Shown: in pieces, positions 1 to 64,000 of the stretch
Position numbering within the stretch: position 1 is the first letter of the stretch
How the letters are laid out: the number at the start of each line of letters is the position of its first letter
Origin: an uncultured Gammaproteobacteria bacterium
GTDB taxonomy: Bacteria > Patescibacteriota > Microgenomatia > Levybacterales > GWA1-39-11
NCBI GenBank assembly: GCA_964450885.1
Contig: CAYVFE010000001.1
Coordinates: forward strand, 246,572-310,571
Length of the DNA stretch: 64,000 nt
Direction of reading: 5' to 3'
Made by a program: the position numbers and the translations under genes
The notes under the pieces: model-generated
The model's input: only the letters and a program-made list of their open reading frames with translations
The model's database searches: none
What the model was told of the DNA's origin: nothing

Positions 1-568
1 CTGATGAAACTTGCCCGAAATTCGTATATTGACCATCCAGATGCGGCGCATCAGTTTTTGTTATAAAAAATTGAGAAGCATTTGAGATCTGAATATTTCC
101 CCCTCGAGCTATCCCTACAGACCCGCGTATAAACGGATTGTTATTAAGTTCTGTCGGCATCTGTCCTCCACCTGTCCCATTTCCAGACGGATCTCCACCT
201 TGAACTACCCAGTCTTCGACTCGATGAAATGTTAGGTTGTCATAAAAATTATTTGCAGACTTATTAGCAAAATTTGCGACAGTATTTGGTGCAGCCTCAG
301 GAAAAAGTTCAATGACTATCTCACCTTGGGTGGTTGTGATAGTCGCAGTCGATGCAGCTGGAATTTGTTGGGCCTGTTGAGCTTCTTGGGCTTGTTCTCC
401 TAGTATTTGATCTTGTGAAGTTATAGAGTTGGAAGAAGTAATTAGGGGCGTTGGGGTCGGTATTTGAGTCAGGTCAAGCTCTTTTTCCTGATTATTTTTC
501 GTAAGATAGATGCTGAGAATTGCTGCCCCCAGTAAAAGTCCTATTATTATGTATGAGTAGTTTTTCAT
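1..568 (-). CDS. Peptidyl-prolyl cis-trans isomerase, cyclophilin type; N-terminal signal anchor. Partial: the 3' end runs off the window.
   Basis: Reverse-strand translation from ATG at 566-568 gives MKNYSYIIIGLLLGAAIL, a Pro/Thr/Gln-rich spacer, then a cyclophilin-like core (FHRVEDWVVQGGDPSGNGTGG, FITKTDAPHLDGQYTNFG). The ORF continues past position 1. Confidence 0.6.
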   Translation of the reverse strand, partial: MKNYSYIIIGLLLGAAILSIYLTKNNQEKELDLTQIPTPTPLITSSNSITSQDQILGEQAQEAQQAQQIPAASTATITTTQGEIVIELFPEAAPNTVANFANKSANNFYDNLTFHRVEDWVVQGGDPSGNGTGGGQMPTELNNNPFIRGSVGIARGGNIQISNASQFFITKTDAPHLDGQYTNFGQVSS

Positions 569-590
569 CGTTTTAGCTTATTATAGAGAC

Positions 591-1688
591 CTATTCTATA
601 ACGGTCAATTGCTTGCGCGATTGTGTTAAGACTTCGAATCCATCCTCAGTCAGTAAAATATCGTCTTCGATCCTTACACCACCGACTCCTGGTATATATA
701 TGCCAGGTTCTATGGTTATCACAATGCCTTTTTTTAGAGGATTTCCCTGTGTATATTTTGAGATGCTTGGTAATTCATGAACTTGAAGACCAACACCATG
801 TCCAAGAGAGTGAGGAATCTGCGGGTACCCATTTTGCTCTATGTGACTTTCTGCAATTTCATGCAGATGAGAGGCCTGGAATGATTTATCTTGCCACTCT
901 TGCAGCTTTGCTATAGCTACTTCTTGGGATTCAAGTACAGTTCTATACATTTTCTTCTCCTCCTCGCTGGGGTTGCCAAAATATACAGTCCTGCTCATGT
1001 CTGCACAATAGCCCTCAAATTTTGCTCCAAAATCCAATAGAACAAAAGAATCTCGTTTTAGGACAGTATCATCAGATATGTGATGTGGGACAGCCGCATT
1101 TTTCCCAAAAGCAACAATAGGTCTAAATGCATTTCCGCCAAATTGATTAAAGTAAAATTCGATTCCAGAAGCTATTTCACGTTCTGTCACTCCTGCCGCG
1201 ATTTTATCTAGCACTCCTTCATAGCACACATCTGTTATCTCGCAGGCTTTTTTAATTCTTTCTATTTCGTCATCTTTTTTGATTTGCCTTTCATCTTCTA
1301 TGAAGTCTTCAAGTGGTATCAGTTCTACTCCAGCCAGTGCATCATGAAGATGTTCAAATTCTTTGTATAGCAGGTTTTGTTCTTCAAATCCGACCGATTT
1401 GATATTTTCCCTCGTACATATTGCAAGAAGATTTTTATATAGCCCTTTTGCTGCTGTAATTTCGATATACGTGAAGCCGTCGGTTTTTTCCTGAATGCTC
1501 ATCAGAAACATTTTTGGCGCCAGAAGGTATGCGTTGTCTTTAGTGATAAAGATATAAAACTCTCTCTCCTCGACATTAGAAGGAAAAAGATTTGTCAGAT
1601 ACGAAATATTATAAGGTGAGGTGATGTAGAGTGCATCAATTCTGTCTCGTGAAATCTTTTGTTTTGTTTTCCGGATCCTGTCTTCCAT
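591..1688 (-). CDS. pepP: Xaa-Pro aminopeptidase / M24B metallopeptidase
   Basis: 365 aa. C-terminal M24 pita-bread motifs (HSLGHGVGLQVHE, IEPGIYIPGVGGVRIEDD) and an N-terminal creatinase-like domain. Confidence 0.8.
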   Translation of the reverse strand: MEDRIRKTKQKISRDRIDALYITSPYNISYLTNLFPSNVEEREFYIFITKDNAYLLAPKMFLMSIQEKTDGFTYIEITAAKGLYKNLLAICTRENIKSVGFEEQNLLYKEFEHLHDALAGVELIPLEDFIEDERQIKKDDEIERIKKACEITDVCYEGVLDKIAAGVTEREIASGIEFYFNQFGGNAFRPIVAFGKNAAVPHHISDDTVLKRDSFVLLDFGAKFEGYCADMSRTVYFGNPSEEEKKMYRTVLESQEVAIAKLQEWQDKSFQASHLHEIAESHIEQNGYPQIPHSLGHGVGLQVHELPSISKYTQGNPLKKGIVITIEPGIYIPGVGGVRIEDDILLTEDGFEVLTQSRKQLTVIE

Positions 1689-1741
1689 TACAAGATATTA
1701 TATCAGCTTGACAGTTTTTTCATTTTTTCTTACAATATGCT

Positions 1742-2890
1742 ATGGAAACCACATCATCTTTTTCCCAAGGTTTGACCTACGATGACATCCTGCTTCTTCC
1801 CGGATATACTGATTTTTCCCGCGACGATATCTCGATAAAAACGAAAATTTCTAAAAATATAGAGATAGATATTCCTTTAGTGTCATCTCCTATGGATACT
1901 GTTTCTGGATCAAGGCTCGCGATAGCACTTGCTAAGATCGGTGGGATAGGAATAATACATAGAAATCTTTCAGTTGAGAGTCAGGCAGAGGAGGTTGCGA
2001 AAGTAAAAAAAGAGAATCTTCTGGTTGGAGCTGCAGTTGGAGTGTCGGAGGGTTATAAGATTAGGCTTGAAGCACTATTAAAATCTGGAGTAGATGTTGT
2101 AGTTTTAGACTCTGCACATGGGTGGACCAATAAGTTCATGGATGCATTGCGTTTTGTAAAAAATAACTACAAGGATCTTGATGTCATAGTTGGAAATATT
2201 GCGACAGAAGATGCGGCGATAGATTTTTGCAAGAATGGTGCAGATGGGCTCAGAGTTGGCATGGGTCCTGGTGCTATCTGTACGACTCGTATAGTGTCAG
2301 GTATGGGAGTTCCGCAAGCAACCGCAATAAGCAAAACAGTAAAAGCTGCAAAAAAATATGATGTTCCAGTGATAGCAGATGGAGGAATAAAGTCTTCAGG
2401 AGATATAGTAAAGGCTTTAGCGCTTGGAGCATCATCTGTTATGATGGGAAATTATTTTGCTCAAACGATAGAATCACCTGGAGAAGTTTTTGATCTAAAA
2501 CGTGAAGAAGTCCCCAGCCGTTTCCAAAGTATATTTGATAACAATAAAAACAAAACTTTTAAGTTCAAAGCATATCGTGGAATGGGGTCTGAGGGTGCTA
2601 TGTCGGATGGAGCAAAAATAAAAGCTGAGGATGAATTCCATGGAAAATCATACAAAGATAAGGTTTTGGTCGCAGAAGGGGTCGAGGGGATGGTTCCTGT
2701 GAGAGGAAGCGTAAAAGAAGTAGTGGAGCAGTCTTTAGGAGGTATCAAATCGGGGATGTTTTATATCGGCGCAAAAAGTATTTTAGAATTACAAAAAAAA
2801 GCACGCTTTATCCAAATTACTCAAGCATCCCTTACAGAGTCACATCCTCATGGAATGATAGTCAGCAATACTGGTAAGTCGTATCAATAA
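1742..2890 (+). CDS. guaB: IMP dehydrogenase, short form without the CBS subdomain
   Basis: 382 aa. IMPDH/GMPR TIM-barrel motifs (GGIGIIHRN, VVLDSAHG, GMGPGAICTTR, IADGGIK). Lies immediately upstream of guaA. Confidence 0.8.
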   Translation: METTSSFSQGLTYDDILLLPGYTDFSRDDISIKTKISKNIEIDIPLVSSPMDTVSGSRLAIALAKIGGIGIIHRNLSVESQAEEVAKVKKENLLVGAAVGVSEGYKIRLEALLKSGVDVVVLDSAHGWTNKFMDALRFVKNNYKDLDVIVGNIATEDAAIDFCKNGADGLRVGMGPGAICTTRIVSGMGVPQATAISKTVKAAKKYDVPVIADGGIKSSGDIVKALALGASSVMMGNYFAQTIESPGEVFDLKREEVPSRFQSIFDNNKNKTFKFKAYRGMGSEGAMSDGAKIKAEDEFHGKSYKDKVLVAEGVEGMVPVRGSVKEVVEQSLGGIKSGMFYIGAKSILELQKKARFIQITQASLTESHPHGMIVSNTGKSYQ

Positions 2891-4423
2891 ATGATAATAG
2901 TTGTCGATTTCGGTTCTCAGACCTCGCACCTTATTGCACGAAGGATCAAGGAATACGGTGCAAGCTCCGAGATGGTTACTCCTCAAAAAGCGTTGCGTAC
3001 TATTATGCTCAAAGAACCAAGCGGAATCATCCTTTCGGGAGGTCCGGCATCCGTATATGAGACTGGTGCTCCACAGATCGAGAAAGAAATCTTTGACTTG
3101 GGGATTCCGATGCTCGGGATATGTTATGGTATGCAGCTTATGAGCAAAATTCATGGCGGCAGGGTTATATCAGGAAAAAAAGAATATGGACCAGCAAGTC
3201 TTAGTTTGAAATCCAGCACAAAGGAGCTTGCTATAGGAAAAGCATTGCCAGAAAAATTTACCGTTTGGATGAGTCATGGCGATGAAGTAAAAAAGCCATT
3301 CAAAGGCGCAAAGGTGCTAGGGTCGACCTTAGACGTCCCGTACGCATTTGTAGGAGATGTAAAAAGAAAACTTTATGGTGTGCAGTTTCATCCTGAGGTA
3401 GAGCATACCGAGAACGGCGATACGATACTAAAAAATTTTATGTCTGTGGCTGGCGAAAATGTGTCTCATGTTCCACTGTCTATCCCCAGTCTTATAAAAG
3501 ACATAAAGAAAAAAGTCGGTGATAATTATGTGATAGGTGCCTTATCTGGAGGGGTTGATTCAACTGTTGCATCTGTCCTTATGGCACAAGCTATCGGAGA
3601 GCGTTTTATTCCGGTTTATGTAGATACCGGGCTTATGCGTTATGACACTGACGATCATATCGAAAAAATATTTTCGCATCTTAAAGCAAAGCCTGTAACC
3701 ATAAAAGTAAAGACAGAGATGCTAAGAAGGCTCAAAGGATTAACTGACCCAGAGAAGAAAAGAAAAGTTATAGGAAAAATGTTCATAGACACTTTTGACT
3801 CGGAGGTAAAAAAACTTGCGAAAGAGGGAAAAGACATAAGATTTCTGATGCAGGGAACGATTTATAGCGATGTTATAGAAAGTAGAGGTACGAAGCATTC
3901 TGCGAATATAAAATCACATCATAACGTAGGAGGCCTTCCGAAGAAAATGAACTTAAAGCTGGTCGAGCCAGTAAGGTCATTTTATAAAGACGAAGTTAGA
4001 AAGCTGGGTGCTATGCTGGGACTTCCGCATGAATTTGTCATGAAGCAGCCATTTCCGGGACCAGGATATGGAGTGAGGATTCGTGGCGAGGTGACCCGTG
4101 AAAGACTCGCTTCTGAAATAAAGGCAGACGAGATAGTTATGGAAGAGCTTGAGAAGGCAAAAGTGCTGGACAAGGTATTTATTTCCTTTCCTGTCATGAC
4201 CGGCGCATATTCTACCGCTGTAAAAGGTGATGGTAGGCATTTTGGAGAGGTGGTAGCGCTTCGGATTGTAGAAAGTACTGATGTTATGACTGCTACTTGG
4301 GCACGTCTTCCATATGACGTGTTGCAAAAGATTTCATCAAGAATAGTAAATGAAATTCCTGAAATTTCCCGTGTAGTATACGATATCTCCACAAAGCCCC
4401 CAGCCACTATGGAATGGGAGTAG
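2891..4423 (+). CDS. guaA: GMP synthase (glutamine-hydrolysing)
   Basis: 510 aa. N-terminal class-I glutamine amidotransferase domain (GICYGMQ), PP-loop SGGVDSTV, and C-terminal dimerisation domain ending ...PATMEWE. Confidence 0.9.
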   Translation: MIIVVDFGSQTSHLIARRIKEYGASSEMVTPQKALRTIMLKEPSGIILSGGPASVYETGAPQIEKEIFDLGIPMLGICYGMQLMSKIHGGRVISGKKEYGPASLSLKSSTKELAIGKALPEKFTVWMSHGDEVKKPFKGAKVLGSTLDVPYAFVGDVKRKLYGVQFHPEVEHTENGDTILKNFMSVAGENVSHVPLSIPSLIKDIKKKVGDNYVIGALSGGVDSTVASVLMAQAIGERFIPVYVDTGLMRYDTDDHIEKIFSHLKAKPVTIKVKTEMLRRLKGLTDPEKKRKVIGKMFIDTFDSEVKKLAKEGKDIRFLMQGTIYSDVIESRGTKHSANIKSHHNVGGLPKKMNLKLVEPVRSFYKDEVRKLGAMLGLPHEFVMKQPFPGPGYGVRIRGEVTRERLASEIKADEIVMEELEKAKVLDKVFISFPVMTGAYSTAVKGDGRHFGEVVALRIVESTDVMTATWARLPYDVLQKISSRIVNEIPEISRVVYDISTKPPATMEWE

Positions 4424-5039
4424 GATCGGGAGCAAAGAAAGAATGGTCTGGATGATGTTCTTGCCAGGCGCTCGATAATTTTTGTAGATCATCTTTAATC
4501 TTTAGCCATTCTTCTGTTTGTGAAGTATTCACATTTTGGCGGATGCTTGAAAAGAGGGTATCGAAAGCGACGTGTCCACTTGACTGTCCATGCAGGATAA
4601 ATTTTCTAAAAAAACTTGCATGTGGGTCGTTTTGTGAGTCTGGAACAACTAAATTCTCTTGGTTTCTATTTGGCCTTCCTTCATCTTCGAGATATTTCAA
4701 ATCTCTCCTAATTATCCCTTCGGCTATATCTTCTTCGAGATTTCCATTATAGTTTCCATCAGCACGATTCAAATAATCCCACATTTTATCAAGGGATCCT
4801 TTAACTGTATCATCCTCAACGTGATTCTTTCCTGGATATGTAATAGATGTGATAAATGAACGTGTATCCTCGGTTACTTGGTTTTTATCTATATATCTAT
4901 TTTTTACTAGCCACGAAAACAACTTGTCTTGTACGTCCATAGATCCTTGTGAATATCGAAATGACAGGTAAAATAATTGCTTTAAGTCTTTTTGCTCATT
5001 GGATGGTGGAGCTGTTTGTATTTCAGGCGAATCTTCCAT
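4407..5039 (-). CDS. Hypothetical protein
   Basis: 210-aa ORF convergent with guaA (17-nt overlap). No recognisable motifs. Confidence 0.35.
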   Translation of the reverse strand: MEDSPEIQTAPPSNEQKDLKQLFYLSFRYSQGSMDVQDKLFSWLVKNRYIDKNQVTEDTRSFITSITYPGKNHVEDDTVKGSLDKMWDYLNRADGNYNGNLEEDIAEGIIRRDLKYLEDEGRPNRNQENLVVPDSQNDPHASFFRKFILHGQSSGHVAFDTLFSSIRQNVNTSQTEEWLKIKDDLQKLSSAWQEHHPDHSFFAPDPTPIP

Positions 5040-5163
5040 TATTCCATTATAGTATACCCTACTTAAAAAAAATTGAAGATGTGTCTTTATTTTTACACTC
5101 CAATTTGTTATACTTATTCGAACCTAAATTTGGGTTCTTTTTTTGTTAAAAAAATAATTTAAT

Positions 5164-7281
5164 ATGGCTGAAACAGTTGTTACAAAAGACAGGAATGTCG
5201 CACTAGATAAAATCCGAAATTTCGGAATTATCGCTCATATCGACGCAGGAAAAACTACCACTTCTGAGCGTATTCTTTATTACACTGGAAAATCTTACAA
5301 AATAGGAGAGGTTCATGAGGGAGCCGCTACTATGGACTGGATGGATCAGGAGCGCGAGCGTGGTATTACCATAGTGTCCGCTGCCACCACTACTTTCTGG
5401 AAAGATTGCAGATTTAATCTTATCGACACCCCCGGTCATGTAGACTTTACAGCTGAAGTAGAAAGATCACTTAGAGTTCTTGATGGAGCTATTACAGTTC
5501 TCGATGCTGAAGAAGGCGTGCAGTCGCAGTCTGAGACAGTATGGCGTCAAGCTGATAAGTATAAAGTACCTAGAATCTGCTTTGTGAACAAAATGGATAA
5601 ATTAGGCGCTGACTATGAAAAAACAATTCAGTCGGTAGTAGATAGACTGGGCGCGAATCCTATAACGATAGGTCTTCCGATCGGAGCAGAAAATGACTTC
5701 AAAGGAATTTATCACGTCCTTGATCAGAAATCATATATCTGGTCAGGAGAAGAATTGGGTGCGAAATTTGAAGTGCTTGACGAGGTTCCGGAAGGAATGG
5801 AAGAGATGGTTAAAAAATACCGCGAACAAATGATTGAAAAAATCGCAGAAACAGATGATGTACTACTCGATAAATACCTAAATGGTGACGAGATTTCCTA
5901 TGATGAGTTAAAGCTGGCACTCCGAGCTGCAACTATCGCATATAAAGTGGTTCCAGTATTTGCGGGAACATCACTAAGAAATAAAGGTGTGCAGCCACTT
6001 CTGGATGCGGTTATCGATTTTCTTCCTTCTCCTATGGATCTTAAGACTGTAACCGGCACGAATCCAAAAACAGGAGATGAGGAGATTCGAAACCTAACTA
6101 CGGATGAGTCATTTACTGGTTTTGCTTTTAAGGTTCAGGTAGATCCACATGTCGGAAAGATAACCTATGTGAGGATCTATTCTGGAAAACTATCCTCTGG
6201 AAGTTATGCATATAACTCTACAAAAGACGTCAAGGAGCGTGTGGGGAGACTTCTTCTGATGCATGCGAATCAACGTGAGGAGATAAAAGAAGCTTATGCT
6301 GGAGAAATCGTAGCCGTTGTAGGTTTCAAAGACACCATAACAGGAGATACCCTTTGTGAAGAGAGTAAGCCAATACTTCTTCAACAAATAACTTTCCAGG
6401 ATCCTGTCATATCCCTTGCTATAGAGCCAAAGACTAAATCTGATCAGGAAAAACTGGGTGCTGCTATGAAAAGACTTCAAGAAGAAGATCCTACATTTAC
6501 CGTTAAGATGAATCACGAGACAGGACAGACAATCATGTCTGGTGTCGGAGAGCTGCAGCTTGAAATCATGGTAGACCGTATGAAAAGAGAAATGGGAGTC
6601 GAGGCAAATGTCGGAGCTCCACAAGTTGCATATAAAGAAACTATCAAAAATCCTGCTGATGCAGAAGCAAAGTACATAAAGCAGACTGGAGGACGCGGAC
6701 AATATGGCCATTGTCTTATCAAGATGGAGCCACTTCCACGCGGTGAGGGATTTGAATTCGTGAATGCGATAAAAGGAGGAGCGATCCCACAAGAATTTAT
6801 TCCATCCGTTGAAAAAGGTGTACGTGAAGCGATGGAGCGTGGAGTATTACTTGGATATCCAGTAGTAGATTTCAAAGTTACACTTTATGATGGAACTTAT
6901 CACGATGTCGACTCGTCAGATATTGCATTTAAGATTGCGGGATCACAAGCATTCCAGCAGGGTGCGAAAAAGGCAGAGCTAACACTTCTTGAGCCTATCA
7001 TGAAGGTAGAGGTTACAACTCCTGAGGAATTCATGGGGGACGTTATCGGAGATTTGTCTGCAAAGCGTGCGCAGATACAAGGAACAGAGGAAAGAGGGAA
7101 CAGCAGAATAGTTCTTGCTCAAGTGCCTCTAGCAGAGCTTTCGGGATATGCTACAACGCTTCGTTCTCTTACTCAGGGAAGGGCGAATCCATATATGGAG
7201 CCAAGTCATTATGACGAGGTTCCTAAAAATATCCAGGAACAAATGCTTGCAAAAACCAACTTCGTGGCGAGAGTCGAATAA
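5164..7281 (+). CDS. fusA: Elongation factor G
   Basis: 705 aa. [16 protein letters not shown]-domain plus all EF-G domain signatures. A stand-alone gene: no rpsL/rpsG upstream. Confidence 0.95.
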
Positions 7282-7313
7282 AAGTATTAAACTTTTAAAT
7301 ATATAATGGCCTT

Positions 7314-8120
7314 ATGGCAGATTCTTCAAAAAGTTATAAGCTGATAATTTCTGATTTTGATGGGACACTAGCTGGGGCTGACCATCAGATTTCCGATAAA
7401 GTAAAAGATGCTATCCATAGGTGGATGAGCGCTGGAAATCTATTCACTGTTGCTTCGGGTAGACAATTTGAGATGATAGGATACGACTGTCGGGATTTAA
7501 ATATAAAAACACCATTTATAGTAAGAGGAGGAGCAGAAATCGTTGATCCGATTACCCGCGAAATACTCTTTTCAGAACATATAGATAAAAAAACCACAAA
7601 GGATTTTATAAATCTTATGATGAGTACTAAATACAGGTTATTTGTTGAGGTCGGCGACTCATTTTATGCAAACTACGACTATGATCTTTCATACTATCCG
7701 TCACTTAAAAAACTCTCAATAAAAGATATTCCATATGTTGGCAGTCCCAAGATAAATGTGAGAGCTAGAAGCAATGAGGTGGAGGAACTCGAGAAATTTA
7801 TGAAAAAAAATGTAATACCTAAATTCCCTCAGCTCTCTATGATAAGAAGCTACAATGCTTTGGGAATGTCATGGGATATCACATCCATAAAAGCGACGAA
7901 GCATCTTGCAATTCTAAATCTTATGAAGATTTTGAATATTGATGTAAGTAGAACTATAGGAATTGGAGATGGATACAATGATTTCCCTTTACTTGAAGCT
8001 GTAGGGTTTAAAGTAGCTATGGGAAATGCAAACGATGAGCTAAAAGAAATCGCAGATATGACAGTCCCGTCACTTGACGATGATGGAGTGGCGTATTTGA
8101 TAGACAAACTGCTAGAATAA
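7314..8120 (+). CDS. HAD-superfamily hydrolase, Cof-like (HAD-IIB) phosphatase
   Basis: DFDGTL motif I near the N-terminus and GDGYND motif IV near the C-terminus. Confidence 0.7.
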   Translation: MADSSKSYKLIISDFDGTLAGADHQISDKVKDAIHRWMSAGNLFTVASGRQFEMIGYDCRDLNIKTPFIVRGGAEIVDPITREILFSEHIDKKTTKDFINLMMSTKYRLFVEVGDSFYANYDYDLSYYPSLKKLSIKDIPYVGSPKINVRARSNEVEELEKFMKKNVIPKFPQLSMIRSYNALGMSWDITSIKATKHLAILNLMKILNIDVSRTIGIGDGYNDFPLLEAVGFKVAMGNANDELKEIADMTVPSLDDDGVAYLIDKLLE

Positions 8121-8128
8121 ATCCAAAT

Positions 8129-9313
8129 ATGGCAAGAGTTAAGATATCAGAGTTCAGGGCAAAAAACATTCTATATAAATCACTAAATAGAGATTATTCA
8201 GGAATAGAAGTTGATTCGCAAAAGGATCTGGATCAGCAAGTTTCGAATCTAGATTCCAGCAAGAAATATGTTTTAAAAGTAGACCAAGGGGTAAAGCAGA
8301 GAAATAAAAAAGGGCTAGTTGTGCTTAATATAGGCAAGGAGAATGTAGTAGATAAAATAAAAGAATTATCCCAAAAAGGATATACGCAGTTTTTACTCGA
8401 AGAATTTTTAGAGCATGATAGTGACACCGAAAAATATCTTGCGATAGAAAGGATTCGTGAAGGAAAAAAAATATATTACTCGACTTCTGGAGGAGTTGAT
8501 ATAGAGGAAAATAAAGATAGAGTTAAAAGTCTCACGATAGAAAACTACGATCAGATAGGAGAAGTATCAAAAGAGCTAGGAATGAATATAGAGGTTTTTG
8601 ATGGGATACTAAATGTCTTTGATGATAATTATTTTTCCTTTCTCGAGATAAATCCATTAGTTGTTAAAGATGGAGATTGCTATTTTCTAGATGCTGCTGT
8701 GCAAGTTGATAGTGCTGCAGAGTTTTTTATAAATGGGGGATGGGGGGCTGACGACTTTCGTGAGAGTCTTTCACGCGATAAGACGAAGGAGGAAAGAGAG
8801 ATAGAAAGACTTAGAGAGAAAAGTCCTGCATCTTTTAGCTACGAAATACTAAATCCAAATGGGTCGATATTTCTACTCTTATCTGGAGGTGGAGCATCGC
8901 TCGTTACTGCTGACGAGATCTATCAGCAGGGAAAGGGAGAAGAGATGGCAAATTATGGAGAGTATAGTGGAAATCCAAACACTCAGGAGACTTATATTTA
9001 TACAAAAAATTTACTTGCTACTCTACTCCATTCTAATTCATCTAGAAAAGCCATAATAATTTCGGGAGGCGTTGCGAATTTTACCGATATAAGAAGTACA
9101 TTCAAAGGGCTTATAAGGGCTATGTCAGAGAGCGCGCAAAAACTGCGCGAAAACAAAGTTAAGGTTTTTGTTAGGCGGGGGGGGCCTTTTCAGGAAGAAG
9201 GACTCAGGATCATGGGGGAATTTTTAGAAAAAGAAGAACTATTAGGAGTAGTTAGTGGGCCTGATATGATCCTTACAGACATCGTAAAACCTGCAATCGA
9301 ATACGTATCTTAA
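8129..9313 (+). CDS. aclB: ATP-citrate lyase beta subunit (ATP-grasp, succinyl-CoA-synthetase-beta-like)
   Basis: 394 aa, matching the known AclB size. ATP-grasp SCS-beta-like motifs (KVDQGVKQRNKKGLV, INPLVV..DG....DAAVQVDSAA). Immediately followed, 1 nt later, by the aclA-like gene. Confidence 0.75.
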   Translation: MARVKISEFRAKNILYKSLNRDYSGIEVDSQKDLDQQVSNLDSSKKYVLKVDQGVKQRNKKGLVVLNIGKENVVDKIKELSQKGYTQFLLEEFLEHDSDTEKYLAIERIREGKKIYYSTSGGVDIEENKDRVKSLTIENYDQIGEVSKELGMNIEVFDGILNVFDDNYFSFLEINPLVVKDGDCYFLDAAVQVDSAAEFFINGGWGADDFRESLSRDKTKEEREIERLREKSPASFSYEILNPNGSIFLLLSGGGASLVTADEIYQQGKGEEMANYGEYSGNPNTQETYIYTKNLLATLLHSNSSRKAIIISGGVANFTDIRSTFKGLIRAMSESAQKLRENKVKVFVRRGGPFQEEGLRIMGEFLEKEELLGVVSGPDMILTDIVKPAIEYVS

Positions 9314-9314
9314 T

Positions 9315-11096
9315 ATGAATATCGAAAAGTTAAAAAATATAGAAGCAAAAATAATCGTTATCGGAAATCATCCTGCGATCATACAGTCTATTTTGGATTT
9401 TGATAATATTTCTGGCAAAAAATTCCCAAGCATCGTAGGAATAATTGCTACCGGCAGAAATTATCAAAGATTTTTTTATGGTAAAAAGGAAATCTTGATT
9501 CCGATTTTTAGTTCTGTAGAAAGGTTGCCAGGCAGTGTAAAAGAAAATGTAAATGTGTTTGTAAACGTTAGCTCCGGAAGAAGGGTTTTACAGTCATCGA
9601 TAGAGGCGATAGACAATCTACCGAATTTGGTTATCGGAACAATTTTTGCAGAAAACGTTCCCGAAAAACATGCGATAGATTTAGGCGAATTCGCGAAGAT
9701 AAAAAATATAGTTCTTATCGGTCCTGCTAGCGTGGGAATGGTTTTGCCGGAAGTATTTAAATTAGGTGCGATAGGAGGAGTAAATCTACCACAAATCGAA
9801 ACCTCGGGGATTTTAAATAAGGGTGGGATTGCAGTTCTTTCTGCATCTGGCGGGATGGTAAACGAAATAATAAATATAGTCGCTCAAAGTCATAACAGCA
9901 TCTCCTTTGCACTTTCATTTGGAGGCGATAGATTCCCATTGTTAGAACCTGTTGACGCCTTACTTGCTGCAGAACATGATGAACAAACCAAAGCTATAGT
10001 ATATTATGGAGAGCTTGGTGGTGAAGACGAATACAAGATCGCAGAACTTTTGAAATCCGGTGAGTTTTCTAAAAAGGTTATTTGTTATGTAGCTGGAAGC
10101 GTTTCGGATCTTTTTGACACTCCCCCACAATTCGGTCATGCGAAAGCTATGGCAGGGAGCAAAGAAGAAAGCGCAACAGCAAAAAGAAAAGCGCTTCGTG
10201 ATGCTGGGGCAGTCGTGCCGGATACTTTTTCGGAGTTTGTCGGAGCTATAAATTCGTTGGAAGACTATGGAAGTAGTAGAACTCATGATAAAATAGAAAA
10301 TATGGATGACAGACGCCACGCTCTTATCGCATCAACCATCTCAAAGGACGAAGATGGAGATGTTAAAGTTTTGGGAGAAGATTTGATAAGCTTTGCAAAG
10401 ACAAATTCGTTTGCAAAAATCGCCAGCTCCCTTTTTCTAGGGAAGAAAATAAGCTCAAGTGACACGGAAGAACTCGTCGATTTTATTCTAAAAGTAAGCG
10501 TTGATCATGGGCCATATGTTTCAGGTGCACTAAATACTATAGTGTCAGCTCGCGCTGGTAAAGACCTGGTTTCATCACTCTCATCAGGACTTCTTACCAT
10601 AGGCCCGAGATTCGGTGGAGCCTTGAATCAGGCTGCGGATAACTGGTTTGAAGGGGTACGTAGCGGGAAAGATGCGCACGATTTTGTTGAGGAATTTGCG
10701 CAAAAGAAAGAATATATCCAGGGAATCGGACATAAAAAATATAGGGTAGACATGCCCGACCCTAGAGTAGCAGAGTTAAAGCACTTCGTAGATAGACTCG
10801 ATAGTAAAAGATTCACAAATTTTGCTCTGGAGGTTGAAAAAATAACGACAGAAAAGAAAGGTAATCTTATTTTAAATGTCGATGGCATGATAGCGGCTGT
10901 GCTTCTGGATTATCTGTCAGAGAAAGAAGGATATAGCGATGACGAGTTAAGAAAATTGATCGATGCAGAATTTTTTAATGCACTATTTGTTCTCTCTAGA
11001 AGCGTGGGATTTATCGCACATTTTCTGGACCAAAAGAGGCTTGATGAAGGACTTCTTCGACTAAGCGAGGAAGATGTGGCTGATGCAAATATATAA
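9315..11096 (+). CDS. aclA: ATP-citrate lyase alpha subunit (CoA-binding + phospho-His ligase + citryl-CoA lyase domain)
   Basis: 593 aa. SCS-alpha-like phosphohistidine segment QFGHAKAMAG. C-terminal citrate-synthase-like domain with GIGHKKYRVDMPDPR and ALEVEKITTEKKGNLILNVDG...GFIAHFLDQKRL, which closely matches the eukaryotic/Chlorobium ACL C-terminus. Confidence 0.8.
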   Translation: MNIEKLKNIEAKIIVIGNHPAIIQSILDFDNISGKKFPSIVGIIATGRNYQRFFYGKKEILIPIFSSVERLPGSVKENVNVFVNVSSGRRVLQSSIEAIDNLPNLVIGTIFAENVPEKHAIDLGEFAKIKNIVLIGPASVGMVLPEVFKLGAIGGVNLPQIETSGILNKGGIAVLSASGGMVNEIINIVAQSHNSISFALSFGGDRFPLLEPVDALLAAEHDEQTKAIVYYGELGGEDEYKIAELLKSGEFSKKVICYVAGSVSDLFDTPPQFGHAKAMAGSKEESATAKRKALRDAGAVVPDTFSEFVGAINSLEDYGSSRTHDKIENMDDRRHALIASTISKDEDGDVKVLGEDLISFAKTNSFAKIASSLFLGKKISSSDTEELVDFILKVSVDHGPYVSGALNTIVSARAGKDLVSSLSSGLLTIGPRFGGALNQAADNWFEGVRSGKDAHDFVEEFAQKKEYIQGIGHKKYRVDMPDPRVAELKHFVDRLDSKRFTNFALEVEKITTEKKGNLILNVDGMIAAVLLDYLSEKEGYSDDELRKLIDAEFFNALFVLSRSVGFIAHFLDQKRLDEGLLRLSEEDVADANI

Positions 11097-12048
11097 TAAC
11101 GTTCCCCTATCTACAATTCTTTGGTACCAAATCGGAGGCGAAGCAAAGCTAGTGATCGATATTTCATCGAAAGAAGATTTGTTCGAAGCGCTCCAATATA
11201 TAGAGAATAATAATATTTCCGATATCTTTGTAGTAGGGTTAGGGTCTAATATGCTTTTTCCTGACGAAGGGTTTAATGGTGCGATATTTAGATTTTTGGT
11301 TCAGGAAGATGGTGAAGGGGTAAGAAAGATTTCCGATAATGTAGTTGAAAGCTTTGCAGGTGAGGCTTTGGATAGCGTTATTAACTTTAGTCTGGATAGT
11401 GGACTCACGGGATTGCAGTGGGCAGGTGGATTACCTGGGACGGTGGGCGCCGCGGTCCGAGGGAATGTCGGAGCATTTGGGGGAGAGATAAAAGATAATT
11501 TTTTCAAAGCTCATTGTATAAAGATTCTTCCACATGGAGGATTTGAGGAATTGATTTTGACCCGCGATGAAATGGAATTTGCATATAGAAGCAGTAAGGT
11601 AAAAAAAGAAAAATTAATCGTAGTATCGGTACAATTCGAGCTTAATATCGCGACACAGGAAGACCTGCTTGAGGCCCGCGAAGCGTATTATGCGAATATT
11701 GTCTATCGTCAGGATCATCATCCTCTCGACTACCCAAATTGCGGGAGCGTATTTAAAAATATCTCAAAAAGTGAAGAAGTGGGGAAGGTTAAGTCAACCT
11801 GGGGAGACATCTCGGATCTTATCGATAACAAATGGCATGGAAAGGTTAGTATGGGATATATAATCGATAGACTTGGTCTAAAAGGATTTAGGGTAGGAAA
11901 TGCTCAGGTTAGTAAAAAGCATCAGAATTTTATTGTAAATCTAGGTGGTGCAAAAGCAGCAGACGTAAAAGAAATTATTGCGACTATAGAAAAAAAGACG
12001 CAGAGCGAATTCGGTTTTACTCCGGAAGTCGAGATAGAAATTATTTAG
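11074..12048 (+). CDS. murB: UDP-N-acetylenolpyruvoylglucosamine reductase
   Basis: FAD-binding PCMH domain (WYQIGGEAKL, GLGSNMLF, GLTGLQWAGGLPGTVGAAVRGNVGAFGGEI). The start overlaps the aclA end, so the exact start is uncertain. Confidence 0.8.
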   Translation: MWLMQIYNNVPLSTILWYQIGGEAKLVIDISSKEDLFEALQYIENNNISDIFVVGLGSNMLFPDEGFNGAIFRFLVQEDGEGVRKISDNVVESFAGEALDSVINFSLDSGLTGLQWAGGLPGTVGAAVRGNVGAFGGEIKDNFFKAHCIKILPHGGFEELILTRDEMEFAYRSSKVKKEKLIVVSVQFELNIATQEDLLEAREAYYANIVYRQDHHPLDYPNCGSVFKNISKSEEVGKVKSTWGDISDLIDNKWHGKVSMGYIIDRLGLKGFRVGNAQVSKKHQNFIVNLGGAKAADVKEIIATIEKKTQSEFGFTPEVEIEII

Positions 12049-12643
12049 GTTCATTGTCAAGACTTTTCCAAAGAATCATAGAAGCATAAGTCCTATATGG
12101 GCTCCATTTTTTAGATATTTCGATAAGTTTTTCATTTGATATTTCATCCAGCCCATACAGTTTTTTGATAGCGTTTTTGAGTCCTAAATCTCCTACAGAG
12201 AAAATGTCCGGACGTCCAAGCGAGAACATCAAAAACATTTCGGCGCTCCAGGCCCCTATTCCCTTTACCGTAGTCAGATTCCTTATTACGGTATCGTCAT
12301 CATCTTCATGGATGGTTTCAAGAATAAGCTTTTTTTCTATTACCTTTTCTGCAAGGTCTTTGATATAGCTTATCTTGGGATAAGATATTCCGCATTCCCG
12401 CATTTTTTCTTTGTCTATTTTCAACACCCTTTCAGGGGTTATTTTCCCATCAAATAATTTCTGAAACCTCGTAAATATCGTTCCTGCAGCTTTTACCGAT
12501 AATTGTTGTCCTACTATAGAGCGAATGAGACGCACAAAGTGCTCCGTAGATGGAAGCATAGGAACAAGAGGATCGATATTAATCGCAAGCTCGTAAAGAA
12601 GAGGATCAACTGTCTTGAAATGTTTCAGTGCCCGTTCGTGCAT
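12041..12643 (-). CDS. alkA: DNA-3-methyladenine glycosylase II-like (HhH-GPD family)
   Basis: HhH-GPD signature VKGIGAWSAEMFLMFSLGRPDIFSVGDLGL. The ORF-track N-terminal extension to 12766 is hydrophobic and nonsense-like; the likely start is MHERALKHF. Confidence 0.65.
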   Translation of the reverse strand: MHERALKHFKTVDPLLYELAINIDPLVPMLPSTEHFVRLIRSIVGQQLSVKAAGTIFTRFQKLFDGKITPERVLKIDKEKMRECGISYPKISYIKDLAEKVIEKKLILETIHEDDDDTVIRNLTTVKGIGAWSAEMFLMFSLGRPDIFSVGDLGLKNAIKKLYGLDEISNEKLIEISKKWSPYRTYASMILWKSLDNEPK

Positions 12644-12687
12644 ATCCGTATTATATATTATGAAGTTTGTTATAATTACCAAGTAAA

Positions 12688-13479
12688 ATGACAAAAGCAT
12701 TGATTTCATTTTCTGTTGCGGATATTCCGTTGGGCATAGCACTTGAGGAATATTTTTTACTTGCAAATCATCTTAAGGTAGATGGGCTGGAGATTGTTGT
12801 CGGATGGAAAACGAGATTTAATATGAGAAAGCTGGCGAGGCTTTCTAAGCGTTACAATGTGCCGATTCTGTCTATCCATCAGCCTGCATGGTCTGTTGCT
12901 GGATTCTGGCAGGATGAGGGTGCATTCAAGTTTGCTCAAAAATTTAATGCGATATATGTTGCTCATCCTATCGTGGTGCAGCCAATGAATGCTCCAAAAT
13001 CTAAAGCTTATTTTAAGTGGCTGTCTGATATGAAGAAGAAATATAATCTTGAGATAATGATAGAAAATATGACGAACATCTATCAGTTGATGCCGCTTCT
13101 TCACTACGTTTCCAAAAAACATCACGATAGCGCAACAAGCCTTTTGTCATTTGAAAAGGTATGTAAAAAGTATGGATTTGGATTTACTTTAGATATATCG
13201 CATATTATGCAGCCAGATCCGCAAAATGCTCCAGGATTTAAGGAGCTTTTTCCTATCATGCGAAACATACACCTAAGCGATTTTACCAAGAAGAAAGAGC
13301 ATATGGGTCTCGGGGACGGAGATTTGAATTATGAGGGGTTTTTGTCATATCTAAAGGAAAATAAATACGATGGAATAATTAACCTAGAACTTTGTCCGAG
13401 AATCCTCAATGCGCGGGAAAAGTATTATAAAGATATAACTGAGTCTGTAAAAATAGTTAAAAAATACCTTACTGGATGA
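12688..13479 (+). CDS. Sugar phosphate isomerase/epimerase (xylose-isomerase-like TIM barrel)
   Basis: 263 aa. AP_endonuc_2/xylose-isomerase-like barrel features, including an LELCP motif near the C-terminus. Confidence 0.5.
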   Translation: MTKALISFSVADIPLGIALEEYFLLANHLKVDGLEIVVGWKTRFNMRKLARLSKRYNVPILSIHQPAWSVAGFWQDEGAFKFAQKFNAIYVAHPIVVQPMNAPKSKAYFKWLSDMKKKYNLEIMIENMTNIYQLMPLLHYVSKKHHDSATSLLSFEKVCKKYGFGFTLDISHIMQPDPQNAPGFKELFPIMRNIHLSDFTKKKEHMGLGDGDLNYEGFLSYLKENKYDGIINLELCPRILNAREKYYKDITESVKIVKKYLTG

Positions 13480-13520
13480 TTTCTCTTGACATAAAATAAT
13501 TCTCCTGCTTTACTTTAATA

Positions 13521-14177
13521 GTGAATGGATTTCGTATAGGATTTATCGCATCTTTGAGTTTTCTTCTAATTATTGCTGTTTTTGCGGGAACGATGGGATA
13601 TTTTCCTCCACCAGAGGGTCCTAAAGCTCCAGAATATCCTAACTATACTGACTATCAATTCCTGTCCCAGCCTCTGAATTTGCTCAATCAAAATCAGATC
13701 CAGCAAACTCCTATAGACACATCATATGAATCGGAATATGACAAAGCCCTAAGAGAATACAACGAAGCAAGGGAGGCATACGAAGAAGAACAGGCAAGTT
13801 TTGTGGAGGAAAAAATTGTTCCTTATGCTAGAAATGTATTTGTTTCATGGATAGTATTGCAGACGGTATTTGTTCTGATTGGTGTATTTTTCATAAAGAT
13901 AAATAGCGAGCTTGTAGGATCAGGATTTGCTTTTAGTAGCGTGTGGACGATTCTTTTTCTCCCATTAGGAGGAATAATCTGGTATGCGAATTTATTAATT
14001 TCAAGTTTTGCTATGCAAGCAGAGAAAACTTATTCTGCAGACCCTATCCTTCAGGCAGTTATGTGGACATCGATCGCTGGAGTACTTCTGCTTACTATTT
14101 TCGGAAGTATTCTGTACGGTGCAATTAGGTTGCCTAGGATGAATTCGAATGTTCCCCCGCAAAATACAGGATTATAG
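13521..14177 (+). CDS. Hypothetical membrane protein
   Basis: 218 aa. An N-terminal TM helix, a Q/E-rich segment and three C-terminal TM helices. No family assigned. Confidence 0.4.
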   Translation: MNGFRIGFIASLSFLLIIAVFAGTMGYFPPPEGPKAPEYPNYTDYQFLSQPLNLLNQNQIQQTPIDTSYESEYDKALREYNEAREAYEEEQASFVEEKIVPYARNVFVSWIVLQTVFVLIGVFFIKINSELVGSGFAFSSVWTILFLPLGGIIWYANLLISSFAMQAEKTYSADPILQAVMWTSIAGVLLLTIFGSILYGAIRLPRMNSNVPPQNTGL

Positions 14178-14199
14178 CAATCAATTAGGAGGTGATATT

Positions 14200-14598
14200 A
14201 TGGCTGATAGAAAAGAAAAAATGTCTACGAAAGTGATGGTAATAGTTTTTATCGGAGTAGCCTTCGTAGCTGGATATTTATTCGCAAGAGCAAAGTATAA
14301 GCCGCAGATAGTAGAGCTCGGGTCCATGGTTATGGATCGGGATGATACTATAAATACACTTAATGGTCTACGAAATAGATACATGCTGACCGATGATGGA
14401 GTAGTCTATTTACAGGATGGCGAAGCGACTCCAGTTGAGGATGTAGTAACGCTTACTGATGGGAGTAAAATAGATGCAAATGGTACCGTTTTGAGATCTG
14501 ATGGTGATGAGGAGAAATTGGGAATCGGAGATTCGATACTTTTAGATGGAACAATAGTTACTGGATCTGAAGTAATGGAAATGCAGGGGAAGAAATAG
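14200..14598 (+). CDS. Hypothetical protein with N-terminal TM anchor
   Basis: ATG at 14200 is preceded by a strong AGGAGGTG ribosome-binding site. One TM helix followed by a soluble domain. Confidence 0.4.
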   Translation: MADRKEKMSTKVMVIVFIGVAFVAGYLFARAKYKPQIVELGSMVMDRDDTINTLNGLRNRYMLTDDGVVYLQDGEATPVEDVVTLTDGSKIDANGTVLRSDGDEEKLGIGDSILLDGTIVTGSEVMEMQGKK

Positions 14599-14606
14599 AA
14601 TTAGTT

Positions 14607-15149
14607 CTATATAAATTCTTCTTTAACTTCCTTTTTAAACTCCTTGAGAAGTTTTTTAATTTTTGGATCTATTACTACTGTACAATAAGGGTAGTCCTTG
14701 TTTCTCTCATAGTACCTTTGGTGGCTAGGTTCCGCCTCATAGAATTTTGTATATCCTTCAAGTTTTGTGACGATTGGGTTTTTGAAAGTTTTGCTTTTTT
14801 CTAGATCACTTTTTATTTTTTCAGCTATCTTTCTTTGTTTTTCATCATGATAAAAGATAGCTGATCTATACTGCGTACCGTGATCTGCTCCCTGTCGATT
14901 TAGGGTCGTGGGATTATGTGTATGAAAAAAAATCTGAACGAGTTTTTCAAAAGATATAATATCGGGGTTATAAGTGATCTGGATTGCTTCCGCATGGTTA
15001 GTATTTCCCATTGATACCTGATCGTAAGTAGGATATTCTATGTTACCTCCGGTGTATCCAGATTGTACTTTCTCAACCCCCTTGAGTCGTTGAAAGATAG
15101 CCTCTGTGCACCAGAAGCATCCGCCTGCAAAAGTTGCTAGTTCGTTCAT
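14607..15149 (-). CDS. msrA: Peptide methionine sulfoxide reductase A
   Basis: FAGGCFWCTEAIF catalytic motif at the N-terminus. 180 aa. Confidence 0.9.
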   Translation of the reverse strand: MNELATFAGGCFWCTEAIFQRLKGVEKVQSGYTGGNIEYPTYDQVSMGNTNHAEAIQITYNPDIISFEKLVQIFFHTHNPTTLNRQGADHGTQYRSAIFYHDEKQRKIAEKIKSDLEKSKTFKNPIVTKLEGYTKFYEAEPSHQRYYERNKDYPYCTVVIDPKIKKLLKEFKKEVKEEFI

Positions 15150-15206
15150 ATATATGATTATAACAGAGGGGGAAATTAACCTTGCAAATTTAGTTATAAT
15201 AGCCCT

Positions 15207-16256
15207 ATGAAAAAAGCACTAATTATTTCACTGCTTATTGCGACTATTGGTTTTTTGGGAGCTATCTTGTATATGATTCTTACCCCCGATGGGAATAAGG
15301 TCATAAATCCGCTAGTTGAAGAAGTTGAGCAAGAAGTCTTTCCTCTCAATAAATATTCTTTTGACAATCTTTCACAATCCGAATTTAACGGCAATCAAAT
15401 AGAAATAGGAGAAAAAATTGACGAGGAAATAGACGAAATAGATTTGTACATATTTTATTTTTATGACCAGGATCCACAAGATGCAAATAATTTAAAAAAG
15501 GTCAGCGGACTCTTAACAGTTCCTGCAAAGGAGGGAAATTATCCTGTTATTGTTCAGTTCAGGGGGTATGTAGATAGAGAAATTTATGAAACTGGAATAG
15601 GCACTAGACCTAGTGCTACAGAGTTTGCACGAAATGGATTCATAACACTTTCACCAGATTTTTTGGGATACGGCAAATCTGATATGCCTTCGCAATATCC
15701 TATCGAAGAACGATTTCAAACATACTCAACATCACTATCGCTTTTGGCATCATTGAAGAATTTGAATAAAGCATTTGATAGAAAAGAGGCGTCACAGTCT
15801 GCTGATATTTCAAGACTTGGTCTTTGGGGCCACAGTAATGGTGGACATATAGCTTTATCAGTTTTGGCGGTTACTACAGAAAATATTCCTACGGTTCTTT
15901 GGGCACCCGTGACAAAACCATTTCCGTATTCGATACTGTACTTTACAGATGAATTTGCTGATGAGGGAAAAGCATTGAGAAAAGTTGTATCTGATTTTGA
16001 AAGAGATTATGATGTTTTTGACTTCTCTCCGACTGGTTATTATGGCAGGATGACTGCGTCTTTACAGATACATCAGGGAACAGCGGACGATGCAGTGCCA
16101 CTTGCCTGGACGAATGAGTTCGTAGAAAAGCTAGATGAGCTGGAAATTGAAAATGAATATTTTGTTTATCCTGGTGCGGATCATGATTTGCGCGGCGGGT
16201 GGGATGAAGCGGTGCTAAGAAGCATAGATTTTTATAGGGAAGAACTCGAGCTTTAA
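15207..16256 (+). CDS. Alpha/beta hydrolase (S9 peptidase / dienelactone-hydrolase-like), membrane-anchored
   Basis: N-terminal TM helix. Nucleophile elbow GHSNGG. A C-terminal HQGTADD..P motif and an His-containing DHD near the end. Confidence 0.6.
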   Translation: MKKALIISLLIATIGFLGAILYMILTPDGNKVINPLVEEVEQEVFPLNKYSFDNLSQSEFNGNQIEIGEKIDEEIDEIDLYIFYFYDQDPQDANNLKKVSGLLTVPAKEGNYPVIVQFRGYVDREIYETGIGTRPSATEFARNGFITLSPDFLGYGKSDMPSQYPIEERFQTYSTSLSLLASLKNLNKAFDRKEASQSADISRLGLWGHSNGGHIALSVLAVTTENIPTVLWAPVTKPFPYSILYFTDEFADEGKALRKVVSDFERDYDVFDFSPTGYYGRMTASLQIHQGTADDAVPLAWTNEFVEKLDELEIENEYFVYPGADHDLRGGWDEAVLRSIDFYREELEL

Positions 16257-18022
16257 TAGATATCAAATTTTTCAAGAAGCTTTTTGTTTCCCTCGATCTG
16301 ATAATTTAAAAGCTCTGAGTAGATACCCTTTTTCTTGGAGAGTTCTTGTGGTGTTCCATAGTTTACGACCATTCCGCTATCTATAACGATTATCTTATCG
16401 ACGTTTTGGATAGTCGAGAATCTATGTGCAATTATTATGACAAGTTTTCCTTTCATGAGATTTTCGAGTGCGATTTGTACCTCATTCTCACTTTTTGCGT
16501 CAAGCGAGGAGGTCGCTTCGTCGAGGATTAGAATCGGGGCATTTTTTAGTACAGCTCGTGCTATCTGAATACGCTGTTTTTGTCCTCCGGAAAGCCTAAC
16601 GCCACGTTCGCCTATTTCTGAATCTACTCCCTTTGGGAGTTTTTTTACGAACTCATACGCATTTGCCATTTTGAGTGCTTCTATAATCTCTTTTTCCGAC
16701 GCGTTCTTTTTCCCATACATAACATTTTCCCGGACCGTTGATGAAAAGAGTTCGTTCTCCTGAAATACAAGCGCTATGTTGCTTCTTACAAAATTGTGCG
16801 ACAAGGAAGAATAGGCTTTGTTTTTGATATAGATCTCCCCACCAGTAGGCGTATAGAGTTTCAAGATGAGGTTTACTATCGTAGATTTTCCAGCCCCGCT
16901 GTGTCCTACGAGTGCTACTTTCTCTCCCTGTTTGATCTTAAAGTTAATATCGCTAAGTACTGTTTCAGATTCTTCATAATTGAATGAAATATTCTTAAAC
17001 TCTATATCAGGATCGGAAATTTTATTTGTCGTTTTTGTTTCTCTAAAATTTTCAGTAGATTTTAGATCCATTATCTCGAAATACTCTTTACTTCCTGCCT
17101 CTGCATTTTGAATTTGAGTAAGGATAAATGACATAGCAAATAAGGGCGTTCTGGCCATATTAAAAAGCTGAAGTATAAGAACCATCTCTCCAATCGTAAG
17201 GTTGCCTACGAAGGTATTATAAAAAACAAGAATATTTATGATGAAAAGAATTATTATGAGGGATAGATTCCTAGCAAAGTCGAACTTATGAAAAGTTGAG
17301 CTTTGATGAGCATAGATCTTGTTAATTTTGGATAAGTTAGATGATGTAGTATTGAATTCTGTTTTTTCGCTACTAAAGCCTTTAACCAGGCGTATATTAT
17401 TTATTACTTCATTTATGCGGCCTCTGGTTACATCTTCTATCTTGTTCTTTTTGACTTCTTCCTTGCCCCATTTTACTGTTGAATAATATGAAAGTGTCAG
17501 ATAAACGGGAAAAAGCGCAAACGTGGCAAGTGCTATGGTCGTGTCATAGTAAGCTAGGACTATTATCGTGAATATGCTTTGGAGAAAGGTTGGCAGGATG
17601 AAGTTTGACAATCCATTTAGAAATGAGTAGGTGGTTTGGATGCCGCGATTTAGCTGATTTACGATTTTCCCCGATACTTGTGAGTCGAAGTAGCTTTGTG
17701 GAAGAGTAAGCACCTTTGCGTAGAATTTTTCGGTAAGAAATTTTCTGAGTCTTCCTGCAAAATGATCACCCAGTCTGTTTGATATAGAGGTTATACCTAT
17801 GCCTATAAAGTTTAGCAATAACGAAAGTACAACTAAAAAGATCAAGCGTTCGATGCTGCCATCCTCTCCCTGTACTCTTGCTACTATGTCATCTACTATG
17901 AATTTCGAGATTATTGGCGAAGCAAGCTGAAGCGCAGAAGAGACCAGGATGAGAATAGATATGATTGTTATAAGCCCGTAGAGGGGTTTTGAGATTTTTA
18001 TGATCTTGAATATATTCTTCAC
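16253..18022 (-). CDS. ABC exporter, fused permease/ATPase (MsbA-like)
   Basis: Six N-terminal TM helices. Walker A GHSGAGKST, signature LSGGQKQRIQIARA, Walker B ILILDEATS. Confidence 0.85.
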   Translation of the reverse strand: MKNIFKIIKISKPLYGLITIISILILVSSALQLASPIISKFIVDDIVARVQGEDGSIERLIFLVVLSLLLNFIGIGITSISNRLGDHFAGRLRKFLTEKFYAKVLTLPQSYFDSQVSGKIVNQLNRGIQTTYSFLNGLSNFILPTFLQSIFTIIVLAYYDTTIALATFALFPVYLTLSYYSTVKWGKEEVKKNKIEDVTRGRINEVINNIRLVKGFSSEKTEFNTTSSNLSKINKIYAHQSSTFHKFDFARNLSLIIILFIINILVFYNTFVGNLTIGEMVLILQLFNMARTPLFAMSFILTQIQNAEAGSKEYFEIMDLKSTENFRETKTTNKISDPDIEFKNISFNYEESETVLSDINFKIKQGEKVALVGHSGAGKSTIVNLILKLYTPTGGEIYIKNKAYSSLSHNFVRSNIALVFQENELFSSTVRENVMYGKKNASEKEIIEALKMANAYEFVKKLPKGVDSEIGERGVRLSGGQKQRIQIARAVLKNAPILILDEATSSLDAKSENEVQIALENLMKGKLVIIIAHRFSTIQNVDKIIVIDSGMVVNYGTPQELSKKKGIYSELLNYQIEGNKKLLEKFDIY

Positions 18023-18074
18023 GATTGCTTATTTTAGCACGTAAATAGTCTTATGGAACTCTTTTCTCAGACTG

Positions 18075-18104
18075 TTGTAATTTTTACAATAGTTCGTGTA
18101 TAAT
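18075..18104 (+). promoter_or_regulatory. Candidate sigma70-like promoter (TTGTAA-18nt-TATAAT) driving the structured leader
   Basis: Hexamers read directly from the sequence. Lies in the divergent intergenic region between the ABC exporter and the Rpf-like gene. Confidence 0.3.
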
Positions 18105-18110
18105 TCGATG

Positions 18111-18322
18111 CGATATTAATAAAAGCGATACTTAGCGCTATCTTGAATTGCAAGTATAAGCCGCGGTTTTCCGCCGCGAAAGATAAGTATCCGCAACCCA
18201 GAAGGGTTTTTCCGTTCAGCGGGATTGCTCAAAACCTAACGCCGGGTGTAAAGGAAGGTTCATGTTACCCTCTCAAATCTACGAGAGGATTTTGTACCCC
18301 ACTTACAAGGCTAAAAAGTATT
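18111..18322 (+). ncRNA. Structured 5' leader / candidate cis-regulatory RNA (riboswitch-like) upstream of the secreted cell-wall-hydrolase-like gene
   Basis: About 210 nt of non-coding sequence containing nested hairpins. These are CGCGG-uuuu-CCGCG; AUCCGC enclosing AACCC-agaa-GGGUU-UUUUU and CCG-uuca-GCGG, closed by GCGGAU; and CCUCUC-aaaucuac-GAGAGG. The ORF-track 'N-terminus' here (MNCKYKPRF...) is not protein-like. Confidence 0.4.
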
Positions 18323-19072
18323 ATGGAAAACGAACAAGCTTCGCGAAATTATCGTGGAGAAATAAAACAATTCGTAAAGAACAAGGGGCAAGTAATTGCG
18401 TCTGGAGGGATCCTTGCAGGACTTAGCATTTTCGGTATGTGTGAGGCGTCAAATGCAGATAATTCCAGTGATGATGAGTATCAGGATTTTAGTTCTACGC
18501 AGCTTGTTGAGGAATCATTTGCCCAGGCTGAAAGTTATCAAAGTTTTGTAGATAGGATTATGGAAGAGTCAAAAGAAAATGTAGACCAGATGGAACAGGA
18601 AATGCAAACAGATGAAGAATTCGACCTTGAGACTCCTACCCCAACTGCTACAAGTACGCCAACTCCGACGATGACTCCTACGCTGACACCCACTCCTATT
18701 CCTCCAACTCCAACTCCTGAGCCATATATTCCGACTCCTACCCCAACGCCTGATGTTTCTCCTCAATCACAATCTTCTTCGAATGTGCCTTCTAACTGCC
18801 CAGAATTGATTGCAGATACTTTCGGTTGGAGTGGTTGTGCGATATCATACTGTGAGAGCGGATGGGATCAGAATGAAACAGGTGATGCTGGAGAACGCGG
18901 GTGGTTTCAAATCCACCCTATCCATAGCGATTCAACTTACGATCCTGTAGGAAATGTCGCAGCAGCAAATAGAATAAGCAATGGAGGAACAGATTGGGGT
19001 GCGTGGTCTGTTAGGGGAGTTCTTAGTAATGGTGGATTTTGTCCGAATGGTGAAGCTGTACCATCTCGATAA
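18323..19072 (+). CDS. Secreted transglycosylase-like (Rpf/SLT-like lysozyme fold) protein with Thr/Pro linker
   Basis: Start at MENEQ, followed by a TM/signal segment (IASGGILAGLSIFGMC), a TPTPTATSTPTPTMTPTLTPTPIPPTPTPEPYIPTPTPTP linker, and a C-terminal CESGWDQNETGDAGERGWFQIHPIH segment. That segment resembles the catalytic-Glu / G-[LF]-FQ transglycosylase-like motif. Confidence 0.5.
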   Translation: MENEQASRNYRGEIKQFVKNKGQVIASGGILAGLSIFGMCEASNADNSSDDEYQDFSSTQLVEESFAQAESYQSFVDRIMEESKENVDQMEQEMQTDEEFDLETPTPTATSTPTPTMTPTLTPTPIPPTPTPEPYIPTPTPTPDVSPQSQSSSNVPSNCPELIADTFGWSGCAISYCESGWDQNETGDAGERGWFQIHPIHSDSTYDPVGNVAAANRISNGGTDWGAWSVRGVLSNGGFCPNGEAVPSR

Positions 19073-19094
19073 ATTTTACTATTTCCAATAGTCC

Positions 19095-19700
19095 TTATTC
19101 TGCGCCGATTATTATCACAGCGTCTTCATCGCCATCGTAGTTGGTTGAGGTATCACCGATGGTGTATTCATCCGAAAGATCGCTTTCCAACAATTCGAGT
19201 AGGGCATTATTTCCGTTTGCTACAGAAATTTCTGTCTCCGTGTAGTCAAAATTGTCTGCATTTTCAGTTCCTCCAACGGTGTAGCCTAAATCACCTAGTA
19301 TGTCAGAAAGCCTTCCTGCAGCCCCTGCTGTACCGCTTCCGTTTTGGATAAGTATTGTATATTCTGAGCGATCTATATCAGAATCGCTGTCATCCTCATC
19401 TGTATCAGCATCCTCCTCTGATGCTGAGTCTTCATCTTCTGGTGTTGGCGCAGGGGTATCCGTAGGGGACTGTGTTATCGCGGGTGTTGCAAATATGTCC
19501 TCTTCTTCAGGTTCTTCATCTGAAGAGAATGCGGAGATTGCGACTATAAGAACAATTATTATTATGAGGATTCCTCCGATTATCGCGAAGAGTTTTTTCT
19601 TATTTTTTCTTCCTCCTTGAGATTCATACACATAAGATCTTCTGGAGTGTGCTTGCGGCTGTTGTTCGTCTTCCATAGTCCTTACCTTGCTCAACACCAT
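19095..19700 (-). CDS. Membrane protein with C-terminal LytR_C-like domain
   Basis: A single TM helix (LFAIIGGILIIIIVLIVAI), an acidic low-complexity linker, and C-terminal TILIQNGSGTAGAAGRLSDILGDLGYTV, typical of the LytR_C domain. Confidence 0.5.
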   Translation of the reverse strand: MVLSKVRTMEDEQQPQAHSRRSYVYESQGGRKNKKKLFAIIGGILIIIIVLIVAISAFSSDEEPEEEDIFATPAITQSPTDTPAPTPEDEDSASEEDADTDEDDSDSDIDRSEYTILIQNGSGTAGAAGRLSDILGDLGYTVGGTENADNFDYTETEISVANGNNALLELLESDLSDEYTIGDTSTNYDGDEDAVIIIGAE

Positions 19701-19778
19701 AATACCACTTTTTTCATTAAATTCAAGTTAAATTGAATATTTATAATAGAATTTAATAGCAAATAGTATAATATTTAA

Positions 19779-20834
19779 ATGAAAAAGTTACTGATCATAA
19801 TTATTATTCTCGTTTGCTTCGGGATATGGTTTTCTCAGAGGGAGAATATTAGTCTAGAGAAAGATATGCTCAATCCCGTTGAAGGTAAAAAGCTTCTAAA
19901 TCAACAAGAGGAAAAATTCATTTTTGTACCCTATTGGACATTCTCGGATGAGCTTGATGTGAATGAATATGGTAGCCTCATATATTTTGGAGTATCTATT
20001 GATGAAAATGGCATCGATAAAAATGAGGAGGGATATAGGAAAATGGATTCTTTTGTGCGTTTTGCCCCAAGTGATAAGAAAAAATACCTTACATTGCGGC
20101 TAGTTAATAGCGAAATAAATGAAAAAATAATCGAGGACGACACCTTTCAAAGAAAGGTTGCATCCCAACTAGCTGATCTTGCAAATAGTCATGAGTTTGA
20201 TGGCGTGGTGATAGATTATGAGACGTCAGCATTCGGATTTGAATCAGTAGAAAATGAGATTACTGATATGTATAAAGTATTTAACTCAGAAGTTAAAAGG
20301 AAGGATTTGGAGCTGCTGGTTACTGTGTTTGGAGATACATATTATAGAGCTCGTCCATATAATATCGGAGAAATAGGCAAGCTTTCTGATGGGGTAATTG
20401 TTATGGCATACGACTTTCATAAGGCGAGACTAAATCCGGGACCGACCTTTTCTTTATCTGATGATGATAAATACGGCTATAGCCTTTTAAGCATGGTAGA
20501 TGATTTTAGTGAGGATGTTCCGGGTGAAAAAATAATTATAACTTTAGGATATTTTGGATATGATTGGAAGCTTTCTGATGACAGAACAAGTATGGGTATG
20601 GCTGAGCCGCTTACTACAAATCAATTTGAATCTAGATTTTTAGCTGGATGCGATTTTGATAATTGTAGAATCAACAAAAATAATGATGGTGAGAGTAGCG
20701 TTTTGTATGAGGATGAGGAAGGGTATAATCATGAAGTTTGGTCTGAGGACATGGATTCTATCGATCGAAAGATCACCGCGCTAAATGATAAGGGTGTGAG
20801 GAGAATCGGTATCTGGGCATATTCATTCTACTAG
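19779..20834 (+). CDS. GH18-like (chitinase-fold) domain protein, probably catalytically degenerate; membrane-anchored
   Basis: N-terminal TM helix. FDGVVIDYE replaces the canonical GH18 DGxDxDWE motif (the middle Asp is Val). A YDF...NPGP block follows. Confidence 0.45.
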   Translation: MKKLLIIIIILVCFGIWFSQRENISLEKDMLNPVEGKKLLNQQEEKFIFVPYWTFSDELDVNEYGSLIYFGVSIDENGIDKNEEGYRKMDSFVRFAPSDKKKYLTLRLVNSEINEKIIEDDTFQRKVASQLADLANSHEFDGVVIDYETSAFGFESVENEITDMYKVFNSEVKRKDLELLVTVFGDTYYRARPYNIGEIGKLSDGVIVMAYDFHKARLNPGPTFSLSDDDKYGYSLLSMVDDFSEDVPGEKIIITLGYFGYDWKLSDDRTSMGMAEPLTTNQFESRFLAGCDFDNCRINKNNDGESSVLYEDEEGYNHEVWSEDMDSIDRKITALNDKGVRRIGIWAYSFY

Positions 20835-20879
20835 GGCTTGAAAACGAAACTATAAGGATGTAAACTCAGCTTCATAGTA

Positions 20880-23876
20880 ATGAAATTGCTTAAGGCTTTA
20901 TTACTGCTCACCCTGCTTTCTTTTTTTATGTCTGTAAAGACACCTGTCGAAGCGGTAGGTTTTGAAAGAACAGAAATTGTTTCCGGCCTAACTGCTGCAG
21001 TAAAGTTAATCCATTTACCTGATGGAAGAATGTTGGTTGCAGAGAAAGCTGGTAAAGTTAGGGTCATAAAAGATGGACAGCTTCTTTCGGCCCCCATGTT
21101 GGACATTTCGGATCATGTTAATAATTATGTAGACAGAGGGCTTCTTTCCATAGCAATAGACCCTGATTTTGAGGAAAATTTTTACTTATATCTTCTCTAT
21201 ACGCATCAGGGCACGAACGATCCTGCTGATAAGAATAAGACGAATAGATTAGTCAGAGTTCAGCTCCCATCAGCAACTGCAGACGAAGCTGTTCCTAGCA
21301 TTAATCCCCCAGAGGCTATAATTTTAGGGTCAGTAGATGACCCATTCTGTGGGCCCGGATTAGACTGCATGCCCATAAATAGCTATTCTCATGCTATTGG
21401 AGATATAGTTTTTGATGAAGAGGAAAATATATTTTTATCTGTTGGAGATGGTTCCGAATATGATTTTGTTGATCCGCAAGCTTTGCGTGCTCAAAATCCC
21501 GATTGGCTACTTGGCAAAGTTTTGCATATAAATAGAGAGGGAGAAGGTCTAGATTCAAACCCTTATTATAATGGTGATCCGGATGCGCCCAGGTCTAAGG
21601 TTTACCAGATGGGTCTTAGGAATCCATTTAGGCTTACCTTGCACCCTGATTTCGGATTGTTTACAACAGACGTTGGGTGGTATTTGTGGGAAGAGGTAAA
21701 TCATGGAGGAGTCGGAGCAAATTTTGGGTGGCCTTGCTTTGAGGGGAATGATCCTACCACAGAGTATAGTACAAATCCTCAGATATTGGATTTTTGTCAA
21801 GATATGTACGATAACCCTACAGACAAAAAACCTTTATATGAGTATAGTCATGAAGGGGGAGGGGGAGCAGCAATCGGAGGAGCGTTTTATGATGGTACGG
21901 AATATCCTGAGGAATATCGTAATAATTTCTTTTTTGCAGACCATGATAAGAAATGGGTTAGAAGACTGAGCTTTACCTCTGAGGGAGAGTTCGAATCAGC
22001 TGAGAACTTTATGGCGGATGTTCAGGAGCCTGTTATGGTTTTTTCATATCCGGATAATGGCGATATAGGCTGGATTTCTATATGGTCCGGAAAAATTATC
22101 CGTGTGTCATATAATGAGAACAACAGGGCGCCGGTTGCAGTTGCTTCTTCTAATATAACTTCAGGGGCCGTGCCTTTGACTGTCGAATTTGACGGATCAT
22201 TATCTTCAGATCCAGATGAAGATGAGTTAACGTTTAATTGGGATTTTGGTGATGGCAGCAGTTCAGCAGAGGTGAATCCTGTTCATACATATAGTAGTCC
22301 GGGAACTATGAGTGTTACTTTAACGGTTTCAGATGGATTTAGTGAGGCTACGGATACTATTACTATTAATGTAGGAGATGAAGCGCCTGTAATTAGTATT
22401 ACTTCTCCAATCAAAGACACGAATTTTGTAGCTCCTGCAGCAATACAATATAGTGGAAGTGCGGTAGATACTTCAGGTAATCCTATTCCTGCAGAAAATG
22501 TAAGTTGGAAGTTGATAATTCATCACAATGATCACATCCACGTCGAATTTGATGGTGTTACTGGTTATGCTGGGTCAAAAACACTTCCATATCATGCAGA
22601 TAATTCATTTTATGAGCTAGAATTTACTGCCACTGATCCTAATAACGGCTTAACTTCTAAAAAAACTGTAAATTTTTACGTTCTTCCTGAAGGATCTGGC
22701 TCGGAAATTGTAATATATGCGGCAGGGACGTTAGCTCATGATTCTTATCCAACGATGGAGTTATTAGTAGATGATGTTGTCGTTGCTAGTTATGAAAATG
22801 TTATGGGAGATCCTCAAGAGAGAATGTTTGAACAGTTTGCCTATAATCACACGTCTAATGTTAAGGCTGAGCAGATAAAGGTCAGATTTACGAATGATTT
22901 TTACAGTCAAGCTGAGGGACAAGATAGAAATCTCATGGTTGATAAAGTGATAGTTGACGGTATAACCTACGAAACCGAAGATCAGAATGTTTTCTCAGTA
23001 GGATCGTGGTCTGCAGATAACGACTGTGGTCCAGGCTATAAACGCAGTGAAGAGTTAGCATGTAACGGATACTTTTCTTATGCAGGAGGTAGCCTGATTG
23101 AGGTATTTGCTGCAGGTACTCCAGCTGGAGGAGTTTATCCAAATGCTCAACTTGTCATAAATAATGTGGTGGTTGCGACATCTAATAATATCCAAGGAGA
23201 TATCGAGAATAGAGATTTTGAAAGAATTGCATATAGATATCCCATAAAGCTTACCGAGAGTGATAAGATCCAAGTCAAATTTACAAATGACTTGAACGAA
23301 AATGGCGAAGACAGGAATTTAATAGTTGATAAAATTAGAGTTGATGGGATAGATTATGAGACAGAGAGTTCTAGTGTATTTTCTTTTGGCTCCTGGTCAG
23401 CAGCTAATAGTTGTGGGCCAGGGTACAAATTAAGTGAAACACTTGCCTGCAATGGATATTTTGAATATACATTCTCAAATCCACAAGGATCACAAATTGA
23501 CATCTATGCTGCTGGGACACCTGCAGTTGGTGTTTATCCAAACATCGAGCTTCTTATTGATGATGTGGTGGTAAAAACATTTTTTGGAGTAGGTTCTACC
23601 TTCGGTCCAGGGTTCTTTGAGACGCTGAAATATACTCATAGAGATACGGTTTTACCTTCACAAATAAAGGTACGTTTCATAAATGACTATTACGATGCGT
23701 TAACTGGAGATAATAGGGATGCATTTATTGATAGGATAAGCATTGATGGAGTTGATTATCAAAGCGAAGACCCATCAGTTTATTCGGAAGGTTCCTGGTC
23801 AGTAGGTAATGGTTGTGGTGGAGGATATAAAGCTTCTGAAATGCTTTCTTGCAATAATTCCTACTTTCAATACTAG
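20880..23876 (+). CDS. Large secreted/surface protein: SGDH-type (glucose/sorbosone dehydrogenase-like) beta-propeller + PKD domain + three tandem ~135-aa carbohydrate-binding-like repeats
   Basis: Signal peptide MKLLKALLLLTLLSFFMSV. The propeller carries HAIGDIVFDEEENIFLSVGDGS, matching the H.GG..FGPDG..Y.S.GD pattern. The PKD block is TFNWDFGDGSS...HTYSSPGTMSVTLTVSDG. Three repeats each show YAAGT..YP...L..DVVV....IKVRFTNDxY...DRNL.VD.I.VDGI.YE.E..VFS.GSWS..N.CGPGYK.SE.LACNGYF.Y. Confidence 0.6.
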   Translation: MKLLKALLLLTLLSFFMSVKTPVEAVGFERTEIVSGLTAAVKLIHLPDGRMLVAEKAGKVRVIKDGQLLSAPMLDISDHVNNYVDRGLLSIAIDPDFEENFYLYLLYTHQGTNDPADKNKTNRLVRVQLPSATADEAVPSINPPEAIILGSVDDPFCGPGLDCMPINSYSHAIGDIVFDEEENIFLSVGDGSEYDFVDPQALRAQNPDWLLGKVLHINREGEGLDSNPYYNGDPDAPRSKVYQMGLRNPFRLTLHPDFGLFTTDVGWYLWEEVNHGGVGANFGWPCFEGNDPTTEYSTNPQILDFCQDMYDNPTDKKPLYEYSHEGGGGAAIGGAFYDGTEYPEEYRNNFFFADHDKKWVRRLSFTSEGEFESAENFMADVQEPVMVFSYPDNGDIGWISIWSGKIIRVSYNENNRAPVAVASSNITSGAVPLTVEFDGSLSSDPDEDELTFNWDFGDGSSSAEVNPVHTYSSPGTMSVTLTVSDGFSEATDTITINVGDEAPVISITSPIKDTNFVAPAAIQYSGSAVDTSGNPIPAENVSWKLIIHHNDHIHVEFDGVTGYAGSKTLPYHADNSFYELEFTATDPNNGLTSKKTVNFYVLPEGSGSEIVIYAAGTLAHDSYPTMELLVDDVVVASYENVMGDPQERMFEQFAYNHTSNVKAEQIKVRFTNDFYSQAEGQDRNLMVDKVIVDGITYETEDQNVFSVGSWSADNDCGPGYKRSEELACNGYFSYAGGSLIEVFAAGTPAGGVYPNAQLVINNVVVATSNNIQGDIENRDFERIAYRYPIKLTESDKIQVKFTNDLNENGEDRNLIVDKIRVDGIDYETESSSVFSFGSWSAANSCGPGYKLSETLACNGYFEYTFSNPQGSQIDIYAAGTPAVGVYPNIELLIDDVVVKTFFGVGSTFGPGFFETLKYTHRDTVLPSQIKVRFINDYYDALTGDNRDAFIDRISIDGVDYQSEDPSVYSEGSWSVGNGCGGGYKASEMLSCNNSYFQY

Positions 23877-23889
23877 ATTTTTTCCACGA

Positions 23890-23967
23890 AAAAAGAGCGG
23901 AGGTGCTTTATCAGAAGAACTCTGACAAAGGTTTGATCCTGAATGGACCAAACTTCCGCTCTTTTCC
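23890..23967 (-). terminator. Compound rho-independent terminator for the minus-strand GT2-GH gene
   Basis: On the minus strand, AAAAGAGCGGA pairs with UCCGCUCUUUU around an inner GGUUUGAUCC/GGACCAAAC hairpin, followed by a U-run (plus-strand A-run at 23889-23894). Confidence 0.4.
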
Positions 23968-23984
23968 AGTTGTGCAGTTAGCTC

Positions 23985-26675
23985 TTAGCGTTCTTTTAGT
24001 TCGAAGTACGGATTGCTGATTCCGTTCATGAACGCTTCGAGTTTTACCCCCGTTAACCTCCAGTCGATTACGACGTTAGGCCGAGGGTGCTGCGCGTTGT
24101 AGTAGACGAGACTTACGAGCATCGGATAATTCTGCACCGACGCAAGCATTTTCGCTACCCAATCCGCTTCCAGCGGGAGATTCTCAAGTGAGACTCCCAC
24201 CTCAGGGATGATGATAGGTTTGCCATAGCTGGCAAACCCTGGGTACATCGACGCCATCAGTTCGTCGAAGCTCAGGTATCCACCCTTCTGCCACACGTAT
24301 GTGGCAAATACGGTGAATCCCACGAAGTCGACGTAGTCGTCGCCAGGGTAGTACACAGTGTAATTCGGGATGTAGCCCGCGGGGCTCCATAAGAAGCGTG
24401 CATTCGGAGCACTCTCCTTAATGATCCCGTACACGTGTCGCCAAGCTGGCGCATAAAGCTCCGGTTCGGTGTCCCATGGGAATGAGCCGTTAAGGTCCAT
24501 CTCGTGAGCAAACCGAATGATGATCGGAGATCCGCCGTCATACCTGCCGATCAGGTTACCCCACGCCCGGATGTAGTCGTCGTACTTGCCGTCGACAATA
24601 TCCTGCAGGGAAACTCCCTCAGATCCATCTGGCGACCAGATCCATGGTTCCCATGTGATCAGGGAGATCTGGTTCTGCTCTGCTGCCGTCAGTATCTGCG
24701 TGTCGAGGTAGTCCATGGTGTCCGGATTCCAGTCTGCAAAGACCATGTTGATCTTGCTGATGGAGGACAGGGCTTGATCCGGATCCCAGGCTCCTATCGC
24801 CACTCCAGAAAATTCCTGTTCGACGAATCTCGCAGAAACTGTAGGAAGTGGTGTCGGTGTTGGGGTCGGAGTAGGCGTTGGGGTAGGCGTTGCCCTTGGT
24901 GGCGTTCTGGTAGGGACAGGAGTTGAAGTATTGGCATCGATTTGAGAGGGCGTTGCTGCCCGCTGCAGATCTGGTGCCTCAGTTATAACTACCATTCCCC
25001 CATCTGAGAAAGTGCGGGCTATCGGCGACGATTGAGGTTGTATTAGTGCGATTGCTGTAGCTGATGATGCGATAGCAACAGCAGCAACCCCAAAGTACGC
25101 GGCTTTTCGTCGATACGCCACCAGCGTTGGACGAGACCGAAGCAGGTGCTTCTGGGAGCTTATGACCACCGCAAGTTGTGTCGCGATGGTAAAGGCCGCC
25201 CAGAAACGGAGCTGCGGCGCCTCACCGTTGCCGGTCATGAAGCTCGCTGCGATTCCGCTCAGGGACAGGATGATGAGAAATCCATGCATGCGGAATGCAG
25301 CAAGGGAGTCTTTTTGCACCTGTGTACCTTTTGCGGTGACGACGTACTGGAGCTTCCGATAGAAGGCGACCAGAAGGAAGGCCCTGAAGTATATTGGAAG
25401 TGCTCCTAGCGTAAGGAACATCCCTTTCAGTCCAAGTCCCTTCTCTCGCTCCGGGTCGAGGTAGAACCTCTGACACCATCGCTCGATAAGCACCGAGATT
25501 AGGAAGGGTGGCATCGCATGGTAGGCCCACTGCCAGATGTCCATAGCTCCCGCCGACACTCCGAAGAGTAGGTAGAGAGAGGTGAGGATGACAGAGAGTG
25601 CCATGGTGACGCCTGCTAGGTAGTACGTCTGGACGAAGAAATACCCCAGTCGTCTCTTCCAGTTGAACTTGAGAAGGAGACGGGGAGAGTCGTCACGTAC
25701 GATCTCGAAAATCCCGTAGGACCAACGAGTTTGTTGGTTAAGGTATTCTTCCCATGAGGAAGGGCCTTCTCCGATTGCGATGATCTCTGGGACGTAGATT
25801 CCTTTCCAGCCTTTGGATAGCATCCTCATGCCGGTCAGGTGGTCTTCGACGATCTTTGATGCATATCCACCCGCGTCTTGCAGAGCGGATGGACGATAGA
25901 CGTGATTGGTGCCGATGAAAAGCGGCATCCCGAGACCATTGAGTCCCTGTTGGAGGGGACCATGGAAGCAGAATGACTGCTCGGCTGCACCACGTGCGAT
26001 CCAGTTTTCCTGGTTGCCGTAGATCTGAGGACCGACAACGAATCCCACCTGGCGATCCCGAAAGTACCCGAGGGTCCTATCGAGATAATCCTTGGTGGGC
26101 ACGTGGTCCATGTCCATCTGAGCTACGAAGTCGTAGGCATCTTCGTATGCATCGCGCCATGCGTTGTGGTTGCCCGCCTTGGTCTTGGCCTTGAACGGGC
26201 CCGATGGCTGGTTGTATCGTCCTATCCCCTTTCGGGAAAAGTGACGAACACCCAGTCTTTGGCACATGTCCTTGACGATGACGTCATCTCCCTCGTCGAG
26301 AACCCACGTGTCGTGAGGATAGTCAACTTCCGTCATGGCTTTGAGCGTTACCTCTAGCATGTCGTAAGGTTCTTTTCCCGGAACGAAGCACGTAAGCATC
26401 GCGACTCGGAGTCCTGGACGCGGTTTCTGGTAGGGTGTCCTTTTCATGTGGGACACGATGTACCAGAAGCCCAGGCGTTGCACGAGACCGTGCCAGATAA
26501 CGCCTGTGAGGGCAAGGTAGAAGACGATGTCGAGCCAGTCGAATCCTCCCTGTCCCCAGTTCGATGGGATGTGGTTGGGATTAAACCACCAAACCGCATA
26601 GCGGATGATGGCAAAGATGGCCAGCGTCACCACGAGGGTGAAGAAGACCTTCTCTTTCCGGGACATCACGTTCAT
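23985..26675 (-). CDS. Fusion protein: membrane-embedded processive family-2 glycosyltransferase (cellulose-synthase/BcsA-like) - Pro/Thr linker - C-terminal GH26-like (clan GH-A) glycoside hydrolase domain
   Basis: 896 aa. GT2 motifs LDEGDD, KAGNHN (cf. BcsA KAGNLN), AQMDMDH, VEDHLTGMRM (TED-like) and QQTRW, plus multiple TM helices. Linker TPVPTRTPPRATPTPTPTPTPTPTPLPT. The C-terminal hydrolase domain carries IIIRFAHEMDL, an R-x-x-H-E acid/base motif of GH26 type. The gene is visibly GC-rich relative to its flanks. Confidence 0.7.
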   Translation of the reverse strand: MNVMSRKEKVFFTLVVTLAIFAIIRYAVWWFNPNHIPSNWGQGGFDWLDIVFYLALTGVIWHGLVQRLGFWYIVSHMKRTPYQKPRPGLRVAMLTCFVPGKEPYDMLEVTLKAMTEVDYPHDTWVLDEGDDVIVKDMCQRLGVRHFSRKGIGRYNQPSGPFKAKTKAGNHNAWRDAYEDAYDFVAQMDMDHVPTKDYLDRTLGYFRDRQVGFVVGPQIYGNQENWIARGAAEQSFCFHGPLQQGLNGLGMPLFIGTNHVYRPSALQDAGGYASKIVEDHLTGMRMLSKGWKGIYVPEIIAIGEGPSSWEEYLNQQTRWSYGIFEIVRDDSPRLLLKFNWKRRLGYFFVQTYYLAGVTMALSVILTSLYLLFGVSAGAMDIWQWAYHAMPPFLISVLIERWCQRFYLDPEREKGLGLKGMFLTLGALPIYFRAFLLVAFYRKLQYVVTAKGTQVQKDSLAAFRMHGFLIILSLSGIAASFMTGNGEAPQLRFWAAFTIATQLAVVISSQKHLLRSRPTLVAYRRKAAYFGVAAVAIASSATAIALIQPQSSPIARTFSDGGMVVITEAPDLQRAATPSQIDANTSTPVPTRTPPRATPTPTPTPTPTPTPLPTVSARFVEQEFSGVAIGAWDPDQALSSISKINMVFADWNPDTMDYLDTQILTAAEQNQISLITWEPWIWSPDGSEGVSLQDIVDGKYDDYIRAWGNLIGRYDGGSPIIIRFAHEMDLNGSFPWDTEPELYAPAWRHVYGIIKESAPNARFLWSPAGYIPNYTVYYPGDDYVDFVGFTVFATYVWQKGGYLSFDELMASMYPGFASYGKPIIIPEVGVSLENLPLEADWVAKMLASVQNYPMLVSLVYYNAQHPRPNVVIDWRLTGVKLEAFMNGISNPYFELKER

Positions 26676-27193
26676 CTGAATCTCCCTGTGGGATCGGTGA
26701 AGGCTTTGATGGTGGCAAGCAGAACGGGAGGAGTCCTCGCCTTCTGCTGGCTGTTGCTCCGGTTAGGAAGCATTAAGGTGAGCCACCATGCGGTCGGATC
26801 GATCGTTGGGCAGAAGTTTGTCATCATGTTGATGAAGACAAGGACAGTGCCCCAAGTTGCCGAGAGCATTCTTGTTTTCTCCTAGGTCAATCGTTGTTGG
26901 GATGGTCGTGACGGGTATTTCTTGCTTTGCAGCTTGTGTACCCTGGTATCATTGTCAATGAGCGCAGTCTTTCGACGCACAACTGGTTTCTTGGCTAACA
27001 AAAAAACCCACGCAAAACTTTCGTTCATTTGCAGGCAGTCTGTGTCAAGATATTGTTGTCACCTTGGTTTCAAGAATCCGCTCCAGCTAAGGAATGGCTT
27101 ATCGACCTAGAGTGAACAACAACTGCGGAGATTATAAGGGTAAAGAGCAATTAGAGTCAATGGCTTAGAGTTTTATCTATTAAGATAAATTAC

Positions 27194-28408
27194 TCATATT
27201 TTGGAAAAGAATGGGATTGAGAATTTTACTTTTTTAATTACTTTTCGGGTTTCAAAAAGAGATGTTCCGAAAATTATTTTTCTATCGTCATATAGTAGAT
27301 AAATTTTCTTCGCTTTTTCTTTGAGATTTTCATCTTCGAAAAATAGTGAGGACTGATGCATTCTATCCTCCTCGAAGTTATAGATAGTTGCTCCTGTTGC
27401 GCGGTAAAGATTACTCGGGTCATAAATCTTCTCAAATCCCTGCCGTATTTGTCTTCGGATCATAATCGGATAAGACGTCTTATCATTTATCCTTATCTCG
27501 ATTCCCTGGTAGGTAAACTTTTGTGTCTTTAGATATATAAAAATTCTGCCTACACTGTAGTTATACTTTCGAGCTTTCAAAAAAGCACTCTCTACATGAT
27601 GAAGAATTCTTGCCCAGAGCACGCTTTTTTCGTTTGTCGCAGGGGTAACTGTGTGGGATTTGGTTATAGATTTATATTCTCTTTTTACGCTTGGATCAAC
27701 CTTAAAAAGAGATGTGCCATTTAACTCGAGCCAGATTTCATAAAAAGGTTTTGGATAGAATTTTTTAATAAAATTTTCTGGACGGATAGCATAGTCATAT
27801 GCTGTGTTGATGTTAAACCTTCTTAATTTTGGTGCGCTCCTGTATCCTATTCCCCAGACCTTTGAGATATCTATCTGTTTTAAAAGTTCGACCGTTTTTT
27901 CTTTAGGAATTATAGTAAGTCCAGAGGGCTTGTTGAGATTTGCGGCAATTTTTGCAAGAGATTTAGTAGTCGCGATCCCGATAGAAACAGTTATCCCTAA
28001 TGAGTTTTCTATTTCATCTTTCATAGCCCGACCGATTTCGTAATACGACATCTTTAGAGGTCTTGTGAGTCCTTTCAGGTCTGCAAACCCTTCATCTATA
28101 GAATAGATTTCGACAGCGGGCGAGTATTTTTTCATGATGGAAAACATTTTGTTTGAGAATAGGTGATAGAGCTTGTAGTCGGAATGCGTGATTATGACTG
28201 TTGGAAATTGTTTTTTTATTTCCCAGCATGGCATGCCTCTTTCTACGCCTAGTGCTTTTGCTTCATAGGACACTGCTGTCGCAATCCCTCGCTCCATGCC
28301 GCTTACGACAGGTTTTCCCTGAAGGTGAGGATTTACTGCCTGGGTTACTGATGCAAAAAATGCATCTGCATCGAGATGTAGGATTGCTTCAGGCCATGAG
28401 GTGGACAT
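27194..28408 (-). CDS. dinB: Y-family DNA polymerase IV
   Basis: ILHLDADAFFASV catalytic motif at the N-terminus. 404 aa. Lies downstream of lexA on the same strand. Confidence 0.85.
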   Translation of the reverse strand: MSTSWPEAILHLDADAFFASVTQAVNPHLQGKPVVSGMERGIATAVSYEAKALGVERGMPCWEIKKQFPTVIITHSDYKLYHLFSNKMFSIMKKYSPAVEIYSIDEGFADLKGLTRPLKMSYYEIGRAMKDEIENSLGITVSIGIATTKSLAKIAANLNKPSGLTIIPKEKTVELLKQIDISKVWGIGYRSAPKLRRFNINTAYDYAIRPENFIKKFYPKPFYEIWLELNGTSLFKVDPSVKREYKSITKSHTVTPATNEKSVLWARILHHVESAFLKARKYNYSVGRIFIYLKTQKFTYQGIEIRINDKTSYPIMIRRQIRQGFEKIYDPSNLYRATGATIYNFEEDRMHQSSLFFEDENLKEKAKKIYLLYDDRKIIFGTSLFETRKVIKKVKFSIPFFSKI

Positions 28409-28471
28409 AATACATTTTGAAAAATCTTTTTAATAAATTCAGTATTTTTTTACTTCTCTTTCTGATCATAG

Positions 28472-29032
28472 TCAATATTTGCGCATCACACTTTTTACGA
28501 TCCCAAAAACTTTAAGCTCCTCTACAGGGATAAATTCAGGGTAGTTAGGATTCGCGGCACGCAGGATACTTATCCCATTTTTGCGGTCCAGAATCTTTAG
28601 TGTCCATTCGTTATCTATGAGTGCGAGGACTATGTCTCCTGCTTTTGCCTGCGCGGTCTTTTCTATGACTACCATGTCTCCGTCAAATATTCCCACGCCT
28701 TCCATAGAGTCACCAGAGACTTTTAGCAGAAATGAACTGTTAGGTTTGTCGATAAGGTATTCGTCAAGTGAGAGAAAATTTAGCTCCTCCTCAGCGCCTG
28801 TCGGAAATCCTGCTTTGATATTCCCCAGAATCGGCACCTGAAAAAAAAAGTTGGTCGGGGAGAGTTTGTTATTTAGCTTTTGTAGATAGTTTTGTTCTAT
28901 AAGGTTATTTACGATTTTGTGAATCGCATTCTTTGAAGAAAGATTAAATATCGAAAGCATTTCAGAATAGGAAGGTATACGTTTGTTCTTCTTATAAAAT
29001 GATCGAAGTGATTCGAGATATTCAGATTTCAT
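28472..29032 (-). CDS. lexA: LexA repressor (S24 peptidase with N-terminal wHTH)
   Basis: C-terminal S24 autoprotease (GDSMEGVGIFDGDMVVI ... Lys). Start re-set to MKSEYLESL because the upstream ATG at 29065 lies inside the operator palindrome. Confidence 0.8.
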   Translation of the reverse strand: MKSEYLESLRSFYKKNKRIPSYSEMLSIFNLSSKNAIHKIVNNLIEQNYLQKLNNKLSPTNFFFQVPILGNIKAGFPTGAEEELNFLSLDEYLIDKPNSSFLLKVSGDSMEGVGIFDGDMVVIEKTAQAKAGDIVLALIDNEWTLKILDRKNGISILRAANPNYPEFIPVEELKVFGIVKSVMRKY

Positions 29033-29049
29033 ACCGCCAGAATAATATA

Positions 29050-29065
29050 GTGAACAATCGTTCAC
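29050..29065 (+). promoter_or_regulatory. LexA operator (Cheo/SOS box, GAAC-N4-GTTC)
   Basis: Perfect palindrome GTGAACAATCGTTCAC about 18 nt upstream of the corrected lexA start. Confidence 0.6.
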
Positions 29066-29130
29066 CTGTCAAGATATCAAATTAATACTATTTAATACTT
29101 TTTACTTTTGTGTTATAAAACATTAAAGGT

Positions 29131-29829
29131 ATGGCAGACTTCAGGGAAACCTTTCATAATCCTCACGTAGTTTTACCCGTAATTCATGTCGAAACGCCTA
29201 ACCAGACCATGAGAAATGCAGAAGTTGCCTTTGATTCAGGCGCAGATGGAGTCTTTCTAATTAGTATGCAGGGGATGGACCACAAAAGATTGGCAGAAAT
29301 GCAGGAGATGGTAAGGGATGAATATATGGCCTGGTGGGTAGGAGTCAATTACCTGGACCTGCCAACAGTAAATGTTTTTGATGCTTTAAGTCCAAATGTA
29401 TCCGGGGTCTGGGCAGATAACGCTGCTATAAGTGAGTGGGTAGAAGAGCAGTACGAAGCAGAAAGGATAAAACGGGCTAGGGAAGCAAGTAATTGGGAGG
29501 GACTGTATTTTGGAGGAGTAGCATTCAAATATCAAAGAGGAGTAAATAATCTCGAGAAAGCTGCTCAAATTGCGACACGTTATATGGATGTGATAACAAC
29601 AAGCGGAAAAGGAACGGGGTCTGCGCCTGATACTGAGAAAATCGCAAGAATGAAGGGCGCTGTGGGGGATTTCCCATTAGCCATTGCTAGTGGTATTTCG
29701 CCTGATAACGTTCATAATTTTAAAGATATAGCCGATTGTTTTATAGTCTCGACAAGCCTTCTTGTCCCAGAAAGCGAAGAGTTTGATCCTGGTAGAATGA
29801 AAGACTTAATGCAGGCAGTCAGAGGCTAA
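29131..29829 (+). CDS. BtpA/SgcQ-family TIM-barrel protein
   Basis: C-terminal ITTSGKGTGSAPD...ASGISPDNVHNF..ADCFIVSTSL parallels the BtpA SGSGTGKPTD...GSGVTPENA...ADGVIVGSSLK pattern. Confidence 0.5.
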   Translation: MADFRETFHNPHVVLPVIHVETPNQTMRNAEVAFDSGADGVFLISMQGMDHKRLAEMQEMVRDEYMAWWVGVNYLDLPTVNVFDALSPNVSGVWADNAAISEWVEEQYEAERIKRAREASNWEGLYFGGVAFKYQRGVNNLEKAAQIATRYMDVITTSGKGTGSAPDTEKIARMKGAVGDFPLAIASGISPDNVHNFKDIADCFIVSTSLLVPESEEFDPGRMKDLMQAVRG

Positions 29830-30797
29830 TTGAAGTATTCCCACACCTTTTCAGATATCCCTGCTTCTATCTCAGTAGCTGTGGTTTGATCCGCCGTTTC
29901 AGACATAAGTACTATTATATAGTCGCCATTTGGTGAGTAAACTATCCCCGCATCGTGCTTTACTGCGCCCAGTTCACCCGTTTTATGTGCTATTGTTGTG
30001 TTTTCTGGTAGATATTTAGGGATCCTGTCGTTAAGCTCCTGCCGTTTTAATATTTCCAACATTTCATTTGAAGCGCTTTCACTAACAATTTCGCCTTTAT
30101 ATAAGAGTTCATAATATTTAAGGATGTCATTTGTTGTAGTTGTAACGGAATCAGTCGATGAGTCATTCAAATTGTATTCACTTAGAAATTCTTCTACCTT
30201 ATTCCATCCGATCGTTAAATATAGGATGTGAGCAGAATAGTTGTCAGAGACAGTTATCATGCGCGAAATAGCACCTTCTACCGTATTTCCTACAAATCCC
30301 CCAGTAATTTCTGCAGACTCAGATGCGATGTTAAGCCTCTCATTTATAGTAGATGCGTCAAAACCTATATTCTGGTCAAGCGACAAGTTCCCGTTTTCAA
30401 TTTCCTTATAAGTAGCAGCCATAACCCAGAGCTTGTATAGGCTGGCAGAATCAAATTCTCTATTTTCATTTAAAAAATAGTACTCGTTAGTCTCCAGGTT
30501 TTTTATAGCAACAGCGTAAGTGCCTTCCGTATTTTCAAGCTCGTTTAAAACTATTTTTTCCATCTGACTTGACGCATCGATTTGGTTGATGCTGTTATCT
30601 ATAAATTCACTTACGGGATTTAAAATGCCTGGTTCATTTTTGGCAGGGTTAATAGCAAGCCATAGAGGGGTTGCCAGTAAAAATATAACAGGAAGGATTT
30701 TTATGACAAGTTTTTGTCGGGAGGCGATTAGGCGCTGATAGAGTAAAGCTAAAATAAATACTATTATTATGAGAAAAACTAAATAGATATATTCCAC
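29826..30797 (-). CDS. Class-A beta-lactamase-like serine hydrolase / penicillin-binding-protein-like, membrane-anchored
   Basis: N-terminal TM helix. SxxK (SLYK), SDN (VSDNYSAH) and KTG (HKTGELG) active-site triad motifs in the canonical order. Confidence 0.6.
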   Translation of the reverse strand: MEYIYLVFLIIIVFILALLYQRLIASRQKLVIKILPVIFLLATPLWLAINPAKNEPGILNPVSEFIDNSINQIDASSQMEKIVLNELENTEGTYAVAIKNLETNEYYFLNENREFDSASLYKLWVMAATYKEIENGNLSLDQNIGFDASTINERLNIASESAEITGGFVGNTVEGAISRMITVSDNYSAHILYLTIGWNKVEEFLSEYNLNDSSTDSVTTTTNDILKYYELLYKGEIVSESASNEMLEILKRQELNDRIPKYLPENTTIAHKTGELGAVKHDAGIVYSPNGDYIIVLMSETADQTTATEIEAGISEKVWEYFN

Positions 30798-30905
30798 GCG
30801 ATAATTATACCAGAGGATCTTTGGGAGAATGTATTATAGAATTGTTATTTTTGAGGCTAAAATACAGTAGGCAATCATAAAACACCTTTTGACTGCATTT
30901 CCCCC

Positions 30906-30934
30906 TTGACGAATAAAAAAAGATATTGTATTAT
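30906..30934 (+). promoter_or_regulatory. Candidate sigma70 promoter for tuf (TTGACG-17nt-TATTAT)
   Basis: Hexamers and spacer counted directly, about 45 nt upstream of the tuf ATG. Confidence 0.4.
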
Positions 30935-30977
30935 TCATTCACACCTTTTTTAACAGGTGTTTTATTTTTGAAAAAAT

Positions 30978-32165
30978 ATGGCAACAGCAAAATTTGATAG
31001 ATCAAAACCACACGTAAATATCGGAACCATTGGTCACGTCGACCATGGTAAGACTACGACAACTGCAGCTATTACTACAGTCCTTGCTAAAAAAGGATTT
31101 GCAGAAGCTAAGAAATACGAAGATATCGACAATGCTCCTGAAGAAAAAGAAAGAGGAGTTACGATTAATATTTCCCACCAGGAATACGAAACCGAAAAAC
31201 GTCACTATGCTCATATTGACGCTCCAGGACACGCTGACTACATCAAAAACATGATCACAGGTGCAGCTCAAATGGACGGTGCAATACTTGTTGTATCAGC
31301 TCCAGACGGTCCTATGCCTCAAACAAGAGAACACATCCTACTTGCACGCCAGGTTGGAGTGCCTAAGATTCTGGTTTTCCTTAACAAGATAGACATGGTT
31401 GATGATCCAGAGCTTATTGAGCTTGTTGAGATGGAGATCCGCGAACTTCTTACAAAATACCAATATCCAGGAGACGAAACTCCTATCATAAGAGGTTCAG
31501 CTCTTAAGGCTATCGAAGGTGATGCAGAAGCAGAAAAAGCAATTCTTGACCTTATGGACAAGGTTGATGAATATATTCCAACACCAGAACGCCCTGTTGA
31601 TAAGCCACTTCTTATGCCTGTAGAGGATGTTTTCTCTATTAAGGGTCGTGGAACTGTGGTAACTGGAAGAATAGAGCGCGGAATGGTTAAGGTAAATGAA
31701 GAAGTAGAGATCGTCGGAATCACGCCAAAATCTACAAAGACAATCGTTACTGGAATCGAGATGTTCCGAAAGCAGCTTGATGAAGGTCAAGCAGGAGACA
31801 ATGCTGGACTTTTGCTAAGAGGTGTTGAAAAAGACGACGTAGAGCGTGGGCAGGTTATCGCAAAGCCAGGATCTATAACTCCACACACTGATTTTGAGGC
31901 TGAAGTTTATATTCTTACTAAAGAAGAAGGTGGACGACACACTCCATTTTTCACAGGATACCGACCACAGTTCTATGTTAGAACTACTGACGTAACCGGA
32001 GAAATCAAGCTTCAAGAGGGTGTTGAGATGGTTATGCCTGGAGATAACGCAAAGATGAACGTTTCACTTATCGTTCCAGTTGCTATGGAAGAGGGAATGA
32101 GATTCGCTATTCGAGAAGGTGGACGCACAGTTGGAGCGGGAGTTGTGACTAAAATCACAAAATAA
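30978..32165 (+). CDS. tuf: Elongation factor Tu
   Basis: 395 aa. [18 protein letters not shown] and NKIDMV G-motifs. Confidence 0.95.
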
Positions 32166-32221
32166 TATACCTTAGCAGGTAGTTTGCACATTTTATAATT
32201 TAGATTAAGAGATTTAGGTAG

Positions 32222-32251
32222 AACCTGCTTTTGGATAAGCAGGTTTTTTTT
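32222..32251 (+). terminator. Rho-independent terminator after tuf
   Basis: AACCUGCUU-uugga-AAGCAGGUU followed by UUUUUUU. Confidence 0.6.
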
Positions 32252-32270
32252 GTTAAAATAGGAGAAATAT

Positions 32271-32579
32271 ATGTCAAAAGGAAGAATTAGAGTAAAATTA
32301 AAAAGCTATGATCCTCGTATCATAGACAGTACGTGTCAGCAGATCATAGATACGGCGCTCCGTACTGGTGCAAAAATAATCGGTCCCGTACCTCTCCCTA
32401 GCAAAAGAACCTCATTTGTAGTTAACAAAGCTGCTTTTATTGATAAGGACGCCAGGGAGCATTTTGAACTTAAAACGCACAAAAGACTAATTGATATAGA
32501 ATCTCCTACAGAGAGCACGATCGAAAATCTTATTCATCTCGATTTACCCACTGGGGTAAATGTCGAGATCAAGATGTAA
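32271..32579 (+). CDS. rpsJ: 30S ribosomal protein S10
   Basis: 102 aa. RIRVKLKSYD...GPVPLP S10 signature. Confidence 0.9.
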   Translation: MSKGRIRVKLKSYDPRIIDSTCQQIIDTALRTGAKIIGPVPLPSKRTSFVVNKAAFIDKDAREHFELKTHKRLIDIESPTESTIENLIHLDLPTGVNVEIKM

Positions 32580-32717
32580 AGACATCTATTTAACCTCATT
32601 TCTTCTTGCAATTCCAGCGTGAGCACGATATAATAGCTCTTGGTGATTATGACCTATACTTTGGAGGTGAATTTTGCTACATAAGTATTAAGTCCGGGCT
32701 TTAAAAAGCTTGAGCTT

Positions 32718-32745
32718 AAACGACTGTGTAGCAGTCGTTTTTTTC
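32718..32745 (+). terminator. Terminator/attenuator hairpin in the rpsJ-rplC spacer
   Basis: AAACGACUG-ugua-CAGUCGUUU followed by a U-run, inside an unusual roughly 180-nt S10-L3 intergenic region. Confidence 0.5.
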
Positions 32746-32761
32746 GTTTAAAGGGGTAAAT

Positions 32762-33655
32762 ATGAATCTATCAACAATAATAGGAAAAAAAGTAGAACAG
32801 ACACAGGCCTTTCTGGAGGACGGAACTAGGGTTCCGTTGACTCGCGTGTTTGTAGGTGATAATTCTATATCCCAGATTAAAACCCAAGATAAAGAAGGAT
32901 ATATGTCGGTCCAAGTATCGTGGGGCAAAAGAAACAAGATTTCAAAACCACTAACTGGGCACCTAAAGAAAGCGGGGTTAAAGAATACACCTCGCTTTTT
33001 ACGCGAAATAAGGGTACAGGATGTATCAGGATTTGAGAACGGTGCTGTTATAACCCCCGAAGAAGTGCTTGCTGCAGGAGATAAGGTAGATGTAGTAGGT
33101 ACTTCAAAAGGAAAAGGATTTGCAGGAGCGGTCAAGCGTTGGGGATTCCGCGGAGGACCAAAAACTCATGGACAATCAGATAGACATAGAGCACCAGGAT
33201 CTATCGGTCAGGGAACAACTCCGGGCAGAGTCTATAAGGGTAAGAAAATGGCAGGACGTATGGGAAGTGATAGGGTAACTATAAAAAATCTGCAGATAAT
33301 GGAAGTAAAAGATGGAGAGATACTTATAAAAGGGCTTATCCCAGGACCTAAAAATGGATTGGTTATAATCACGAAAATCGGAGAGAATAAGAAATTTAGA
33401 GCACTTTACTCAAGTGTTCCAGAGATTGTAGAAGCTGAAGCAGAAAAAACTATCGATCAGGAAGAAAAGTTAGATGCAGTAGAGGAAGTTAAGGCTGAAG
33501 AAGTTTCCGAGGAAAAGAGTCCGGAAGTAGTATCTGAGAAAGCATCAACTGAGCCTGCAGAAGCTGAAGCAAAAACAGAAAGTGTCGAAGATACAGATGA
33601 GGTAGCAGATAAAGCCGAAAGTGATACAGACAAAAAAGAAGTTGAAACCAAATAA
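32762..33655 (+). CDS. rplC: 50S ribosomal protein L3 with roughly 85-aa acidic C-terminal extension
   Basis: L3 core (GHLKKAG, GTSKGKGFAGAVKRWGF), then an E/K/A-rich tail: EAEAEKTIDQEEKLDAVEEVKAEEVSEE... Confidence 0.9.
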   Translation: MNLSTIIGKKVEQTQAFLEDGTRVPLTRVFVGDNSISQIKTQDKEGYMSVQVSWGKRNKISKPLTGHLKKAGLKNTPRFLREIRVQDVSGFENGAVITPEEVLAAGDKVDVVGTSKGKGFAGAVKRWGFRGGPKTHGQSDRHRAPGSIGQGTTPGRVYKGKKMAGRMGSDRVTIKNLQIMEVKDGEILIKGLIPGPKNGLVIITKIGENKKFRALYSSVPEIVEAEAEKTIDQEEKLDAVEEVKAEEVSEEKSPEVVSEKASTEPAEAEAKTESVEDTDEVADKAESDTDKKEVETK

Positions 33656-33658
33656 AAT

Positions 33659-34411
33659 ATGAAAGAAACAAAGGTAGTTAAAAAAACAACGAAGCCGGCA
33701 GCAGTAAAAAAGCCTGCGAAAGTTGATGTAAAAAAAGCGGAAGTAAAGACCGTGAAAAAAAGCGCAGACTCGAAAGTCTCTGCTCCTTTATTTGATATTT
33801 CTGGTAAAAAAAGCGGAAGCTTTAGTCTTCCATCGGAGCTTTTCTCAGGCAAGATCAATGATAAGTTGGTTGCGCAGGCGATACGTGTGTATCTCGCGAA
33901 CCAACGTCAGGGAAATGCACATACCAAAACAAGGAGCGAAGTCAAAGGATCGAGGAGAAAGGTTTGGAGACAAAAAGGAACAGGTCGTGCACGTCACGGG
34001 TCTATTACAGGACCGATCTTTGTAGGTGGAGGTATCGTTCATGGTCCTCGTGCTCATAGTTTTGACTTAAAGATGCCAAAGAAGATGAAGTTGCAGGCAC
34101 TGGTCAGCGCTCTTTCTGAGAAAAACAGCGAGAATATGGTTTTTGTATTTGATGGGAAGCTTTCGGGAAAATCAAAAGAGTTTGCAACGATGCTAAAAAC
34201 GATAGTTATGAGTGATAAAAAGAAAAGCCCATCAGTTCTTTTCGTAAGAAGTAAAAATGATGATGGCGGCTATAAGGCATCAAGGAATATCGCAAATGTG
34301 CAGACAGCAACAGGATCCGATATTAATACTTACAGTGTCGTCAAGAATAAGGCAATCGTTCTTTCAAAGGATGCGGTTGAAGAGATGAAGCAGGTTTTTA
34401 TAAAAGCATAA
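33659..34411 (+). CDS. rplD: 50S ribosomal protein L4 with Lys-rich N-terminal extension
   Basis: About 50 aa of basic residues (KKTTKPAAVKKPAKVDVKK), then the L4 core (WRQKGTGRARHGS). Confidence 0.9.
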   Translation: MKETKVVKKTTKPAAVKKPAKVDVKKAEVKTVKKSADSKVSAPLFDISGKKSGSFSLPSELFSGKINDKLVAQAIRVYLANQRQGNAHTKTRSEVKGSRRKVWRQKGTGRARHGSITGPIFVGGGIVHGPRAHSFDLKMPKKMKLQALVSALSEKNSENMVFVFDGKLSGKSKEFATMLKTIVMSDKKKSPSVLFVRSKNDDGGYKASRNIANVQTATGSDINTYSVVKNKAIVLSKDAVEEMKQVFIKA

Positions 34412-34717
34412 ATGAAACAAGCATACGAAATAGTTAAAAGACCAGTTATAAGTGAACAATCACTTCGTGAAGGTGAAGCAGGAAAATATAGTTTTATCGT
34501 GGACAAGGCTTCATCAAAGGATGAGATAAAAAAAGCAATCGAGTCGATGTTTGGTGTTAATGTAACAAAGATTATGACAAATATCGTAAAGGGAAATAAG
34601 ACAAGGCTTACTAAAAAAAGAAAAATAGTTGCAGACGGATCTTATAAAAAAGCTAGGGTCACACTTAAAAAGGGAGAAAAATTAGATATATTTGATGAAC
34701 ATATAGAGGGTAAATAA
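34412..34717 (+). CDS. rplW: 50S ribosomal protein L23
   Basis: 101 aa. L23 fold motifs. Confidence 0.9.
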   Translation: MKQAYEIVKRPVISEQSLREGEAGKYSFIVDKASSKDEIKKAIESMFGVNVTKIMTNIVKGNKTRLTKKRKIVADGSYKKARVTLKKGEKLDIFDEHIEGK

Positions 34718-34719
34718 TT

Positions 34720-35457
34720 ATGGGAAAACTAAGAACAATACTAAAGAAAAATTCAGGACGAGACGCAAGCGGTAAAGTTAGCGTTCGTCATCAGGGAGGA
34801 CGTCATAAAAGATTTTACAGGGCGATTGATTTCAAGCGCGACAAATTTGGAGTTGAAGGAAAAGTTGTAGGAATCGAGTACGATCCAAACAGATCTGCCG
34901 AAATAGTCTTGGTTCAATATGCCGATGGGGACAAAAGATACATACTACGTCCACTAGGGCTTAATGTAGGAGACAAAATTATGGCAGGAGATAAGACTGA
35001 CATAAAGCTAGGTAATTCTATGCCTTTGAGACTTATACCGGTGGGTTCTCCAATTCACAATGTAGAGCTTACTCAGGGTAAAGGGGGACAAATAGCACGT
35101 TCTGCAGGAAATCAGGCATTTGTGGTCGCTAAGGAAGAAAAATATGTACACGTAAAAATGCCATCAGGTGAAGTAAGACGAATTTTTAATGAGAATTATG
35201 CTACAATTGGCCAACTTTCCCTCATTGAATGGAAAGATAGAGTTTTGGGTAAAGCAGGAGCTGCAAGGCGCATAGGACGCAGGCCTACTGTAAGAGGAGT
35301 AGCGCAGGATCCGGGATCTCATCCGCATGGAGGAGGAGAAGGAAGAACAGGAATAGGACTTAAATACCCAAAGACATATGCAGGAAGAAAGGCAGTAGGA
35401 AAGACGAGACTTAAGAAGAAATATTCTGATAAGTTTATTATCAAAGGGAGAAAATAA
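34720..35457 (+). CDS. rplB: 50S ribosomal protein L2 (short N-terminus)
   Basis: [15 protein letters not shown] and [10 protein letters not shown] motifs. 245 aa. Confidence 0.9.
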
Positions 35458-35489
35458 AAAGGACCCCCAGCCTAATTTGGGGAAAAATT

Positions 35490-35774
35490 ATGAGTAGAAG
35501 TGCTAAAAAAGGACCATATATAGACGCAAGAGTCATGAAAAAAGTCATGGCTCAGAAAGAAACTGGTGCAACAGATCAAATAAAGACTTGGTCGAGAAGC
35601 TGTCAGATTCCACCTGAGTTCGTGGGACACACATTTGGTGTGCATAATGGGAAAAACTTTATAACGGTGAAAGTTAATGAGTCTATGGTAGGTCACAGGT
35701 TAGGAGAATTCTCTCCAACTAGACACTTTAGAGGACACGGAAGAATAGTCGCAAGAGATATAAGCAAGACCTAA
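35490..35774 (+). CDS. rpsS: 30S ribosomal protein S19
   Basis: [12 protein letters not shown]...TFGVHNGK. Confidence 0.9.
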
Positions 35775-35782
35775 TAAATATT

Positions 35783-36163
35783 ATGGAATACAAAGCAGTT
35801 GCAAAATACATAAAAATTAGTCCACGCAAGGTAAGGCTTGTTGCGGATGCAGTACGAGAGCTGCCTATAGAGGAGGCAAAGTCATCTCTTGCCGGGCTTA
35901 ATAACCGTGCAGCAGAGCCTTTACTGAAGGTTTTAAATAGTGCTGTCGCAAATGCTGTTAACAATGGGAACGCGAATAAGGGAGACCTGGGAATAAAAGA
36001 GATAAATATAACCGAGGGTATCAGATATAAGAGATATCATTATGCGGGACGTGGGAGAGTTAGGCCATACGTAAAAAGAACCAGTCATATAAATGTGACT
36101 GTGGTAGATAAGAATAAGAAAGGAGGCGCCGAAAGCGTAAAAGCTGTCGACGCAGGAAAGTAA
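35783..36163 (+). CDS. rplV: 50S ribosomal protein L22
   Basis: ISPRKVRLVAD motif. Confidence 0.9.
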   Translation: MEYKAVAKYIKISPRKVRLVADAVRELPIEEAKSSLAGLNNRAAEPLLKVLNSAVANAVNNGNANKGDLGIKEINITEGIRYKRYHYAGRGRVRPYVKRTSHINVTVVDKNKKGGAESVKAVDAGK

Positions 36164-36164
36164 T

Positions 36165-36806
36165 ATGGGACAAAAAGTTAATCCAATAGCGTTAAGACTT
36201 GGAATACATCATGAATTTAAGAGTGTAGGATTCTATCCTAGAAAGTCCTATGCAAAAAATATCCTGAAAGATATCCAGATCCGTGATGCACTCCTAAATA
36301 AGCTAAAACATGCCGGAATTGGGGATGTCATTATTGAGAGGTCTCAAAATCATATCAAGCTAACTATTTATGTCACGAAGCCCGGAATAGTTATCGGACG
36401 TGGAGGAGCAGGACTTGAGGTCTTAAAAAAAGATATAGTGAAGTTATTAAAGGCTGGTGAAGTAGATAAATCTGGTGAGCAGAAAATAGAGATCAAAGTA
36501 GAGCCTATTAAAGACCCTAATCTAAGTGCCAGGATTGTTGCTTCAAATATAGCAGACCAGCTGATTCGCAGAATGCCTCACAGAAGAATTATGAAGCAAA
36601 CAATAGAGCGAGTTATGAGCAGCGGTGCAAAAGGAGTAAGAATCGTTCTTTCCGGAAGAATTGCTGGAGCAGAAATTGCACGCGTAGAGCGTAATCAAGC
36701 TGGAAAATTGTCATTATCGACCATCCGTGAGGATATAGATTTTGCTTCGTATCCGGCTCTTACCAAGAGTGGATATATCGGAATAAAGGTTTGGATAAAT
36801 AAATAA
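36165..36806 (+). CDS. rpsC: 30S ribosomal protein S3
   Basis: MGQKVNPIALRLG plus KH domain. Confidence 0.9.
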   Translation: MGQKVNPIALRLGIHHEFKSVGFYPRKSYAKNILKDIQIRDALLNKLKHAGIGDVIIERSQNHIKLTIYVTKPGIVIGRGGAGLEVLKKDIVKLLKAGEVDKSGEQKIEIKVEPIKDPNLSARIVASNIADQLIRRMPHRRIMKQTIERVMSSGAKGVRIVLSGRIAGAEIARVERNQAGKLSLSTIREDIDFASYPALTKSGYIGIKVWINK

Positions 36807-36812
36807 AATAAT

Positions 36813-37220
36813 ATGTTACAGCCTAAAAAACAAAAATATAGAAAACAATTTAAGCCAAGGAGCTTGCCTCATATGTCACATAGAGGAAATGTGGTAAGTT
36901 TTGGTGAGTTTGGATTACAGGTAACAGAGCCGGGTCATATTTCCAGCCGCCAGATTGAGGCAGCAAGAAGAGCTATTGTGCATTATATAAAAAGAGGGGG
37001 AAGAGTTTGGATAAGAATATTTCCAGATTTGCCACTTACAAAAAAGCCACCTGAGACCAGGATGGGCGGAGGAAAAGGGGATATAGATCAGTATGTTGCT
37101 GTAACTAAGGCTGGGCAGGTTGTATTTGAGATGAGCGGTGTTGCAGAAGACGTAGCAAAGGAAGCGCTGCGACGTGCAGGACATAAATTACCGATCAAAA
37201 ACGCATTCATAAAAAGATAA
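36813..37220 (+). CDS. rplP: 50S ribosomal protein L16
   Basis: [14 protein letters not shown]... Confidence 0.9.
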
Positions 37221-37222
37221 AT

Positions 37223-37435
37223 ATGAAAAAGACAGTAAAAGAAGAATTAAAAACAAAAACAAAAGAAGAGATGGTAAAGTCTTTAAAGGATTTAAGAGCG
37301 AAAATCTCTAAAATGTCTCTTGACATTTCTATGCAAAAAGAAAAAAATACAGCTCTTCTTAAAACAAAGAAGAAAGAGGTAACGAGAATATTAACTTTTT
37401 TAAATCAGCCTCAAATAATTGAGGATAAAAAATAA
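37223..37435 (+). CDS. rpmC: 50S ribosomal protein L29
   Basis: 70 aa. Helical L29-like protein in the conserved position. Confidence 0.8.
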   Translation: MKKTVKEELKTKTKEEMVKSLKDLRAKISKMSLDISMQKEKNTALLKTKKKEVTRILTFLNQPQIIEDKK

Positions 37436-37438
37436 AAT

Positions 37439-37678
37439 ATGGCAAAAATATTAACAGGTACAGTAGTATCAAACAAAATGAAAAATACAGCGGTAGTTGC
37501 AGTAGATAGAGTTATTGCGCATCCGTTGTATGGAAAAAAATTGAGAAGAACGACTAAGTTTAGTGCAGATACAAATAATATGACTATCGAGGTTGGAGAC
37601 ACAGTAAGAATAGAAGAAGCTAAAAAACTTAGCAAGACAAAACATTTTAAAGTTATAGGAAAGGAGACCTCAAAGTAA
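37439..37678 (+). CDS. rpsQ: 30S ribosomal protein S17
   Basis: TGTVVSNKMKNTAVVAVDR... Confidence 0.9.
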   Translation: MAKILTGTVVSNKMKNTAVVAVDRVIAHPLYGKKLRRTTKFSADTNNMTIEVGDTVRIEEAKKLSKTKHFKVIGKETSK

Positions 37679-37694
37679 AGTTTGAGTTTTTGAT

Positions 37695-38069
37695 ATGGTA
37701 CAGCACAGAACAATGCTATCAAGCGCAGATAATAGCGGAGCAAAGATCCTCCAGGTTATTCAGATATATGGAGGAACAGGGCGACGTTATGGGTATATAG
37801 GAGACATAGTAGGTTGTGTTGTAAAAAAGGCTTTGCCTCATACTCAATTCAAAAAAGGAGACAAGGTAAAGGTTGTTCTTGTCAGAAGCAGGAAAGAGTT
37901 TAAGAGGAATGATGGAACCTATATCAGATTTTCTGAGAACGCTGGTGTGATAATCGAAAACGAAAAAACAAAAAATCCTATGGGGACAAGAATATTTGGT
38001 CCTGTAGCAAGAGAAGTTAAGGATGCAGGATTTGCGAAGATCGCATCACTTGCAAAAAACGTAGTATAA
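37695..38069 (+). CDS. rplN: 50S ribosomal protein L14
   Basis: LSSADNSGAK motif. Confidence 0.9.
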   Translation: MVQHRTMLSSADNSGAKILQVIQIYGGTGRRYGYIGDIVGCVVKKALPHTQFKKGDKVKVVLVRSRKEFKRNDGTYIRFSENAGVIIENEKTKNPMGTRIFGPVAREVKDAGFAKIASLAKNVV

Positions 38070-38073
38070 AAAT

Positions 38074-38379
38074 ATGAAAATAAGAAGAGACGATACAGTA
38101 CAGGTTATGATGGGAAAAGATAAGGGTAAGACCGGAAAAGTCCTTAAGGTAATTCCTGCAAAAAAAATGGTACTGGTTGAAGGATTAAATCAGTTCAAGA
38201 AGCATGTAAAAGGTCAGGTGCAAGGGCAAAAATCTGAAATTGTAACTATCACAAAGCCGATGCATGCGTCTAAAGTGTCGTTAGTCGATCCTAAAAAGAA
38301 GAAACCTACGAGAGTTGGTTACAGAACAGAAAAAGGTGAAAAAATAAGATTTGCGAAAAAATCGCAAGCAACTATATAA
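38074..38379 (+). CDS. rplX: 50S ribosomal protein L24
   Basis: KIRRDDTVQVMMGKDKGKTGKV KOW motif. Confidence 0.9.
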   Translation: MKIRRDDTVQVMMGKDKGKTGKVLKVIPAKKMVLVEGLNQFKKHVKGQVQGQKSEIVTITKPMHASKVSLVDPKKKKPTRVGYRTEKGEKIRFAKKSQATI

Positions 38380-38382
38380 ACA

Positions 38383-38496
38383 ATGAAAGTTAAAGCGTCA
38401 GTTAAAAAAAGATGTTTGAAATGCAAGATTATCCGCAGAAACGGAAAAGTTCTTGTGATTTGTGAGAACCCTCGCCATAAGCAGAGGCAGGGATAG
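38383..38496 (+). CDS. rpmJ: 50S ribosomal protein L36 (zinc ribbon), in a non-canonical position
   Basis: Found by hand; below the ORF-track length cutoff. [37 protein letters not shown] shows the C-x2-C...C-x4-H pattern of L36. Confidence 0.8.
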
Positions 38497-38510
38497 TATT
38501 TATTAAAATT

Positions 38511-39080
38511 ATGAGTAGTTATAAGAAAGAATTTGAAACAAAAATAAGAGAAGATTTAAAGAAAAAGTTAAATCTTAAGTCAGTTATGGCAGTGCCAAAG
38601 GTAGAAAAAATCACTGTAAATACAAGTATGAAGTCATTTTTACAGGATAAAAAAAATCTGGAAAGAGCTGCTGAGGAGCTGACAATCATAACCGGTCAAA
38701 AACCAAAAGTTGCAGCAGCCAGAACTTCTATCGCGACGTTTAAATTGCGAGAAGGAGATAAAATAGGACTATCAGTAACGCTGCGAGGAAAACGAATGTA
38801 TGATTTTTTGGAAAAACTGATTTCCGTAGTCTTTCCTAGGGTTAAAGATTTTTCAGGGATAGACTTGAAAGCTTTCGACGGACGGGGTAATATAAGCGTC
38901 GGGTTCTCTGAGCAGATAGTTTTTCCAGAAATTGATCCAGGCCAGACCGAGGCAGTAAGATCTTTGCAGGTGACCATCGTTACCAGTGCAAAGAATAATG
39001 AAGAAGGGAAAGCTCTTCTTGAAGCATTCGGAATGCCTTTTAAGAAAATAAATAAAGACGGTATAGCAGTAAAAAATTAA
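38511..39080 (+). CDS. rplE: 50S ribosomal protein L5
   Basis: [11 protein letters not shown] motif. Confidence 0.9.
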
Positions 39081-39081
39081 T

Positions 39082-39267
39082 ATGGCAAAAAAATCGACAA
39101 TAACAAAATTAAGTAAAAAGCAGAAATTTAGTACGCGAGAGGTCAACTTATGCTCTCTTTGTGGAAGAAGCAGAGGCTATATGAGACTTTTTGGAATGTG
39201 CAGGATCTGTTTTAGAGAACGGGCATTAAAGGGTGAATTTCCAGGAGTAAAGAAATCGAGCTGGTAA
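39082..39267 (+). CDS. rpsN: 30S ribosomal protein S14 type Z (zinc-binding)
   Basis: 61 aa. [10 protein letters not shown]...CRIC cysteine cluster. Confidence 0.9.
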
Positions 39268-39275
39268 AAATTATT

Positions 39276-39665
39276 ATGAATTATCCAATAGCATCATTTT
39301 TAACACAAATAAAAAACGCATATATGGCCCGAAAAAAGGTCGTGGTATTTCCTCACTCAAAAATGATTGAGGCAATAGGAAATATCTTGGTGAAGGAAAA
39401 ATTTGTTAAAAGCATAAAAATAACTGAGGATGGTGTCAAAAAGAATGTTGAGGTTGGGCTTTTGTATCATAGCCACGAACCGGCGCTTTCCGAGGTAAAA
39501 ATAGTTTCTAAGCCCTCGATTCATACTTATGCAAAAAAAGATGACGTAAGGCACGGAATAAATAGATTTAAGACAAATATTTTGTCTACCAATCAGGGGG
39601 TTATGACAGCAAAAGACGCAATGAAGAAAAAAATAGGCGGAGAGGTTCTCTGTACAATAAGTTAA
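39276..39665 (+). CDS. rpsH: 30S ribosomal protein S8
   Basis: Conserved S8 N- and C-terminal signatures. Confidence 0.9.
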   Translation: MNYPIASFLTQIKNAYMARKKVVVFPHSKMIEAIGNILVKEKFVKSIKITEDGVKKNVEVGLLYHSHEPALSEVKIVSKPSIHTYAKKDDVRHGINRFKTNILSTNQGVMTAKDAMKKKIGGEVLCTIS

Positions 39666-39666
39666 T

Positions 39667-40206
39667 ATGTCACATATAGGAAAACAACCAATAAATATTG
39701 AATCAGGTGTCGAGATGGTAATTGATGAAAGAGAGATTAGCGTTAAAGGGCCTAAGGGAACTTTGGGTTGGACTCTTCCGAAAGGAATAGGAATTGATTT
39801 GAAGGATAATGTAGCCACAGTTGTCATGAAAAAAGATGACAAAAATCTTTTGAAGTTTTACGGCCTGACACGATCACTTGTCGCAAATATGGTTACTGGA
39901 GTTACTAAGGGGTTTGATAAAAAGCTTGAGATGGCAGGAGTTGGATATAGAGCAAGAGTAGACGGAAGAAGCTTAGTTCTAAATGTCGGATACTCTCATC
40001 CGGTAAAAATTGATCCACCTGAGGGAATCACAATTCAGGTAGAAGAGGGAGTAATAGTTGTGAGTGGAATAAATAAGCAATTAGTAGGAGATATAGCTAG
40101 TAAAATAAGAGCTGTCAGAAAGCCCGAGCCATACAAGGGTAAAGGAATAAAATATGTAGGAGAAAAGATAAGACGTAAAGCTGGAAAGGCAGCAAAGTCA
40201 GCATAA
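39667..40206 (+). CDS. rplF: 50S ribosomal protein L6
   Basis: Two-domain L6 pattern. Confidence 0.9.
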   Translation: MSHIGKQPINIESGVEMVIDEREISVKGPKGTLGWTLPKGIGIDLKDNVATVVMKKDDKNLLKFYGLTRSLVANMVTGVTKGFDKKLEMAGVGYRARVDGRSLVLNVGYSHPVKIDPPEGITIQVEEGVIVVSGINKQLVGDIASKIRAVRKPEPYKGKGIKYVGEKIRRKAGKAAKSA

Positions 40207-40211
40207 CAATT

Positions 40212-40550
40212 ATGAAAGATCTAGTTTTAACAAGAAAAAAAAGAGCAATCAGGACGAGGTATAATATAGCTGGGAGTCAGAGAGCAAGACTTAGCGTATT
40301 TCGTTCGAATAAATATCTTTATGCTCAAGTAATCGATAAAAGTGGTGCAAAAGTGATTGCTAGCGCTACATCCAAGCAGTACGAAGGTTTAAATAAAACC
40401 CAAGCTGCGCAGAAGCTAGGAGAGGATTTTGCAAAGATTGTTATCGATAAAAAGATAAAAGATGTGGTTTTTGATAAAGGGTCTTATAAATATCATGGGA
40501 TCATAAAGGCTTTTGCAGACTCTGCTCGAAAGGGAGGATTAAATTTCTAA
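40212..40550 (+). CDS. rplR: 50S ribosomal protein L18
   Basis: RLSVFRSNKYLYAQVID motif. Confidence 0.9.
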   Translation: MKDLVLTRKKRAIRTRYNIAGSQRARLSVFRSNKYLYAQVIDKSGAKVIASATSKQYEGLNKTQAAQKLGEDFAKIVIDKKIKDVVFDKGSYKYHGIIKAFADSARKGGLNF

Positions 40551-40551
40551 T

Positions 40552-41004
40552 ATGTACGACTATAACCAAGATAGAGAAAAATACGAGGAAAAGATAGTCC
40601 AGATAAATAGGGTATCTAAAAAGACTAAAGGCGGAAACACCATGAGGTTTTCGGTGCTGGTTGTTGTTGGAGACAAAAAGGGGAAAGTTGGAGTAGGGCT
40701 AGGAAAATCGTCAGATATAGCATCAGCTATCCAAAAGGCAGTGTCTTATGCAAAAAGACACTTTATAGATGTGCCGATAGTAAATGATACTATTCCTCAC
40801 GATATTTATCTAAAGCTGGGAGCATCGAAGATACTCTTGAAGCCTGCGCCTCAGGGAAGCGGTCTTATCGCAGGAGGGGCAGTCAGAAGCGTTGTGGAGG
40901 CTGCCGGAATCAGGAATATTTCGTCAAAGATACTGGGAACAAACAATAAGGCAAGCAATGTTCATGCAACATTTGCGGCCCTAGAGAAATTGAATAATAA
41001 CTAA
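40552..41004 (+). CDS. rpsE: 30S ribosomal protein S5
   Basis: RVSKKTKGGNTMRFSVLVVVGD motif. Confidence 0.9.
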   Translation: MYDYNQDREKYEEKIVQINRVSKKTKGGNTMRFSVLVVVGDKKGKVGVGLGKSSDIASAIQKAVSYAKRHFIDVPIVNDTIPHDIYLKLGASKILLKPAPQGSGLIAGGAVRSVVEAAGIRNISSKILGTNNKASNVHATFAALEKLNNN

Positions 41005-41005
41005 T

Positions 41006-41449
41006 ATGACAAAACTAGATAATCTACAGAAAATAACGAAAAAGCCTTTAAGAAGATTAGGTCAAGGACACGGTTCCAATAGAGGAAAGACTGCAGGGAG
41101 AGGTATGAAGGGACAAAAGGCACGAACAAAAATTTCCCTTTCATTTGAAGGTGGAGCATTGCCTTTGATCAAGAGGTTGCCTCTACTTCGTGGTAAAGGA
41201 CGAAATTATACACTCAAAAAAGATTTTTACGGAGTAAATGTTAGATCTCTTGAGGCTCTCCCAGCGAAAACTATAGTTGATGAAAAGAGTCTACTAAAGT
41301 ACAATATTATTTCTAAAGATAATATGAAAAGAAGTGCTGGTATAAAAATATTGGGAAATGGAGAGCTTTCCAAGTCACTTACAGTAAAACTTCAAGTTTC
41401 AAAAGGAGCGAGAGAAAAAATCGAGTCTGCAGGTGGATCTGTAGAATAG
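41006..41449 (+). CDS. rplO: 50S ribosomal protein L15
   Basis: GQGHGSNRGKTAGRGMKGQ. Follows rpsE directly, with no L30 gene between them. Confidence 0.9.
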   Translation: MTKLDNLQKITKKPLRRLGQGHGSNRGKTAGRGMKGQKARTKISLSFEGGALPLIKRLPLLRGKGRNYTLKKDFYGVNVRSLEALPAKTIVDEKSLLKYNIISKDNMKRSAGIKILGNGELSKSLTVKLQVSKGAREKIESAGGSVE

Positions 41450-41456
41450 AAATATC

Positions 41457-42743
41457 ATGGGGAAAGCACTTGACGTTATCAAAAAAATCTTTAAAGACCC
41501 CGAACTCAGAAAAAAAATCCTAATAGTTTTAGGTCTTCTTTTAGTATTTAGATTTCTGGCACATATTCCGGTTGCAGGAGTAAATATAAATCAGCTTAGG
41601 TCTCTTTTTGACCAGAATCAGTTCTTGGGACTTTTGGATATTTTCTCAGGAGGAACTTTGTCTAACTTCTCTATTCTTGCAGTTGGAATCGGACCATACA
41701 TCTATGCCTCTATCGTGATGCAGCTTTCAGCAAAAATTTATCCGAAACTAGAAGAGCTTCAAAAAGAGGGTGAATATGGAAAAAAGAAAATAACACAATA
41801 TACCAGATACGCTACTGTTCCTTTGGGTATTCTTCAATCCATAGGTATGTACACTTTGCTTCGCAGTCAGGGGCTTATTGGAAATCTATCACCGATTGAT
41901 CTTGTTGCATTTATCGCGACCATGCTTGCCGGAACGATGCTTATTATGTGGATTGGAGAGATAATTTCTGAGCAGAATATCGGGAATGGAATCTCTTTGA
42001 TAATTTTTGCAGGTATTGTCGGGCAGCTTCCAGTTGCTGCTTTTCAGGTTATAACTACCATAAATCCGGAGCAGGTTATAAATATGATGATGTTAACGCT
42101 TATCGGAATACTCGTTATCGCGGCTATAGTTTTCGTCAACGAGTCTATCAGAAAAGTCCCTATTATGTATGCAAAAAGAATTAGGGGAGCAAATTCTCAA
42201 GCAGCACAGTCCACGCATTTACCATTGAGACTTAATTCTGCAGGTGTTATTCCTATTATCTTTGCGATTTCACTTGTGCTTCTTCCATCTCTTTTGGCAA
42301 ACTATTTTGTAGCATCCAGCAACGAGCAGCTGGCAGCGCTCGGTACATGGATAATAGCTAACTTTGGGGTAACAAGCGTGCTTTATAACGTTGTATATTT
42401 CGGGCTTATATTCGGATTCACTTATTTTTATACCGCTATAATCTTTAATCCAAAAGACATCGCCGAGAATGTGCAGCAAAGCGGTGGATTTATACCGGGG
42501 ATCCGCCCTGGCAAACAGACAGAAAAGTATCTTAACTTTATTATTACCAGAATTACCTTATTTGGAGCATTATTTTTAGGAATTGTTGCGATTCTTCCGA
42601 ATGTACTACAGGCATATACTGGTATTCAGACCCTAGTTATCGGTGGAACTAGTATTCTGATTGTCGTGACAGTTGTTATAGAGACTGTAAAGGTTTTGCA
42701 AGTTCAACTCGTTAATAGAAGCTACGACAAATTTCTCCAATAA
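41457..42743 (+). CDS. secY: Preprotein translocase subunit SecY
   Basis: 428 aa, 10 TM helices, conserved SecY plug/hinge motifs. Confidence 0.9.
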   Translation: MGKALDVIKKIFKDPELRKKILIVLGLLLVFRFLAHIPVAGVNINQLRSLFDQNQFLGLLDIFSGGTLSNFSILAVGIGPYIYASIVMQLSAKIYPKLEELQKEGEYGKKKITQYTRYATVPLGILQSIGMYTLLRSQGLIGNLSPIDLVAFIATMLAGTMLIMWIGEIISEQNIGNGISLIIFAGIVGQLPVAAFQVITTINPEQVINMMMLTLIGILVIAAIVFVNESIRKVPIMYAKRIRGANSQAAQSTHLPLRLNSAGVIPIIFAISLVLLPSLLANYFVASSNEQLAALGTWIIANFGVTSVLYNVVYFGLIFGFTYFYTAIIFNPKDIAENVQQSGGFIPGIRPGKQTEKYLNFIITRITLFGALFLGIVAILPNVLQAYTGIQTLVIGGTSILIVVTVVIETVKVLQVQLVNRSYDKFLQ

Positions 42744-42747
42744 CTCC

Positions 42748-43284
42748 ATGAAAATAATTCTAATAGGTATTCAGGGCTCTGGTAAATCCACTCAAGGAAA
42801 TCTCCTGTCCGAAAAACTTAATATCCCATATCTATCTACAGGGCACATATTCCGTAAAATAGCCAAAGAAAAGACACCATTTGGTAGATATATCAAGGAG
42901 ACTTTAAATGCTGGAGTCCTCATTCCTGATGATAAGACACTCGAGATAGTAGATGACTATTTGGGACGCGCCGAGTATAAGGAGGGATATATACTTGATG
43001 GATTTCCTAGGACTGTAAAGCAAGCAGAGCAATTTCACGAGAAAATTGATTGTGTTTTTTATCTGAATGTTTCCGATCGTGAAGCATTGTGGAGGCTTTC
43101 TTATCGTGAAGATGAGCGTGAGGATGAGACTCTTCTCGCTCTTCGCAAAAGAATAGAATTATTTCATGAGTTGACAGAGCCAGTTTTAGGTTATTATAGA
43201 GAAAAGGAGATATTAACTGAGTTAGATGGTGAGGAATCAATAGAGCAAATCAATAAAAAAATCTTGGAGAAAATAGATAAATAA
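42748..43284 (+). CDS. adk: Adenylate kinase (short, LID-less form)
   Basis: P-loop GIQGSGKSTQ. NMP-binding region STGHIFRK. 178 aa. Confidence 0.8.
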   Translation: MKIILIGIQGSGKSTQGNLLSEKLNIPYLSTGHIFRKIAKEKTPFGRYIKETLNAGVLIPDDKTLEIVDDYLGRAEYKEGYILDGFPRTVKQAEQFHEKIDCVFYLNVSDREALWRLSYREDEREDETLLALRKRIELFHELTEPVLGYYREKEILTELDGEESIEQINKKILEKIDK

Positions 43285-43288
43285 TCCC

Positions 43289-43840
43289 ATGGATGATAAA
43301 AAAATACTTGCCTTTGTAGGGATGCCTGGCGCCGGCAAGAGTGAAGCAGCTGCATATTTACAAGAAAAAAACATTCCATTTATTAGGTTTGGTAGCTTTA
43401 CCGATGAGGGGGTTAAGTCTTTAGGCATGGAGTTGAATCCAGATAACGAAAGGATCGTTAGGGAAAAATTTAGAGAAGAGTTAGGAATGGCCGCCTACGC
43501 CATTAAGGCAGAGCCAAAAATTTCTGAAATGCTAAAAACGTCTCAAATGGTAGGTATTGACGGATTATATTCATGGGAAGAATACGTCTTTCTAAAAGAA
43601 AAATTTCCAAATCTAATTTTAGTGCATATTTTCGCAGAACCTAAAGTTCGCTATGAAAGATTGTTAAATAGGCCAATCAGGCCAATCCCAATGGACAAGT
43701 CCCGTGAAAGAGACATTGCTGAACTGGAAAAACTAAATAAGGGCGGTCCCATCGCTATTGCAGATTATATAATTGAAAACGAAGGCGATTTAAATGAAAT
43801 GAAAAGTAAGATAGATAGGCTTTTAAATAGACTGGGTTAA
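43289..43840 (+). CDS. Second P-loop nucleotide kinase (dephospho-CoA-kinase-like / NMP-kinase-like), inserted between adk and map
   Basis: Walker A GMPGAGKS. The overall architecture parallels CoaE (core, then VHIFAEPKVRYERLLNR, then ADYIIENEGDLNEM tail). 183 aa. Confidence 0.4.
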   Translation: MDDKKILAFVGMPGAGKSEAAAYLQEKNIPFIRFGSFTDEGVKSLGMELNPDNERIVREKFREELGMAAYAIKAEPKISEMLKTSQMVGIDGLYSWEEYVFLKEKFPNLILVHIFAEPKVRYERLLNRPIRPIPMDKSRERDIAELEKLNKGGPIAIADYIIENEGDLNEMKSKIDRLLNRLG

Positions 43841-43842
43841 TT

Positions 43843-44613
43843 ATGGACGATAAGACAAAGAAAAAAATAGAGATAATGCAGAGGGCTGGCGCCATACTCG
43901 GACAGGTAATGGATGAGATAGTAGTTTTTGTGAAAGAAGGTGTAACAGAGCTTGATGTAGATAGGCTTGCTGAGCGGAGAATCCTGGAGCTCGGGGGAGA
44001 GCCTGGATTCAAGAAAGTCGAGGGGTATAAGCACACAATTTGTGCTTCAACAAATGACGTTGTAGTACATGGCATTCCACAAAACAGAAAGCTTGAAAAT
44101 GGCGATGTATTTGGATTTGACTGTGGTGTTTATCTTGAAGGATTTCATACGGATATGGCCGAGAGTGTTATCGTAGGCGAGGGTGATAGTGGCAAGGTAA
44201 AATTCCTTGATGTGGGTAAAAAAGCTCTTTTTAAAGCTATTTCTGAGGCAAAACCGGGGAATCACGTAGGAAATATCTCGAAAGTAATGCAAGAAGGCAT
44301 AGAAGGTAACGGATACAGTATAGTTAGAAGTCTTGTTGGGCATGGGGTAGGAAAAGAGTTACATGAAGAGCCGGAAATTCCAGGATATCTTGAGAGAAGT
44401 ATTGATAAGACGCCACAATTATATAGAGGCATGACGCTTGCTATCGAGGTGATTTATAATATGGGAAAAGCAGACGTTGTCTTTGAAGGATCAGACGATT
44501 GGACTATAGTATCTGAAGACGGATCCCTGGCTGGCCTTTTTGAGAGGACGATATATATTGATGACAATGGGCCTAAATTGATCACAAAACTGTCATCAGA
44601 CACATTAAATTAG
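43843..44613 (+). CDS. map: Methionine aminopeptidase type I
   Basis: M24A motifs DVGKKALF, GHGVGKELHEEP, LAIE. Confidence 0.85.
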   Translation: MDDKTKKKIEIMQRAGAILGQVMDEIVVFVKEGVTELDVDRLAERRILELGGEPGFKKVEGYKHTICASTNDVVVHGIPQNRKLENGDVFGFDCGVYLEGFHTDMAESVIVGEGDSGKVKFLDVGKKALFKAISEAKPGNHVGNISKVMQEGIEGNGYSIVRSLVGHGVGKELHEEPEIPGYLERSIDKTPQLYRGMTLAIEVIYNMGKADVVFEGSDDWTIVSEDGSLAGLFERTIYIDDNGPKLITKLSSDTLN

Positions 44614-44683
44614 CAAGTTCAAATGAGGCTTGCGAATAAGCTTACTATTTGTTAAAATTGGAAGAATTATTGGAGCAATATAT

Positions 44684-44899
44684 ATGGCTCATCAAGGATC
44701 AGTAGAGATAGACGGGATTGTAAAAGAGGTTTTACCTAACACCCTTTTTAGGGTTGAAATAGAAGGAGGAAAGTTAATACTCTGTCATCTATCCGGAAAA
44801 ATGAGAATTCATTTTATAAAGATATTACCGGGAGATAGAGTAAAAATCGAGATGACTCCTTACGATACAGAGAAAGGTAGAATAATTTATCGTTATTAA
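44684..44899 (+). CDS. infA: Translation initiation factor IF-1
   Basis: S1-like IF-1 sequence [25 protein letters not shown]... The start is trimmed from the ORF-track ATG. Confidence 0.85.
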
Positions 44900-44934
44900 T
44901 AACTTCTTAAAAAATCCCACAAAGTAAAAAAAAT

Positions 44935-45327
44935 ATGAGAGTAGCAGGAGTAAACATACCGGACGGAAAAAGGGTTGATATTTCATTAACCTATATATAT
45001 GGTATTGGTAGAAATATGGTAGGTGAAATCCTGGAAAAGGCAGGAATAGATCCTACGACTAGAACTAACAAGCTAACAGACGAAGAGGTAATTAAGTTAC
45101 AAAAGACCTTAGACAAGTACAAAATAGAGGGAGATTTACGGGCAGACAGAACGTCAAACATTAAAAGACTTAGGGATATCAATTCTTATAGAGGAACAAG
45201 ACACACGAGAGGACTGCCAGCCAGAGGACAAAGAACTCGTTCAAATGCTAGGACAAAGCGGGGAAAGAGAGTAACGATTGGTGCTATAAGAAAAGACGTA
45301 GCGGAGAAAATGGCAGCTAGTAAATAA
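44935..45327 (+). CDS. rpsM: 30S ribosomal protein S13
   Basis: MRVAGVNIP... Confidence 0.9.
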   Translation: MRVAGVNIPDGKRVDISLTYIYGIGRNMVGEILEKAGIDPTTRTNKLTDEEVIKLQKTLDKYKIEGDLRADRTSNIKRLRDINSYRGTRHTRGLPARGQRTRSNARTKRGKRVTIGAIRKDVAEKMAASK

Positions 45328-45334
45328 ATAAAAT

Positions 45335-45733
45335 ATGGCAAATACAGCAAAAAATAAAAAGACGGTAAAAAAACAAACGGTTGTCTCTACTGGTAAGGGC
45401 AAGATTTTTGTTGGAACGACCTTCAATAATACGATAGTGACTATTACTAACGAAAAAGGAGACGTGGTTGCATGGAGCAGCAGCGGAAAAGCAGGATTTA
45501 AGGGAGCAAGACGTTCTACTCCTTATGCCGCAACTCAGGCAGTAGAAGAATCACTAGCGAAAGCACGAGAGGTGGGTATTAAATCTCTTGATGTTTATAT
45601 AAAAGGTCCAGGAGTTGGACGTGATGCATCATTGCGCGCAGTCAGAAATTCAGGAATGGGAATCTCTATGATAGCGGATGTAACACCAATTCCTCACAAC
45701 GGCCCGAGAGGAAAGAAAAGAAGGAGAGTTTAA
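45335..45733 (+). CDS. rpsK: 30S ribosomal protein S11
   Basis: AWSSSGKAGFKGARRSTPYAA motif. Confidence 0.9.
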   Translation: MANTAKNKKTVKKQTVVSTGKGKIFVGTTFNNTIVTITNEKGDVVAWSSSGKAGFKGARRSTPYAATQAVEESLAKAREVGIKSLDVYIKGPGVGRDASLRAVRNSGMGISMIADVTPIPHNGPRGKKRRRV

Positions 45734-45735
45734 TT

Positions 45736-46344
45736 ATGGCAAGATACACAGGTCCAAAACATAAATTAGCGAGACGAGAAGGCGTAAACATAATAGGTAA
45801 AGCCTCTCAATCTCTTGAGAGAAGGCTCAATGTTCTTCCTGGATCTCTGGGAAGAAGATCTAGACGCTCAAGACCTTCGGAATATGGACTGCAGCTTCGA
45901 GAAAAACAAAAATTAAAGAGAATTTATGGACTTTTCGAGAAGCAATTCAGAAAGAACGTTATAGAAGCAGAACGTATGAGTGAAAATACAGAAGAGGCTC
46001 TAATTCAGCTTTTGGAATCGAGACTAGATAATGTCGTGTACCGTTTGGGATTTGCGCCTAGCAGGCCTATGGCACGCCAAATGGTATCTCATGGACACAT
46101 CAAGGTTAATGGAAAAAGACTAAATATTCCATCATATAAAGTAAAAATTGGAGAAAAAATAACAGTTTCGGAGAAGTTTGTTGCAAATGAAATCAACAAG
46201 AAAATGATTGAAGATAATCAAACAGAGCTGCTTCCTAGCCTATCGAAGGATAAAATGACCGGAGAGATGAAGAGGATGCCAAAAAGCGAAGAAATAGCAA
46301 ATCCAGTAGAATATCAATTAGTTATTGAATTTTACTCTCGTTAG
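45736..46344 (+). CDS. rpsD: 30S ribosomal protein S4
   Basis: MARYTGPK...; S4 domain. Confidence 0.9.
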   Translation: MARYTGPKHKLARREGVNIIGKASQSLERRLNVLPGSLGRRSRRSRPSEYGLQLREKQKLKRIYGLFEKQFRKNVIEAERMSENTEEALIQLLESRLDNVVYRLGFAPSRPMARQMVSHGHIKVNGKRLNIPSYKVKIGEKITVSEKFVANEINKKMIEDNQTELLPSLSKDKMTGEMKRMPKSEEIANPVEYQLVIEFYSR

Positions 46345-46359
46345 TAGTAAAATTAACTT

Positions 46360-47298
46360 TTGTTGAACATGAATAGACCAACATTTCAAGTAAAAGAGGA
46401 AAAAAAGGAAAACGGATATACTCAATTTGTTATTGAGCCGTTAGAGCCTGGATTCGGACACACATTGGGTGTCGCGCTTAGACGTGTGCTTTTGACTAAC
46501 ATCGAAGGCGCAGCTGTCACCTCTGTAAAGATAGATGGTGTACAGCACATGTTCTCTACACTAACAGGTCTCAAAGAAGACATAATTGAGCTTATATTTA
46601 ATATAAAAACTCTCCGTGTTAAACTTCCTGAAGGAGTATCTTCTGCAAAACTAATTCTAGAAAAAACTGGTCCCGGTGATATAACTGGTGCCGATGTAGA
46701 AGGTAAAGACGGAGCAGAGATAGTTGATCCAAAGCATTATCTGGGTAATCTTGCAGACAAAAAAGCAAAGATTTCTGTCGAAATGACTGTAGAAAAGGGA
46801 TTTGGCTATTCTCTTGCAGCAGAAAGAGAAATTACAACGGTTGGAGTCATCCCGATTGATGCAATCTATACTCCTGTAACGAAAGTTAACTACAAAGTTG
46901 AACCTACACGCGTTGGAGGACAAACAAATTATGACAAATTGATTCTTGAAGTTTCAACTGATGGCAGTGTTGATGCAAAAGAAGCAGTTGATACTGCAAG
47001 CTCAATCCTGGTCTCTTACTTCAAACAGGTTTATTCACCTGATCAAGAGGATAGTGAAAGTGTAGTAGCAAGCGGAGAGAGCAAAGTAAAACAGGTTGGA
47101 GAAGATGTAACCGTAGATGAATTAGATCTACCTACAAGAATTTATAATAGCTTGAAGAATGCAGGAATGGAGACTGTCGCAGATATTCTTAATACTCCAC
47201 GCAAGGAGCTTATGGCATACAGAAATTTGGGAGCGAAATCGCTTTCGATAATTGAAGAGGCGCTAGATAAAAAAGGAATTGAATTTAGCAGCAAATAA
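46360..47298 (+). CDS. rpoA: DNA-directed RNA polymerase alpha subunit
   Basis: 312 aa. N-terminal dimerisation domain and C-terminal alpha-CTD. Confidence 0.9.
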   Translation: MLNMNRPTFQVKEEKKENGYTQFVIEPLEPGFGHTLGVALRRVLLTNIEGAAVTSVKIDGVQHMFSTLTGLKEDIIELIFNIKTLRVKLPEGVSSAKLILEKTGPGDITGADVEGKDGAEIVDPKHYLGNLADKKAKISVEMTVEKGFGYSLAAEREITTVGVIPIDAIYTPVTKVNYKVEPTRVGGQTNYDKLILEVSTDGSVDAKEAVDTASSILVSYFKQVYSPDQEDSESVVASGESKVKQVGEDVTVDELDLPTRIYNSLKNAGMETVADILNTPRKELMAYRNLGAKSLSIIEEALDKKGIEFSSK

Positions 47299-47325
47299 AT
47301 TTAACGGTTCTTAAAAGTTACAATC

Positions 47326-47352
47326 ATGCGTCAAGGTGACGCATTTTTTTTA
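47326..47352 (+). terminator. Rho-independent terminator after rpoA
   Basis: AUGCGUCA-agg-UGACGCAU followed by UUUUUUUU. Confidence 0.6.
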
Positions 47353-47362
47353 CGAATGATAT

Positions 47363-47872
47363 ATGAAAAAGAAAGTTTTTGGAAGAAGATTTAAAAAAGA
47401 TGTAAATCAGAGGAAGGCATTATTTAAAAACTTAATGCGTTCTTTTATACTGAACGAAGAGATTAAGACAACTGAGGCAAAGGCAAAATCAGTAAAAAGC
47501 CAGATTGAAAAACTGGTAACTGTCTCAAAAAAAGGAGAGGAAGCAGCGTACCATCTTAAAAAGGACATAAGTGAGGATGCGGTTAATAAATTAATAAAAG
47601 AGATCGGTCCAAGATTTGAAAAAAGACCAGGAGGTTATACGCGTATAGTAAAATTAGGAAATAGGACAAAAGATAATGCTGATATGGTTCTTCTCGAATT
47701 TGTAGAAAAAGGCGAGAAGACAGTTGAAAAGAAAGTTAAAAAGTCCGAATCTAAAAAAGAGAATAAAAAGACAGTAAAGGCAAACGTAAAAAAGAATGTT
47801 GAGAGTAAAAATATGCAAAAAGTAAAAACCGTCGCACCAAAACAGACAGTAACTCGACAAAAGAAAGGCTAA
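47363..47872 (+). CDS. rplQ: 50S ribosomal protein L17 with Lys-rich C-terminal extension
   Basis: L17 core, then a KKVKKSESKKENKKTVKANVKK... tail. 169 aa. Confidence 0.85.
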   Translation: MKKKVFGRRFKKDVNQRKALFKNLMRSFILNEEIKTTEAKAKSVKSQIEKLVTVSKKGEEAAYHLKKDISEDAVNKLIKEIGPRFEKRPGGYTRIVKLGNRTKDNADMVLLEFVEKGEKTVEKKVKKSESKKENKKTVKANVKKNVESKNMQKVKTVAPKQTVTRQKKG

Positions 47873-47873
47873 T

Positions 47874-48299
47874 ATGGATAAGACAACTAAAGCAACAAAG
47901 GTAAAAGACATACAAAGAGATTGGCATCTGGTTGATGCTAAGGGAAAAATATTGGGAAGAATCGCAACTGATATCGCACAAAAACTTATGGGTAAAAATA
48001 AATCATATTTTGTTCCGAATTTAGATTGTGGTGATCATGTGGTCTTGATAAATGCTGATAGGGTTGAAGTGAGCGGAAACAAAGAAGATAAGAAGAAATA
48101 TACGAACTACTCTGGTTATCCAGGGGGACTAAGAACTAGAACTTATGCAGAAGTAAAAAAGCAAAACGCAGAAGAAATAATAGTGCATGCAGTGCGAGGG
48201 ATGCTTCCAAAGAACAAGCTAAGAGCAGAGATGTTAAAAAGGCTTCATGTGTCAGATGGTGCAGAGCACGAATACAAAGATAAGTTTTCAAATAACTAA
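47874..48299 (+). CDS. rplM: 50S ribosomal protein L13
   Basis: WHLVDAKGKILGRIAT motif. Confidence 0.9.
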   Translation: MDKTTKATKVKDIQRDWHLVDAKGKILGRIATDIAQKLMGKNKSYFVPNLDCGDHVVLINADRVEVSGNKEDKKKYTNYSGYPGGLRTRTYAEVKKQNAEEIIVHAVRGMLPKNKLRAEMLKRLHVSDGAEHEYKDKFSNN

Positions 48300-48302
48300 A
48301 CT

Positions 48303-48758
48303 ATGGTAAAAGCAAAGAAAAATACAGTTAAAGATTATATTCAGACAGTAGGCCGACGTAAGTCAGCAGTGGCTAGAGTTCGACTTTATCCTAGCGTCCG
48401 TAAAGTACAGCTTGGAGACCTAGAGATCGAAAAAGGAGAGGTTAGCGTAAATGGAAAAATGATGAAAGACTATTTTGGATTTAAAGCATACGCACCAGAG
48501 TTCAACAAGTTCCTCAAGAAATTAGGAGCAGAAGGAAAATTCATCTTTACCGTAAAAGTTGCTGGTGGTGGTGCAAGTGGACAGTTAGATGCTATGATCC
48601 ACGGCGTTGCTAGAGCTTTAGACAAACAAGATACGGATGTGTATCACCAGTTGCTTCAAGATAACGGTTACTTAACAAGAGACGCACGAGTTCGTGAGCG
48701 ACGCAAAGTAGGAATGGGCGGAAAAGCCCGACGCAAGCGCCAATCTCCTAAGAGATAG
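48303..48758 (+). CDS. rpsI: 30S ribosomal protein S9
   Basis: C-terminal [19 protein letters not shown]. Confidence 0.9.
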   Translation: MVKAKKNTVKDYIQTVGRRKSAVARVRLYPSVRKVQLGDLEIEKGEVSVNGKMMKDYFGFKAYAPEFNKFLKKLGAEGKFIFTVKVAGGGASGQLDAMIHGVARALDKQDTDVYHQLLQDNGYLTRDARVRERRKVGMGGKARRKRQSPKR

Positions 48759-49218
48759 TATCTATTTCCTGTAGAACTTTTTTTATCACATCCCAACTGT
48801 ATCCTCGCGACTGTAATCTTCCTACGATCCTTTGTTTTCTTTTTTCAGGGTCTAGTCTATTGAATTGATGGAGCCTTTTTCCGATGTATTCTTTTGCTGT
48901 TTTTAGATCGTCTTGAGCATTTTCTAGTGTCATCTCAGATAAATCTTTGTTTATTCCTTTTTGCTTTAATTCATAAGATATCATTCTTTTACTCCTGCCT
49001 TTGAGCTGTCTGTCCCGCGTAAATATTTCTGAGTAATTTTTGTCGTCCAAAAATTTATATTCCACAAGTTTTTCTATAGCAGAAGTTATTTCTTCATCCG
49101 AGAATTCTTTTTTCTTCAGATAATCGTAGATTTCTTTTGTGCTTCTATTTTTGTATGAAAGATATTTTAGCGCTCTATCAAAAGGTGTTAGCGGATTAGT
49201 TTTGTTCGTCTTCATCAT
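48748..49218 (-). CDS. recX: Regulatory protein RecX
   Basis: 156-aa helical-repeat protein immediately downstream of recA on the same strand. Confidence 0.6.
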
Positions 49219-50287
49219 TATCGACTCCGACTTCTATCATAGACGATCCTGATTTTGTTTTCTCAAGTATTTGCTTTTTAATCTTTTCGGCTACATCTTT
49301 ATTTTCTTTTAGGTACATCTTTGCAGCTTCTTTTCCTTGACCAATTATTTCTCCCTCATATCTTAGGAAAGCCCCATTTTTTTCGACTACACCCATCTCG
49401 ATTCCTACATCAAGTATGCCACCTTCTTTGGAAATACCGTCGGACATGATATCAAATTCTGCGATCCTAAAAGGAGGTGCAACTTTGTTTTTTACGACTT
49501 TTACACGCGATCTAGTACCGATTACTTTGTCTCCTTGTTTTAGTGTTTCGATCCGCCTTATATCCATTCTGATAGACGCATAGAACTTTAACGCCAGTCC
49601 TCCGGGTGTTGTTTCTGGGTTACCGAACATGACTCCGATCTTTTGTCTTAGTTGATTTGTAAATATTAGAACAGTTCTGCTTTTTGAGATTATTCCTGTA
49701 AGTTTTCTTAATGCTTGCGACATGAGGCGTGCCTGCATCCCCATTACAGAATCTCCCATCTCTCCTTCTATCTCAGCGCGGGGTACGAGAGCGGCTACCG
49801 AGTCAACAACAACGACATCTATTCCACCGCTGCGTATCAACTGTTCCGTTATTTCAAGTGCCTGTTCTCCAGTGTCTGGTTGGGAGATCAGAAGGTCATC
49901 CAGCTTTACCCCGATGGTCTGAGCCCACATAGGGTCTAGTGCGTGCTCAGCATCGATAAATGCTACAACGCCTCCCTTTTTCTGGGCTTCTGCAATGAGT
50001 GAAAGACTAACTGTAGTTTTTCCTGACGCTTCCGGACCATAAATTTCAATCACACGCCCCCGAGGTAGTCCGCCAACTCCGAGCGCTATGTCGAGTGGGA
50101 ATGCGCCGGTTGGTATAACGTCGATTGTGAGGTTTTCGTTTTTGTCTCCGAATTTCATGATGGAGCCTTTTCCATATTGCTTCTCGATTTGCTCCATTGC
50201 CATCTTTATGGCTCCTGCGCGTCCCGATTCTTCTACTTGTCCTTGAGGTATTACTTTCGATGATTTAGCTGACTTTGCCATATTCAA
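49196..50287 (-). CDS. recA: Recombinase RecA
   Basis: GPEASGKTT Walker A and the L1/L2 loop region. 363 aa. Confidence 0.95.
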
Positions 50288-50373
50288 TTAATCCCATTGT
50301 AGCAACTTTTGTTATAAATTCAATACCGTAAAATTTAGTTTGCGTTGATTTTATCTGATAAAATATATTTCTA

Positions 50374-50444
50374 CGGGGTGTAGTTTAAAGGTAGAATGCG
50401 CGGCTGGGGGTCGTGTGGCTGGAGTTCGATTCTCCGCACCCCGA
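50374..50444 (+). tRNA. tRNA-Pro (anticodon GGG)
   Basis: Hand-folded cloverleaf. Acceptor CGGGGUG/CACCCCG. Anticodon stem CGCGG/UCGUG with loop CU-GGG-GG. T-arm UGGAG-UUCGAUU-CUCCG. Discriminator A. No encoded CCA. Confidence 0.7.
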
Positions 50445-50488
50445 CTTAGAAAAAGCTAAAGCATTTTACTTTATGATAAGATTACTAT

Positions 50489-50767
50489 ATGAAAATGAGT
50501 CTTGAACAAATAAATAAAGAGCTAGTAGGTTTGGATGGTTGGAATTTAGAAAATGATTCAATTAAGAAAACTTATCAGTTTGAAAATTTTATCGAGTCTA
50601 TCGACTTTATAAATAAAATTGCACCGATTGCAGAAGATATGCAGCACCATCCTGATATTAAGATCAACTACAATAAAGTCGGTATCACCCTTTCGACCCA
50701 TGACCAGGGTGGTGTAACCGAAAAGGACTTTAGACTTGCAGCCAAAATTGATAAACTATCTGCATAG
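50489..50767 (+). CDS. Pterin-4a-carbinolamine dehydratase (PCD/DCoH)
   Basis: 92 aa. ...EDMQHHPDIKINYNKV... motif. Confidence 0.7.
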   Translation: MKMSLEQINKELVGLDGWNLENDSIKKTYQFENFIESIDFINKIAPIAEDMQHHPDIKINYNKVGITLSTHDQGGVTEKDFRLAAKIDKLSA

Positions 50768-50794
50768 ATCCTCTGTGATAGAATATTTTGCACG

Positions 50795-51514
50795 ATGACA
50801 AAAAGAAAACTTGCTGTTTTTGATATAGATGGAACCCTCTTCCGTTCGAGCCTTCTCATAGAACTTACCGATGCGCTGGTTAAGTCGAATATATTTCCAG
50901 CAAGCGCAAAAAAAGAAATAGAGAAAGATTATTTATCCTGGCTAAATCGCGAAGGGGAATACGAAAGTTATATAACAAAAGTTGTACAGGTTTATAAGAA
51001 AAATATCGTCGGGAAAAATGAGTCAGAAATTGAGCAAACAGTCTTGCAGGTGCTCTCGAAAGAAAAGAAGAAAGTTTATAGGTATACAAGATATCTGATA
51101 AATAGTCTGAAAGAAAAAAACTATTTTTTATTTGCTATATCAGGATCTCCTGGGCATATTCTTACCAGTTTTGCAAAAGATTTAGGATTTGATAAATATC
51201 TAGGAGGTTATTACGAGCTAGTCGACGGAAAGTTTACAGGCTTAGAGCCTTATGGAAATCCTGCTATGGATAAGAGAAAAACACTAAATGAATTCTTAAG
51301 TAAAAGTGAAATAGAGTTTGATCTAAAAAATTCTATAGGCGTTGGTGATACTGAGTCAGATATTGCCTTTTTAGAAATGGTAGGGAATCCGATAGCTTTT
51401 AACCCAAATAAAAAATTGGCTTCTCATGCGAGGAAAAATAGATGGAGGATTGTGGTGGAAAGGAAAGATGTAATTTATGGTATTTCTGAGTTTGAATTTC
51501 TAAAAATTCCTTGA
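50795..51514 (+). CDS. HAD-superfamily hydrolase (HAD-IB, phosphoserine-phosphatase-like)
   Basis: AVFDIDGTL motif I and GVGDTESD motif IV. Confidence 0.6.
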   Translation: MTKRKLAVFDIDGTLFRSSLLIELTDALVKSNIFPASAKKEIEKDYLSWLNREGEYESYITKVVQVYKKNIVGKNESEIEQTVLQVLSKEKKKVYRYTRYLINSLKEKNYFLFAISGSPGHILTSFAKDLGFDKYLGGYYELVDGKFTGLEPYGNPAMDKRKTLNEFLSKSEIEFDLKNSIGVGDTESDIAFLEMVGNPIAFNPNKKLASHARKNRWRIVVERKDVIYGISEFEFLKIP

Positions 51515-51546
51515 CTTTTTCTCCTGATAACGTTTCAATATAATCA

Positions 51547-52029
51547 ATGGTTAAAGTTTATACTGCTTTATTGAGGATTAGTATCGGTTTTATTTTTCTT
51601 TGGACTTTTTTGGATAAGCTTTTTGGTCTGGGGTTTTCAACTCTTTCTGAGAGGTCATGGATATCAGGGGCTTCTCCTACAGCAGGGTATCTGTCGAATG
51701 CTACACGTGGTCCGCTTGCAGAAGTATTTCAGAGTCTCACCGGCAACCCAGTGACAGATTGGTTGTTTATGCTCGGTATGCTTGGGGTTGGAGTAGCTTT
51801 TGTTTTAGGTATCGCGTTAAAATTTTCCTCCTTCGCTGGAGCTGCGATGATGGCCCTTTTATATCTGTCGGCCTTCCCTCCAGCAACTAATCCGTTGATA
51901 GATAATCACGTAGTTTACGCTTTGCTGTTGTTATTTTTAGCGCAAGCAGATGCAGGAAATTATTTGGGATTTGGAAAAAATTGGAACAAAGGCTCAGTAG
52001 TAAAAATGTTTCCCTTCCTTCGTAATTAA
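51547..52029 (+). CDS. DoxX-family membrane protein
   Basis: 160 aa, four TM helices in a DoxX-like arrangement. Confidence 0.5.
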   Translation: MVKVYTALLRISIGFIFLWTFLDKLFGLGFSTLSERSWISGASPTAGYLSNATRGPLAEVFQSLTGNPVTDWLFMLGMLGVGVAFVLGIALKFSSFAGAAMMALLYLSAFPPATNPLIDNHVVYALLLLFLAQADAGNYLGFGKNWNKGSVVKMFPFLRN

Positions 52030-52035
52030 GTAATT

Positions 52036-53688
52036 TTACCAGCTTGTTCTTAGGTGATCCATTGCATATTTCAAATCTCCGTTTACTTTCTTTCTGGGGT
52101 TAAATATATTCTGTGGGTCAAAAATCTCTTTTGTTTCTTCAAATAGCTTTATAATTTTTTCTCCGTACATTTCTTCGAGATAAGGAGTCCTTATAAGACC
52201 GTCATTATGCTCCCCAGTTATAGATCCTTTATGTTTTGCGACGACCTTGTATACTTGATCAGAAATCTCCGGGATTGCAGTCCTTACTTTTGGATTCTTA
52301 ATATCGACTAGGGGAATAATGTGGAAATTCCCATCACCTACGTGACCTGCGACTGTAAAAATAAATTTAGGATGCTTTCTTAATATGTCGGTAATTTTCG
52401 GAATAACATCTGCGATATCATAAGGACTTATTACAAAATCATCTATAAAAGGAGCCGTGTGTTTATTTCTGATTTTTTTTCTAAGTAAATTAAAGCTTTC
52501 TCGTCTTACAAGCCAGTATTTCTTCTGTTCTTCTTCTTCTGCGATTTGCGTTACTTTCCTTAGAGATTTTAATTTTTCTCTAAGAGTATTCAATTTTGTT
52601 TTTACTTCATCAGGGTCATTGCTTGCAAATTCGACTTGAAGCACCAAGCTCGGTAGCCTTTTGCCTGTAAATAAGGAGAGAAAAGCAGGCATAAAAGCTA
52701 GTCCTGCCTGGATCATTCCGACCGGACCTAATTGTCTTGCGAATTCCGGGAAATATTTTAGAGCAAGCTTTAGAGTGTTATCGTCATACGATTCAAAACT
52801 TTCAGGTTTCAAAGGCAGCACTTCGTCTATAATTTTCCCTAAATGAGTCATGCTCCTGAGATAAATTATCAACATTGCACTATGTTTTTTTGTCTCTACC
52901 AGTTCCAAGTCACCTTCGAGCATCAATCCCAGCGTTCCTTGCGCCCCTGCCCACAGCTGAGTTAAGTCAAATGTTTTATTTTCTTTATCGTAAACATTCC
53001 ATAGAGAATATCCTGCAGAGTTTTTGGATACGTTTGGTTTGGCATCCATTATAGTTTTATAGTTGTCATTGATGAGCTTATGCATTTTTCTATATATTTC
53101 GCCCTCAAAATTTTTCTGTGCCATTTTCTTTTCGAGCTCTTCCTTATTTAGTTTTTTAAGTTCATAAGTATTTCCATCACTAAGAACTACCTCCACTCGC
53201 CTTATATATTTTTCTGTCTTCCCATACTGTAGAGATTTTTCTCCGCCAGAATTATTATTGAAAATCCCTCCAATAGCGCAAAGGCCTTTTGAGGCAGGGT
53301 AAGATGGGAAGATTAAATTTTTCTCAAGTGTTCTCAATTCAAAATCACGATAAAGTACGCCGGGTTGAACAGTTGCTATATTTCCGATGATTTTTGGGTC
53401 CTTGTTGAAATATTTCCCGAAAGCGATAATTATGGACTCGTTTATAGCCCCTCCGCTCATGTCCGTTCCCGCACTGCGTCCTGTTATAGATAGTCTAGGG
53501 TTGCCCTCTTTATGCTTATTGACGAATTTCACCAAGGCTCTTACGTCATTTTCGTCTTTTGGAAAAACTACGACCTGAGGCTTTATTTCAAATAAAGAAG
53601 CATCATGGCTGTATTCAGCAAGAACAGTCTCATCATTTGAAACATCACCTTTAATTATTTTTTTTAATTCTTCAAACAGATTATCCAT
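52036..53688 (-). CDS. FAD-linked oxidase (PCMH/VAO-type; GlcD / D-lactate-dehydrogenase-like), paralogue 1
   Basis: FAD_binding_4 N-terminus (RSAGTDMSGGAI) and FAD-oxidase C-terminus (GHVGDGNFHIIP, GSITGEHNDGLIR). Confidence 0.7.
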   Translation of the reverse strand: MDNLFEELKKIIKGDVSNDETVLAEYSHDASLFEIKPQVVVFPKDENDVRALVKFVNKHKEGNPRLSITGRSAGTDMSGGAINESIIIAFGKYFNKDPKIIGNIATVQPGVLYRDFELRTLEKNLIFPSYPASKGLCAIGGIFNNNSGGEKSLQYGKTEKYIRRVEVVLSDGNTYELKKLNKEELEKKMAQKNFEGEIYRKMHKLINDNYKTIMDAKPNVSKNSAGYSLWNVYDKENKTFDLTQLWAGAQGTLGLMLEGDLELVETKKHSAMLIIYLRSMTHLGKIIDEVLPLKPESFESYDDNTLKLALKYFPEFARQLGPVGMIQAGLAFMPAFLSLFTGKRLPSLVLQVEFASNDPDEVKTKLNTLREKLKSLRKVTQIAEEEEQKKYWLVRRESFNLLRKKIRNKHTAPFIDDFVISPYDIADVIPKITDILRKHPKFIFTVAGHVGDGNFHIIPLVDIKNPKVRTAIPEISDQVYKVVAKHKGSITGEHNDGLIRTPYLEEMYGEKIIKLFEETKEIFDPQNIFNPRKKVNGDLKYAMDHLRTSW

Positions 53689-53700
53689 GGACAGATTTAT

Positions 53701-55374
53701 CTACTTAGTCGCAGAATAGTCAAGAATTTTCCTGCCGCTACCATCGTCTATAAAAAATCTAGAGGAATACTCTTTTGTTACTCCAATCTTTTTCTTTGGA
53801 TTAAAGATTTCTTCCGGATCAAATATTTCCTTTACTTTTTTGAAGATACTATAGACGTCTTTACCATATTGTTCTTCTAGATAAGGTGCTCTTATGAGTC
53901 CATCGTTGTGTTCTCCCGACATCGAACCATCATATTTCCAAACCAGATCAAATACCTTATCAGCCGATTTGTAGATCTTATCTCTTTCAGATTTGTTGCT
54001 CATATCCATGAGTGGGATTATATGAAAGTTTCCATTTCCTATGTGCCCGGCGATAGTGTATTGAAGCTCTTGCTCATTAAGTATCTTGTATACTTGCGGA
54101 AAGTATTCTGTTAGATTTTTTGGATCGACAATAGTGTCATCTATAAATGGTGCAGCATGTTTTCCCTTGACCCGTTGACGTAAAAGATTGAAGCTTTCTC
54201 GTCTTACCGCCCAATATTTATTTTTTTCACGCTTTGTCTTGGCGATCCTAACGTCTATATTTTTGTATATCTTTAGTTCGTCTTTAAGATCTCTCAAGTT
54301 TTGTCTGACTTCTTTTAATGATTCGCTCTCAAATTCTACGATAAGAACAAGCTTTGGCATACCTTTTTTCATAACGTGTATAAATTCAGGTAGAAAAGCG
54401 AGAAATGTATTAAATATATTTGTACGCAAGGCCTTAGTTAGGCCGTAAAAATATTTCAAAGCAAGTCTGAGTGTTTGATCATCGTAGGATTCAAATGCAT
54501 TAGGATTATGTAAAAGGACTTTATTTACTATTTCAGGGAGTGCGTCGTAGTCCTTAAGGTATATGGCAAGTAGGCCTGTATGAGGGACTTTAGGTACGAG
54601 TCTAAGTTTTATGTCTGTTATTATTCCCAGCGTTCCTTGCGCTCCGGTAAATAATTTTGTCATGTCAAAATTATTTCCATCCCATACTTCCCATATGTTA
54701 TAACCTGTAGAATCTTTCGAGACGGATGGCAGTGAATCCTGGATTACTTTTTTATTGTCTTCTACAAGATCAAATATTTTTTTATAGAGTTTTCCTTCGA
54801 AGTCATTTTTTCTCATCTTATTTTCGAGTTCTGCCTTGGTGATTTTTTCAAAAGAATATTCGTTGCCGTCGTTCAGGATTACTTTTAGTTTTTCTACATA
54901 ATCTTTTGCTTTTCCATACTTGAGAGATTTTTCGCCACCAGCATTGTTTGAAACTATTCCTCCCATTTTGCAAAGGAGTTTTGAAGAAGGATATGGGGGA
55001 TATAGAACGTCTAATTTTCCAGCTTGTTTTTCAAGGTCTCTATAAAAAACCCCGGGTTGGAGTGTTACCGAAGACTTGCTCAAGGTTTCGATTTTATTCA
55101 TTTTATCGAGCACTACGAGAATTTGTTGAGTGAGAGAGCCTCCGCTCATGCAAGTTCCTGCAGCTCTCACTGCGACTGACAAATCAGGATTCGTTTTTTT
55201 ATTTTCTATTATAAATTTTACGAGTCTTTCAATATCTGATGCCGTTTCTGGAAAAACAACTATTTTTGGTTTCATTTCAAAGACGCTTGCATCGTGCTTA
55301 TATTTTTCCAGCACTGCATCTTCTGTAGTTACTTTTCCAGGAAGAATTTTATCTAGATCTTCAAATAAGTTCAT
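53701..55374 (-). CDS. FAD-linked oxidase (PCMH/VAO-type), paralogue 2
   Basis: Colinear with paralogue 1 (AAGTCMSGGS, GHIGNGNFHIIP, GSMSGEHNDGLIR). About half the residues are identical by eye. Confidence 0.7.
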   Translation of the reverse strand: MNLFEDLDKILPGKVTTEDAVLEKYKHDASVFEMKPKIVVFPETASDIERLVKFIIENKKTNPDLSVAVRAAGTCMSGGSLTQQILVVLDKMNKIETLSKSSVTLQPGVFYRDLEKQAGKLDVLYPPYPSSKLLCKMGGIVSNNAGGEKSLKYGKAKDYVEKLKVILNDGNEYSFEKITKAELENKMRKNDFEGKLYKKIFDLVEDNKKVIQDSLPSVSKDSTGYNIWEVWDGNNFDMTKLFTGAQGTLGIITDIKLRLVPKVPHTGLLAIYLKDYDALPEIVNKVLLHNPNAFESYDDQTLRLALKYFYGLTKALRTNIFNTFLAFLPEFIHVMKKGMPKLVLIVEFESESLKEVRQNLRDLKDELKIYKNIDVRIAKTKREKNKYWAVRRESFNLLRQRVKGKHAAPFIDDTIVDPKNLTEYFPQVYKILNEQELQYTIAGHIGNGNFHIIPLMDMSNKSERDKIYKSADKVFDLVWKYDGSMSGEHNDGLIRAPYLEEQYGKDVYSIFKKVKEIFDPEEIFNPKKKIGVTKEYSSRFFIDDGSGRKILDYSATK

Positions 55375-56360
55375 TTACGGCTTATTACCTTTTTGACAGC
55401 GGAGTAGATAGCATCGCTATCCATTCCATACTTTTTAAGTAGTTCTTCTGGTTTTCCGGATTCTCCGAATACATCCCTCATCCCAACAAACTCCATTGGA
55501 GTCGGATTATTTTGTGCGAGTAGCTCTGATATAGCTCCACCCAGTCCTCCCGCTATTTGATGATCTTCGGCAGTCACAACAGCGCCCGTTTGCTTTGCTT
55601 GGGTGAGAATGGTCTCGTTGTCTAAAGGTTTGATAGTATGAACATTTGTGACCATAACTTCTATGCCTTCCTCTTCCAGTTTTTTTGCTGCGACAAGCGC
55701 GTAATACGTCATATATCCCATTGCAAAAATAACTGCTTTTGGATTTTCGCCAGTCCAAAAAGTCTGGGCTTTTCCAATCTCAAATGGGGTATTCTCTGTT
55801 GTCATTATAGGAGATTTATCCCTTGAGAACCTGAGATAGTATGGTCCATATTCTTTCCCACTTGCGATTGTCGCAAGCTTTCCCTGGACGCTATCACATG
55901 GCACTATTACTTTTATATTTGGCCACGGCCTTACTGAGGCAATATCCTCAGTTGCCTGATGTGTAGCACCGTCCGGACCCGTCATAGTCCCTGCGTGGTG
56001 GCCTGCTACTTTTACATTCGAATTGTTATATACGATCGTCGTTCTTATCGTTTCCCAGTTTTTGCCAGGAGAAAATGTCGCGTATGAAGACATGAACACA
56101 GTCTTGCCGGACACTCCCATCCCCGCTGCTATCGCCGCCATATTTTGCTCAGCAACCCCGACTTGTATAAAGCGCTCAGGATACTTTTTAGCAAATCCAT
56201 CTGCTTTTGTGGATTCGGTTAGGTCTGCAGAGAGGGCGACTACATTCGGATCTGTGTCTGCGAGTGCCACAAGCCCCGTTCCATATCCTTTTCGGGTAGA
56301 ATCTTTTTCTACATCTGCATCAAATATTTTTTCGTTTAGATTTAGATCTTTATTAAGCAT
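55371..56360 (-). CDS. Transketolase, C-terminal subunit (split transketolase)
   Basis: Pyrimidine-binding and C-terminal domains (GVAEQNMAA, GATHQ). 329 aa. Confidence 0.85.
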   Translation of the reverse strand: MLNKDLNLNEKIFDADVEKDSTRKGYGTGLVALADTDPNVVALSADLTESTKADGFAKKYPERFIQVGVAEQNMAAIAAGMGVSGKTVFMSSYATFSPGKNWETIRTTIVYNNSNVKVAGHHAGTMTGPDGATHQATEDIASVRPWPNIKVIVPCDSVQGKLATIASGKEYGPYYLRFSRDKSPIMTTENTPFEIGKAQTFWTGENPKAVIFAMGYMTYYALVAAKKLEEEGIEVMVTNVHTIKPLDNETILTQAKQTGAVVTAEDHQIAGGLGGAISELLAQNNPTPMEFVGMRDVFGESGKPEELLKKYGMDSDAIYSAVKKVISRK

Positions 56361-57213
56361 TTATTCTCCCTTCTATGTCTTGTTGGATTATTTCAAGTTC
56401 TGCTAATGCTTTTTCTGCTTCTTCCTCAGTGGGTGGCTTACCGTGCCATGTATAATCATTTTCCATAAAGGAAACGTTTTTTCCCGGAACAGTATTTGCG
56501 AGTATGAATATGGGTTTGTCTTCTATTTTTTTTGCTTCATCTATAGCATTTATGATTTCGGAAAAATTATTTCCATCGATCTCAATCACATGCCATCCGA
56601 ATGCTTCATATTTTTCCTTCAAAGGATCAAGCGGCATAACATCAGTCGTCCTTCCGTCTATTTGGATATAGTTTCTATCTATAATTTGGATCAGATTATT
56701 CAATTTATATTTTGGAGCAAGCATAGCAGCCTCCCAGGTATTGCCCTCCTGGTGTTCGCCATCTGATGTCAGACAGTATATATAGTAGTTTTTCTTGTCC
56801 ATCTTGCCAACTAGTGCCATGCCGATGGCTTGAGAAAGACCTTCTCCTAGAGGACCAGATGTATTTTCTATTCCTGGAAGTGTGCCCCGATGTGGATGAC
56901 CTTGCAGACGGGATTCTATTTTTCGCAATGTATCAAGTTCTTCTATTGGAAAATATCCGGCTTTTGCGAGTGTCGCGTAAAACACAGGACAGATATGACC
57001 GTTTGAAAGCAGTACTTTATCGCGGTCTTCCCAGTCAGGATTACTTGGATCAAAATTTAACGAATTGAAATAGATTGCAGTAAAGATATCCGCCATGCCA
57101 AGTGGTCCTCCCGAGTGTCCAGACCCTGCTTTCACCAGCATTTTTATAATTAACATTCTTATTTCGTTTGCGGTTTTTTGTAGTTCGAGGATTTTTTTGT
57201 CGTCAATCGGCAT
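56353..57213 (-). CDS. Transketolase, N-terminal subunit (TPP-binding)
   Basis: GHSGGPLG and SDGEHQEGNTWEA TPP-binding motifs. 286 aa. Overlaps the C-terminal subunit gene by 8 nt. Confidence 0.85.
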   Translation of the reverse strand: MPIDDKKILELQKTANEIRMLIIKMLVKAGSGHSGGPLGMADIFTAIYFNSLNFDPSNPDWEDRDKVLLSNGHICPVFYATLAKAGYFPIEELDTLRKIESRLQGHPHRGTLPGIENTSGPLGEGLSQAIGMALVGKMDKKNYYIYCLTSDGEHQEGNTWEAAMLAPKYKLNNLIQIIDRNYIQIDGRTTDVMPLDPLKEKYEAFGWHVIEIDGNNFSEIINAIDEAKKIEDKPIFILANTVPGKNVSFMENDYTWHGKPPTEEEAEKALAELEIIQQDIEGRINA

Positions 57214-57215
57214 AA

Positions 57216-58493
57216 TTATACTTTAAATACTATCATGAAATCTGCCACATTGGAAGGAAGCCTGCCTGTTATTATCTGTGATTTAGCTTTCTCAAAAAAG
57301 GTGAACGAATCGTTATTTTTTAGATAGTCATCAATACTTAGATTCTGATCCTGAGCATTTTGTTTTGAGGCCTTATCAGCTATTGCGCCTGCAGCTTCTG
57401 TAAAATCCCATCCATCCGTACCGACAGACGCAAAGAGAGCATCGTCACCTATTAGCCGTAGGGCTTCGAGTGTTGTTTGTTGATTTCTGCCGCCTTTTCC
57501 CTTTCCTGTAACCTCAACCGTAGATTCTCCTGCTGCAATTAGTATCCCTTTTTCATTTAAATTGGATAGTAGCTCTGATGCCACACTTTTGGCATCTCCT
57601 GATATTTTGTCTGAATAGCGAATGCAGGAAATATTTAGCTCTTTTGCTTTGTTTTCTATTGCGTCAAGAAGAGTTACATTGCTTAGGACAATCGTATTTT
57701 TGACATTTATAAAATATTTGTCATCACGTGGGTTATTGATGAAGGCCTCACGGGGGAGGCTAACTTTTTCGGAGATATTGTATTTGTTAAGAATATTTAC
57801 AGCATCATCTATAGTTGTGTCGCTTTTGACAGTAGGTCCCGATGCTATATATCGGATATCATTTCCTATGACATCTGAGTAGATAAGAGTTGCTATATGA
57901 GCTGGATAAATAATCTGTGCGAGTCCTCCACCTTTTACATCAGATAGGTGTTGACGGACGATATTCATTTCTGTGATATCTGCTCCTGATTTTAGGAGTA
58001 CTTTTCCGGCTTCGATCTTTTCATGCAAAGAGAGACTATGGGGATGGACCAGCATAGAAGATCCTCCTCCACATACTACGACAAGCACTAAGTCTTTTTC
58101 AGTGAGATTGCTAAATTTATCCATGATATTTGTAGTGAATTTCAAATTCTCTTCGGAAGGAAGGGGGTGGGTGCCGAGTGTAAATTTAATTTTTGAAAAA
58201 GTTTCTTCGACGGTATCTATGACATATCCATCTGTCAGTCTTTCTCCTAGAAGGCTTTCAAGCAGTTTCGAATTTTTAGCAGATCCTTTTCCGAATCCTA
58301 AGATGTATACGTTCGAATAATCATCTAGATTGTATGAATTATCTATTACCGTCAAAATATTGCCATCCAGTCTTACATTTTTTCTAAATACGTTTTCCGG
58401 CTGGATTGATTGGAGCCCTGTTTCTATAAGATCGAGAAGAATTTTTCTCTCAGGTGTTATATTTAAATCATCATAGTTCTGGATAAGGCGCAT
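57216..58493 (-). CDS. Glycerate kinase (MOFRL family)
   Basis: DUF4147 plus MOFRL domains. GKGGRNQ and GTDGWD motifs. Confidence 0.7.
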   Translation of the reverse strand: MRLIQNYDDLNITPERKILLDLIETGLQSIQPENVFRKNVRLDGNILTVIDNSYNLDDYSNVYILGFGKGSAKNSKLLESLLGERLTDGYVIDTVEETFSKIKFTLGTHPLPSEENLKFTTNIMDKFSNLTEKDLVLVVVCGGGSSMLVHPHSLSLHEKIEAGKVLLKSGADITEMNIVRQHLSDVKGGGLAQIIYPAHIATLIYSDVIGNDIRYIASGPTVKSDTTIDDAVNILNKYNISEKVSLPREAFINNPRDDKYFINVKNTIVLSNVTLLDAIENKAKELNISCIRYSDKISGDAKSVASELLSNLNEKGILIAAGESTVEVTGKGKGGRNQQTTLEALRLIGDDALFASVGTDGWDFTEAAGAIADKASKQNAQDQNLSIDDYLKNNDSFTFFEKAKSQIITGRLPSNVADFMIVFKV

Positions 58494-58646
58494 CGATCTA
58501 GTTTAGTAGATTTGATACGCCGAAGTAAAGTAAGTCTGTGATATAATATCCTAGATAAACGGTTGGAGCCGAATATGCAAAATTTAATCAGTTTGCTACG
58601 ACATTCGATATAGAGTTTTCTTCGGTCCCTCCATTTTAAATTTAAT

Positions 58647-59813
58647 ATGAGCGATTCATCTAAAAGAGACGAATATATAAAAAAACTTGAGAGCATAGCA
58701 TCTCTTTCGCGGGAAGAGGCAAAAAAACTCTTGATAGCTGAGGTCGAGGCTGATGCTAAAGAAGATATCGCAAAAATCATCAAAGAAACTGAGGACGAAG
58801 CGAAAGCTCAAGCTCATAAAAAAGCTCAGGAAATAATTGCGGATGCTATAAAACATGGTGCACTAGACTTTCTTCCAGAATATACGGTATCTGTAATCAA
58901 AATCGATGATGACGATATGAAGGGGCGCATTATCGGGAAAGAGGGACGAAATATCCGCGCTTTTGAGGATGCGACTGGTGTTGATGTGGATCTTGAGGAA
59001 AGAGGACTAATTCGTCTTTCAGGCTTTGACCCTGTTAGACGTCAGATTGCAAAACAATCTCTAGAGCTTCTTATGAAAGATACGAGGATCCAGCCCGTAA
59101 GGATTGAGGAAGTCGTTGAGATGAAGAAAAAAGAGATGCAAAAGACTCTTTTTGAAGAAGGAGAAAGACTTGCTCACAGCGTAAAGGCGTTCAATGTTCA
59201 CCCAGATCTTCTTACAGTTTTAGGCCGTTTCAAATTTAGGACTTCGTTCGGACAAAATCTTCTAGTCCATACTCTTGAGGAAACAAAAATTGGTGTGCAG
59301 ATAGCACACGAATTGGGTGCGGATGTCGAGACAGTAAAGTTAGGATGTCTATTTCACGATATAGGAAAAGTCGTAACAGACAAAGAAGGATCACACGTCG
59401 ATCTCGGAGTCGATCTTCTAAATCGCTATAAGATCCCTAAAGAAATAGTAAATTGTGTGGCAGAGCACCATGAGGACAAGCCATTTTCATCGATTGAATC
59501 CGTAGTCGTGCATGTTGCAGATGCTATCTCCGGAGCGCGCCCTGGAGCACGTCACGAGGACTTGCAGGATTATATGAAAAGGATTCGTGATATGGAAGAC
59601 ATCGCAAAAAGCTTTAATGGTGTAGATGACGCATATGCATTTGAGGCTGGACGTGAGATCAGGGTACTCGTCAACCCTGGAAAGCTTGATGATGTTGAAT
59701 CAACAATTCTTGCAAAAAGAATAAAAGACGAGGTCGATCGCAAGGTTATAGTTCCTGGAGTTGTCCGTGTTACAGTAATCCGTGACTTCAGGGTGACAGA
59801 ACCGAAAGAATAA
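58647..59813 (+). CDS. rny: Ribonuclease Y (KH + HD domains; no N-terminal TM)
   Basis: KH domain GRIIGKEGRNIRAFE and HD domain LFHDIGK... Confidence 0.8.
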   Translation: MSDSSKRDEYIKKLESIASLSREEAKKLLIAEVEADAKEDIAKIIKETEDEAKAQAHKKAQEIIADAIKHGALDFLPEYTVSVIKIDDDDMKGRIIGKEGRNIRAFEDATGVDVDLEERGLIRLSGFDPVRRQIAKQSLELLMKDTRIQPVRIEEVVEMKKKEMQKTLFEEGERLAHSVKAFNVHPDLLTVLGRFKFRTSFGQNLLVHTLEETKIGVQIAHELGADVETVKLGCLFHDIGKVVTDKEGSHVDLGVDLLNRYKIPKEIVNCVAEHHEDKPFSSIESVVVHVADAISGARPGARHEDLQDYMKRIRDMEDIAKSFNGVDDAYAFEAGREIRVLVNPGKLDDVESTILAKRIKDEVDRKVIVPGVVRVTVIRDFRVTEPKE

Positions 59814-59829
59814 TCTTCCCAATCCTCTC

Positions 59830-59858
59830 TTGACAAAGAATTTTATAGAATGTATTGT
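59830..59858 (+). promoter_or_regulatory. Candidate sigma70 promoter for hup (TTGACA-17nt-TATTGT)
   Basis: Hexamers read directly. About 60 nt upstream of the HU start, with a GGGAGG ribosome-binding site. Confidence 0.35.
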
Positions 59859-59920
59859 TAAATCAAGATAAATAAAGAAATTTTGTGCTTGCCCGATATT
59901 GATAGGGAGGTGAATATAAA

Positions 59921-60202
59921 ATGTCCGTAACAAAAAAAGAACTGATAGAACTAGTCGCTAAGAAAGGAAATCTTACAAATAAAGCTTCAAAACAAGCAGT
60001 AAAAGTATTCCTAGATGGAATTCGTGATAGTTTAAAGAGGGGCGAAAAGGTTGTCATTACAGGATTTGGAACTTTTTCGGTAAGAACTAGAAAAGAGAGA
60101 AAAGGAAGAAATCCAAAAACAGGTGAAGCTATAAAAATCACCGCGAGGAAAGCTCCTGGTTTTACTGCAGGAAAGAGCCTTAAAAAGGCTGTAAAGGGTT
60201 GA
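59921..60202 (+). CDS. hup: DNA-binding protein HU
   Basis: 93 aa. ...GFGTFSVRTRKERKGRNPKTGEAI... HU arm motif. Confidence 0.9.
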   Translation: MSVTKKELIELVAKKGNLTNKASKQAVKVFLDGIRDSLKRGEKVVITGFGTFSVRTRKERKGRNPKTGEAIKITARKAPGFTAGKSLKKAVKG

Positions 60203-60236
60203 TAAAAACATTCAAAGTTGAGAAAATCTGCCTATC

Positions 60237-61139
60237 ATGGAAAAGGCAGTGGTGATTGTTGGGCCTACGGCGGTCGGAAAGACTTCTCTAGCAGTAAAAA
60301 TAGCAAAAGAGTTCGATGGAGCACTGTTAAGTGCAGATTCTGTACAGGTTTTTAAAACCCTTGATATTATCTCAGGTAAAGATAAAGAAGAAATCTCAGA
60401 TATTTCAGCCTTTCTTTTAGATGTTGTCTCGCCTTTTGAATCATTTTCAGTTTCGCAATTCGAAAATCTAGCAAAAGAGTCTATTGTAAGTATAATCTCT
60501 AGCAATAAATTGCCAGTTATCGTGGGTGGTACTGGACTTTATGTGAAGTCTATCGTTGATGGTATCGATACTGCATTGGTCAAGCCAGATCAAAAGCTTC
60601 GGGATTTACTCGATAAACTCTCTGTCCAAGATCTTCAGAAAAGACTTAATGCGTTAGATAAAGATTTATTTGGGTCATTGAACGATTCGGACAGGATGAA
60701 TAAAAGAAGGCTTATCCGTAAGATAGAGATTTTGAAGAACAGGAAGAAGGTAGATGTTGGTGCTAAAAAGAGGAATCTGGAATTTTTGCAGATAGGGCTG
60801 GAGCTGTCCCGTGAGGATATCAAGAAAAATATAGATGTCAGAGTTGATGAAAGAATAAAAAATGGGGGTTTGGATGAAGTGAGAAATTTATTCAATGATT
60901 ATGATGATCTGACCCCGCAAGTAAAAGATGCAAACGGATATAAGCAGCTTTTTGAACACTTTCTTGGAGTAACTAGTTTGGATGAGGCGATACTTAAATG
61001 GAAACTGTCAGAGTATAAACACGCAAAAAATCAAATGACGTGGTTTAAAAAAGACACGCGGATTAAGTGGTTTCTGGCAGATAGAAGGGACTTGTTTGAA
61101 TCTATAAAAATGGATATTGACACCTTTTTAAAAGGTTGA
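60237..61139 (+). CDS. miaA: tRNA dimethylallyltransferase
   Basis: P-loop GPTAVGKT and the rest of the IPT fold. Confidence 0.85.
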   Translation: MEKAVVIVGPTAVGKTSLAVKIAKEFDGALLSADSVQVFKTLDIISGKDKEEISDISAFLLDVVSPFESFSVSQFENLAKESIVSIISSNKLPVIVGGTGLYVKSIVDGIDTALVKPDQKLRDLLDKLSVQDLQKRLNALDKDLFGSLNDSDRMNKRRLIRKIEILKNRKKVDVGAKKRNLEFLQIGLELSREDIKKNIDVRVDERIKNGGLDEVRNLFNDYDDLTPQVKDANGYKQLFEHFLGVTSLDEAILKWKLSEYKHAKNQMTWFKKDTRIKWFLADRRDLFESIKMDIDTFLKG

Positions 61140-61171
61140 CTCAAAACCCAATTTGTCCTATAATAAACTTA

Positions 61172-61527
61172 ACCTTAGGAAGAAGGGTCGTCGCCCTGAC
61201 CGTAGTAGGTTGGGGAGGAAAGTCCAGACAGGTTTAATGCCAGGGATGGAACGTAAGTTCCGGCTAGTGATAGCTAGTGTCTAGTTCCTTTATCCACATG
61301 TGGGAGCTAGAACAGGTACGGAATTAACCGGACCTGAGAGCAACAGAGACGAGTGGAAGTGAAACGGGCAATCCTACCTGCTGCAACCTCCGATCGATGT
61401 AGGACGCATTATCCATTCGCCTAATAAGCGATGACATCGAAGTTTGAGGGCATCAGATAGATGACGATCAAATACGTGTTAGTTACACGGTTCAACAGAA
61501 TCTGGCTCACTCTCTTCCTAGGGTTTT
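61172..61527 (+). ncRNA. rnpB: RNase P RNA (bacterial type)
   Basis: GGGGAGGAAAGUCCAGAC (P4 5' strand) and ACAGAAUCUGGCU (P4 3' strand) universal motifs. P1 pairing between CCUUAGGAAGA (5' end) and UCUUCCUAGGG (3' end). A TATAAT box lies at 61159-61164. Confidence 0.8.
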
Positions 61528-61549
61528 TTAATGGTAAAATACCCCTACT

Positions 61550-64000
61550 ATGATTTCTAAAGAATTTGAGTTGCAATATAAATCTTTGAATCCTGCACAA
61601 AAAGAAGCAGTTGATACTATAGAGGGCGCTGTCATGGTGGTTGCCGGTCCTGGAACTGGAAAGACAAAGACTCTGACTCTTCGTATAGCAAATATTTTAC
61701 TAAAGACCCAGATAAATCCCGAAAACATTCTCGCACTCACTTTTACAGAAGCTGCCAGTTATGAGATGAGAAAAAGGTTACTGTCTATTATCGGGCAGGA
61801 TGCATATAGGGTGGAGATAACGACATTCCACTCTTTTTGCAATAACTTCATAAAACGTCACCAGGAAGAATTTTCAGATATGATCGCGTCAGAAAGTATT
61901 ACCGACGTTGAGCAGATAGAAATTCTGGAAAGGATTATAAATAATTTAAAACTTGTTCATATAAAACCACTTGGGGATCTGACGCATTATGTAAAGCCTG
62001 CGTTATCTGCGATAAACAACTTAAAGATGGAAAAAGTTAGCGTCAAAGATCTTTTGGGAGGACTTAAAGAAATGGAAAAGGACTTGAATAGCCGCGAAGA
62101 CCTAACCAACACGAAGGGAAAATACAAAGGCGAGATAAAAAGTACATACAAAAAAAAGTTTGCCGAGATAGAAAAGAATCGAGAGCTGGCGACCGTATAC
62201 AAAGAATATGAGAAAAAGTTAAAAGAGCAAAAAAAATACGATTATTCAGATATGATACTTGAGGTTATAAAACAGCTCCAAAATCATTCGTATCTTCTTC
62301 AGTTCCTTCAGGAGAAATTCCAATATTTTCTGGTCGATGAGCATCAGGATACAAATTCTGCGCAGAACAATTTGGTCGAAATGATGGCATCCTTCTTCCC
62401 GAATCCGAATCTGTTTGTGGTGGGTGATGAGAAGCAAGCGATCTATAGATTTCAGGGTGCGTCTCTTGAGAACTTTTTATATTTCAAAAATAAATACCCT
62501 GAGGCACGGCTTATAAATCTTTCGGAAAATTACCGTTCTACACAGATGATTCTTGATGCGACGCACTCTGTTATTTCAAATAACAAAATTTCGCAGGAGA
62601 TTCTCTCTGAGATAGACGGGCTCACAAAAAAATCTGACCACAAAGAGGAAAAGATAAAAAAAGCAGAATTTAGTAGTTTTGATAATGAGTATTATTGGAT
62701 GACAGATAAAATAAAAAATCTTTTAGAAAAGACTGACGCAAATGATATAGCAGTTCTTGTCCGCAATAACGCTGATTTAAATCCTCTCACTCCGGTATTC
62801 GATTCCCAAAAAATTCCCTATGTCATAGAGTCAGAAAGTGATGTGTTGGAGGATATAGATGTAGGAAAAATGATTCTCATACTGCGCTCGATAAATGATC
62901 CTATGAGAAATGAATATATCCTAAAGGTGATGCTTATGGATAATTTCGAAATAAATCCGCTGGATGTATTTAGGATTTCAAGTGCCCGATACGAAAAGAA
63001 AATTTCCATCTGGGAGATGCTAACGGATATAAGGATGCTTGAATCACTCGGTCTGGAGGATCCGAATTCGATAAAACGGTTCGTAAATCTTTACGCAGAT
63101 AAAAAGAAAGGGTTTTTAAAAATCGCCAGCAACAGTAGACTGGATGAGGTTTTTGTGGAGGTCATGAATAATTCGGGATTACTTGTAAAGATTCTCGAGA
63201 AACCTCACGCACAGGAGATACTGGGAAAATTGGCCAGACTTTATGACGAAGTGAAAGAGATGGTAGGACGCGATGGCGCGTATAGCCTATCTGACTTTAT
63301 TAAATATATCGATCTACTGGAGGAGCATCGTGTAAGGCTCAAAAAAAATACTCATATCGTTCCTGAGGGAGTTGTGCGCCTTATGACAGTTCACAAATCA
63401 AAAGGTTTGGAGTTTGATTACGTTTTTATCCCTCAAGCATTTGACAGCCATTGGGGGAATCAGCGGAAAAGAGGTGCGAGTTTTAATATTCCATGGGAGT
63501 ATCTGGACAGAAAAATCGTGGCAGAAGTCGAGGATGAAAATAGCGATGAAAGACGCCTTTTTTATGTAGCGCTAACTCGTGCCAGAAAAAATATATTCAT
63601 AACTTTTTCAAATGCATCGGAGGATGGCCGCGAACAAATAGCATCACAATTTCTGACAGAAATCCCTGAGCAATATATAGAGGACATAGATGTAAAAAAG
63701 TTTGAGAAGAAATTTGGAAAGAATTTGGAGCAGGTATTTACTCCGGTTACCAAAAATAAAGAGTTGAATTTTTCTAAAGAATTTGTCGCGGAGGTTTTCC
63801 GCCGTCAGGGACTTTCTGTAAGCGCTTTGAATAATTATCTGCAGTGTCCATGGAAATATTTTTTCCTAAATCTTATACGAATTCCAGAGAAGATAGAAAA
63901 TGCGGGACTTTTCGGTAACGCGATCCACGAGAGTCTAAATCGCTATATCATCTCGCTTAAAAAGGGTGATGGTAATAAAGATTTTCTTTTAGATAAATTT
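61550..64000 (+). CDS. UvrD/PcrA-family ATP-dependent DNA helicase (partial; runs off the window end)
   Basis: MISKEFELQYKSLNPAQKEAVDTIEGAVMVVAGPGTGKTKTL (helicase motif I), DEHQDTN (motif II), and a long open frame to 64000 with no stop. Confidence 0.75.
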   Translation, partial: MISKEFELQYKSLNPAQKEAVDTIEGAVMVVAGPGTGKTKTLTLRIANILLKTQINPENILALTFTEAASYEMRKRLLSIIGQDAYRVEITTFHSFCNNFIKRHQEEFSDMIASESITDVEQIEILERIINNLKLVHIKPLGDLTHYVKPALSAINNLKMEKVSVKDLLGGLKEMEKDLNSREDLTNTKGKYKGEIKSTYKKKFAEIEKNRELATVYKEYEKKLKEQKKYDYSDMILEVIKQLQNHSYLLQFLQEKFQYFLVDEHQDTNSAQNNLVEMMASFFPNPNLFVVGDEKQAIYRFQGASLENFLYFKNKYPEARLINLSENYRSTQMILDATHSVISNNKISQEILSEIDGLTKKSDHKEEKIKKAEFSSFDNEYYWMTDKIKNLLEKTDANDIAVLVRNNADLNPLTPVFDSQKIPYVIESESDVLEDIDVGKMILILRSINDPMRNEYILKVMLMDNFEINPLDVFRISSARYEKKISIWEMLTDIRMLESLGLEDPNSIKRFVNLYADKKKGFLKIASNSRLDEVFVEVMNNSGLLVKILEKPHAQEILGKLARLYDEVKEMVGRDGAYSLSDFIKYIDLLEEHRVRLKKNTHIVPEGVVRLMTVHKSKGLEFDYVFIPQAFDSHWGNQRKRGASFNIPWEYLDRKIVAEVEDENSDERRLFYVALTRARKNIFITFSNASEDGREQIASQFLTEIPEQYIEDIDVKKFEKKFGKNLEQVFTPVTKNKELNFSKEFVAEVFRRQGLSVSALNNYLQCPWKYFFLNLIRIPEKIENAGLFGNAIHESLNRYIISLKKGDGNKDFLLDKF

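Follow-up and report, generated by a model that had tools for sequence, protein, structure and literature searches.

Patescibacteria (CPR) have tiny genomes and few recognisable regulators, and how their genes are controlled is barely known. The 64,000-nt stretch of DNA analyzed here (the window) contains a gene for a putative secreted cell wall hydrolase, and the question raised by this locus is whether the region just upstream of that gene codes for protein or contains an RNA that controls it. The intergenic spacer (18023-18322) lies between two divergent genes, an ABC exporter gene on the minus strand (16253-18022) and the gene for a 249-aa protein that begins at 18323. G+C content is 0.53 in the presumed leader (18111-18322, plus strand), compared with 0.30-0.31 in the spacer just 5' of it and 0.16 in a nearby intergenic stretch. 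A sigma-70-type promoter-like site, TTGTAA (-35) and TATAAT (-10) separated by 18 nt, occupies 18075-18104 on the plus strand. Because this site ends at 18104, transcription is predicted to start near 18110-18112, a few bases 5' of the first helix of the fold described below (P1), in agreement with the 5' end of the region singled out by the original prediction. That prediction had described a structured leader of about 210 nt upstream of a secreted gene, and the comparative fold, the promoter, and the in-frame stops reported below support this description.

A protein search returned few relatives. Four distinct homologous leaders were recovered, L001 (P0002), L002 (P0011), L005 (P0003), and L023 (P0144), with the window making five. 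Further copies were identical to these (L002 = L003 = L004, L005 = L006, and L023 = L024), and L023 was recovered by a second, linker-free profile search. The five distinct leaders come from different sequencing runs or samples and fall into two clades, between which the flanking proteins are just 43-60% identical. At the homologous loci the arrangement is an ABC transporter gene (minus strand), the leader plus hydrolase gene (plus strand), and a LytR_C gene (minus strand). L005 lies on a short contig, where only a convergent partial gene, LytR_C-like by alignment, is seen downstream.

These homologs bear directly on whether the region is translated. The list of open reading frames stretched the downstream gene up to a TTG at 18143, which would make the leader an N-terminal coding extension of the hydrolase (peptide MNCKYKPRFSAAK...), and the frame is indeed open for 219 nt 5' of 18323 in the window. 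In-frame stops, however, break the main-ORF frame in all four homologous leaders (L001, L002, L005, and L023), the first of them 9-108 nt 5' of the ATG and more inside the conserved block, and therefore the open frame in the window is accidental and the leader is not an N-terminal extension. Indels of 1, 4, and about 35 nt among the leaders also break the frame, substitutions track base pairing rather than codons, and public gene calls place the protein start at MENEQ (P0001, 249 aa), the residue from which P0002 and P0011 align. We assign negligible probability to a coding extension. The earlier suggestions that the translation of this region is not protein-like and that the real start is MENEQ at 18323 both hold.

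Aligning the five leaders revealed a common three-way junction formed by P1, P2, and P3, on which the MAFFT alignment folded with RNAalifold and a manual alignment agree. P1 is a long-range helix in which the 5' strand GCGAUACUUA (18125-18134, plus strand) pairs with UAAGUAU-C-CGC (18184-18194, plus strand), the latter carrying a one-base bulge; 3 of its 10 pairs are changed on both sides. P2 is the bulged hairpin CUAUCUUG-AAUUG-CAAGUAUAAG (18138-18160, plus strand), with 4-6 compensatory pairs over the five sequences. P3 is the hairpin CGCGG-UUUUCCG-CCGCG (18162-18178, plus strand), with one compensatory pair (G-C, A-U, or G-U) and a loop in which UUCC (18169-18172) is invariant in all five leaders while the remaining bases vary. 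The original prediction had named three hairpins in this RNA. Its CGCGG/CCGCG hairpin is P3, and its CCUCUC/GAGAGG hairpin was also recovered, with one compensatory change and a U-tract. The third fared less well: its outer stem AUCCGC/GCGGAU is not conserved and was rejected in favor of the covarying P1, in which AUCCGC serves as the 3' strand. The AACCC-agaa-GGGUU hairpin drawn within that stem falls in a segment missing entirely from L005 and L023.

Downstream of the junction, the block AACCCAGA (18195-18202, plus strand) is invariant in 5/5 leaders, as is CAACCCAGA (18194-18202), which adds to AACCCAGA the base that ends the 3' strand of P1, C18194. An optional stem-loop follows at 18203-18237 (plus strand), with outer strands GG(G)UUUU/AAAACC and an inner CCG/CGG hairpin. 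It is found in the window, L001, and L002 and is replaced by three bases (UAC) in L005 and L023; its inner hairpin covaries (CCG/CGG, CCGA/UCGG, and CUAGA/UCUAG). The conserved 3' block AACGCCGGGUGUAAAGGAAGG (18238-18258, plus strand) occurs only once in the window, even when up to 3 mismatches are allowed. Within it, AACGCCGGGUGUAA and GGAA are invariant in all five leaders, the A between them is absent in L002, and the last two bases vary. Two further pairings may be drawn between these invariant elements: a candidate 4-bp helix, P4, in which ACCC (18196-18199) would pair with GGGU (18244-18247), and a candidate pseudoknot of 4-6 bp between the P3 loop UUCC (18169-18172) and the tail GGAA (18253-18256). 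Because the bases of P4 and the pseudoknot never vary, covariation is silent on both.

Folded singly, the window leader is not unusually stable (z = -0.9), and since this value is not significant, the case for a conserved fold is a comparative one. With RNAalifold, the unfitted MAFFT alignment gave z = -5.1 (0/300 shuffles equal) and the manual structural alignment z = -8.0 (0/500 column shuffles equal, SCI 0.83), although the significance from shuffling may be overstated because just five related sequences are involved. Counting the optional insert, 13 of 40 pairs in the manual alignment are compensatory. Pairing extends to 96.1% of cells in the model-fitted alignment, where 8 of 26 pairs are compensatory (3 in P1, 4 in P2, and 1 in P3), a level reached by 0/500 shuffles, so the covariation analysis with homologous leaders that had been proposed as a check comes out in favor of P1-P3. 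When the pairing partners were slid by 1-3 columns, pairing fell to 32-49% with at most 2 compensatory pairs; this control and the unfitted MAFFT result lessen, but do not abolish, the concern over relatedness in the shuffle statistics. Of the 99 shared columns, 58 never vary, and among these are unpaired stretches of 9 and 14 bases. Folded individually, all five leaders form P1 and P2, and a hairpin at the position of P3 also appears, offset by at least one base in some. A covariance model scored the five leaders at 104-146 bits and everything else (the window, related loci, and 0.8 Mb of unrelated DNA) at no more than 17 bits. Among its weak matches, two on the minus strand (window 19598-19701 and L001 1534-1649; 14.3 and 11.8 bits, E 0.4-1.4) fall at orthologous LytR_C 5' ends and are probably chance matches repeated by orthology.

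Several features place the RNA on the plus strand. The supported helices contain 6 G-U and 0 A-C cells when a window-only pair is excluded. Promoter-like sites lie on this strand 10-20 nt 5' of P1 in the window, in L001 (TTGATT-17-TATACT), and in L023 (TTGAAA-17-TAATAT), and those of L002 (TATAAT) and L005 (TTGAAT-17-TAGTAT) were recognised by eye only. The U-tracts also follow on the plus strand; RNAalifold energies are equal on both strands and so do not discriminate between them. An RNA from the minus strand was considered and is disfavored by the G-U versus A-C counts, the promoters, and the U-tracts. As a separate observation, two minus-strand promoter-like sites lie inside the hydrolase gene (window 18514-18585), and these would drive antisense transcription across the leader toward the ABC transporter gene.

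Between the conserved fold and the start codon, all five leaders carry a terminator-like hairpin with the conserved 5' strand CCUCUC and a U-tract, 10-100 nt downstream. In the window this is CCUCUC-AAAUCUAC-GAGAGG followed by AUUUUGU (18269-18295, plus strand; hairpin at 18269-18288), with a 6-bp stem of -8.6 kcal/mol. The hairpin is weak in the window and in L001 and L002 (-4.4 to -8.6 kcal/mol, U3-4), and those of L005 and L023 have 9-bp stems of -13.9 and -14.6 kcal/mol and U7. Covariation in this hairpin amounts to one pair, C-G to U-A in L001. The U-tract is separated from the ATG by 29 nt in the window, too short a distance to accommodate another promoter, and about 30 nt lie between hairpin and ATG in L001 and L002 as well. 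No promoter-like site was found between the hairpin and the ATG or within the leader of the window, and because this 29-nt gap lacks a promoter, the hydrolase gene must be transcribed through the hairpin.

How the conserved fold could communicate with this hairpin is less evident from the alignment. We found no antiterminator conserved among the leaders, and the terminator strands have a different best upstream partner from one sequence to the next. One candidate antiterminator, in which the tail GGGUGUAAAG would pair with a downstream UUUGUACCC-like element, was attractive by eye and in RNAalifold and was rejected: its duplex energies do not surpass those of shuffled controls in 4/5 leaders, and in L023 the complementarity is marginal (8/300 shuffles). 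In L023 the conserved 3' tail is sequestered by a 10-bp hairpin, UGUAAAGGAA/UUCCUUUGCA (386-409), after which comes a U-rich run, and a 5-bp version, GGAAA/UUUCC, is present in L002. The L023 hairpin mimics the proposed pairing between the P3 loop (UUCC) and the tail. These observations hint that the tail is a mobile strand and that the L023 and L002 hairpins represent an alternative, ligand-free structure.

Two other sequence features of this part of the leader were noted. An SD-like AAGGAAGG ends the conserved tail (window 18250-18264) and is followed 3 nt on by an AUG in the window and L001. In the window this AUG opens a short ORF of 54 aa (18262-18426, plus strand) that overlaps the real start out of frame; its equivalent is 16 aa long in L001, UUG-started and 15 aa long in L002, and absent in L005, and because it is not conserved, the ORF is probably incidental. 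Just before the start codon, L005 (about 243-282) and L023 (about 520-566) both carry a block of 21 nt, UUACGCCAGGUUAUUCAAAAAG, without a single difference. The block sits in a hairpin loop whose stem differs between L005 and L023, and it does not occur in the clade of the window. Part of it, ACGCCAGGU, resembles the aptamer core ACGCCGGGU, and the block might serve as another site of regulation or as a decoy.

The gene downstream (18323-19072, plus strand) encodes a TM/signal anchor, an acidic region, a Pro/Thr linker, and a lysozyme-like (SLT_3, Rpf-related) domain. The anchor agrees with the signal/TM segment that had been predicted after MENEQ. Pfam SLT_3 scores 20.5 bits on the window protein, under its cutoff of 27; the domain is precomputed for most homologs of the protein, and a profile of the window protein matches RpfC structures with E = 0.002. 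By sequence, the product appears to be a membrane-anchored or secreted lysozyme/Rpf-like enzyme. One leader and one N-terminal TM/acidic/Pro-Thr region (47-69% identical) are combined with two different catalytic domains in this family, SLT_3 in the window (18323-19072) and an Rpf-type Transglycosylas domain (PF06737) in L001 (303-1034) and L002 (2320-3024). The catalytic domain has been swapped, and the module in front of it, which provides regulation and export, has stayed constant.

The leader and hydrolase gene together form a cassette of about 1.07 kb (window 18023-19094) that behaves as a presence/absence unit between the ABC and LytR_C genes. Its orientation is opposite to that of the flanking genes in the window, L001, L002, and L023; the upstream flank of L005 is beyond the contig. 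The cassette is absent in relatives whose ABC transporters are 76%, 84%, and 87% identical to that of the window (P0039, P0033, and P0024). In cassette-free relatives, LytR_C and the ABC gene share a strand and are direct neighbors, with LytR_C 48-111 nt on the 5' side (junctions at L017 2889-3001, L018 2950-3001, and L150 2452-2501). The cassette interrupts an ancestral co-transcription of ABC transporter and LytR_C. Its presence in two deep clades and absence from sister lineages imply that it was repeatedly lost or transferred. No flanking repeats were seen around it.

Copies of the leader proved to be rare, with five distinct sequences at one locus, all in Levybacteria. For the organism of the window, the assignment to Candidatus Levybacteria (CPR/Patescibacteria) comes from homologs of its ABC transporter. 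As all five lie at one orthologous locus, the association of leader and hydrolase is inherited rather than repeatedly evolved. No such leader precedes the other SLT_3 homologs that we looked up (P0005, P0009, P0146, and P0149); these leaderless homologs lie in phage-like operons (L007 and L029) and at CPR-like loci with different synteny (L025-L028). Pattern searches gave the same picture. The exact pattern AACGCCGGGTGTAARGRAA had 6 matches in genome_contigs, all without partner motifs, and AACCCAGA-N3-33-ACGCCGGGTGTAA had 3 in metagenome_contigs, also without partner motifs, in a scan that was partly blind because its gap limit of 33 shut out window-type leaders (gap 36-37). Patterns run against viral_contigs gave 4 and at least 120 matches with no partner motifs, and the covariance model reached at most 16.7 bits on viral loci.

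The original prediction had proposed the ydaO (c-di-AMP) class for this leader, with a different or novel cis-regulatory RNA as the fallback. We ran the Rfam scan that it suggested, covering RF00379 and the other families, and obtained no match at the leader. At gathering thresholds, cmscan found no RF00379 in the whole window, where a tRNA gene was the only hit, and nothing in nine related loci. The tRNA gene (50374-50444, plus strand; 52.1 bits) is the sole gathering-level Rfam match in the 64 kb. At E<=10, the 501 nt from 17950 to 18450 gave three chance-level matches and no ydaO, and the four homologous loci gave no ydaO and no match recurring at the leader, with weak ones scattered. No covariance model of Rfam 15 matched the leader, including those of lysM-TM7, M23, and other orphan motifs; the lysM-TM7, lysM-Actino, lysM-Prevotella, and M23 families have been part of Rfam since release 14. 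Crystal structures of ydaO riboswitches have a two-junction, two-pocket fold, and in the leader covariation backs a single three-way junction, to which the optional stem and the candidate 4-bp P4 would be added. Because no ydaO model matches and the fold architecture differs, we conclude that this is not a ydaO riboswitch. The fallback fits the evidence, with a conserved fold that belongs to no Rfam family. Our comparison indicates that the leader is a real, conserved, structured, and untranslated RNA of a family outside Rfam 15.

What such an RNA does can be explained in more than one way. On balance, and with modest confidence, we favor an undescribed 5'-leader RNA family whose members would attenuate transcription in cis, in the manner of a riboswitch, ahead of a gene for a secreted peptidoglycan-cleaving enzyme. 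As expected of a riboswitch, conserved and covarying helices with an aptamer-like arrangement precede the regulated gene in its 5' UTR. Points against this reading are the weak terminator hairpins of the window, L001, and L002, the failure to find a conserved antiterminator, and the restriction of the five copies to a single orthologous locus. The same structure could instead serve as a platform to which a protein or another macromolecule binds in trans, in a PyrR-, TRAP-, or LicT-like manner, with no small molecule involved. Long invariant single-stranded blocks suit protein contacts equally well, no conserved antiterminator was found, the family has a narrow lineage distribution, and the expression platform of L023 has a sub-threshold match to a PyrR site. 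This match, however, is at chance level (24.7 bits against a gathering score of 54, E = 4.4) and occurs in one of five leaders, no regulator is linked to the cassette (its neighbors encode an ABC exporter and a LytR_C protein), and a junction of several helices, to which a peripheral stem is optionally added, is more usual in an aptamer. Autoregulation is unlikely because the downstream product is a secreted enzyme and not an RNA-binding protein. We therefore treat a protein platform as unlikely, although it deserves more weight than the readings that follow. A c-di-AMP riboswitch of the ydaO type that has strongly diverged or been reduced (to a "half" element) is suggested by the gene context of the leader, since genes for Rpf and lytic transglycosylases are among the classic targets of ydaO (PMC9960051; PMC5737381), and by the short strings that it shares with a genuine ydaO sequence (PMC5393176), whose loop-tail pseudoknot has a candidate counterpart here. 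RF00379 is nevertheless absent from all five leaders at the gathering score and at E<=10, there is a single three-way junction, and the shared strings are non-collinear in a likeness judged by eye, which makes this reading quite improbable.

Two further readings were considered. As a constitutive structural 5' UTR it would stabilize the mRNA or act as a fixed attenuator, and the short ORF at 18262 might make it a leader-peptide attenuator. The SD-like AAGGAAGG with an AUG 3 nt on in the window and L001 fits a leader peptide, and a 5' stem can protect an mRNA. The ORF, however, lacks conservation, its length being 54, 16, and 15 aa in the window, L001, and L002, with no equivalent in L005, and a stability element needs neither 58 invariant columns nor a three-way junction; we rate these roles about as low as a diverged ydaO element. 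The region from the promoter to the hairpin and U-tract, about 180 nt, might alternatively be the gene of an independent trans-acting small RNA that merely adjoins the hydrolase gene. Every copy has its own promoter and a terminator-like end, and the terminators of L005 and L023 are strong, but the hydrolase gene needs read-through, with only about 30 nt from hairpin to ATG in the window, L001, and L002 and no promoter-like site there, and leader and gene are gained or lost jointly as one cassette. A separate small RNA gene seems slightly less probable still.

In the riboswitch-type attenuator that we favor, a ligand pocket would be closed by two candidate pairings, P4 and the UUCC/GGAA pseudoknot, with the core blocks CAACCCAGA and AACGCCGGGUG and the UUCC loop as the proposed ligand-responsive sites. 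Occupancy of this compact fold would decide between termination at the hairpin and read-through of RNA polymerase into the hydrolase gene. By analogy with the ydaO leaders of rpf and NlpC/P60 genes, we favor an OFF switch, in which bound ligand would lead to termination. The state of the cell envelope is our most plausible guess for the signal. c-di-AMP is a possible ligand and would need a non-ydaO fold; the 64-kb window contains no DAC motif, an absence that says nothing about a genome measuring at least 588 kb. More tentatively, and somewhat short of what we would call probable, the leader may represent a new riboswitch class confined to Levybacteria that senses a small molecule as a cell-envelope or host-contact signal, either c-di-AMP through a single-junction fold or a novel ligand, and gates a hydrolase carried on a gain-and-loss cassette.

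As a conserved aptamer-like element ahead of a gene for a secreted cell wall hydrolase, the leader would rank among the very few candidate RNA sensors of the CPR radiation. The hydrolase could remodel the cell's own wall or attack that of a host, and the identity of the ligand could reveal the signal that times wall cleavage in these organisms. The leader core measures about 110-145 nt (about 108 nt in L005), and because the RNA is short and well defined, in-line probing is directly feasible.

Compared with known systems, the leader has much in common with riboswitches in general. Its junction covaries, its joining strands are invariant, and one peripheral stem is optional; it lies in the 5' UTR just after a promoter and has a hairpin with a U-tract downstream. 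It differs in having five representatives only and in that no conserved antiterminator pairing was found. One parallel is ydaO. c-di-AMP riboswitches control cell wall hydrolases (PMC9960051), and like them the leader is a long structured 5' element before Rpf/lytic-transglycosylase-type genes that is followed by an intrinsic-terminator-like hairpin. In ydaO a hairpin loop forms a pseudoknot with a purine-rich 3' tail, to which the candidate UUCC-GGAA pairing would correspond; the ydaO tail is GAAGGAG, and the comparable elements here are a GGAAGG tail and the UUCC loop. A ydaO sequence (PMC5393176) also shares short strings with the leader, ACCCA/ACCCG, GGGG(U/C)GAAUC versus CGGGUGUAAA, and CUAAC. 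These strings are non-collinear, however, with those of the leader lying after the P1 3' strand, and they were judged by eye. The architectures also differ: ydaO is pseudo-two-fold symmetric, with two three-helix junctions (seven helices) and two ligand pockets (PMC5393176), whereas the leader has one junction in place of the paired junctions that bind two ligands.

In concept, the leader is nearest to the orphan motifs lysM-TM7, lysM-Actino, lysM-Prevotella, and M23, which lie upstream of peptidoglycan-degrading genes (Weinberg et al. 2017, PMC5737381). A link to c-di-AMP has been suspected for the lysM and M23 motifs from gene context, and binding of c-di-AMP was not seen (PMC5737381). They differ from the leader in sequence and fold, in the genes that they precede (LysM or M23 genes, compared with SLT_3 or Rpf-type genes here), and in host, which is here Levybacteria. 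They resemble it as lineage-restricted candidate cis-regulatory 5'-UTR RNAs, of which lysM-TM7 likewise occurs in a CPR group, TM7, and the leader would join the unsolved orphan RNA motifs upstream of peptidoglycan-degrading genes (PMC5737381).

Follow-up and report, generated by a model that had tools for sequence, protein, structure and literature searches.

The locus examined here raises the question of whether a large modular protein encoded by a CPR bacterium sits on the cell surface as an adhesin or leaves the cell to work on polysaccharide. A sequence-only reading of the window, by which we mean the whole 64,000-nucleotide stretch of DNA analysed, had described the product of one open reading frame as a surface protein with a signal peptide, a propeller, a PKD domain and three carbohydrate-binding-like repeats, and had proposed it as an adhesin or host-glycan-binding factor of an episymbiont. 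The proposed CPR origin agrees with the SecY encoded in the window, which is 88% identical to the SecY of a Candidatus Levyibacteriota MAG, and we take the bacterium to be a Levybacteria-like CPR member with a tiny genome. The DNA of the gene had no exact match among the GTDB species representatives.

Architecture, export and anchoring

The 998-aa protein is encoded by the ORF 20880..23876 on the + strand with an ATG start, exactly as described previously in coordinates, strand, length and start, and the earlier domain assignments were correct in all testable parts (signal peptide, propeller, PKD domain and CBM repeats). Its features are as follows.

20880..20954 (+), aa 1-25: Sec-type signal peptide, putative cleavage after VEA (feature-based)
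20955..22124 (+), aa 26-415: GSDH-family six-bladed beta-propeller (Pfam PF07995, 4e-39)
22125..22373 (+), aa 416-498: PKD domain (Pfam PKD_4, 8.1e-21; PKD, 1.1e-14)
22374..22688 (+), aa 499-603: Ig-like seven-strand beta-sandwich (AF2 model)
22701..23090 (+), aa 608-737: CBM60 module 1 (Pfam CBM60, 2.1e-21, 76.6 bits; Cys716-Cys728)
23091..23489 (+), aa 738-870: CBM60 module 2 (Pfam CBM60, 1.1e-14, 55.2 bits; Cys845-Cys857)
23490..23876 (+), aa 871-998: CBM60 module 3 and stop codon (Pfam CBM60, 8.6e-17, 61.9 bits; Cys979-Cys991)

The call of a Sec signal peptide is based on features of the N-terminus: its n-region carries two Lys, its hydrophobic core spans 14 residues, and V-E-A occupies positions −3 to −1 of the putative cleavage site between MKLLKALLLLTLLSFFMSVKTPVEA and VG. 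No other 19-residue segment of the whole protein has a Kyte-Doolittle hydropathy above 1.6. The protein is acidic (D+E 146 vs K+R 60), and all ten of its Cys residues fall in within-domain pairs. The exact protein is present in a protein collection without a name and as a singleton cluster. The full order of propeller, PKD, Ig-like domain and three CBM60 modules was found in none of the 120 best protein matches, the top non-self match covering 61%. It is an ordinary, if nicely modular, secreted protein; CBM-appended GSDH proteins have been described before, and so has CBM60.

Although export-signal features are present, we found nothing that would attach the protein to a membrane or wall. A Kyte-Doolittle scan gave no second hydrophobic segment in the 998 aa beyond the signal peptide, the protein contains no LPxTG-like motif, there is no lipobox Cys near the N-terminus (the first Cys is residue 157), and a Pfam scan of the protein returned no wall-binding domain. 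The C-terminus is the last residue of the third CBM60 module, with no anchor after it. The description as a surface adhesin is therefore unsupported, and we set aside a surface-anchored adhesin. As encoded, the protein would be a released one, unless it is retained on a glycan through its CBMs.

The PKD assignment held for both families (PF18911, PKD_4, 74.3 bits against a cut-off of 27; PF00801, PKD, 54.6 against 23.5), and a PDB search matched this domain to the PKD domains of the collagenases ColG and ColH. The 105 aa between it and the first repeat (residues 499-603), missing from the sequence-only reading, form a separate Ig-like domain whose AF2 model has a pLDDT of 96.3 and seven strands. 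Foldseek yielded no specific known relative for it, only weak generic Ig/FN3-type matches, of which the best was the B1 domain of CelAly (9KVU; E = 9e-3, TM 0.64, a weak match), and 13 of 21 family members matched Pfam Big_7 weakly. The domain carries a conserved His cluster (H548, H549, H552, H554 and H572) together with W543; of these residues, W543, H549, H552 and H554 show no variation across 21 homologues.

The CBM60 modules

The repeats had been judged roughly half identical to one another, and their protein identities are 54.7% (1 vs 2), 48.8% (3 vs 1) and 45.6% (3 vs 2), with 53-60% identity in DNA and one Cys pair per repeat. Each repeat alone scores above the Pfam gathering score for CBM60 (PF16841; 28.2 bits, against the scores listed above), which is far beyond chance. 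CBM60 was one of three families named previously for these repeats, and all three copies match it rather than a family that does not bind carbohydrate. A profile of the modules aligned end to end with vCBM60 of a Cellvibrio japonicus xylanase, the founder of CAZy family CBM60 (2XFD; E = 1.3e-18, residues 4-110 of the 112-residue chain), and the module Cys pair aligned with the two Cys of vCBM60. Modelling of one repeat had been suggested as a check, and the AF2 model of repeat 1 (pLDDT 94.6) has the vCBM60 fold. Its best Foldseek match was 2XFD (E = 1.6e-8, TM 0.73/0.86, rmsd 2.3 Å), 2XHH was also matched, and vCBM60 entries were the sole PDB folds at E < 1e-3.

The modules and vCBM60 share the segments FTND, R(D/N)..VD, G.W and SE.L.CNGY, but are only 26-27% identical. 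N672 (in FTND) and D688 (in VD) are invariant in 19 related modules and are both found in vCBM60; acidic and amide positions common to vCBM60 are likewise conserved in the modules, a correspondence at the level of sequence. At about 130 aa the modules are longer than vCBM60 (about 110 aa), with the surplus divided between the N-terminal half and the loop that follows FTND. They also differ in context, forming a triple C-terminal array on a non-glycosidase of a CPR bacterium, whereas vCBM60 is a single module in a xylanase.

In CBM60, Ca2+ is coordinated by adjacent equatorial hydroxyls of the ligand (PMC4444583, Fig. 1c, structure 2XFD), and beta-1,4-glucan and xylan are ligands of the family whereas mannan is not (PMC4725902). 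The three modules, predicted to bind in a Ca2+-dependent manner, most likely hold the protein on a beta-linked polysaccharide. Related CBM60 modules are C-terminal in many small proteins of Patescibacteria type that lack a catalytic domain and otherwise offer no more than a membrane anchor at the N-terminus, and many secreted proteins of such organisms, unrelated in their other parts, likewise end in CBM60.

The GSDH-type propeller and its candidate cofactor residues

The propeller had been assigned to the glucose/sorbosone dehydrogenase type, and PF07995 matched it with 135.3 bits against a cut-off of 25. The motif quoted in support, HAIGDIVFDEEENIFLSVGDGS, begins at residue 171 and, in the alignment to E. 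coli Asd (YliI; 2G8S), falls on the segment that holds the catalytic His. Both a catalytic His and signal-peptide features are present in this protein. A PDB sequence search returned 2ISM, 2G8S, 3A9G and the Acinetobacter soluble glucose dehydrogenase (sGDH; 1C9U), along with structures of the Hedgehog-interacting protein (HHIP), and the family profile aligned to almost all of Asd (residues 9-88 and 128-350 of 353).

The propeller belongs to a clade of 2,631 homologues at E ≤ 1e-10 with the signature DRGLL / SH..G / GLRNPFR / DVGW..WEEVN / GANFGWPC, and a literature search found no characterised member. In a 36-sequence family alignment, H171, R247, N248, V265, G266, E271, E272, N281, W284 and C157, C163, C286 and C306 are invariant; the conserved Cys pairs 157/163 and 286/306 provide two extra disulfides in comparison with Asd and sGDH. 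Conserved with Asd and sGDH are H171, R247/N248, a DEIN-like segment (EEVN) and a GxNYGWP-like segment (GANFGWP). H171 aligns with the general-base His (sGDH His144), and R247/N248 with the Arg-Asn pair (sGDH Arg228/Asn229; Arg430/Asn431 of CcPDH, the Coprinopsis cinerea enzyme) that contacts the quinone oxygens of PQQ (PMC6881789).

Other positions depart from the characterised enzymes. In alignment with Asd (2G8S), 7CDY and sGDH (1C9U), the canonical metal loop H/Q-G-P is replaced by V265-G266-W267, and in a sequence alignment with Asd (2G8S) D356 and E383/V385 stand in place of the Lys and the Arg-x-Arg that bind the PQQ carboxylates. Both losses are common to the whole clade, including its consensus. 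By homology we take K377, R406 and R408 of sGDH to be the PQQ-carboxylate residues, with Arg406 partly inferred from PMC6881789; Lys377 and Arg408 are reported to bind the PQQ carboxylates (PMC6881789). With the metal loop and the Lys/Arg-x-Arg absent, PQQ binding is unsupported at the residue level. The propeller keeps the catalytic His along with the Arg-Asn pair but lacks the metal loop and carboxylate binders, and its redox activity is therefore no more than plausible.

AA12-like lanthanide-type six-bladed PQQ proteins have been reported in CPR, whose genomes carry genes for six-bladed PQQ-type propellers but none for PQQ synthesis (both bioRxiv 10.64898/2026.07.10.737718). The region after the Arg-Asn pair reads TDVGWYLWEEVN and contains neither NERD...D nor NGRD...D, the AA12-like lanthanide motif, and no AA12 structure was among the PDB sequence matches at E ≤ 1e-3. 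We therefore rejected membership in the AA12/lanthanide type.

Among the closest known relatives are uncharacterised "PQQ-dependent sugar dehydrogenase" proteins with PKD domains from myxobacteria, Acidobacteria and others (e.g. Archangium and Corallococcus), which show 38-43% identity across the first ~600 aa and share both the invariant residues and the order of propeller, PKD and His-cluster Ig domain. Unlike in Asd and sGDH, the propeller of this clade is always followed by these two domains. The tails of the Archangium- and Corallococcus-type proteins differ from the triple CBM60 array seen here and consist of PA14, LamG or other modules; further clade members carry PA14, LamG and other tails that bind glycans. 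The same propeller clade (GLRNPFR / DVGW..WEEIN / GANFGWP) is joined to two to four N-terminal CBM60 modules in 13 other proteins; since the module order differs in these fusions, the pairing of propeller and CBM60 recurs. Known parallels are TERTU_2567 of Teredinibacter turnerae, a secreted protein composed of CBM5, CBM10, GSDH and cytochrome c (PMC12055684), and CcPDH, composed of AA8, AA12 and CBM1 (PMC6881789). The protein examined here follows the same plan, in which CBMs would tether a secreted six-bladed propeller of dehydrogenase type to polysaccharide, but it carries a different CBM family and has no cytochrome or other recognised electron-transfer domain.

Candidate roles of the protein

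The fusion pattern, in which thousands of proteins join this propeller clade to PA14, LamG or CBM60 tails, favours a CBM-targeted enzyme-like module over the pure adhesin proposed previously, and a secreted, CBM-targeted enzyme-like protein is the better reading. With moderate confidence, we propose a Sec-exported modular protein that works on extracellular polysaccharide with a GSDH-type head, a PKD/Ig stalk and a Ca2+-dependent triple CBM60 array. The acidic, disulfide-stabilised protein would act outside the cell, where each CBM60 module would hold a Ca2+ ion whose coordination takes in two neighbouring equatorial hydroxyls (O2/O3) of a beta-linked sugar, and three modules in tandem would give avidity for a polymer, e.g. 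xylan, beta-glucan/cellulose or beta-galactan. The stalk would consist of the PKD and Ig-like domains, and the N-terminal propeller would be the working head. This head would most likely be an oxidoreductase of aldoses or of glycan reducing ends. It would work with a metal and a quinone cofactor (PQQ), as soluble glucose/aldose dehydrogenases and the fungal AA12 enzymes do, and would obtain the quinone by scavenging. No electron acceptor or LPMO was evident among the scanned neighbouring genes.

A rather unlikely alternative is a non-catalytic adhesin or lectin in which the propeller has lost cofactor binding and provides a protein- or glycan-binding surface, like the GSDH-fold propeller in the Hedgehog-interacting protein, with the whole protein bridging the CPR cell to a host cell or to polysaccharide of a matrix by way of its CBM60 array. 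The missing metal loop and carboxylate-binding Lys/Arg-x-Arg would fit such a role, as would the HHIP structures among the PDB matches, the resemblance of the membrane-anchored, non-catalytic CBM60 proteins to plain surface lectins and the report that CPR bacteria do not make PQQ (bioRxiv 10.64898/2026.07.10.737718). However, the catalytic His, the Arg-Asn pair and the polar residues E271, E272 and N281 are invariant across distant lineages, as expected of an active site rather than of a scaffold, and without an anchor to the producing cell the protein alone cannot bridge two cells. A host-glycan-binding role in an episymbiont had also been proposed; like the episymbiosis of this lineage itself, it is a supposition. 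We see a small chance that the propeller clade is instead an extracellular carbohydrate-active family with a non-canonical cofactor or metal, in which the Ig-domain His cluster (H549, H552 and H554) would act as a metal or electron-relay site in the manner of the AA12 cytochrome, giving the CPR cell a self-sufficient glycan-modifying tool. The clade features behind this possibility are DVGW..WEE(I/V)N, one additional invariant Arg within GLRNPFR, the missing Lys/Arg-x-Arg and the placement of the three invariant His on one hairpin of an always-attached Ig-like domain. Fungal AA12 enzymes, for comparison, carry a cytochrome domain.

The gene neighbourhood suggests a further alternative. The adjacent genes are envelope/glycan genes: a GH18 gene precedes this one by 45 bp on the same strand, and a GT2-GH26 gene is convergent with it. 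Only the 45-bp spacing and the common strand speak for co-transcription with the GH18 gene, and a promoter/terminator scan of 19600-24100 gave counts not above those of shuffled sequence. The CBM60 array might bind a beta-linked exopolysaccharide made by the producer's own GT2 (cellulose-synthase-like)-GH26 protein, and would then keep the propeller on the cell surface in the manner of SLH or LysM domains. We regard this as improbable, even though the GT2-GH26 gene directly adjoins in convergent orientation, Levybacteria, Daviesbacteria and Saccharibacteria commonly have homologues of it, and the extreme C-terminal position of CBM60 in many unrelated secreted proteins is what one would expect of a module for retention in general. 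With 54-56% G+C against 37-40% around it, the island that holds the GT2-GH26 gene has sharp boundaries, and the gene is probably a recent arrival rather than a co-evolved partner. Moreover, the GH26 family consists mainly of mannanases and CBM60 reportedly does not recognise mannan (PMC4725902), and the many related CBM60 proteins that carry an N-terminal membrane anchor would have no need of a wall anchor.

The practical value of these results is modest, in that they give a clean annotation to a public protein that had none. They also flag a large clade (the 2,631 homologues above) whose members are named "PQQ-dependent sugar dehydrogenase" yet are without several canonical PQQ-binding residues. 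Work on CBM60 has to date concerned xylanases from degraders of plant cell walls; in Patescibacteria-type secreted proteins it is a widely used C-terminal targeting module. If the clade did prove non-canonical, it would represent a tool for modifying host or environmental glycans in CPR bacteria unable to make PQQ. If our preferred reading of a CBM-targeted, enzyme-like protein is true, a CPR bacterium exports a glycan-targeted oxidoreductase-like protein despite its inability to make the usual cofactor, which would extend the recent evidence for a dependence of CPR bacteria on PQQ from their neighbours.

Architecture and genomic setting of the propeller-CBM60 protein

The propeller-CBM60 protein is encoded by an ORF of 998 codons (20880-23876, + strand) whose G+C content of ~39% is in keeping with that of the window. 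Public collections already contain an identical protein, from a contig of 588,172 bp; it is unnamed and a singleton when clustered at 90% identity. Its N-terminus, MKLLKALLLLTLLSFFMSVKTPVEA followed by VGFERTE, combines two Lys with a hydrophobic core of 14 residues and has V-E-A at positions -3 to -1, and this hydrophobic stretch is the only one in the whole protein. The protein is strongly acidic (146 Asp+Glu versus 60 Lys+Arg), a composition common in Ca2+-binding extracellular proteins. Every part of it falls in a known family, and the PKD domain is standard.

Domains of the propeller-CBM60 protein (Pfam E-values; bit scores are for each repeat alone, the CBM60 gathering score being 28.2)
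~27-384: GSDH propeller (PF07995), E=4e-39
415-498: PKD_4, E=8e-21
499-603: Ig-like domain (window 22374-22688)
608-737: CBM60 (PF16841, three stretches, 1e-50 overall) repeat 1, 76.6 bits
738-870: CBM60 repeat 2, 55.2 bits
871-998: CBM60 repeat 3, 61.9 bits

The sequence-only reading had proposed this ORF, a signal peptide, an SGDH-type propeller (from the motif HAIGDIVFDEEENIFLSVGDGS, which begins at residue 171), a PKD domain and three carbohydrate-binding-like repeats that are roughly half identical, and the observation is confirmed in full. The CPR origin is likewise supported by the SecY of the window, which shares 88% identity with SecY from a Candidatus Levyibacteriota MAG and has farther matches in other CPR groups. 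Six MAG loci titled 'uncultured Gammaproteobacteria' (L002-L005, L007 and L009; SecY 49-86% identical) rank amid the Levyibacteriota and other CPR matches, and from these SecY comparisons their labels look wrong.

Genes of the window discussed here
8129-11096 (+): two adjoining genes matching the halves of ATP-citrate lyase (Citrate_bind/ATP-grasp, then CoA-ligase/citrate-synthase domains)
18143-19072 (+) and 19095-19700 (-): envelope-type proteins with long low-complexity linkers
19779-20834 (+): GH18-like gene with an N-terminal hydrophobic segment, ending 45 bp upstream of the ORF
23985-26675 (-): GT2 (cellulose-synthase-like)-GH26 fusion, convergent neighbour of the ORF
27194-29065 (-): Y-family DNA polymerase (IMS) and S24 LexA/UmuD-like peptidase, side by side

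An ABC exporter is also a neighbour of the ORF, and a promoter and terminator scan around the gene was uninformative. In one of the envelope-type pair the linker is rich in Pro/Thr and the C-terminus weakly lysozyme-like (SLT_3); in the other, which has a LytR_C domain, the linker is acidic. The GH18-like motif, DGVVIDYE, keeps the Glu and adjacent Asp of DxxDxDxE and has Val for the middle Asp. A gene pair matching ATP-citrate lyase is not what one would expect of a small CPR genome. The GT2-GH26 gene stands alone in a sharply delimited island (about 23.9 to 27.0 kb) whose G+C is 54-56% against a background of 37-40%, and the polymerase and peptidase genes lie directly beside this island. The best public homologue of the GT2-GH26 protein reaches only 55% identity; the protein collection that includes the neighbouring gene's product has no exact copy of it. 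A recent horizontal transfer whose donor was a high-G+C lineage, or else a chimeric assembly, is the likely origin of the island.

The CBM60 repeats and their use in other proteins

Each of the three repeats singly exceeds the CBM60 gathering score. Their pairwise identities (46-55% in protein, 53-60% in DNA) indicate that they are old duplicates and not a recent expansion. The Pfam model spans just the first ~97 residues per repeat; the rest (GSWS...C...C.NGYF.Y) lines up with vCBM60 (2XFD/2XHH), the solved founder of the family, over its C-terminal part, both vCBM60 Cys included. A profile built from 19 related modules matches vCBM60 over chain residues 4-110 of 112 (E=1.3e-18). The AF2 model of repeat 1 (pLDDT 94.6) retrieved only two PDB folds at E<1e-3, both vCBM60, and matches 2XFD, which contains cellobiose, at E=1.6e-8 (TM 0.73/0.86, rmsd 2.3 Å). 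N672 (FTND) and D688 (VD) are invariant in all 19 modules and present in vCBM60, a pattern that fits a conserved metal site. In CBM60, a protein-bound Ca2+ is coordinated by adjacent equatorial sugar hydroxyls (PMC4444583, Fig. 1c).

Searching with the tail alone (aa 608-998) returned 65 proteins, the nearest named ones from Patescibacteria and Roizmanbacteria. Almost all carry CBM60 of the present subtype at the extreme C-terminus and start with a signal peptide or a membrane anchor, and in these otherwise unrelated proteins its partners are cohesin, PA14, GH26, GH6, lyase-like or beta-lactamase-like domains, or none; some, of ~330 aa, are merely an anchor and two CBM60 modules. The variety of these partners suggests that CBM60 serves Patescibacteria-type organisms as a general targeting module.

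The propeller and the Ig-like domain

The propeller matches PDB sequences of Thermus (2ISM), E. coli Asd (2G8S), Acinetobacter sGDH (1C9U), Pyrobaculum (3A9G), 7CDY and 3DAS and, more weakly, Hedgehog-interacting protein. At E<=1e-10, 2,631 homologous proteins were found, of which the best non-self one covers 61% of the query. The first ~600 residues (propeller, PKD and Ig-like) are 38-50% identical to proteins of myxobacterial, acidobacterial and metagenomic origin, which carry the NCBI name 'PQQ-dependent sugar dehydrogenase' and have variable C-terminal tails (PA14, LamG and others). Among the best 120 homologues none has the full architecture, and 13 carry two to four N-terminal CBM60 modules, usually also Calx-beta, ahead of a C-terminal propeller of the same clade (GLRNPFR / DVGW..WEEIN / GANFGWP). 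Fusions of the propeller with CBM60 arrays therefore exist in no fewer than two module orders, and this recurrence speaks for a functional link. Proteins in which CBMs tether a GSDH/AA12 domain have precedents in Teredinibacter (PMC12055684) and in fungi (PMC6881789); the present protein is of the same kind, but its module order is so far unique.

In an alignment of 36 family sequences, the general-base His (H171), the Arg-Asn pair R247/N248, R251, V265, G266, E271, E272, N281, W284 and four Cys (157/163 and 286/306) are invariant. Other canonical positions are replaced in the protein and its clade.

Replaced positions of the propeller
H/Q-G-P metal loop: V-G-W (alignment to 2G8S, 7CDY and sGDH 1C9U)
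Lys (sGDH K377): D356 (alignment to Asd 2G8S)
Arg-x-Arg (sGDH R406/R408): E383/V385 (alignment to Asd 2G8S)

We take Arg406, with its place in the sGDH sequence, to be the first Arg of Arg-x-Arg. The numbers and roles of sGDH His144, Lys377 and Arg408 follow PMC6881789, as do Arg228/Asn229 by equivalence to CcPDH Arg430/Asn431. By these alignments the propeller is one that keeps the enzyme core residues without the canonical cofactor-binding periphery, and redox activity is plausible. AA12-like lanthanide-type propellers with the motif NERD...D were recently reported in 247 CPR genomes; this motif is absent from the sequence of the propeller-CBM60 protein. Judged from motif position, R86 (the Arg in DRGLL) might be the counterpart of AA12-type Arg273.

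Residues 499-603 had no Pfam match above threshold, and their AF2 model (pLDDT 96.3) is a seven-strand sandwich with only generic Ig-like matches in the PDB (the best being CelAly domain B1, E=9e-3). Neither Pfam nor the PDB yielded a specific relative; 13 of 21 homologues show a weak Big_7 match. In the family this domain always follows propeller and PKD. W543, H549, H552 and H554 are invariant among homologues, and H548 and H572 nearly so. In the model H548-H549 close one strand and H552/H554 open the next, and therefore H549, H552 and H554 should lie on the same side of the hairpin, where they may form a metal site.

Proposed role and its alternatives

We consider it most likely that this is a polymer-bound, Ca2+/CBM60-targeted propeller protein with a probable oxidoreductase role. 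The protein would be exported and folded with five disulfides, and its three CBM60 modules would grip a beta-linked polymer through Ca2+-mediated recognition of equatorial O2/O3, the triple array giving avidity. The PKD and Ig-like domains may serve as spacers between propeller and polymer, where the propeller would act on chain ends or sugars; it would probably be a cofactor-dependent oxidoreductase whose PQQ is acquired from neighbours.

A non-catalytic lectin or adhesin is a rather unlikely alternative; the sequence-only reading had seen in the protein a good candidate adhesin or host-glycan-binding factor, and the absence of any anchor argues against a simple cell-to-cell adhesin. Still less probable is that the CBM60 array retains the protein on the cell's own exopolysaccharide, since the GT2-GH26 synthase gene is of foreign G+C and CBM60 is reported not to bind mannan (PMC4725902).

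Three points are worth noting: a large clade whose members bear PQQ-enzyme names appears to have a non-canonical cofactor pocket, an Ig domain carries a conserved His cluster, and C-terminal CBM60 is in wide use among Patescibacteria-type proteins.

Follow-up and report, generated by a model that had tools for sequence, protein, structure and literature searches.

A horizontally acquired gene for a predicted GT2 synthase-GH26 glycanase fusion in a Microgenomates-type CPR bacterium

Our data give good support for a recent horizontal transfer that brought a single gene into a Microgenomates-type CPR bacterium. The gene lies in a 64-kb stretch of DNA (the window), and its 896-aa product is predicted to join a BcsA-like processive GT2 polysaccharide synthase to a glycoside hydrolase of family 26 (GH26). 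The features of the locus are collected in Table 1.

The island and its insertion site

The region from 23985 to ~27130 has a GC content of 0.54-0.55 vs a background of 0.39. The 1-kb windows covering 24001-27000 have values of 0.539-0.546, and all other 1-kb windows of the 64-kb window lie at 0.346-0.429. At 100-nt resolution GC steps up sharply at the 3' end of the gene (~23990-24000), and on the upstream side it declines gradually (0.55 at ~26750, 0.43 at ~27100 and 0.26-0.33 past 27150). Compared with the 50 other genes of the window, the 896-aa gene deviates strongly in GC3 (0.638 vs a mean of 0.331, sd 0.035 and maximum 0.404; z = 8.8) and in overall GC (0.546 vs 0.392; z = 5.3). The tetranucleotide L1 distance between 23985-27130 and the rest of the window is 0.562, corresponding to z = 24.8 when all other 3146-bp windows are taken as reference (0.173 +/- 0.016, maximum 0.220). 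The compositionally foreign GC-rich island claimed in a preliminary description of this DNA is thus borne out by sliding-window GC, GC3 and tetranucleotide z-scores, and the profile is not uniform.

The backbone common to the sister contigs consists of the r-protein operon, EF-Tu, beta-lactamase-like, LexA-like and DinB genes, followed by the hypervariable slot and then by GH18, LytR_C and ABC genes. Synteny with the sisters breaks at ~27200 and ~20835 of the window, and the host gene order is found again on either side of the slot. Three sister genomes (L056, L057 and L058) have an empty slot, and the DinB-GH18 gap is only 2-4 nt in two sister genomes; here the slot holds the island and a gene of host-like GC for a secreted GSDH/PKD/3xCBM60 protein. 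The region thus shows both properties expected of an island: its composition deviates, and relatives lack it at the syntenic site. Moreover, the fusion gene is compositionally native in many carriers from CPR and Chloroflexota, with a GC content close to that of its flanks. The composition z-scores of the present gene and island (8.8, 5.3 and 24.8), the empty slot in the sisters and the flank-like GC of the gene in other carriers together indicate horizontal transfer, in agreement with the preliminary description, whose suggestion of a CPR-like host also held, with a placement based on the relatives of DinB and the absence of L30.

The slot contains no integrase, transposase or other mobility gene, no meaningful flanking direct repeats were found at the island, and there is no tRNA target there, the sole tRNA of the window lying at 50374. 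Integrase, tRNA or direct repeats were consequently set aside as the mechanism of transfer. A phage vehicle was also rejected, the matches to phages being irrelevant and the four IMG/VR matches being confined to the synthase region with none extending to the GH26 part, and so was a plasmid, as the plasmid matches pointed instead to the aps operon. High-GC Actinobacteria or Chloroflexi had been suggested as donor. This is not established, since the nearest relative (P0001/L002) is in a 0.47-GC genome and a moderately GC-rich CPR donor is equally plausible. The TyrRS of that genome has named matches of only ~48-50%, in Armatimonadota and Patescibacteria. With the nearest relative only 55% identical, with crude NJ trees (lacking support values) in which the N-terminal half falls closer to a Saccharimonadales-containing clade and the C-terminal half closer to Chloroflexota/Actinomycetota-type sequences, and with a tetranucleotide signature that is only weakly closest to a Chisholmbacteria locus, we refrain from naming a donor.

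The ORF list confirms a single large gene with the position and strand first proposed, and the GT2 and GH halves form one uninterrupted ORF with no stop or frameshift between them. A GGGAG Shine-Dalgarno-like motif is located 6 nt 5' of the ATG, and the start codon of homologues is equivalent to Met4 of the 896-aa protein. The non-coding leader probably came in with the gene. A riboswitch or other known RNA in this leader (~450 nt) was dropped, as no Rfam family matched at E<=1 and folding showed no more than mild stability (z = -2.1); that this ~450 bp of GC-rich DNA is a relic of the standalone GH26 gene seen upstream in relatives was rejected because protein-level similarity is absent. The 65-aa ORF in the leader had been described as hydrophobic and perhaps co-transferred. 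The ORF and its overlap with the gene start are real, but its sequence, when inspected, shows no marked hydrophobicity, and co-transfer is unsupported, no homologue occurring in any related locus; we take it as spurious and probably not a gene. The inverted repeat beyond the 3' end of the fusion gene is a possible terminator.

Table 1. Features of the insertion slot, the acquired gene and its product, with positions in the window
Feature	Position	Strand	Basis
Hypervariable slot between GH18 stop and DinB stop	20835..27193	.	Comparison with sister genomes
Inverted repeat, 14 nt, 93% complementary, 47-nt loop, in AT-rich DNA between two convergent genes	23891..23965	.	Repeat search
GT2 synthase-GH26 glycanase fusion gene (predicted), 896 aa	23985..26675	-	ORF, Pfam, homologue, structure-model and Foldseek evidence
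GH26 domain (predicted), residues 625-896	23988..24803	-	Pfam, PDB match, family alignment, Foldseek
Disordered Pro/Thr-rich linker, residues 546-624, including (TP)n repeat at 24850-24885	24804..25040	-	AF2, repeat search
Extra TM helix, residues 516-545, preceded by 5 K/R residues	25041..25130	-	Hydropathy, AF2, comparison with relatives
BcsA-like membrane channel region (predicted), residues 339-507	25155..25661	-	AF2; Foldseek to BcsA 4p00
Cytoplasmic GT2 catalytic domain (predicted), residues 80-335	25671..26438	-	Pfam, PDB sequence matches, family alignment, Foldseek
N-terminal TM helices 1-2, residues 6-74	26454..26660	-	AF2 helices 6-30 and 46-74; hydropathy
65-aa ORF within leader, overlapping the start of the 896-aa gene by 4 nt	26672..26869	-	ORF list
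GC-elevated (0.43-0.57) non-coding leader 5' of gene	26676..27130	-	100-nt GC profile, Rfam, folding
Sigma-70-like promoter match TTGACT-18-TATAAT, 11/12, at island/host junction	27131..27160	-	Consensus match only

Architecture of the predicted fusion protein

From its sequence and structure model, the synthase half is assigned to the processive membrane GT2 polysaccharide synthases with a BcsA-like fold. Pfam GT2 matches were obtained (PF13632, 4e-20, residues 184-385; Cellulose_synt, 2.5e-8), BcsA is a PDB sequence match to this half (E 7e-28), and Foldseek aligned 552 columns of the AF2 model to BcsA 4p00 (E 3e-25). The GT-A motifs D127, KAGN (166-169), D188xD190, the TED-like E277-D278 and Q314-Q315-x-R317-W318 are invariant across a 23-member family alignment, and the channel region is modelled with TM helices at 339-371, 380-404, 458-481 and 487-507 and an interface helix at 416-437. 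These Pfam, PDB, Foldseek and motif data bear out the earlier reading of the N-terminal half as a GT2 of BcsA type. The protein does not, however, appear to be a bacterial cellulose synthase BcsA proper: Pfam gives no PilZ domain in the 896 residues, the equivalog scores are far under cutoff (TIGR03030, NCBIfam CelA, 138 bits vs 699; NF008558, 100 bits vs 992), and no BcsB partner is found near the gene, the island being a single gene with DinB and the GSDH/PKD/CBM60 protein as neighbours. The AF2 model has a pLDDT of 83 and a pTM of 0.59 with a disordered linker (pLDDT <50 at residues 544-607), and the relative placement of the two domains is undefined in it.

The C-terminal domain is placed by profile and modelled fold in GH26 of clan GH-A. 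Glyco_hydro_26 (PF02156) scores 32 bits vs a cutoff of 20.2, covering only residues 715-799, and PDB GH26 chains align over residues 641-875. The lichenase domain CtLic26A is a PDB sequence match (E 4e-13), and Foldseek superimposes the modelled (beta/alpha)8 fold on it with a target TM-score of 0.78-0.81 and rmsd of 3.0 A. The putative acid/base E725 of the AHE motif (codon 24501-24503) aligns to E109 of CtLic26A, the putative nucleophile E825 (codon 24201-24203) aligns to E222, and both are invariant in 23 relatives. The Pro/Thr linker and GH26-type domain with an RFAHE acid/base motif noted previously are upheld.

Several observations suggest that the GH26 domain faces outward. The extra TM helix is preceded by five K/R residues, the standalone and split GH26 partners bear N-terminal signal or anchor sequences, GT2-only synthases stop short of this helix, and relatives carry an added C-terminal domain, either a LysM scoring above cutoff or an SH3_3-like one scoring below it. 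We propose that the helix is the former signal-anchor of the hydrolase, taking the C-terminal half outside.

Possible function and alternative explanations

It is probable, in our judgement, that the locus represents a recent one-gene transfer into a hypervariable surface-glycan slot, and that the product is a self-contained exopolysaccharide module with an outward, trimming GH26. A single gene would have inserted between DinB and GH18, in a slot for cell-surface glycan functions. The BcsA-like processive GT2 would polymerise a sugar from nucleotide-sugar in the cytoplasm and thread the nascent chain through its own membrane channel, and the extra TM helix and ~80-residue flexible Pro/Thr linker would keep the retaining GH26 endoglycanase on the outer face. 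The tethered enzyme may there cut, trim or release the nascent polymer, which elsewhere is the job of separate enzymes of the BcsZ, CcsZ and ApsE type. We infer both the trimming role of the GH26 domain and the expression of the gene.

The abrupt shift in composition, in a sequence from a metagenome assembly, might point to an assembly chimera or binning contaminant, but this is extremely improbable: the island is an internal 3.1-kb insert, host synteny continues on either side of the slot as in the sisters, and its junctions fall at gene ends. Furthermore, both junctions are recovered in an independent Logan assembly, whose contig L001, which may share its source reads with the window, matches at 100% identity over 17,001 bp spanning them, and the gene occurs on contigs of three different length classes. 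That the recently acquired gene is a silent or non-functional passenger awaiting loss is quite unlikely, given that the 896-codon ORF is intact with all family-invariant residues kept, and that a Shine-Dalgarno-like motif and a near-consensus promoter match are present. The composition is nevertheless wholly unameliorated (GC3 0.64 vs 0.33), so that the codon usage suits the host poorly, and no accessory genes arrived with the gene.

The GH26 domain might also have another role than trimming. GH26 enzymes are retaining, which makes transglycosylation chemically possible, and cell-wall-binding LysM or SH3-like modules are appended in relatives. A main function as transglycosylase, which cyclises, branches or wall-attaches the nascent chain like the GH17 in NdvB-type synthases, has a fused GH17-GT2 precedent proposed to cleave and cyclise its own product (PMC10237404). 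We regard this as unlikely, however, since the nearest solved structure belongs to a hydrolytic lichenase and the model has the GH26 at the C-terminus of a long floppy linker rather than packed against the channel. We know of no GH26 transglycosylase of such a type. Degradation of a host or environmental polysaccharide (e.g. lichenan or mannan) by a functionally independent GH26, for which the synthase is merely a membrane anchor, would fit with the secreted GSDH/PKD/3xCBM60 protein in the same slot, with the adjoining GH18 gene, and with the reliance of CPR bacteria on external substrates. It is very unlikely in view of the synthase-GH26 pairing: fused, split or adjacent, the two are kept together in CPR, Chloroflexota, Actinomycetota and rhizobial biosynthetic operons, a pattern that marks a cognate biosynthetic hydrolase.

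CPR bacteria have minimal genomes and spend their lives on the surface of other cells, to which they are attached, and surface glycans are therefore likely to be central to their lifestyle. These glycans are almost unstudied, and the present locus is a clean example, combining a dated insertion, an empty site in sisters, unameliorated composition and what appears to be a one-gene polysaccharide module, in a slot that carries different glycan genes in each relative.

The fusion family and comparison with known systems

Homology searches gave dozens of full-length relatives of the fusion, and collinear GT2-GH26 fusions account for 62 of the best 150 50%-identity clusters, mostly from CPR and Chloroflexota. 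In loci of these two groups the GH26 is found beside the synthase as fused, split or upstream genes (the 'split' pair of L009, an artefact of a masked N-run, was left out of the split count). Most likely, the fusion originated when a synthase gene was joined by read-through to an adjacent signal-anchored GH26 gene. To call it unusual and undescribed was thus an overstatement, considering this large family, the split aps homologue (PMC7902896) and the GH17-GT2 precedent (PMC10237404). The fused make-and-trim design is not a new principle, as it has precedents in synthase-associated glycanases and in a GH17-GT2 fusion. As a tentative and rather doubtful extension, GT2-GH26 fusions may form a widespread class of exopolysaccharide machines, so far unstudied in biochemical terms, that make and trim the polymer with one polypeptide. 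In CPR, Chloroflexota and Actinomycetota they may have an advantage, on the assumption that there is no periplasm to hold a free hydrolase, and being single genes they would serve episymbiotic CPR as portable cassettes that re-dress the surface, possibly with an undescribed polymer, and change host attachment; the window would then capture such a swap soon after transfer.

By structure as well as by sequence, the C-terminal domain is best matched by CtLic26A, the GH26 lichenase domain of Clostridium thermocellum endoglucanase H (PDB 2bv9, 2v3g and 2cit; 24-26% identity), which unlike the window protein is soluble, cellulosomal and degradative. An identity of only ~25% means that its substrate specificity is not transferable to the window GH26. 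With BcsA/BcsZ (GH8) and clostridial CcsA/CcsZ (GH5) the protein would share a channel-bearing processive GT2 with D/DxD/TED/QxxRW motifs and interface helices and a dedicated extracytoplasmic endoglycanase. It is, however, ~20% identical to these synthases, without PilZ or BcsB and with a CelA score far under cutoff, and its hydrolase is a GH26 covalently fused to the synthase. The NdvB/'Orphan' cyclic beta-1,3-glucan synthases of pseudomonads combine a periplasmic GH17 with a BcsA-like GT2 via TM helices in one polypeptide, and the GH17 is proposed to be a glucanosyltransferase/cyclase that cleaves and cyclises the product (PMC10237404); the GH17 is N-terminal there, whereas the window GH26 is C-terminal on a long disordered linker.

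The closest studied homologue for both halves is the APS system of Sinorhizobium meliloti pSymB (uxs1-uxe-apsS-apsH1-apsE-apsH2), which is under CuxR and c-di-GMP control; the rhizobial aps operon has been studied genetically, with synthase and GH26 as separate genes (PMC7902896). The pSymB GT2 (ApsS by position) is 31% identical over window residues 3-427 (E 2e-56), and the adjacent signal-peptide-bearing protein (ApsE by position), a GH26 by Pfam, is 31.5% identical over residues 593-874 (E 1e-30), both names being given from gene order. The rhizobial synthase and hydrolase differ in being unfused and in being encoded together with a UDP-xylose synthase, a 4-epimerase, two DUF995 genes and an AraC-type c-di-GMP regulator. 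In tblastn searches with R. leguminosarum queries, no UDP-xylose synthase, UDP-xylose 4-epimerase, DUF995 or CuxR was found in the window or beside the fused genes. The clues to the polymer diverge, as the GH26 is most like the beta-1,3-1,4-glucanase CtLic26A and the closest studied synthase makes an arabinose-containing polysaccharide. For a large fused family without a characterised member, the homology to the rhizobial aps genes offers a cultured and genetically tractable way into both the polymer and the tethered GH26.

Composition and genomic setting of the island

The GC content, calculated in 1-kb windows, is 0.539-0.546 at 24001-27000 and 0.346-0.429 in all remaining kilobases of the 64-kb stretch. 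The fusion gene has a GC3 of 0.638, as compared with a mean of 0.331 (sd 0.035, maximum 0.404) for the 50 other window genes (z = 8.8; z = 5.3 for total GC), and the tetranucleotide distance of 23985-27130 to the remaining window reaches 0.562 (all other equal-size windows, 0.173 ± 0.016; z = 24.8). The profile is not uniform, and the foreign GC-rich island proposed in the preliminary description is strongly borne out. Resolved to 100 nt, the edge on the low-coordinate side is abrupt and coincides with the 3' end of the gene (~23990-24000), and the high-coordinate edge is gradual, with GC falling from 0.55 near 26750 through 0.43 near 27100 to 0.26-0.33 past 27150.

The host is a Microgenomates-type CPR bacterium, since the named relatives of the window DinB come from Levybacteria (59%) and Roizmanbacteria (52-53%), its contig is 588 kb long, and the ribosomal operon is without L30: no L30 gene is present between S5, which ends at 41004, and the next gene of ribosomal-protein size, which starts at 41006 directly ahead of SecY (window 40552-41457). 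A missing L30 is a hallmark of CPR. The window also encodes a protein of 593 aa, found again at the end of L058 (a contig of a relative), in which CoA-ligase/succinyl-CoA-ligase-like domains are joined to a citrate-synthase C-terminal domain; this ATP-citrate-lyase-like or citryl-CoA-type architecture is unexpected for a reduced CPR genome.

Contigs with a 70-82% identical DinB share a backbone of ribosomal-protein operon, EF-Tu, beta-lactamase-like, LexA-like, DinB, a variable slot, GH18, LytR_C and ABC transporter. Synteny with the window is lost at ~27200 and ~20835. The slot is empty in L056/L057 and L058, where only 2-4 nt separate DinB from GH18; in L054/L055 (genome GC 0.395 for L054) it holds a 959-aa protein, a GT2 (GC 0.48) and a 141-aa ORF (GC 0.60), in L059 an epimerase, GtrA, UbiA, GT2 and a giant PA14/GSDH/PKD protein, and in the window a GSDH/PKD/3xCBM60 gene of host-like composition together with the island. 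With these synteny breaks and a slot that is empty or variable in relatives, the island is a recent arrival, still unameliorated, in a hypervariable slot for surface-glycan genes, and the horizontal acquisition described earlier is real. The slot seems to have taken up foreign genes of this kind more than once. Its cargo differs among relatives and consists of unrelated glycan genes, some of them GC-elevated as well (L054). Mobility hallmarks (integrase, tRNA and flanking repeats) were not found at the island. The LexA-like/DinB pair is kept at the slot border in all relatives examined, and the 998-aa secreted-looking protein of the slot is encoded convergently with the island gene (GC 0.397, host-like) and is missing from the empty-slot relatives.

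Positions of features in the window, the 896-aa window protein and loci of relatives
Feature	Position	Strand	Basis or remark
CoA-ligase/citrate-synthase-like gene, 593 aa	9315-11096	+	
DinB-GH18 slot	20835-27193		
Glucose/sorbosone-dehydrogenase beta-propeller, PKD, three CBM60; 998 aa	20880-23876	+	
Inverted repeat, 14 nt			between convergent gene ends
Fusion gene, 896 aa	23985-26675	-	
Putative leader	26660-27125	-	
65-aa ORF	26672-26869		
Sigma-70 promoter match, TTGACT-18-TATAAT	27160-27131	- (gene's strand)	near-consensus; island edge
LexA-like S24 peptidase and DinB/IMS polymerase	27194-29065	-	
Two TM helices	N-terminal		AlphaFold2 model
GT domain	after N-terminal TM pair		AlphaFold2 model
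BcsA match	residues 80-480		solved structures, E 7e-28
GT2 families	residues 98-385		Pfam
BcsA-like TM and interface helices	residues 339-507		AlphaFold2 model
Additional TM helix	residues 516-545		AlphaFold2 model
Disordered segment	residues 544-607		AlphaFold2 model
Compact alpha/beta domain	residues 625-896		AlphaFold2 model
CtLic26A match	residues 641-875		solved structures, E 4e-13
Glyco_hydro_26	residues 715-799		Pfam, 32 bits (cutoff 20.2)
Empty slot	L056 11206-11217		
Occupied slot	L054 11215-16030		
Occupied slot	L059 11349-21221		
GT2/GH26 gene	L009 10835-13578		Gottesmanbacteria RBG_16_52_11
GH26-like cluster	L003 9056-18289		Chloroflexi MAG

Architecture and predicted topology

The ORF is unbroken where the synthase and hydrolase halves join, with no frameshift between them, and the earlier reading as a BcsA-type GT2, a Pro/Thr linker and a GH26 domain proved accurate by Pfam, solved structures, modelling and motifs. 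The AlphaFold2 model draws on 23 family members and has a mean pLDDT of 83, a confident prediction; Foldseek aligns it with BcsA over 552 columns (E 3e-25), and its C-terminal domain with CtLic26A, the GH26 lichenase domain of C. thermocellum endoglucanase H (target TM-score 0.78-0.81, rmsd 3.0 Å), as against ~0.53 for Cellvibrio Man26A. GH26 mannanases and beta-1,3-xylanases likewise score far lower than CtLic26A in the solved-structure search. Neither the synthase motifs (D127, KAGN, D188xD190, E277-D278, QQxRW) nor the glutamates E725 (RFAHEM) and E825 (IIPEVG) vary in the family alignment, and the latter line up with CtLic26A E109 and E222, the acid/base and nucleophile of that enzyme, respectively. 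The window protein is no orthologue of BcsA: Pfam finds no PilZ domain in it, no BcsB gene lies beside the gene, and the score with the CelA equivalog model, 138 bits, falls far short of the cutoff of 699.

In BcsA the GT domain is followed by four TM helices and the chain terminates on the cytoplasmic side, whereas the window protein has a fifth, with five K/R and no acidic residue just before it, so that linker and GH26 domain should lie outside the cell. Three independent observations agree with this: GT2-only family members end directly ahead of the extra helix; standalone or split GH26 partners, that of S. meliloti included, carry an N-terminal basic stretch and a hydrophobic signal or anchor; and wall-binding extracytoplasmic modules follow GH26 in relatives (LysM in the relative protein P0001, 21.4 bits, cutoff 20.9; an SH3_3-like domain, scoring below cutoff, in a Nitrolancea relative). 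The simplest origin of the fusion would be read-through from a synthase gene into a downstream signal-anchored GH26 gene, whose anchor would have become the extra helix.

Distribution and origin of the fused form

The fusion had been regarded as unusual and undescribed, but the claim of rarity is not upheld. A word-indexed search gave dozens of full-length relatives with both Pfam domains (36-55% identity), their source names including Chloroflexi, Levybacteria, Nocardioides and Nitrolancea, and some labelled by JGI 'cellulose synthase...-like glycosyltransferase/beta-mannanase'. Among 1.84 billion cluster representatives an exhaustive profile search found 27,637 matches; 62 of the best 150, by our count, are collinear over both halves, many of 1,200-1,390 aa. 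When one genome per species was scanned, the gene turned up mainly in Chloroflexota and Patescibacteria/CPR (Levy-, Roizman-, Gottesman-, Davies-, Chisholm- and Curtissbacteria, Saccharimonadales). GC and GC3 of the gene follow the flanks in other carriers (e.g. 0.411 vs 0.390, 0.579 vs 0.607, 0.678 vs 0.660), and the window copy is a clear compositional outlier (0.546 vs 0.39). Text searches, within the limited body of literature covered, found no paper on GT2-GH26 fusions, and a systematic survey of synthase operons describes BcsZ-BcsC and BcsA-BcsB fusions and no synthase-hydrolase fusion (PMC7112194).

The GH26 partner is a separate downstream gene in two loci (L023, L043), and many loci have an extra standalone GH26 gene immediately upstream of the synthase. 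Given these fused, separate and standalone forms, synthase and GH26 are functional partners of long standing, fused at times. The seeming GT2/GH26 split in L009 (4-nt overlap) coincides with a masked N run, for which reason this gene is probably fused. Four relatives (P0039, P0052, P0057, P0060; 1066-1216 aa, one named Saccharibacteria) have two complete tandem GT2 synthase domains and no GH26, and L003 has five GH26-like copies at a single fused synthase, namely the fused copy, another upstream, and three more downstream on the opposite strand.

The nearest relative of both halves is P0001 (GCA_030602025.1; 55% overall). Its genome has a GC of 0.47, and the named relatives of the TyrRS encoded there reach only ~50%. 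In crude NJ trees, which carry no support values, the synthase half (residues 1-545) of the window protein and P0001 falls closer to a clade that contains Saccharimonadales, and the GH26 half (residues 625-896) closer to Chloroflexota/Actinomycetota-type sequences, which hints at domain swapping inside the family. The high-GC Actinobacteria or Chloroflexi donor suggested earlier is an unproven guess. The island's tetranucleotide signature is weakly closest to a Chisholmbacteria locus, and a CPR donor of moderately high GC and one from Chloroflexota are equally plausible.

Proposed function and known systems

We consider it likely that the fusion is a working one-gene exopolysaccharide module, in which the synthase part would polymerise sugar in the cytoplasm, the chain would leave through the synthase's own channel, and the tethered, retaining GH26 would process it outside. 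That the GH26 domain acts instead as a transglycosylase on the chain is unlikely. Somewhat less likely still is a silent passenger gene. An independent degradative role of the GH26 domain is less probable again, the pairing with the synthase recurring in other loci. Finally, an assembly artefact is highly improbable: a chimera is very unlikely because synteny resumes on both sides, an independent Logan assembly (L001, SRR8449813) matches 17,001 bp covering both junctions at 100% identity, and the fusion gene is present on contigs of three different length classes. The sigma-70 match at the island edge, if it is the promoter, would give a leader of ~450 nt, which matches no Rfam family and folds somewhat better than shuffled controls (z = -2.1; 0/100 shuffles equally stable). 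Co-transfer of the 65-aa ORF found no support.

The proposed exopolysaccharide module has its closest studied counterparts on Rhizobium/Sinorhizobium megaplasmids, where two adjacent genes match 82-85% of the window protein at ~30% identity (tblastn, plasmids). The order in R. leguminosarum is AraC regulator (divergent), UDP-glucuronate decarboxylase (UXS), GalE-type epimerase, GT2, glycosyl hydrolase and DUF995, and on S. meliloti 1021 pSymB AraC, UXS, epimerase, GT2 (651 aa), DUF995-like, GH26 (325 aa) and DUF995-like; by gene position, the latter synthase and GH26 would be ApsS and ApsE. The S. meliloti synthase (31% identity, E 2e-56) is nearer to the window protein than BcsA is, and the GH26 has 31.5% identity (E 1e-30). 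UXS, epimerase and DUF995 genes were not found in the window or beside the CPR and Chloroflexota fusion genes, so the polymerised sugar is not readable from context. Joining of a GH domain to a BcsA-like synthase is already published for NdvB/'Orphan', in which periplasmic GH17 and GT2 occur together (PMC10237404). The rhizobial synthase and GH26 are separate genes, whereas in the window they form one; the logic proposed for the fusion is the same as in BcsA/BcsZ and ApsS/ApsE.
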